Shown: positions 1-7,085 of the stretch, piece after piece | Layout: each line of letters opens with the position of its first letter | Position numbering within the stretch: position 1 is the stretch's first letter | IMG/VR virus record: IMGVR_UViG_3300038335_000079 | Span: 1-7,085 of that record | Direction: 5' to 3' (one strand) | DNA length: 7,085 bases | DNA from: a virus | The notes under the pieces: generated by a model | Databases searched by the model: none | What the model was told of the DNA's origin: nothing | Seen by the model: the letters and a program-made list of their open reading frames with translations, nothing else | Position numbers and translations under genes: made by a program

Positions 1-98
1 GTCACGATATCGGTAACATCCACGGCAGCCGATGCGAGGCCAGCAGCGAGCGACAGACCGCCAGCGACGGCGGATTGGTACAGGGTCTTAACTTTCAT
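1..98 (-). CDS. 5' portion of the major coat protein gene; redundant copy of 6959-7056 created by the overlap
   Basis: ATG (cat on the plus strand) at 96-98 and downstream codons are identical to the start of the 6856-7056 ORF. The copy is truncated by the window edge. Confidence 0.85.
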   Translation of the reverse strand, partial: MKVKTLYQSAVAGGLSLAAGLASAAVDVTDIV

Positions 99-127
99 TT
101 CTACGACTCCTTTTCATCAGGAAGATT
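1..127. repeat. Terminal direct repeat, copy 1 (identical to 6959-7085); circular-contig overlap
   Basis: Base-by-base comparison by eye shows 1-127 equal to 6959-7085. The offset is 6,958 bp. The length of 127 nt is a common maximum assembler k-mer. Confidence 0.95.
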
Positions 128-340
128 GCCAACTCGGGCGAGCTGGCGAACGATATAACCGAGGCACCAGACCGCGAGAATCGCCCCGCTGATCTGCCCG
201 GCTTCTTCACTGGACAGGATGAACGGCGACGCCGACACCTCGTCCGGTGTTACGACGACCAACCCGCACCCCATCACCTCGACAGGCTGCGGATCGGCCA
301 GCAGCAAGTAGCCCGACGAATCGACTACTACGCACTGCAT
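101..340 (-). CDS. 79-aa small protein with a C-terminal hydrophobic helix; candidate minor virion/assembly protein in the pVII/pIX slot
   Basis: ORF lies between the ssDNA-binding gene and the coat gene. Its ATG is 3 nt after the upstream TAA, and its TAG is 2 nt before the coat ATG. Hydrophobic segment GQISGAILAVWCLGYIV. No family is recognised from the sequence. Confidence 0.55.
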   Translation of the reverse strand: MQCVVVDSSGYLLLADPQPVEVMGCGLVVVTPDEVSASPFILSSEEAGQISGAILAVWCLGYIVRQLARVGNLPDEKES

Positions 341-343
341 TTT

Positions 344-637
344 TTACGCTGCCTTCGGCTGAGCCTGGACACGCTGAGGCAGGATCGAAACAACCCGCGC
401 ACCGACCCGGCGCGTTTCGCGCTCGACCATCAATTCAAGGTTCATCACGTACATCCCCGGCTGAAAGTGCTGCGTGTTTTGCAGGAAGGCTTCGCAGAAC
501 GCACGCTCACCGCTCGGGAGAAGAACCGTCCCTTCAACGATGGTGTAAGTCTTGGTGGTGTCTTTCTTGCCGTTGATGTTGCGATACTTGAACAGATCGA
601 ACGGGAGAGCGATAACGCCGGGTTTTTCGTTTTGCAT
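344..637 (-). CDS. ssDNA-binding protein, gV-like (97 aa)
   Basis: Sits immediately downstream of Rep, as in most inoviruses. RBS TAAGGA lies 6 nt before the ATG. Size is about 90-100 aa. The C-terminal segment QPGMYVMNLELMV...ARVVSILP resembles the Ff gV segment APGLYTVHLSSFKV...DRLRLVP as I recall it. Confidence 0.6.
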   Translation of the reverse strand: MQNEKPGVIALPFDLFKYRNINGKKDTTKTYTIVEGTVLLPSGERAFCEAFLQNTQHFQPGMYVMNLELMVERETRRVGARVVSILPQRVQAQPKAA

Positions 638-653
638 GTCAATTCCTTACGGC

Positions 654-1679
654 TCAGAGAAAGACCGGTTGCGGTGAGCCTGTAGCCGCTGCCGGGAAAA
701 ATTTGTTCCACTGCTTCCATTGGTAGGTTTCAAGGCGATGCGCCTTTTCCAATGCCATGAATTCGTGTGGTTTGGCCTCGCGGCACCAGTCCGGCGCACG
801 CACAGTCGTATAGGTCTCCTCAGATTCCCGTGCAGCGAGGAGCGCCGCGACTTTGCCGACGAGCCGTTTCGGGAGTTCCGGCCTGTAGATGCGCGCGAGC
901 GCACCCCCCAGGTCGCCGCCGTTGAGCGTAAGCAGCATATGCAGACACCGGCCCGCTTGCTTCTGTGCGTGCGCAACCGCTTTTTCGATGGCCGCTGCCG
1001 TCGAATAGGCCACCGTGCGCACGACGCTTTGCACTGGCGAAAGATCAGCGAGGCAGGCATACGCGCCCGCAAGGTATGAACCCGGTTCCCGGAGAATTTC
1101 GACAGGGATTTCCCGATGAACGGCCCGATACTCGACCTCACACCGGAACCACGGAGAATTGGGGTCTTTCTGTTCCTTACCCTTTTCGTAGCCGCGAAAG
1201 AGCTTCCCCGACTCACGCGAGCCAACGTAGAACGTGCAGCCCTTGCCGCTGCCCATATCATCAACGAGTTGCGCTTTCGGCATCGCACCACGGGAAGGCT
1301 TGAAGCCATTTGCTTCGTACTGTGCTTTGCACCAGTCGATTGACCAGTACGCGCCCTCAAAGTCATCCGCTGCAACGTCAGCCCGTGTGATTTTCGCGTG
1401 GCGATCCTCGATAAGCTGCGCGACCGATTCCCAATCTTTGATCTGACGACAACCATCGCCGGTAATCGAAACATGCACCGTATTTTCGTTGCCACCGAAC
1501 GCCGCGAAGCCGCCCGCGAAATCCAGACACACGGCGTAACCGAAACGGCCCCTACCCTTATCCTCGACGGTAACGTCTCCGAACCACTCCGCGAGGAGCC
1601 ATTCGACCCACTTCTGGACGGGTGCGCCCGGTTCGAGCTTGAACGTTACCGACAGGAAGTCGATGAAGGCTGTGTTCAT
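654..1679 (-). CDS. Rolling-circle replication initiation protein (Rep_trans / RstA-like family), 341 aa
   Basis: Motif pattern typical of the family: N-terminal IDFLSVTF, HVSITGDGC, ITRADVAADDF, TFYVGSRESGKLFRGYEKGKEQ and WFRCEVEYR. The start overlaps the upstream ORF stop as ATGA at 1676-1679. Confidence 0.88.
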   Translation of the reverse strand: MNTAFIDFLSVTFKLEPGAPVQKWVEWLLAEWFGDVTVEDKGRGRFGYAVCLDFAGGFAAFGGNENTVHVSITGDGCRQIKDWESVAQLIEDRHAKITRADVAADDFEGAYWSIDWCKAQYEANGFKPSRGAMPKAQLVDDMGSGKGCTFYVGSRESGKLFRGYEKGKEQKDPNSPWFRCEVEYRAVHREIPVEILREPGSYLAGAYACLADLSPVQSVVRTVAYSTAAAIEKAVAHAQKQAGRCLHMLLTLNGGDLGGALARIYRPELPKRLVGKVAALLAARESEETYTTVRAPDWCREAKPHEFMALEKAHRLETYQWKQWNKFFPAAATGSPQPVFL

Positions 1680-1948
1680 TTGACCGGCACCACATCCGAA
1701 TTGATGGGCAGGCCAGCGAGCAGCCGTTTAGCATCCTCGACGCACCAATCACAAGCGCAAAGCTGCCCGCCGCAAGCCGAGCAGGTCAGTTCCTCGTTGT
1801 GTGCTGAAAGCTGCAATTCCGGCGTACGGTAGGACGCAACGTGCAGGCAATCTTGACAGAGCGCCAGATAACGGGTGCCCCCCGCGACCGCTTGCGCGGC
1901 CGGGAAGTGCGAGGGGCAAAGATCAGAAGCAGAATTTTTTTCAAGCAT
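1676..1948 (-). CDS. Cys-rich 90-aa protein (zinc-ribbon-like CxxC...CxxC), unknown function; first gene of the early operon
   Basis: RBS GGGAGA lies 6 nt upstream of the ATG at 1948. There is an ATGA stop/start overlap with Rep. Eight Cys are present: C31xxC34, C56xxC59, C64xC66xxC69 and C11. Confidence 0.7.
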   Translation of the reverse strand: MLEKNSASDLCPSHFPAAQAVAGGTRYLALCQDCLHVASYRTPELQLSAHNEELTCSACGGQLCACDWCVEDAKRLLAGLPINSDVVPVK

Positions 1949-2003
1949 GGCAGTTCTCCCAAACCGTTATTTGAAAGTGCCCGACAGCCCGGACTCCGAA
2001 TTA

Positions 2004-2029
2004 CCCCCGTATTACTGGACGGGGGTTTT
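2004..2029. other. 7-bp GC-rich hairpin (CCCCCGT / ACGGGGG, 8-nt loop) followed by TTTT on the plus strand
   Basis: Left arm 2004-2010, right arm 2019-2025, TTTT 2026-2029. It abuts the first operator-like palindrome. Confidence 0.5.
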
Positions 2030-2096
2030 GTCAGTGCGCGACTGACGGAACGGATTGTCAGTCACGGACTGACAATTTGTCAAGCGGTCGCTGACG
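2029..2096. promoter_or_regulatory. Three operator-like palindromes, TGTCAGT-N5-ACTGACA
   Basis: O1 2029-2047 is TGTCAGT GCGCG ACTGACg. O2 2055-2075 is tTGTCAGT CACGG ACTGACAa, with perfect 8-bp arms. O3 2078-2096 is TGTCAag CGGTC gCTGACg, degenerate. Centres are 27 and 22 bp apart. All lie between divergent genes. Confidence 0.6.
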
Positions 2097-2105
2097 ATTT
2101 ATGTT
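2077..2105 (+). promoter_or_regulatory. Sigma70-like promoter for the repressor gene
   Basis: -35 TTGTCA at 2077-2082, 17-nt spacer, -10 TATGTT at 2100-2105. It lies about 15 nt upstream of RBS GGAGGA (2121-2126) and overlaps O3. Confidence 0.45.
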
Positions 2106-2132
2106 GAACTGCCGAATATTGGAGGACGAATC

Positions 2133-2555
2133 GTGAAGCCGATCCGGTTATACATGGACGAGGCCGCAGACCGCGGACTGGTCAAGAACGACAGCGATAT
2201 CGCAGCGAAACTAGCCGTGACGCGCCAGTCCGTCAGTGCGTGGCGAAAGGGCGAGGCGAACCCCGACCCGGATCAAGCCGCAGCACTAGCCGCTCTACTC
2301 GGCAAGCCCGAGGTGATGGCCGAGTGCATGGCCGCACGCGCAAAGCGCCCCGATACCCGCGCAATGTGGGAGAAGGCAGCGCACACATTGAGCATGACAG
2401 TATCATTCGCTGCCGCTGCCGTTGTCAGTTTGTTATTGACACCCTCGCCCGCAGAAGCCGCACAAGGCTTGGGATGTGCCGCCATGCTGATGTGTATTAT
2501 GTTAAGTCCAGCAGGTATTCAGGATTTTCGATTTAATGCATGCCGCATACGCTGA
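2133..2555 (+). CDS. HTH (Xre/Cro-CI-like) transcriptional repressor candidate with a hydrophobic C-terminal tail, 140 aa, GTG start
   Basis: Strong RBS GGAGGA lies 6 nt before the GTG at 2133. HTH-like segment SDIAAKLAVTRQSVSAWRKGEANP. The gene is divergent from the early/replication operon. The C-terminal part is hydrophobic (TLSMTVSFAAAAVVSLLLTP, LGCAAMLMCIML). Confidence 0.8.
   Translation: MKPIRLYMDEAADRGLVKNDSDIAAKLAVTRQSVSAWRKGEANPDPDQAAALAALLGKPEVMAECMAARAKRPDTRAMWEKAAHTLSMTVSFAAAAVVSLLLTPSPAEAAQGLGCAAMLMCIMLSPAGIQDFRFNACRIR
2480..2507. other. dif-like site (candidate XerC/D attP): degenerate left arm, central TGTGTA, right arm TTATGTTAAGT
   Basis: Compared with E. coli dif GGTGCGCATAA-TGTATA-TTATGTTAAAT, the right (XerD) arm at 2497-2507 matches 10/11. 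The central region at 2491-2496 matches 5/6. The left arm at 2480-2490 matches only about 3/11. It forms a sharp AT-rich island inside a GC-rich ORF. Confidence 0.45.
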
Positions 2556-2624
2556 CGGGCTTGCTGGTTGCGTGGTTGAGCTAGAACACGGCAGACCGCA
2601 TGCAGATGGAACGGATCGACACCA

Positions 2625-2646
2625 AGCGCCGAGAGGCGTTTTTTTT
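2625..2646 (+). terminator. Rho-independent terminator candidate downstream of the repressor gene
   Basis: Short stem aGCGCC / GGCGtt with a GAGA tetraloop (2631-2634), followed by a T8 run (2639-2646), 70 nt after the stop. The stem is short, so it is probably weak. Confidence 0.5.
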
Positions 2647-2994
2647 CGTCCGCAATGCGACGGTGCCAGGTGCGTGCAGTCGGATGTGATCCCGGACGGG
2701 ATGCGCGGAGAAACCAATAGAGATGGCGAAGTTCAGAAGACCAATCTGGGAGCATTAGAACAAACAGAAACGGACTGAAAAAAAGCGTCTGATTATATTC
2801 GATGGCGTTGAATATGTCCGTGCATCGAAGATTTGGCATGACAAACGTCCCCGATCACGGCTCCGATAACAAACCGTGCTTCACAGTTAAATAGAGCCGC
2901 AAGCGGCTAGAGGCGCTCGGCGCGCGCCCTTTGTCGATCTGCGCCACTAATCCGCCCTCCCGATCATCTGCCTTCGCCCCCTTCGTTTTGTTGT

Positions 2995-3068
2995 CCCATG
3001 TTGTCGCCTATCAATCAAGAGTGAAGTGAACGACGGGGTCGCCCTTGATTGAGAGTCGCCAACATGGG
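2995..3068. repeat. Long imperfect inverted repeat / hairpin (25-nt arms, 22/25 complementary, 24-nt loop)
   Basis: Left arm 2995-3019 is cccatgttgtcgcctatcaatcaag. Right arm 3044-3068 is cttgattgagagtcgccaacatggg. The loop holds a small cgac-ggg-gtcg sub-stem. It sits in the largest non-coding region. Confidence 0.85.
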
Positions 3069-3184
3069 CCAAGTCACTACGGCGACGAACTCAGATGAAC
3101 GGAAGGACTAAGCAGTAGAGGTGCAGATCGAAAACCCTAAACGATCGGCTCCGAATCTAGATGCCCGGTAAGGAGAAAAAAACC

Positions 3185-3454
3185 ATGATCCCCGCTAAAT
3201 TACGCCGCTCCGCTGAATTTCTTGCACGCCAGCTCACGCTAGCACTAGACGACATGACCGGCAGGCTGGGTGTAAAAATGAAGAAGGCCCCGGCCCCAAT
3301 GAAGGAAGCAGAAGACTTGATTAAACGCGCTCTGCGTCTGATCGACCGTGCAAGCAAAGACGGCGCATACTCAACTGGACTAATGTTGAGAAGCCAGTGC
3401 AAACAATTTTTCGGAACCGCAGAACTATGGAAGATCGGAACGGCACTTTGTTGA
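3185..3454 (+). CDS. Hypothetical 89-aa soluble, probably helical protein (accessory gene A)
   Basis: RBS AAGGAG at 3170-3175 lies 9 nt before the ATG at 3185. The upstream in-frame ATG at 3161 precedes the RBS and is disfavoured. The gene is on the opposite strand to the structural operon. Local GC is lower. No recognisable motifs. Confidence 0.62.
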   Translation: MIPAKLRRSAEFLARQLTLALDDMTGRLGVKMKKAPAPMKEAEDLIKRALRLIDRASKDGAYSTGLMLRSQCKQFFGTAELWKIGTALC

Positions 3455-3489
3455 TCGAAACGCACCCATCAAAATCGAAAGGAATTTAT

Positions 3490-3735
3490 ATGACCCCCCA
3501 AAAAATTCAGATGTTCGCAGGCATCATCCGTAACGCCCGAAACCAAGGACAGGCGAAAGCACTAGCGGCAGTGGCTTGGGGCTATGTATACGCAGCGCGA
3601 GACATGGAGAAGCTAAGCGAGGAAAACGAAAAAGTTTCGCTTGAAATGATCAGCGATGCACTCGCCGACCGACTGAAAACGAAACGAGACGGATGGCTGA
3701 CAAAGCCGCTCCCACGTCATGAACTAGGAATCTGA
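3490..3735 (+). CDS. Hypothetical 81-aa soluble, probably helical protein (accessory gene B)
   Basis: RBS GAAAGGA at 3477-3483 lies 6 nt before the ATG at 3490, 35 nt after gene A's stop. The longer 3397 start would overlap gene A and has no RBS. No recognisable motifs. Confidence 0.62.
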   Translation: MTPQKIQMFAGIIRNARNQGQAKALAAVAWGYVYAARDMEKLSEENEKVSLEMISDALADRLKTKRDGWLTKPLPRHELGI

Positions 3736-3740
3736 AATCA

Positions 3741-4856
3741 TCAAGAGGCAGGCGGAATACCTGCCCACCCTTTCGGGACGCCCCCCCACGTCGATGCGGT
3801 ACTACCCTGTTGCGCCTGCTGATGTTCGTACCGTGCTGGCGCAGTCTGGACACTACCCTGAACTGGCGAGTGCGACTGAATCGGGCTATTGCCCTTGTTG
3901 CCCGACGTATCCCACGCCACGAAATAGCCCGTTTCCGCGATCTGGCGGCATAGATCCTCCGGCGTCGAAAGTCGCGTGCCCTGCTGGGTATAGCACACAC
4001 ACTTAGACGCACTGGAAACACATGCCGCCGGGAATGGTGCCGTCGTCGGTTCGGTGACAGCATCGAAAACCGGCGCCGTGTGCGGCAGGCCCGCAATACG
4101 CGGCTGTTGCTCTTTCAGCCATTCCGCTGTCGTCTTGTGCTGCTTCCCACCACCCGCCGCTGCACGCTGGAAACCCCCTTTCTGCCCAGGTGCGGCCTGT
4201 TCCGTTGCTGCTGCCGGTGACTCGATATGTCCGGCGTCCTTCCACCACATCACGGCACCCACCACGCACACAATGCCGACGACCGGAAGTGCCCAAAGTA
4301 AATGCACCTTCCACGGCAGTTTGCGCTTATGGGTATGGACAGTTGCCGACTTGTAGGAGCCGATAATCTCCTTCGGATAAACGAAGGTATCCCGGATCGA
4401 GTCCGCCCGACTTTTATCGCACTGCTCTTTCGTCTGCTGCCACTTGTGCGCGGTCGAGACTTCCGACCCGAACATCCGAACCATATGGACGTGTTCGCCC
4501 GCGAGCCGACGAACGTTCGAATCGATCAGCATAGGGTGCTGAGTAACAAAATAAAGGTCGAGACCCTTGTGCCGGTGCGTTTCCATCTCGGCAACGTGGC
4601 GAGGTACAGACGAGCCGTTCCCACGTGGCCGGTAAAGACCCTGAGCCTCATCATGCACCAATATCGATCCATCCGGCAGATCGGGCCATTTAGCCGGATC
4701 ATCAAGCAGTTCCCAACCCGGAAACAGCTCCGGCTTCAAAAGCTCAATCCCGGAATAGAACACGCGCCGATCTTCGTCAATCGCCCGCTGACGGACTTTC
4801 GTAAGCGTGTAAAGCGTTTTGCCAGCCCCCGGAAGGCCAGTGTGAAGGTAGATCAT
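3741..4856 (-). CDS. Zot-like / pI-like phage assembly NTPase, 371 aa
   Basis: N-terminal Walker A GLPGAGKT and Walker B ILVHDEAQ. Central TM helix LLWALPVVGIVCVVGAVMWW, followed by a C-terminal domain. ATGA overlap with the upstream pVI-like gene. Canonical position in the gene order. Confidence 0.93.
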   Translation of the reverse strand: MIYLHTGLPGAGKTLYTLTKVRQRAIDEDRRVFYSGIELLKPELFPGWELLDDPAKWPDLPDGSILVHDEAQGLYRPRGNGSSVPRHVAEMETHRHKGLDLYFVTQHPMLIDSNVRRLAGEHVHMVRMFGSEVSTAHKWQQTKEQCDKSRADSIRDTFVYPKEIIGSYKSATVHTHKRKLPWKVHLLWALPVVGIVCVVGAVMWWKDAGHIESPAAATEQAAPGQKGGFQRAAAGGGKQHKTTAEWLKEQQPRIAGLPHTAPVFDAVTEPTTAPFPAACVSSASKCVCYTQQGTRLSTPEDLCRQIAETGYFVAWDTSGNKGNSPIQSHSPVQGSVQTAPARYEHQQAQQGSTASTWGGVPKGWAGIPPAS

Positions 4857-5200
4857 GACGCCCCCTGCAACCGCCCGAGCATCACGCGGAACCCCTTGAC
4901 GCTGGCAATGGCCAGATGACCGGAGATAGTGATATTGATTGCATCAAACAGCCCGATATACGCAGCCATTCGCATCAACCGACCGGCAATGCCCGTGCCC
5001 GAACCGCCGAGACCACTCAGCAACCCCATAGCCATTTGCATATCCGCGACGAGGAACCCGACCACCGTCTGAAATCCCTTAATGCTGATGAACGCAAGCC
5101 CCGCAGCCGCGAGCATCGACCCGGCTCGACTGGCAAGCGCCGCAGTGATGCCCGAAATAATCGACCCGATCAGAGTCGCACCGATAAGTGGAAGCGCCAT
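4853..5200 (-). CDS. pVI-like minor coat / membrane protein, 115 aa
   Basis: Highly hydrophobic and Gly/Ala-rich with several predicted TM segments. Size and position (between the pIII-like and pI-like genes) match gVI-type proteins. RBS AAGGGG lies 5 nt upstream and overlaps the preceding stop. Confidence 0.7.
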   Translation of the reverse strand: MALPLIGATLIGSIISGITAALASRAGSMLAAAGLAFISIKGFQTVVGFLVADMQMAMGLLSGLGGSGTGIAGRLMRMAAYIGLFDAINITISGHLAIASVKGFRVMLGRLQGAS

Positions 5201-5209
5201 ATCTGCCCC

Positions 5210-6718
5210 TTAGAGCTTGAGAGAGAAGGCCCGGATCAGACCCAGGTACGCAAGGATGTGCATCATTACGCGAATGAACGTACCCACGTCGCACAGAATC
5301 CCGGTATCGAAATTGAGCGTAGCACCCATAACCTCGATCGGCTCGACATGGATGCACTCCGACGTGTACGTGATATAGGACTGCTGAGACTGCTGATAGA
5401 CCTCACTGATGTCCCAATCGAAAGAGCCATCTTTATTGAGCGCCGCCGCAGCGTCCGCTTCGCTAATTGACGAAACAGCATCCACCCCGGCTTGCCCGAG
5501 CGTCGCCAAGTCGTTCGCCTCCCGCATCCACGCCGTCGCGCAGGTCTCCTCCCAAGACGCCCGCGCAATCGCACAATCGACAGCATCCCCGGTACACGTA
5601 AAGCCCGCCGAACACGTACCCGACCACGCCGATTTGTCGCCCTCAGTCCCGACACAAACGGCCGATTTCGGATTTTGTTCGCAGAATGTCGGCTGCGCCT
5701 GCTCTTTCTTTTCGGTCGTTGTTTCCGTGCCGGTCGTATTGCCGCTCGCGTCCTTCGTTTCCGTCGTCTTAGTCGTTGTCGTACTGCAAAGGCTGCCCGT
5801 ACAAGAAGTGGTTTCTTCCGTGGTGGTTGTCGTGCTAGAACCATCCGGGTTAGTCGTCGTTGAAGTAGTCGGAGCCTTCGTTTCCGATCCCGCCTTCGTG
5901 CCACCGTCGATCCCCGACGTACCGGCCCCCGCACCGACGCACGTATAAACCCCATTCACTTCGCCATAGGCCCCGCCGTTCGCGGAACAGTCCTGCGCGT
6001 CCTCGCCGCTGTCGTACCAAGGCTTCGTTTCGTTCTCCGTACCGAAATCCGTTACTTCCGACAACTGCCCGCCATAGCTGTCGCACGTACGACCGTTGAA
6101 CTGAAACGGCCCCGTCCCCATGCAATAAGCACCAAGGGAAATCATGTCGCCATTCGCGTCGTTATTCCATTGGCACGCCACCCCACCCTGCGCAACCGCC
6201 GCGCACCCCTCAACACAAAACGATTGCGACCCGTTGTAACTGCGCGGGTCTTCCACACCAAGAACCGCGTAGGAGTTCGACCGGCCCGCGATCCGACCCG
6301 CCATGTTGGTGCAATCCTTAGCGCATAGCCCGTCCGCCCCCCTAGTCTCGCCTGCATCGCAGGCCGGTGCATTTACGCACGTAGTTCCCGAGATAGTTCC
6401 GCCATAGGGACACTCATATGCCGTTGTAACAGAGCCGCCCCCTACGCCAGCGTTATACCAACCGCCAGACGCATTATCTTGCCAGAGGCACGACGTACCC
6501 GTTCCCGGATATTTCGCATCGCCATATGTCCCCGGATACGATGACGACATTTCGAGCGCGACCCGACATGCCAAATCAGCCGTAGTGACGTGTGTGGTTG
6601 GCGACTTCGTGTTGTACCAGTAGGAGCTCGCCGGGTAATCGTCCGCAAACGCCAGCCCCGCTGCAAACGTGAGAACGAACCCCGCGAGGAAGAAAATCAG
6701 TCGTTTAGCATTAGCCAT
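5210..6718 (-). CDS. pIII-like adsorption / minor coat protein, 502 aa from the ATG at 6718 (ORF track extends to a TTG at 6748)
   Basis: From the ATG at 6718 the N-terminus MANAKRLIFFLAGFVLTFAAGLAFA-DD is a canonical signal peptide. A Cys-rich N-terminal domain follows. A Thr/Ser-rich linker is encoded at about 5705-5899. The C-terminal hydrophobic anchor is GILCDVGTFIRVMMHILAYLGLIRAF. Position is after the coat gene. Confidence 0.75.
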   Translation of the reverse strand: MANAKRLIFFLAGFVLTFAAGLAFADDYPASSYWYNTKSPTTHVTTADLACRVALEMSSSYPGTYGDAKYPGTGTSCLWQDNASGGWYNAGVGGGSVTTAYECPYGGTISGTTCVNAPACDAGETRGADGLCAKDCTNMAGRIAGRSNSYAVLGVEDPRSYNGSQSFCVEGCAAVAQGGVACQWNNDANGDMISLGAYCMGTGPFQFNGRTCDSYGGQLSEVTDFGTENETKPWYDSGEDAQDCSANGGAYGEVNGVYTCVGAGAGTSGIDGGTKAGSETKAPTTSTTTNPDGSSTTTTTEETTSCTGSLCSTTTTKTTETKDASGNTTGTETTTEKKEQAQPTFCEQNPKSAVCVGTEGDKSAWSGTCSAGFTCTGDAVDCAIARASWEETCATAWMREANDLATLGQAGVDAVSSISEADAAAALNKDGSFDWDISEVYQQSQQSYITYTSECIHVEPIEVMGATLNFDTGILCDVGTFIRVMMHILAYLGLIRAFSLKL

Positions 6719-6766
6719 GCCGCCCCCAACACCGCAACCATTAGCCAAAGTCCCATGGCGACCCCC

Positions 6767-6793
6767 AAATGAAAACGGCGGGAATCCCCGCCG
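6767..6793 (-). terminator. Rho-independent terminator downstream of the major coat gene
   Basis: Minus-strand reading is CGGCGGG-gatt-CCCGCCG (6793-6776), followed by TTTTCATTT (6775-6767), 63 nt after the coat stop. This is analogous to the post-gVIII terminator in Ff phages. Confidence 0.6.
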
Positions 6794-6855
6794 ATCTGCT
6801 GACGGTGCGACGTGTCAGCCAAGCTGCCCCGGCGCACCGCCCCCGGATAGCGGAA

Positions 6856-7056
6856 TTAACCGGCCTTCCGCACCCACTTGAACACCTTCGCACCATAGTG
6901 GATGGTGAGGACAGCACCGCCGATCAGAGCAATCGGCGTCGCGGCTGCGAGGATATCAGTCACGATATCGGTAACATCCACGGCAGCCGATGCGAGGCCA
7001 GCAGCGAGCGACAGACCGCCAGCGACGGCGGATTGGTACAGGGTCTTAACTTTCAT
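6856..7056 (-). CDS. Major coat protein (pVIII-like), 66-aa precursor
   Basis: Signal peptide MKVKTLYQSAVAGGLSLAAGLASA. The mature ~42-aa chain has an acidic N-terminus (AVDVTDIVTD), a hydrophobic core (ILAAATPIALIGGAVLTI) and a basic C-terminus (KVFKWVRKAG). RBS AAGGAG lies 8 nt upstream. Confidence 0.9.
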   Translation of the reverse strand: MKVKTLYQSAVAGGLSLAAGLASAAVDVTDIVTDILAAATPIALIGGAVLTIHYGAKVFKWVRKAG

Positions 7057-7085
7057 TTCTACGACTCCTTTTCATCAGGAAGATT
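6959..7085. repeat. Terminal direct repeat, copy 2 (identical to 1-127)
   Basis: See copy 1. It also contains the last codons and stop of the 79-aa ORF (7059-7085) and the first 98 nt of the coat gene. Confidence 0.95.

Follow-up and report, generated by a model that had tools for sequence, protein, structure and literature searches.

A dif-like site in the last codons of a filamentous phage repressor gene, a probable one-armed attP for the host Xer system

The filamentous phage phiRSS0 of Ralstonia solanacearum carries a dif-type attP at the 3' end of its ORF13 repressor gene (PMC3816273; PMC4471427), and integration at the host dif shortens ORF13 from 156 to 130 aa (PMC3816273). One-armed dif-like attP sites have also been described (PMC12715192), as has the TLCphi type of IMEX, with a degenerate XerD arm and an XerD-first exchange activated by XafT (PMC6744903). 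We analysed a stretch of viral DNA of 7,085 nt (IMG/VR record IMGVR_UViG_3300038335_000079, hereafter the window) in which two parts of the phiRSS0-/Cf-type module are present, namely a homologous repressor and a candidate attP at the homologous position. Positions 2480-2507 are very probably the one-armed attP of an integrative filamentous phage that uses the host Xer system (IMEX), placed in the last codons of the repressor gene. This interpretation is supported because the junctions of related prophages fall at exactly this site, beside host-type dif arms; all junction evidence comes from these relatives, whose repressors are 65-74% identical to that of the window, and not from this phage itself.

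A circular inovirus genome and its single dif-like site

The window has a 127-nt terminal direct repeat (positions 1-127 and 6959-7085), which shows it to be a circularly closed contig, corresponding to an inovirus genome of about 6958 bp with a GC content of 57.5%. Scans of its open reading frames with Pfam and PHROG profiles recognised only Rep_trans, Zot, coat, DUF2523, SSB-like and HTH_3 proteins (Table 1), all other ORFs being of at most 97 aa. No recombinase, integrase or transposase was found among the window ORFs by these scans, in agreement with the initial annotation, which had reported that an integrase gene was missing. The window contains no tRNA gene, and integration targeted to a tRNA gene was excluded.

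The whole genome gave no megablast match against 50,697 deposited phage records, and its Rep shares no more than 39% identity with that of any deposited inovirus (Stenotrophomonas, Ralstonia, Xanthomonas and Vibrio), so that on genome-level similarity we did not place the phage in Restivirus (RSS1-like). The exact 31-nt junction sequence had no match in IMG/VR or in JGI metagenome contigs, and the window's own repressor protein (P0001) was not on record in the protein look-up. Thus, megablast, the P0001 look-up and the junction-sequence searches revealed this exact phage neither in integrated form nor in any second copy. The phage sequence usable to recognise prophage junctions of the window phage is GATGTGTATTATGTAAACT. 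Judging from its relatives, the host would be a Thauera- or Azoarcus-like bacterium.

Table 1. Features of the window (positions in nt; position 1 is the first letter of the window)
Feature	Position	Strand	Basis or remark
SSB-like protein	344-637	-	Pfam/PHROG scans of ORFs
Rep_trans replication protein	654-1679	-	Pfam/PHROG scans of ORFs
Promoter-like site upstream of the repressor, divergent control region	2077-2105	+	Consensus scan only
Repressor, 140 aa: N-terminal XRE-family HTH, DUF3693-like part, hydrophobic segment	2133-2555	+	Pfam, PHROG and homologues
Left (XerC-side) arm of the putative attP, CGCCATGCTGA	2480-2490	+	Degenerate; repressor codons 116-120
Central (overlap) region TGTGTA, inferred crossover region	2491-2496	+	Identical to both junctions of the L016 prophage
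Predicted XerD-binding arm, TTATGTTAAGT	2497-2507	+	10/11 to the E. coli XerD arm
Repressor tail, codons 124-140 (LSPAGIQDFRFNACRIR) and stop	2502-2555	+	Episomal form only; loss on integration predicted
78-aa gene of no assigned function, convergent with the repressor	2519-2755	-	tblastn conservation, codon statistics
Terminator-like hairpin and T-run downstream of the repressor	2624-2651	+	Equivalents visible in L002, L003, L016 and RSS-TH1
Promoter-like site upstream of the 78-aa gene	2792-2820	-	Consensus scan only, 10/12 hexamer positions
Zot/pI	3741-4856	-	Pfam/PHROG scans
DUF2523 protein	4853-5200	-	Pfam/PHROG scans
Large pIII-like ORF	5210-6748	-	ORF scans
B-type major coat protein	6856-7056	-	Pfam/PHROG scans of ORFs

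The site at 2480-2507 reads CGCCATGCTGA-TGTGTA-TTATGTTAAGT. Its last 17 positions (2491-2507) equal the central region and XerD arm of E. coli dif at 15 positions, a resemblance already pointed out in the initial annotation. To assess it, both strands of the window were searched with the query TGTATATTATGTTAAAT, allowing at most 3 mismatches; this yielded a single match, 2491-2507 itself with 2 mismatches, hence no second dif-like site on either strand at this threshold, and none of 200 dinucleotide-preserving shuffles had any match. The same 17 positions agree at 15 with the host dif reconstructed from the nearest related prophage (see below), including all 6 of the central region. As 13 of the 17 bases are A or T, the earlier description of an AT-rich island in GC-rich sequence holds.

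The left arm was compared by manual count: 3 of 11 positions match the E. coli XerC arm (GGTGCGCATAA), as had been estimated, and 5 of 11 match the reconstructed host XerC arm (AACCACCATAA). No better XerC arm with centre occurs elsewhere in the window, and no inverted repeat partner suited to the site was found around 2480-2507. The XerC-side arms of relatives at the equivalent position have no consensus. We could not follow the initial annotation in calling such an arm atypical, since it is degenerate in every member of the group as well as in RSS-TH1 and Cf2; a degenerate XerC side is typical of the family and not an anomaly. A shifted XerC arm, CCGCCAT (2479-2485, similar to the host CCACCAT), was rejected, since the spacer would have to be 9 bp long and relatives have no conserved counterpart.

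If translation starts at the GTG at 2133, as is supported by homologues starting with MKPIRLY, the site corresponds to repressor codons 120-125 (ATG TGT ATT ATG TTA AGT), encoding MCIMLS as proposed. That these codons are unusual is correct in part: in the phage genes TTA and AGT are rare (3% of Leu and 9% of Ser codons), but TGT (34%) and ATT (33%) are no more than minor codons. The joint probability of TGT, ATT, TTA and AGT, conditional on the encoded amino acids, is about 3e-4.

Repressor tails and prophage junctions in relatives

The repressor matched the Pfam families HTH_3 (E 2.6e-6) and DUF3693 (E 6e-4) and PHROG 638 (transcriptional regulator, E 4e-21). We retrieved 50 homologues, those with a named source being from Thauera, and a genome scan with the repressor alignment added Thauera aromatica and Azoarcus MAGs; the alignment scans yielded no more than 6 loci in genome contigs and 4 in metagenome contigs, most of which were divergent copies in Azoarcus MAGs that matched over residues 1-87 only and had no recognisable site. 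The homologues resemble one another as far as a C(I/V)M tripeptide (residues 121-123), where 9 of the 31 aligned homologues stop (123 aa), the remaining ones continuing into unrelated tails of 7 to about 60 residues. Because the tails are unrelated in sequence and so variable in length, a conserved function of the tail is argued against, and we saw no evidence for one; the tail of the window repressor also overlaps the 3' end of the 78-aa gene on the opposite strand. The site itself is read as C-I-M in the window group, as L-Y-Y-V-N in P0003 and P0014, as F-I-L-C-K in RSS-TH1 and as L-Y-I-M-S in Cf2. Since homologues read it in three different frames (CIM, LYYVN and FILCK), the conserved object is the DNA and not the peptide, in line with the initial suggestion that the sequence is constrained as a site and not by coding.

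Upstream of these codons, a hydrophobic segment that resembles a transmembrane helix (LSMTVSFAAAAVVSLLLTPSP) occupies repressor residues ~86-108 (2388-2456) and separates the HTH/DUF3693 part from the att codons. The hydrophobic stretch is kept across the family including RSS-TH1 and Cf2, and is unusual for a DNA-binding repressor. In the control region at 2030-2100, two palindromic repeats of the form GTCAGT-N5-ACTGAC (TCAGTgcgcgACTGA and GTCAGTcacggACTGAC) are flanked by the promoter-like sites of the divergent repressor and Rep operon, and are likely repressor operators.

Three complete prophages (L016, L024 and L003), each flanked on both sides by a dif-like site, were found inserted between host genes, and both junctions of all three fall exactly at the window-equivalent site. 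The nearest relative, L016 (repressor 74% identical), lies between a GGDEF/EAL gene and radA; its attL is AACCACCATAA-TGTGTA-TTATGTCAACT and its attR is TGCCAAGGCAG-TGTGTA-TTATGTAAACT. In L024 (between host genes), attL is TACTGCCATAA-TTTGTA-TTATGTAAAGT and attR is CGGTGCTGCAG-TTTGTA-TTATGTAAACT. In L003 (Thauera aromatica), attL ends in TGTGCA-TTATGTTAAGT and attR is CGTTGCTACGA-TGTGCA-TTATGTAAACT. At the right junction of L017, hox genes come next, followed by the radA-LysR-MFS-UDG neighbourhood found in L016. No tRNA gene lies at the integration point of L016, L024 or L003. The prophage junctions that the initial annotation had proposed as a check are thus, in relatives, exactly where it had placed them. 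Consistently, identity to the window at the attR junctions is about 0.72 upstream of the site and about 0.52, the background value, downstream.

In the relatives, from Thauera and related hosts, the XerD arm on the host side of the junction is always TTATGTAAACT, namely at L003 10365-10375, L016 10365-10375, L017 708-718, L024 7150-7160, L001 5249-5259 and L005 3395-3405 (- strand). This arm differs from the canonical XerD arm TTATGTTAAAT and contains the TAA that serves as the stop codon of the prophage repressor. The phage-side arms vary (TTATGTTAAGT, TTATGTCAACT, TTATGTAAAGT) and mostly avoid this TAA (TTATGTTAAGT and TTATGTCAACT). The arm of the window, which matches the host-side arm at 9 of 11 positions, is found unchanged on the phage side of attL in L003 and in the attP of the circular contigs L020 and L025, in which the attP is undivided and the ORF reads through. 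Within one prophage, attL and attR share the same central region, which differs among hosts (TGTGTA, TTTGTA, TGTGCA, TCTGCG). The host dif sequences were reconstructed from attL plus attR, no empty dif of any host having been seen; that from L016 is AACCACCATAA-TGTGTA-TTATGTAAACT, with the central region of the window.

An opposite-polarity relative in Thauera sp. 63 (L005; L002 is the same prophage), with site copies at 3395-3425 and 10355-10385, independently gave the host dif AAACACCATAA-TTTGTG-TTATGTAAACT. The reconstructions from L016 and L005 support each other because the host XerC arm comes from attL in one and from attR in the other. In the opposite-polarity members, L005 and prophage 1 of L003 (1-3837), the good arm is that of XerC (AAGCACGATAA-TTTGTG) and a degenerate XerD arm lies in the 3' codons of the repressor, as in TLCphi. 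Thauera aromatica (L003) carries one phage of each polarity, adjacent at dif, and the two prophages are oppositely oriented because their att polarities are opposite. In the same genome, the ~20 nt past the host XerD arm (acatgtttcgatggctgattcgcc) resemble the phage sequence past the phage XerD arm (cttcgacggctgattc), on comparing L003 10376-10400 with L004 2654-2675 and L003 3836-3860; the likeness may be left over from an element that occupied dif earlier, or may reflect extended att homology.

The repressors of relatives in prophage context end with C(I/V)M and a stop at aa 123 (P0002, P0005 and P0009), and those of circular contigs (P0016 and P0017) continue for 19-26 unrelated residues to a total of 142-149 aa. 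In L024 the site is in another frame and the repressor (P0003) acquires a host-derived tail, for a length of 177 aa. The expectation that integrated and episomal forms encode different repressor C-termini is thus borne out in relatives (123 or 177 aa against 142-149 aa). The initial annotation had further supposed that integration replaces the last ~20 residues; such a replacement is seen in P0003, but for the window we predict a truncation by 17 residues. A length of 123 aa does not strictly prove a host junction, as in the contig L004 the 123-aa repressor runs directly into phage DNA, where the 78-aa gene starts, and not into host genes. Read at the level of sequence, these comparisons show junction geometry, arm polymorphisms and repressor truncation in the relatives.

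Predicted integration and the neighbouring 78-aa gene

By analogy with the relatives, we propose that in the double-stranded replicative form the host XerD would bind 2497-2507, and that XerC, whose binding here is an assumption, would be recruited to the degenerate left arm through cooperativity. The attP would then pair with a chromosomal dif that shares the centre TGTGTA, with strand exchange at the borders of this centre, in an order that we can only infer. At attL the predicted product is host XerC arm, centre and phage XerD arm, in other words a dif with both arms complete, beyond which lies the 78-aa gene; with such a dif, chromosome dimers should still be resolved. At attR it would be the degenerate arm of the repressor, the centre and the host XerD arm. 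As the host arm is TTATGTAAACT at every junction of the relatives and would continue the repressor frame as ATG-TAA, truncation is predicted for the window as well: the host arm would place the stop directly after Met123, giving a prophage repressor of 123 aa instead of 140. Integration would also separate the repressor from its own terminator.

This proposal is consistent with the features of an IMEX found here: a dif-like attP with one recognisable Xer arm and centre (15/17, unique, 0/200 shuffles), no self-encoded integrase, recombinase or transposase and, in relatives only, copies that are inserted at the host dif and flanked by two dif-like sites, of which one regenerates a full dif (L016, L024, L003 and L005). 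The initial claim that the phage integrates at the host dif through this site agrees with the junctions of L016, L024 and L003, dependence on Xer being suggested by the sequence together with precedent.

Xer sites on plasmids serve dimer resolution, and the site could in principle be mainly a multimer-resolution site of the replicative form, similar to cer or psi of plasmids, in a phage that is episomal only. The window is the circular, undivided form, and no integrated copy of this phage was found in IMG/VR or JGI metagenome contigs, as this reading would have it. However, relatives are integrated at the same site in at least three independent chromosomal contexts, and cer and psi depend on two functional arms and on ~150-200 bp of accessory DNA, whereas the left arm in the window is degenerate coding sequence. 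We therefore consider an exclusively episomal role improbable, while resolution of multimers and integration are compatible with each other.

We regard as very improbable that the dif resemblance is fortuitous or a relic, the AT-rich codons encoding a needed CIM peptide and recombination, if any, occurring elsewhere or through another enzyme. C(I/V)M does recur across the repressor family and the XerC side is unlike dif, but no shuffle reproduced the match, homologues use other frames for the same DNA (LYYVN, FILCK, LYIMS), no recombinase gene is available, the homology of the prophages to the window breaks at the site (about 0.72 to about 0.52), and the junction data already contradict this explanation. 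An attP like that of CTXphi, the best-known Xer-dependent inovirus, in which single-stranded DNA folds into a hairpin pairing two inverted dif-like sites, has next to no probability here, given one dif-like site only (both strands, at most 3 mismatches), no suitable inverted repeat partner, and attL and attR sequences in relatives that are simple reciprocal products of a double-stranded site.

Under the preferred reading, the site is a double-stranded one-armed attP, with the 78-aa gene at the other prophage end. The stop codon of the 78-aa gene lies 12 nt past the XerD arm, the gene overlapping the repressor tail on the other strand. In all relatives it is located immediately past the good arm; by tblastn, it adjoins the att site in L002/L005, L003 (twice), L004, L016 and L020, and more weakly in RSS-TH1, where it is unannotated; copies were located at L002 35-259, L003 3548-3775 and 3867-4094, L016 2399-2593, L020 3799-4008 and L021 554-745. 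Third codon positions differ about twice as often as first and second positions, and the gene thus evolves as coding sequence. Its protein follows the pattern MLPxWSxELRxLYWFLR...RRIxxEKKRL...GVD...LHAVC and belongs to PHROG 27692 (E 1.6e-7), with 170 cluster representatives in a large protein library (E-value of at most 0.001). Pfam gave no match at an E-value of up to 1 for the window protein, and none at up to 0.01 for 110 relatives. An AlphaFold2 model has four helices (pLDDT 92.9), and Foldseek of this model against the PDB returned nothing at an E-value of up to 0.001. The repressor terminator lies within the 78-aa coding sequence on the opposite strand, its A-run encoding the conserved EKKRL; the same arrangement is present in L002, L003, L016 and RSS-TH1.

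The position of the 78-aa gene mirrors that of XafT/P15 in other Xer-dependent elements. We tried to identify the protein as XafT-like and rejected this, as hhalign comparisons with Cf2_9 and PM2 gp a (both DUF3653) gave probabilities below 1%. By analogy of position, a role of the protein in recombination is possible. A bolder version, which we consider rather unlikely, is that this four-helix protein is a new Xer accessory factor, an analogue of XafT unrelated to DUF3653 that would enable XerCD to act on a one-armed attP. If true, it would account for the presence of the gene next to XerD-armed as well as XerC-armed sites, and for its occurrence in RSS-type phages. In a weaker variant, the 140-aa episomal and 123-aa prophage repressors may be functionally distinct isoforms switched by integration, which presumes that the two proteins differ in function.

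Comparison with known Xer-dependent phages

phiRs551 was rejected as a precedent, being an RSM-type phage with its own serine recombinase (PMC5608472). With its single site, the window is not of the CTXphi type (two inverted dif-like sites, single-stranded DNA hairpin). Neither is it of the VGJphi type, which has canonical XerC and XerD arms and centre homology on the XerC side only, whereas the XerC arm of the window matches at 3/11 to 5/11 positions and its centre is identical to the host dif of a relative. It resembles TLCphi in having a double-stranded attP with one degenerate arm, a centre fully matching a host dif and a small adjacent gene, but differs in that the degenerate arm is that of XerC, the XerD arm is intact and no XafT/DUF3653 is encoded, so that we did not assign it to this type. 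TLC-like polarity, a good XerC and a degenerate XerD arm, is found in the mirror-image relatives (L005 and prophage 1 of L003).

Among the closest known systems are also phages with a one-armed attP and an XafT/P15 (DUF3653) partner. In these a 17-bp arm plus centre suffices as attP, the attP is flanked by the repressor and a small regulator gene that form the two prophage ends, as here, and one junction regenerates a full dif, as in the relatives of the window. Their attP is located between the two genes, whereas that of the window is inside repressor codons, with no DUF3653 detectable.

In the Cf-type phages of Xanthomonas (Cf2 and Cf1c), the annotated attP is within the gene of an XRE-family regulator. 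In the GenBank record of Cf2, an attP is annotated at 5499-5512 inside the XRE gene Cf2_10, the product of which is homologous to the window repressor (hhalign probability 96.5%, E 8.5e-10), its site codons LYIMS aligning with the C(I/V)M of the family and being followed by about 30 codons. The Cf2 site, TGCGTATAGTC-TGTATA-TTATGTCAAAG, has a good XerD arm and a degenerate left arm as in the window. Its downstream gene is a DUF3653 member (PSB15/XafT family), unrelated to the 78-aa gene (hhalign probability <1%).

The RSS-type phages belong to the closest known systems as well. ORF13 of RSS-TH1 is homologous to the window repressor family (hhalign probability 98.7%, E 3e-16), with an alignment covering family residues 3-123, up to the site-bearing codons, and in both phages the site lies at the same place, about 14 residues past a PSPAEAA motif. 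The RSS-TH1 site, CAGGTCAACGA-TTTATC-TTATGTAAAAT, consists like that of the window of a degenerate left arm, a centre and an XerD arm, and phiRSS0 and RSS-TH1 likewise have no integrase and the same small convergent gene downstream. They differ from the window in that the repressor is only ~33% identical (tblastn, E 2e-3), the site is in a different frame and the hosts of the window's relatives are Rhodocyclales (Thauera, Azoarcus), not Ralstonia. Unlike in phiRSS0, the stop codon of the prophage repressor would come from the host XerD arm itself.

Placing the attP in the repressor gene is therefore not a new design, having been published for phiRSS0 and annotated in GenBank for Cf2, and the attP of the window reveals no new mechanism beyond what is known from Ralstonia and Xanthomonas phages. 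It broadens the range of the phiRSS0/Cf-type lysogeny design to include filamentous phages of Betaproteobacteria similar to Thauera and Azoarcus, provides a reconstructed dif for Thauera-like hosts and gives the exact prophage borders of such elements, one being the repressor end C(I/V)M-TAA and the other the 78-aa gene. Taken together, the comparison shows this design to be ancestral to a single repressor family that spans phages of Xanthomonas, Ralstonia and Rhodocyclales.

Follow-up and report, generated by a model that had tools for sequence, protein, structure and literature searches.

Integrative filamentous phages shape biofilm formation, virulence and gene flow in many bacteria. An inovirus packages the strand that shares the sense of its structural genes. 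To our knowledge, the negative-strand arm that lies beside pI is understood in one lineage only, that of the Xanthomonas phage φLf with its protein PSB15. PSB15 is a non-structural basic protein that binds the hairpin of the packaging signal through its DUF3653 N-terminus and delivers the single-stranded DNA to the assembly site at the membrane (bioRxiv 10.1101/2024.03.19.585677). The protein binds membrane cardiolipin and thioredoxin, its loss severely lowers the yield of φLf, and ORF11 of the same phage also interacts genetically with the packaging signal (bioRxiv 10.1101/2024.03.19.585677). The negative strand of φLf-UK continues after pI with an XRE/DUF3693 repressor, ORF9 (PSB15) and ORF11, and a XerC/D site is annotated within the repressor.

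Hairpins of single-stranded DNA are also found at the head of gene islands in conjugative plasmids, where the Frpo/ssi promoters precede the leading-region islands for 'establishment and anti-defence' (Masai and Arai, 1997, in PMC11541004). These promoters drive the early genes of the leading region and prime complementary-strand synthesis (PMC11541004).

The phage genome and its plus-strand arm

The window, which is the whole stretch of viral DNA analysed here, is 7,085 nt in length. Its first and last 127 nt are identical, and it therefore represents a complete circular inovirus genome of 6,958 nt. No DNA match to the window, near or distant, was found among 50,697 GenBank phage records, and its pI is 40–44% identical to the pI proteins of Ralstonia PE226 and p12J; by these comparisons the phage is new. 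An Rfam scan of the window gave no match, and nothing was found in the searchable literature on inoviruses of Thauera or Azoarcus.

The minus strand holds the full inovirus core, which consists of an SSB-like gene (344–637), a Rep_trans initiator (654–1679), the pI/Zot assembly ATPase (3741–4856, with Pfam Zot in its homologues), pVI (4853–5200), pIII (5210–6748), the coat gene (6856–7056) and a gene for a 79-aa minor protein. The plus strand carries a repressor and two small genes, A (3185–3454) and B (3490–3735). The repressor (2133–2555) is of the XRE-HTH/DUF3693 type (Pfam HTH_3 and DUF3693, phrog_638), heads the arm to which A belongs, and is homologous to the repressor of φLf (E = 7e-6). 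A first, sequence-only reading had placed A and B in the orientation of the repressor and opposite to all core phage genes, and this arrangement holds: both are plus-strand ORFs and run opposite to Rep, SSB, coat, pIII, pVI and pI. Neither A nor B is homologous to a core inovirus protein, and all core genes were located elsewhere in the genome. Between the repressor and the hairpin described below lies a conserved gene on the minus strand, orf106 (2519–2839; phrog_27692, E = 3e-8), which has homologues in at least seven loci with E values of 1e-15 to 1e-27. No sigma-70-like promoter was found on the plus strand between 2556 and 3184, and no terminator was found between B and pI.

The lower GC content attributed to A and B in the first reading is borne out, with 51–52% for the two genes (A 51.5%, B 52.0%; GC3 52%) against 58–60% for the core genes (GC3 62–74%). 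The region 3161–3740 has a GC content of 50.3% and the genome 57.4%. The dip is not confined to A and B and spans the whole arm, from approximately 2519 to 3740. The genome as a whole is GC-rich and contains many long spurious ORFs.

Gene A and the hairpin-led unit

Gene A encodes a protein of 89 amino acids with an isoelectric point of 10.0. Its Shine-Dalgarno sequence AAGGAG (3170–3175) lies 9 nt before the ATG, and an AGGAG-like site is present at the equivalent position in loci homologous to A. Gene B likewise has its own site, GAAAGGA (3477–3483), 6 nt before its start and followed by an AT-rich spacer, so that the earlier claim of a separate ribosome-binding site for each gene is confirmed. 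The start of A is fixed at 3185 because MIP is invariant in the alignment of its homologues; the longer alternative start at 3161 is not used, since every homologue begins with MIP at the position of 3185. The motifs EFLxRQ(L/M)xL, RLIDR and PFFG are conserved, and dN/dS values over six loci are 0.1–0.35, with synonymous sites near saturation. These features indicate that A is a real gene under purifying selection.

Searching 5.8 billion proteins with A returned ten proteins of approximately 60% identity, and only six clusters emerged when 1.84 billion representatives were searched exhaustively with a profile. Profile searching brings the family to about 25 members, all of which are annotated as 'hypothetical'. 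The named sources are Thauera sp., Azoarcus indigens, Azoarcus sp. DD4 and Azoarcus (Parazoarcus) communis, and a scan of GTDB species representatives with close alignment found A in only two. Judged by these named sources, the family appears to be limited to inoviruses and prophages of the Rhodocyclales (Thauera, Azoarcus, Parazoarcus).

All 25 members of the family are basic, with isoelectric points of 9.8–11.6. A contains no transmembrane segment and no signal peptide, and the maximum 19-residue hydropathy of A and B is about 0.5, compared with 1.9 in the coat and pVI controls. The AlphaFold2 model of A built with 25 sequences (pLDDT 83, and above 90 over residues 40–89) consists of helices at residues 10–33, 38–56, 60–76 and 81–88, the N-terminal of which is placed less confidently. 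The description of the two proteins as soluble and helical in the sequence-only reading agrees with these results, in that A and B both lack a hydrophobic segment and A is all-helical in the model. That reading had also recognised no motif in either protein, and nothing significant was indeed found for A, B or the A2 proteins (see below) in Pfam, PHROGs, PADLOC or NCBIfam. A sequence-profile search of A against the PDB gave no match, and Foldseek with two A models (pLDDT 63 and pLDDT 83) against the PDB and BFVD, a comparison proposed at the outset, gave no match to any known fold. No match was obtained either when GenBank phage records were searched by tblastn with A, B and one of the A2 proteins, or when the A profile was run against all Pf1 ORFs. 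A belongs to a previously undescribed family, whose members are small and strongly basic and, as judged by sequence and model, all-helical and cytoplasmic.

The A2 proteins are 88–149 aa in length, have isoelectric points of 10–12, the highest being 11.9, and share their N-terminal ~22 residues with A. The profile–profile score between A and A2 is weak (E = 1.4e-3, probability 18%), and it is because of their context that A2 proteins are regarded as probable distant relatives of A. A nucleotide-level cis-element was considered as the source of the shared N-terminus and was ruled out; third codon positions vary freely there, which argues that the N-terminus of A is constrained as protein.

Directly upstream of the putative transcription unit of A lies an imperfect single-stranded DNA hairpin of about 200 nt (2931–3134) formed from nested inverted repeats. 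The DNA fold has an energy of -58.4 kcal/mol (z = -6.1), and none of 200 shuffles was as stable. The consensus contains 82 pairs, 21 of which show compensatory double changes among four sequences. A conserved leader on the plus strand (3079–3169) overlaps the 3' arm of the inverted repeats, which includes the invariant block ACGGCGACGAACTCAG (3079–3094), and continues to a second invariant block, CGGCTCCGAATCTAGATGCCCGGT (3146–3169), between the base of the hairpin and the Shine-Dalgarno sequence of A. The 145 nt upstream of A have 81% column identity across the window and loci L005, L006 and L007, include long invariant runs and are more conserved than the codons of A. In the A group, the apical stem of the hairpin retains a TTGAC-like hexamer; no conserved -10 was found in the hairpin, and nothing canonical is common to the A and A2 groups. 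The hairpin and leader DNA had no match in GenBank phage records. The hairpin may serve as a minus-strand origin, a packaging signal or a hairpin promoter.

A folded single-stranded attP of the CTXφ type was also considered for the hairpin. This does not hold, since the repressor gene has both the dif-like site and the junctions of the prophage at its 3' end, in agreement with the annotation of φLf. In the window, the dif-like site ATGTGTATTATGTTAA (2486–2505) is in the 3' part of the repressor gene. In the Thauera prophage L006, two direct repeats, TTTGTATTATGTCAA and TTTGTATTATGTAAA, mark the boundaries at a distance of 8.48 kb, and the right-hand one falls at the 3' end of the L006 repressor gene.

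The exact motif CGGCTCCRAATCTAGNNNCCCGGT is present in 14 IMG/VR contigs. In each of these A or A2 follows as the first downstream ORF and converges on pI, and a hairpin of 200–230 nt precedes the motif in every locus folded. Both in these contigs and in the subgroup closest to the window, the hairpin is thus followed by an invariant leader motif. Hairpins in other loci were sought by inverted-repeat searches and targeted folds. Diverged hairpins precede the A operon in L001 and L004 (both z ~-11) and in L008 (z = -7.4). Upstream of A in the Pf-like loci the folds are not significant (z -1.6 and -2.5), and no comparable hairpin and leader was found in L024, L025, L028 and L034, which lack A. 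Among the loci folded, A antisense to the structural genes is accompanied by an upstream hairpin and A on the sense strand is accompanied by no significant hairpin. Since the Pf-like loci have A without a significant hairpin, A can apparently function in its absence.

For the distribution of A, relatives were gathered via pI alone and then scored for the gene. A is present in L026, L027, L031 and L032 (pI 50–63% identical) and missing from L024, L025, L028, L030 and L034 (pI 52–60% identical). L024 and L028 are circular and apparently complete, and L025 and L034 carry a repressor of the window's type. A is thus accessory, being missing from some close relatives. The comparison of related inoviruses that had been suggested therefore bears out the accessory status assigned to the two genes, with A variable and B present in the window only; A and B are moron-like in being patchy among close relatives and atypical in composition.

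The backbones that carry A differ in Rep, pI, repressor and integration system. At least four repressor types co-occur with it: the DUF3693 type of the window, the HTH_31 type of L006, a 133-aa protein in L001 and a 68-aa pair in the Pf-like loci. In the latter (L010–L013) A lies on the structural strand, where it comes after the 68-aa Cox/HTH_17-like gene with which the main operon opens. The antisense placement noted in the first reading is therefore true of the window but is not intrinsic to A. The hairpin-led unit itself is common to inoviruses with pI only 27–65% identical, and because it is shared by such far-diverged phages A does not appear to be a recent random acquisition, but rather a stable gene of a putative hairpin-led transcription unit. 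Of the horizontal acquisition proposed earlier, the atypical composition stands, whereas a recent random acquisition of A does not.

The genes around A are less constant. Small unrelated genes, differing between phages, precede or follow it, and the neighbouring slots of sister phages hold XF1762-family/Mom-like, DUF4417 and DUF4124-like genes and small secreted proteins. The XF1762/Mom-like gene lies in the hairpin/A unit of sister phages, and in L005 and L006 another small ORF is placed between the leader and A.

Possible roles of genes A and B

The order of the arm, in which an XRE/DUF3693 repressor with a dif-like attP is followed by a basic protein, a variable protein and pI, would correspond to that of φLf. 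A role in nucleic-acid binding is favoured for A because of its position, charge and linkage to the hairpin. The genomic context speaks for an action on the DNA of the phage itself at least as strongly as for the exclusion, anti-defence or virulence functions listed in the first reading. A would be a non-structural factor that binds nucleic acid and acts on the phage's own DNA, and through the neighbouring hairpin or leader it would control packaging, assembly or complementary-strand synthesis. The uniformly basic, soluble and helical character of A is consistent with this proposal, as is the finding that L024, L025, L028 and L034 lack the hairpin and leader along with A. Against it, A and PSB15 differ in sequence and A is missing from apparently complete close relatives; the restriction to one host order together with portability across backbones would also fit a host-directed moron. 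The view that A binds nucleic acid and works on the DNA of its own phage is accordingly a tentative one. If A does bind the hairpin, dedicated non-structural proteins that recognise the phage DNA for packaging or replication may be general among integrative inoviruses.

A host-directed moron would serve, for example, to exclude superinfecting phages, to counter host defences or to modulate the host. Its expression would take place in the carrier or prophage state, or else very early, from the incoming single-stranded DNA, and it would target a factor conserved in the Rhodocyclales, with B and the other occupants of the arm as further morons. The accessory distribution of A among close relatives and its GC content below that of the core genes are as expected for such a gene. 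So is its occurrence in one host order on backbones that are diverse in pI, Rep, repressor and mode of integration, and the neighbouring slots hold clear cargo, the genes of the A arm being templated by the packaged strand. However, A has no similarity in PADLOC, Pfam or PHROGs, and it is cytoplasmic and very basic, unlike known inovirus exclusion factors such as PfsE, a small membrane protein. A fixed place beside a conserved cis-element in distant phages would also be unusual for a moron. On balance, a host-directed role is an appreciable possibility but an unlikely one.

A could also be a second regulator of lysogeny or production, that is a co-repressor, antirepressor or activator resembling RstC or Cox/Xis. 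It is small, basic and helical, lies downstream of the repressor in the same orientation, and directly follows the 68-aa Cox/HTH_17-like gene in the Pf-like loci. These features are offset by the lack of an HTH or RHH signature and of any fold match, and by the occurrence of A with at least four repressor types. Because L025 and L034 have the window's repressor type and lack A, the presence of the gene is not tied to any particular regulatory partner. A regulatory role for A is therefore considered unlikely.

A further proposal concerns the hairpin as much as the protein. The hairpin and leader might together constitute an Frpo-like single-stranded DNA promoter that doubles as the minus-strand origin, with A as a conserved establishment factor. 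Because the packaged strand matches the structural genes in sense, it is the template for A and B. If the hairpin were such a promoter, A, B and other cargo of the arm would first be transcribed from the infecting single-stranded DNA, before the replicative form, which would be a case of immediate-early expression from the infecting DNA of a phage. The arm would then play in inoviruses the part that the 'establishment and anti-defence' leading region has in conjugative plasmids. This reading carries a small probability.

Gene B encodes a soluble protein of 81 aa (isoelectric point 9.5) and begins 35 nt after A, each gene having a separate ribosome-binding site; its stop lies 5 nt from that of the convergent pI gene. 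Among 5.8 billion proteins only self-matches were obtained for B, and no homologue was found in approximately 120 related loci or in phage records. The interval between the stop of A and that of pI differs in every sister phage. It is 75 nt without a gene in L007 and empty in L008; an 85-aa protein with a signal-peptide-like N-terminus occupies it in L017, a 99-aa protein with a signal peptide, encoded on the opposite strand, in L018, a 181-aa DUF4124-like protein in L005 and an 88-aa protein that ends in a membrane helix in L006.

It is improbable that B is a chance open frame in spacer DNA, although its lack of homologues and the many spurious ORFs of this genome would allow it. The in-frame codon score of B (-0.017) is approximately equal to that of an antisense frame, but A, a proven gene, scores equally atypically, so codon usage is uninformative for the coding status of B. 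Among 5000 shuffled versions of the 286-nt B slot, only 17 contained a plus-strand ATG-initiated ORF of at least 81 aa. The good Shine-Dalgarno sequence, the exact filling of the gap and the presence of slot genes in sister phages also speak for a gene. B is thus probably real but unconserved and fits its slot exactly. It is an ordinary strain-specific orphan, most likely a moron of this strain that has no necessary tie to A.

The sequence-only reading had treated A and B as a two-gene module, and this is right only in part: the A family numbers about 25 proteins from over 15 loci, with various neighbours or none and never beside a homologue of B, so the two are not a co-inherited pair. A toxin–antitoxin-like or other obligate pair, which was among the functions suggested for two adjacent, co-oriented small genes with separate ribosome-binding sites 35 nt apart in an accessory region, is extremely improbable, because its main argument is gone when A and B are not co-conserved, when B has no homologue, when A is followed by nothing in L007 and L008 and by unrelated genes elsewhere, and when no toxin–antitoxin, PADLOC or NCBIfam family is matched.

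Comparison with known systems

The A family recurs with a hairpin in inoviruses of very divergent cores, and the unit of hairpin, leader and A, together with the motif CGGCTCCRAATCTAGNNNCCCGGT, provides a handle for finding such phages. The hairpin may be compared with the intergenic region of the Ff phages (f1/M13), which similarly has a large conserved non-coding hairpin on the packaged strand downstream of the last assembly gene. In contrast to the window, no antisense genes read out of the Ff intergenic region, and the two hairpins show no sequence similarity or Rfam match. In Pf1 and Pf4 the early genes follow XisF, as A follows the Cox/Xis-like 68-aa gene in L010–L013, although no Pf1 ORF matches the A profile.

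The Frpo system resembles the window in having a long single-stranded DNA hairpin directly upstream of genes that are templated by the entering strand, an arrangement found here, and in the variable cargo behind the hairpin. Complementary-strand priming is moreover also carried out by the minus-strand origin of the Ff filamentous phages. The differences are that no canonical -35/-10 pair is kept in the hairpin of the window and that the carrier is a phage and not a plasmid.

The closest parallel is with φLf. A occupies the same niche as PSB15: each is encoded on the negative strand, with an XRE/DUF3693 repressor that contains the XerC/D attP on one side and the 3' end of pI on the other, and PSB15 and ORF11 hold the positions of A and B. 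Both A and PSB15 are small, non-structural, basic and associated with a hairpin. The proteins themselves are not alike. Comparison of A with PSB15 by hhalign gave a probability of 0.3%, no DUF3653 was found in A or B with Pfam, and scanning approximately 120 loci for the LTG/WAGFxF/TPE motifs and by jackhmmer recovered only φLf itself. Displacement of A by a DUF3653/PSB15-like gene was considered for the relatives that lack A, and no such gene was present in them.

Several further features set the two arms apart. A is all-helical and lacks the N-terminal β-hairpin of PSB15, and B is soluble, unlike the membrane protein ORF11. The packaging signals of Xanthomonas phages, that of φLf included, are hairpins of 20–26 nt inside gII, whereas the hairpin associated with A is intergenic and 200 nt in length. 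A is dispensable in some close relatives, while loss of PSB15 cripples the yield. The functional analogy is drawn from position, charge and linkage, and A has no fold match. On these grounds it is plausible, if still doubtful, that A is a functional analogue of PSB15 and not its homologue. The window would then represent a second solution, unrelated in sequence, at the position held by PSB15 in the negative-strand arm.

The hairpin and leader preceding A

The region preceding A, which encodes a small basic helical protein (3185-3454, plus strand), contains an imperfect ssDNA hairpin of approximately 200 nt (2931-3134; -58 kcal/mol, z = -6.1). The hairpin has 21 compensatory pairs across four phages, and equivalent hairpins are observed in more than 15 inovirus loci, both related and distant. 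Searches of Rfam and of phage records returned no match to it in either. It is a candidate for a minus-strand origin, a packaging signal or a hairpin promoter.

Two invariant blocks, ACGGCGACGAACTCAG (3079-3094) and CGGCTCCGAATCTAGATGCCCGGT (3146-3169), are located between the hairpin and A, within a conserved leader that partly overlaps the hairpin. The second block is found exactly in 14 IMG/VR contigs, the pI/Zot assembly ATPases (pI) of which are only 27-38% identical to that of the window. Possible roles for this block are a nick site at an origin, the start of a primer and a 5' UTR.

In the inovirus loci L106, L108, L100 and L110-L121, the first ORF past the leader motif belongs to an unannotated second family, A2. 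Its members are 88-149 aa in length with isoelectric points of 10-12, and are characterized by the pattern MAIAANFRKYAEAMALQLVLPFGRP...QWWKDAQ.... Only the N-terminal ~22 residues and the genomic position are common to A2 and A. A2 was not found in GenBank phages, Pfam or PHROGs.

Cargo and arrangement of related loci

Sister phages carry different cargo within or beside the plus-strand unit of A (L001, 5052-5501 and 6203-6799; L002; L004). One such cargo is a 149-aa protein of the XF1762 family (NCBIfam 1e-63; the Pfam match to Mom is weak), and another, situated between A and the pI gene, consists of a DUF4417 protein and a 67-aa partner. A close relative, L025, contains neither A nor the hairpin; a 104-aa signal-peptide protein (5809-6123), homologous to a 99-aa ORF of L018, follows pI instead, and a 216-aa ORF (6708-7358) follows orf106.

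In the contig L027, A and its leader are present in two identical copies (3124-3462 and 9897-10235) at a spacing of 6.77 kb, pointing to either a tandem prophage or a concatemer. Similarly, in the Thauera prophage locus L006 the sequence of 8888-9048 and 10749-10844 is repeated past the right prophage end (17364-17731), suggesting a truncated tandem second copy.

Genome circularity and orf106

The terminal 127 nt of the window (1-127 and 6959-7085) are identical, and the window therefore represents a genome of 6,958 nt assembled in circular form. The same genome was assembled separately as L015 (7,099 nt, 141-nt overlap).

On the minus strand, orf106 (2519-2839; phrog_27692, E = 3e-8) is convergent with the repressor gene and overlaps its 3' end. 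Homologues occur in at least seven loci, and orf106 is a real conserved gene. In its stead, the gene caller of the original assembly had marked 2536-2778 on the plus strand as an 80-aa ORF; this call is probably spurious.

The repressor and its dif-like site

Residues ~85-105 of the repressor form a strongly hydrophobic C-terminal segment, with a 19-residue hydropathy of 1.85, similar to that of the coat protein. The repressor of the Xanthomonas filamentous phage φLf also has such a segment. On this evidence the window protein may be a membrane-anchored XRE repressor.

Towards its 3' end, the repressor ORF (2133-2555) contains a dif-like site, ATGTGTATTATGTTAA (2486-2505), from which the conserved 'CIM' residues are translated. 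No integrase is encoded by the phage, which is thus probably a XerCD-dependent integrating element. The Thauera prophage is flanked by the same dif-like sequence at 8863-8877 and 17340-17354 of L006, 8.48 kb apart. Similarly, φLf-UK has an annotated XerC/D site within its repressor gene, which is homologous to that of the window.
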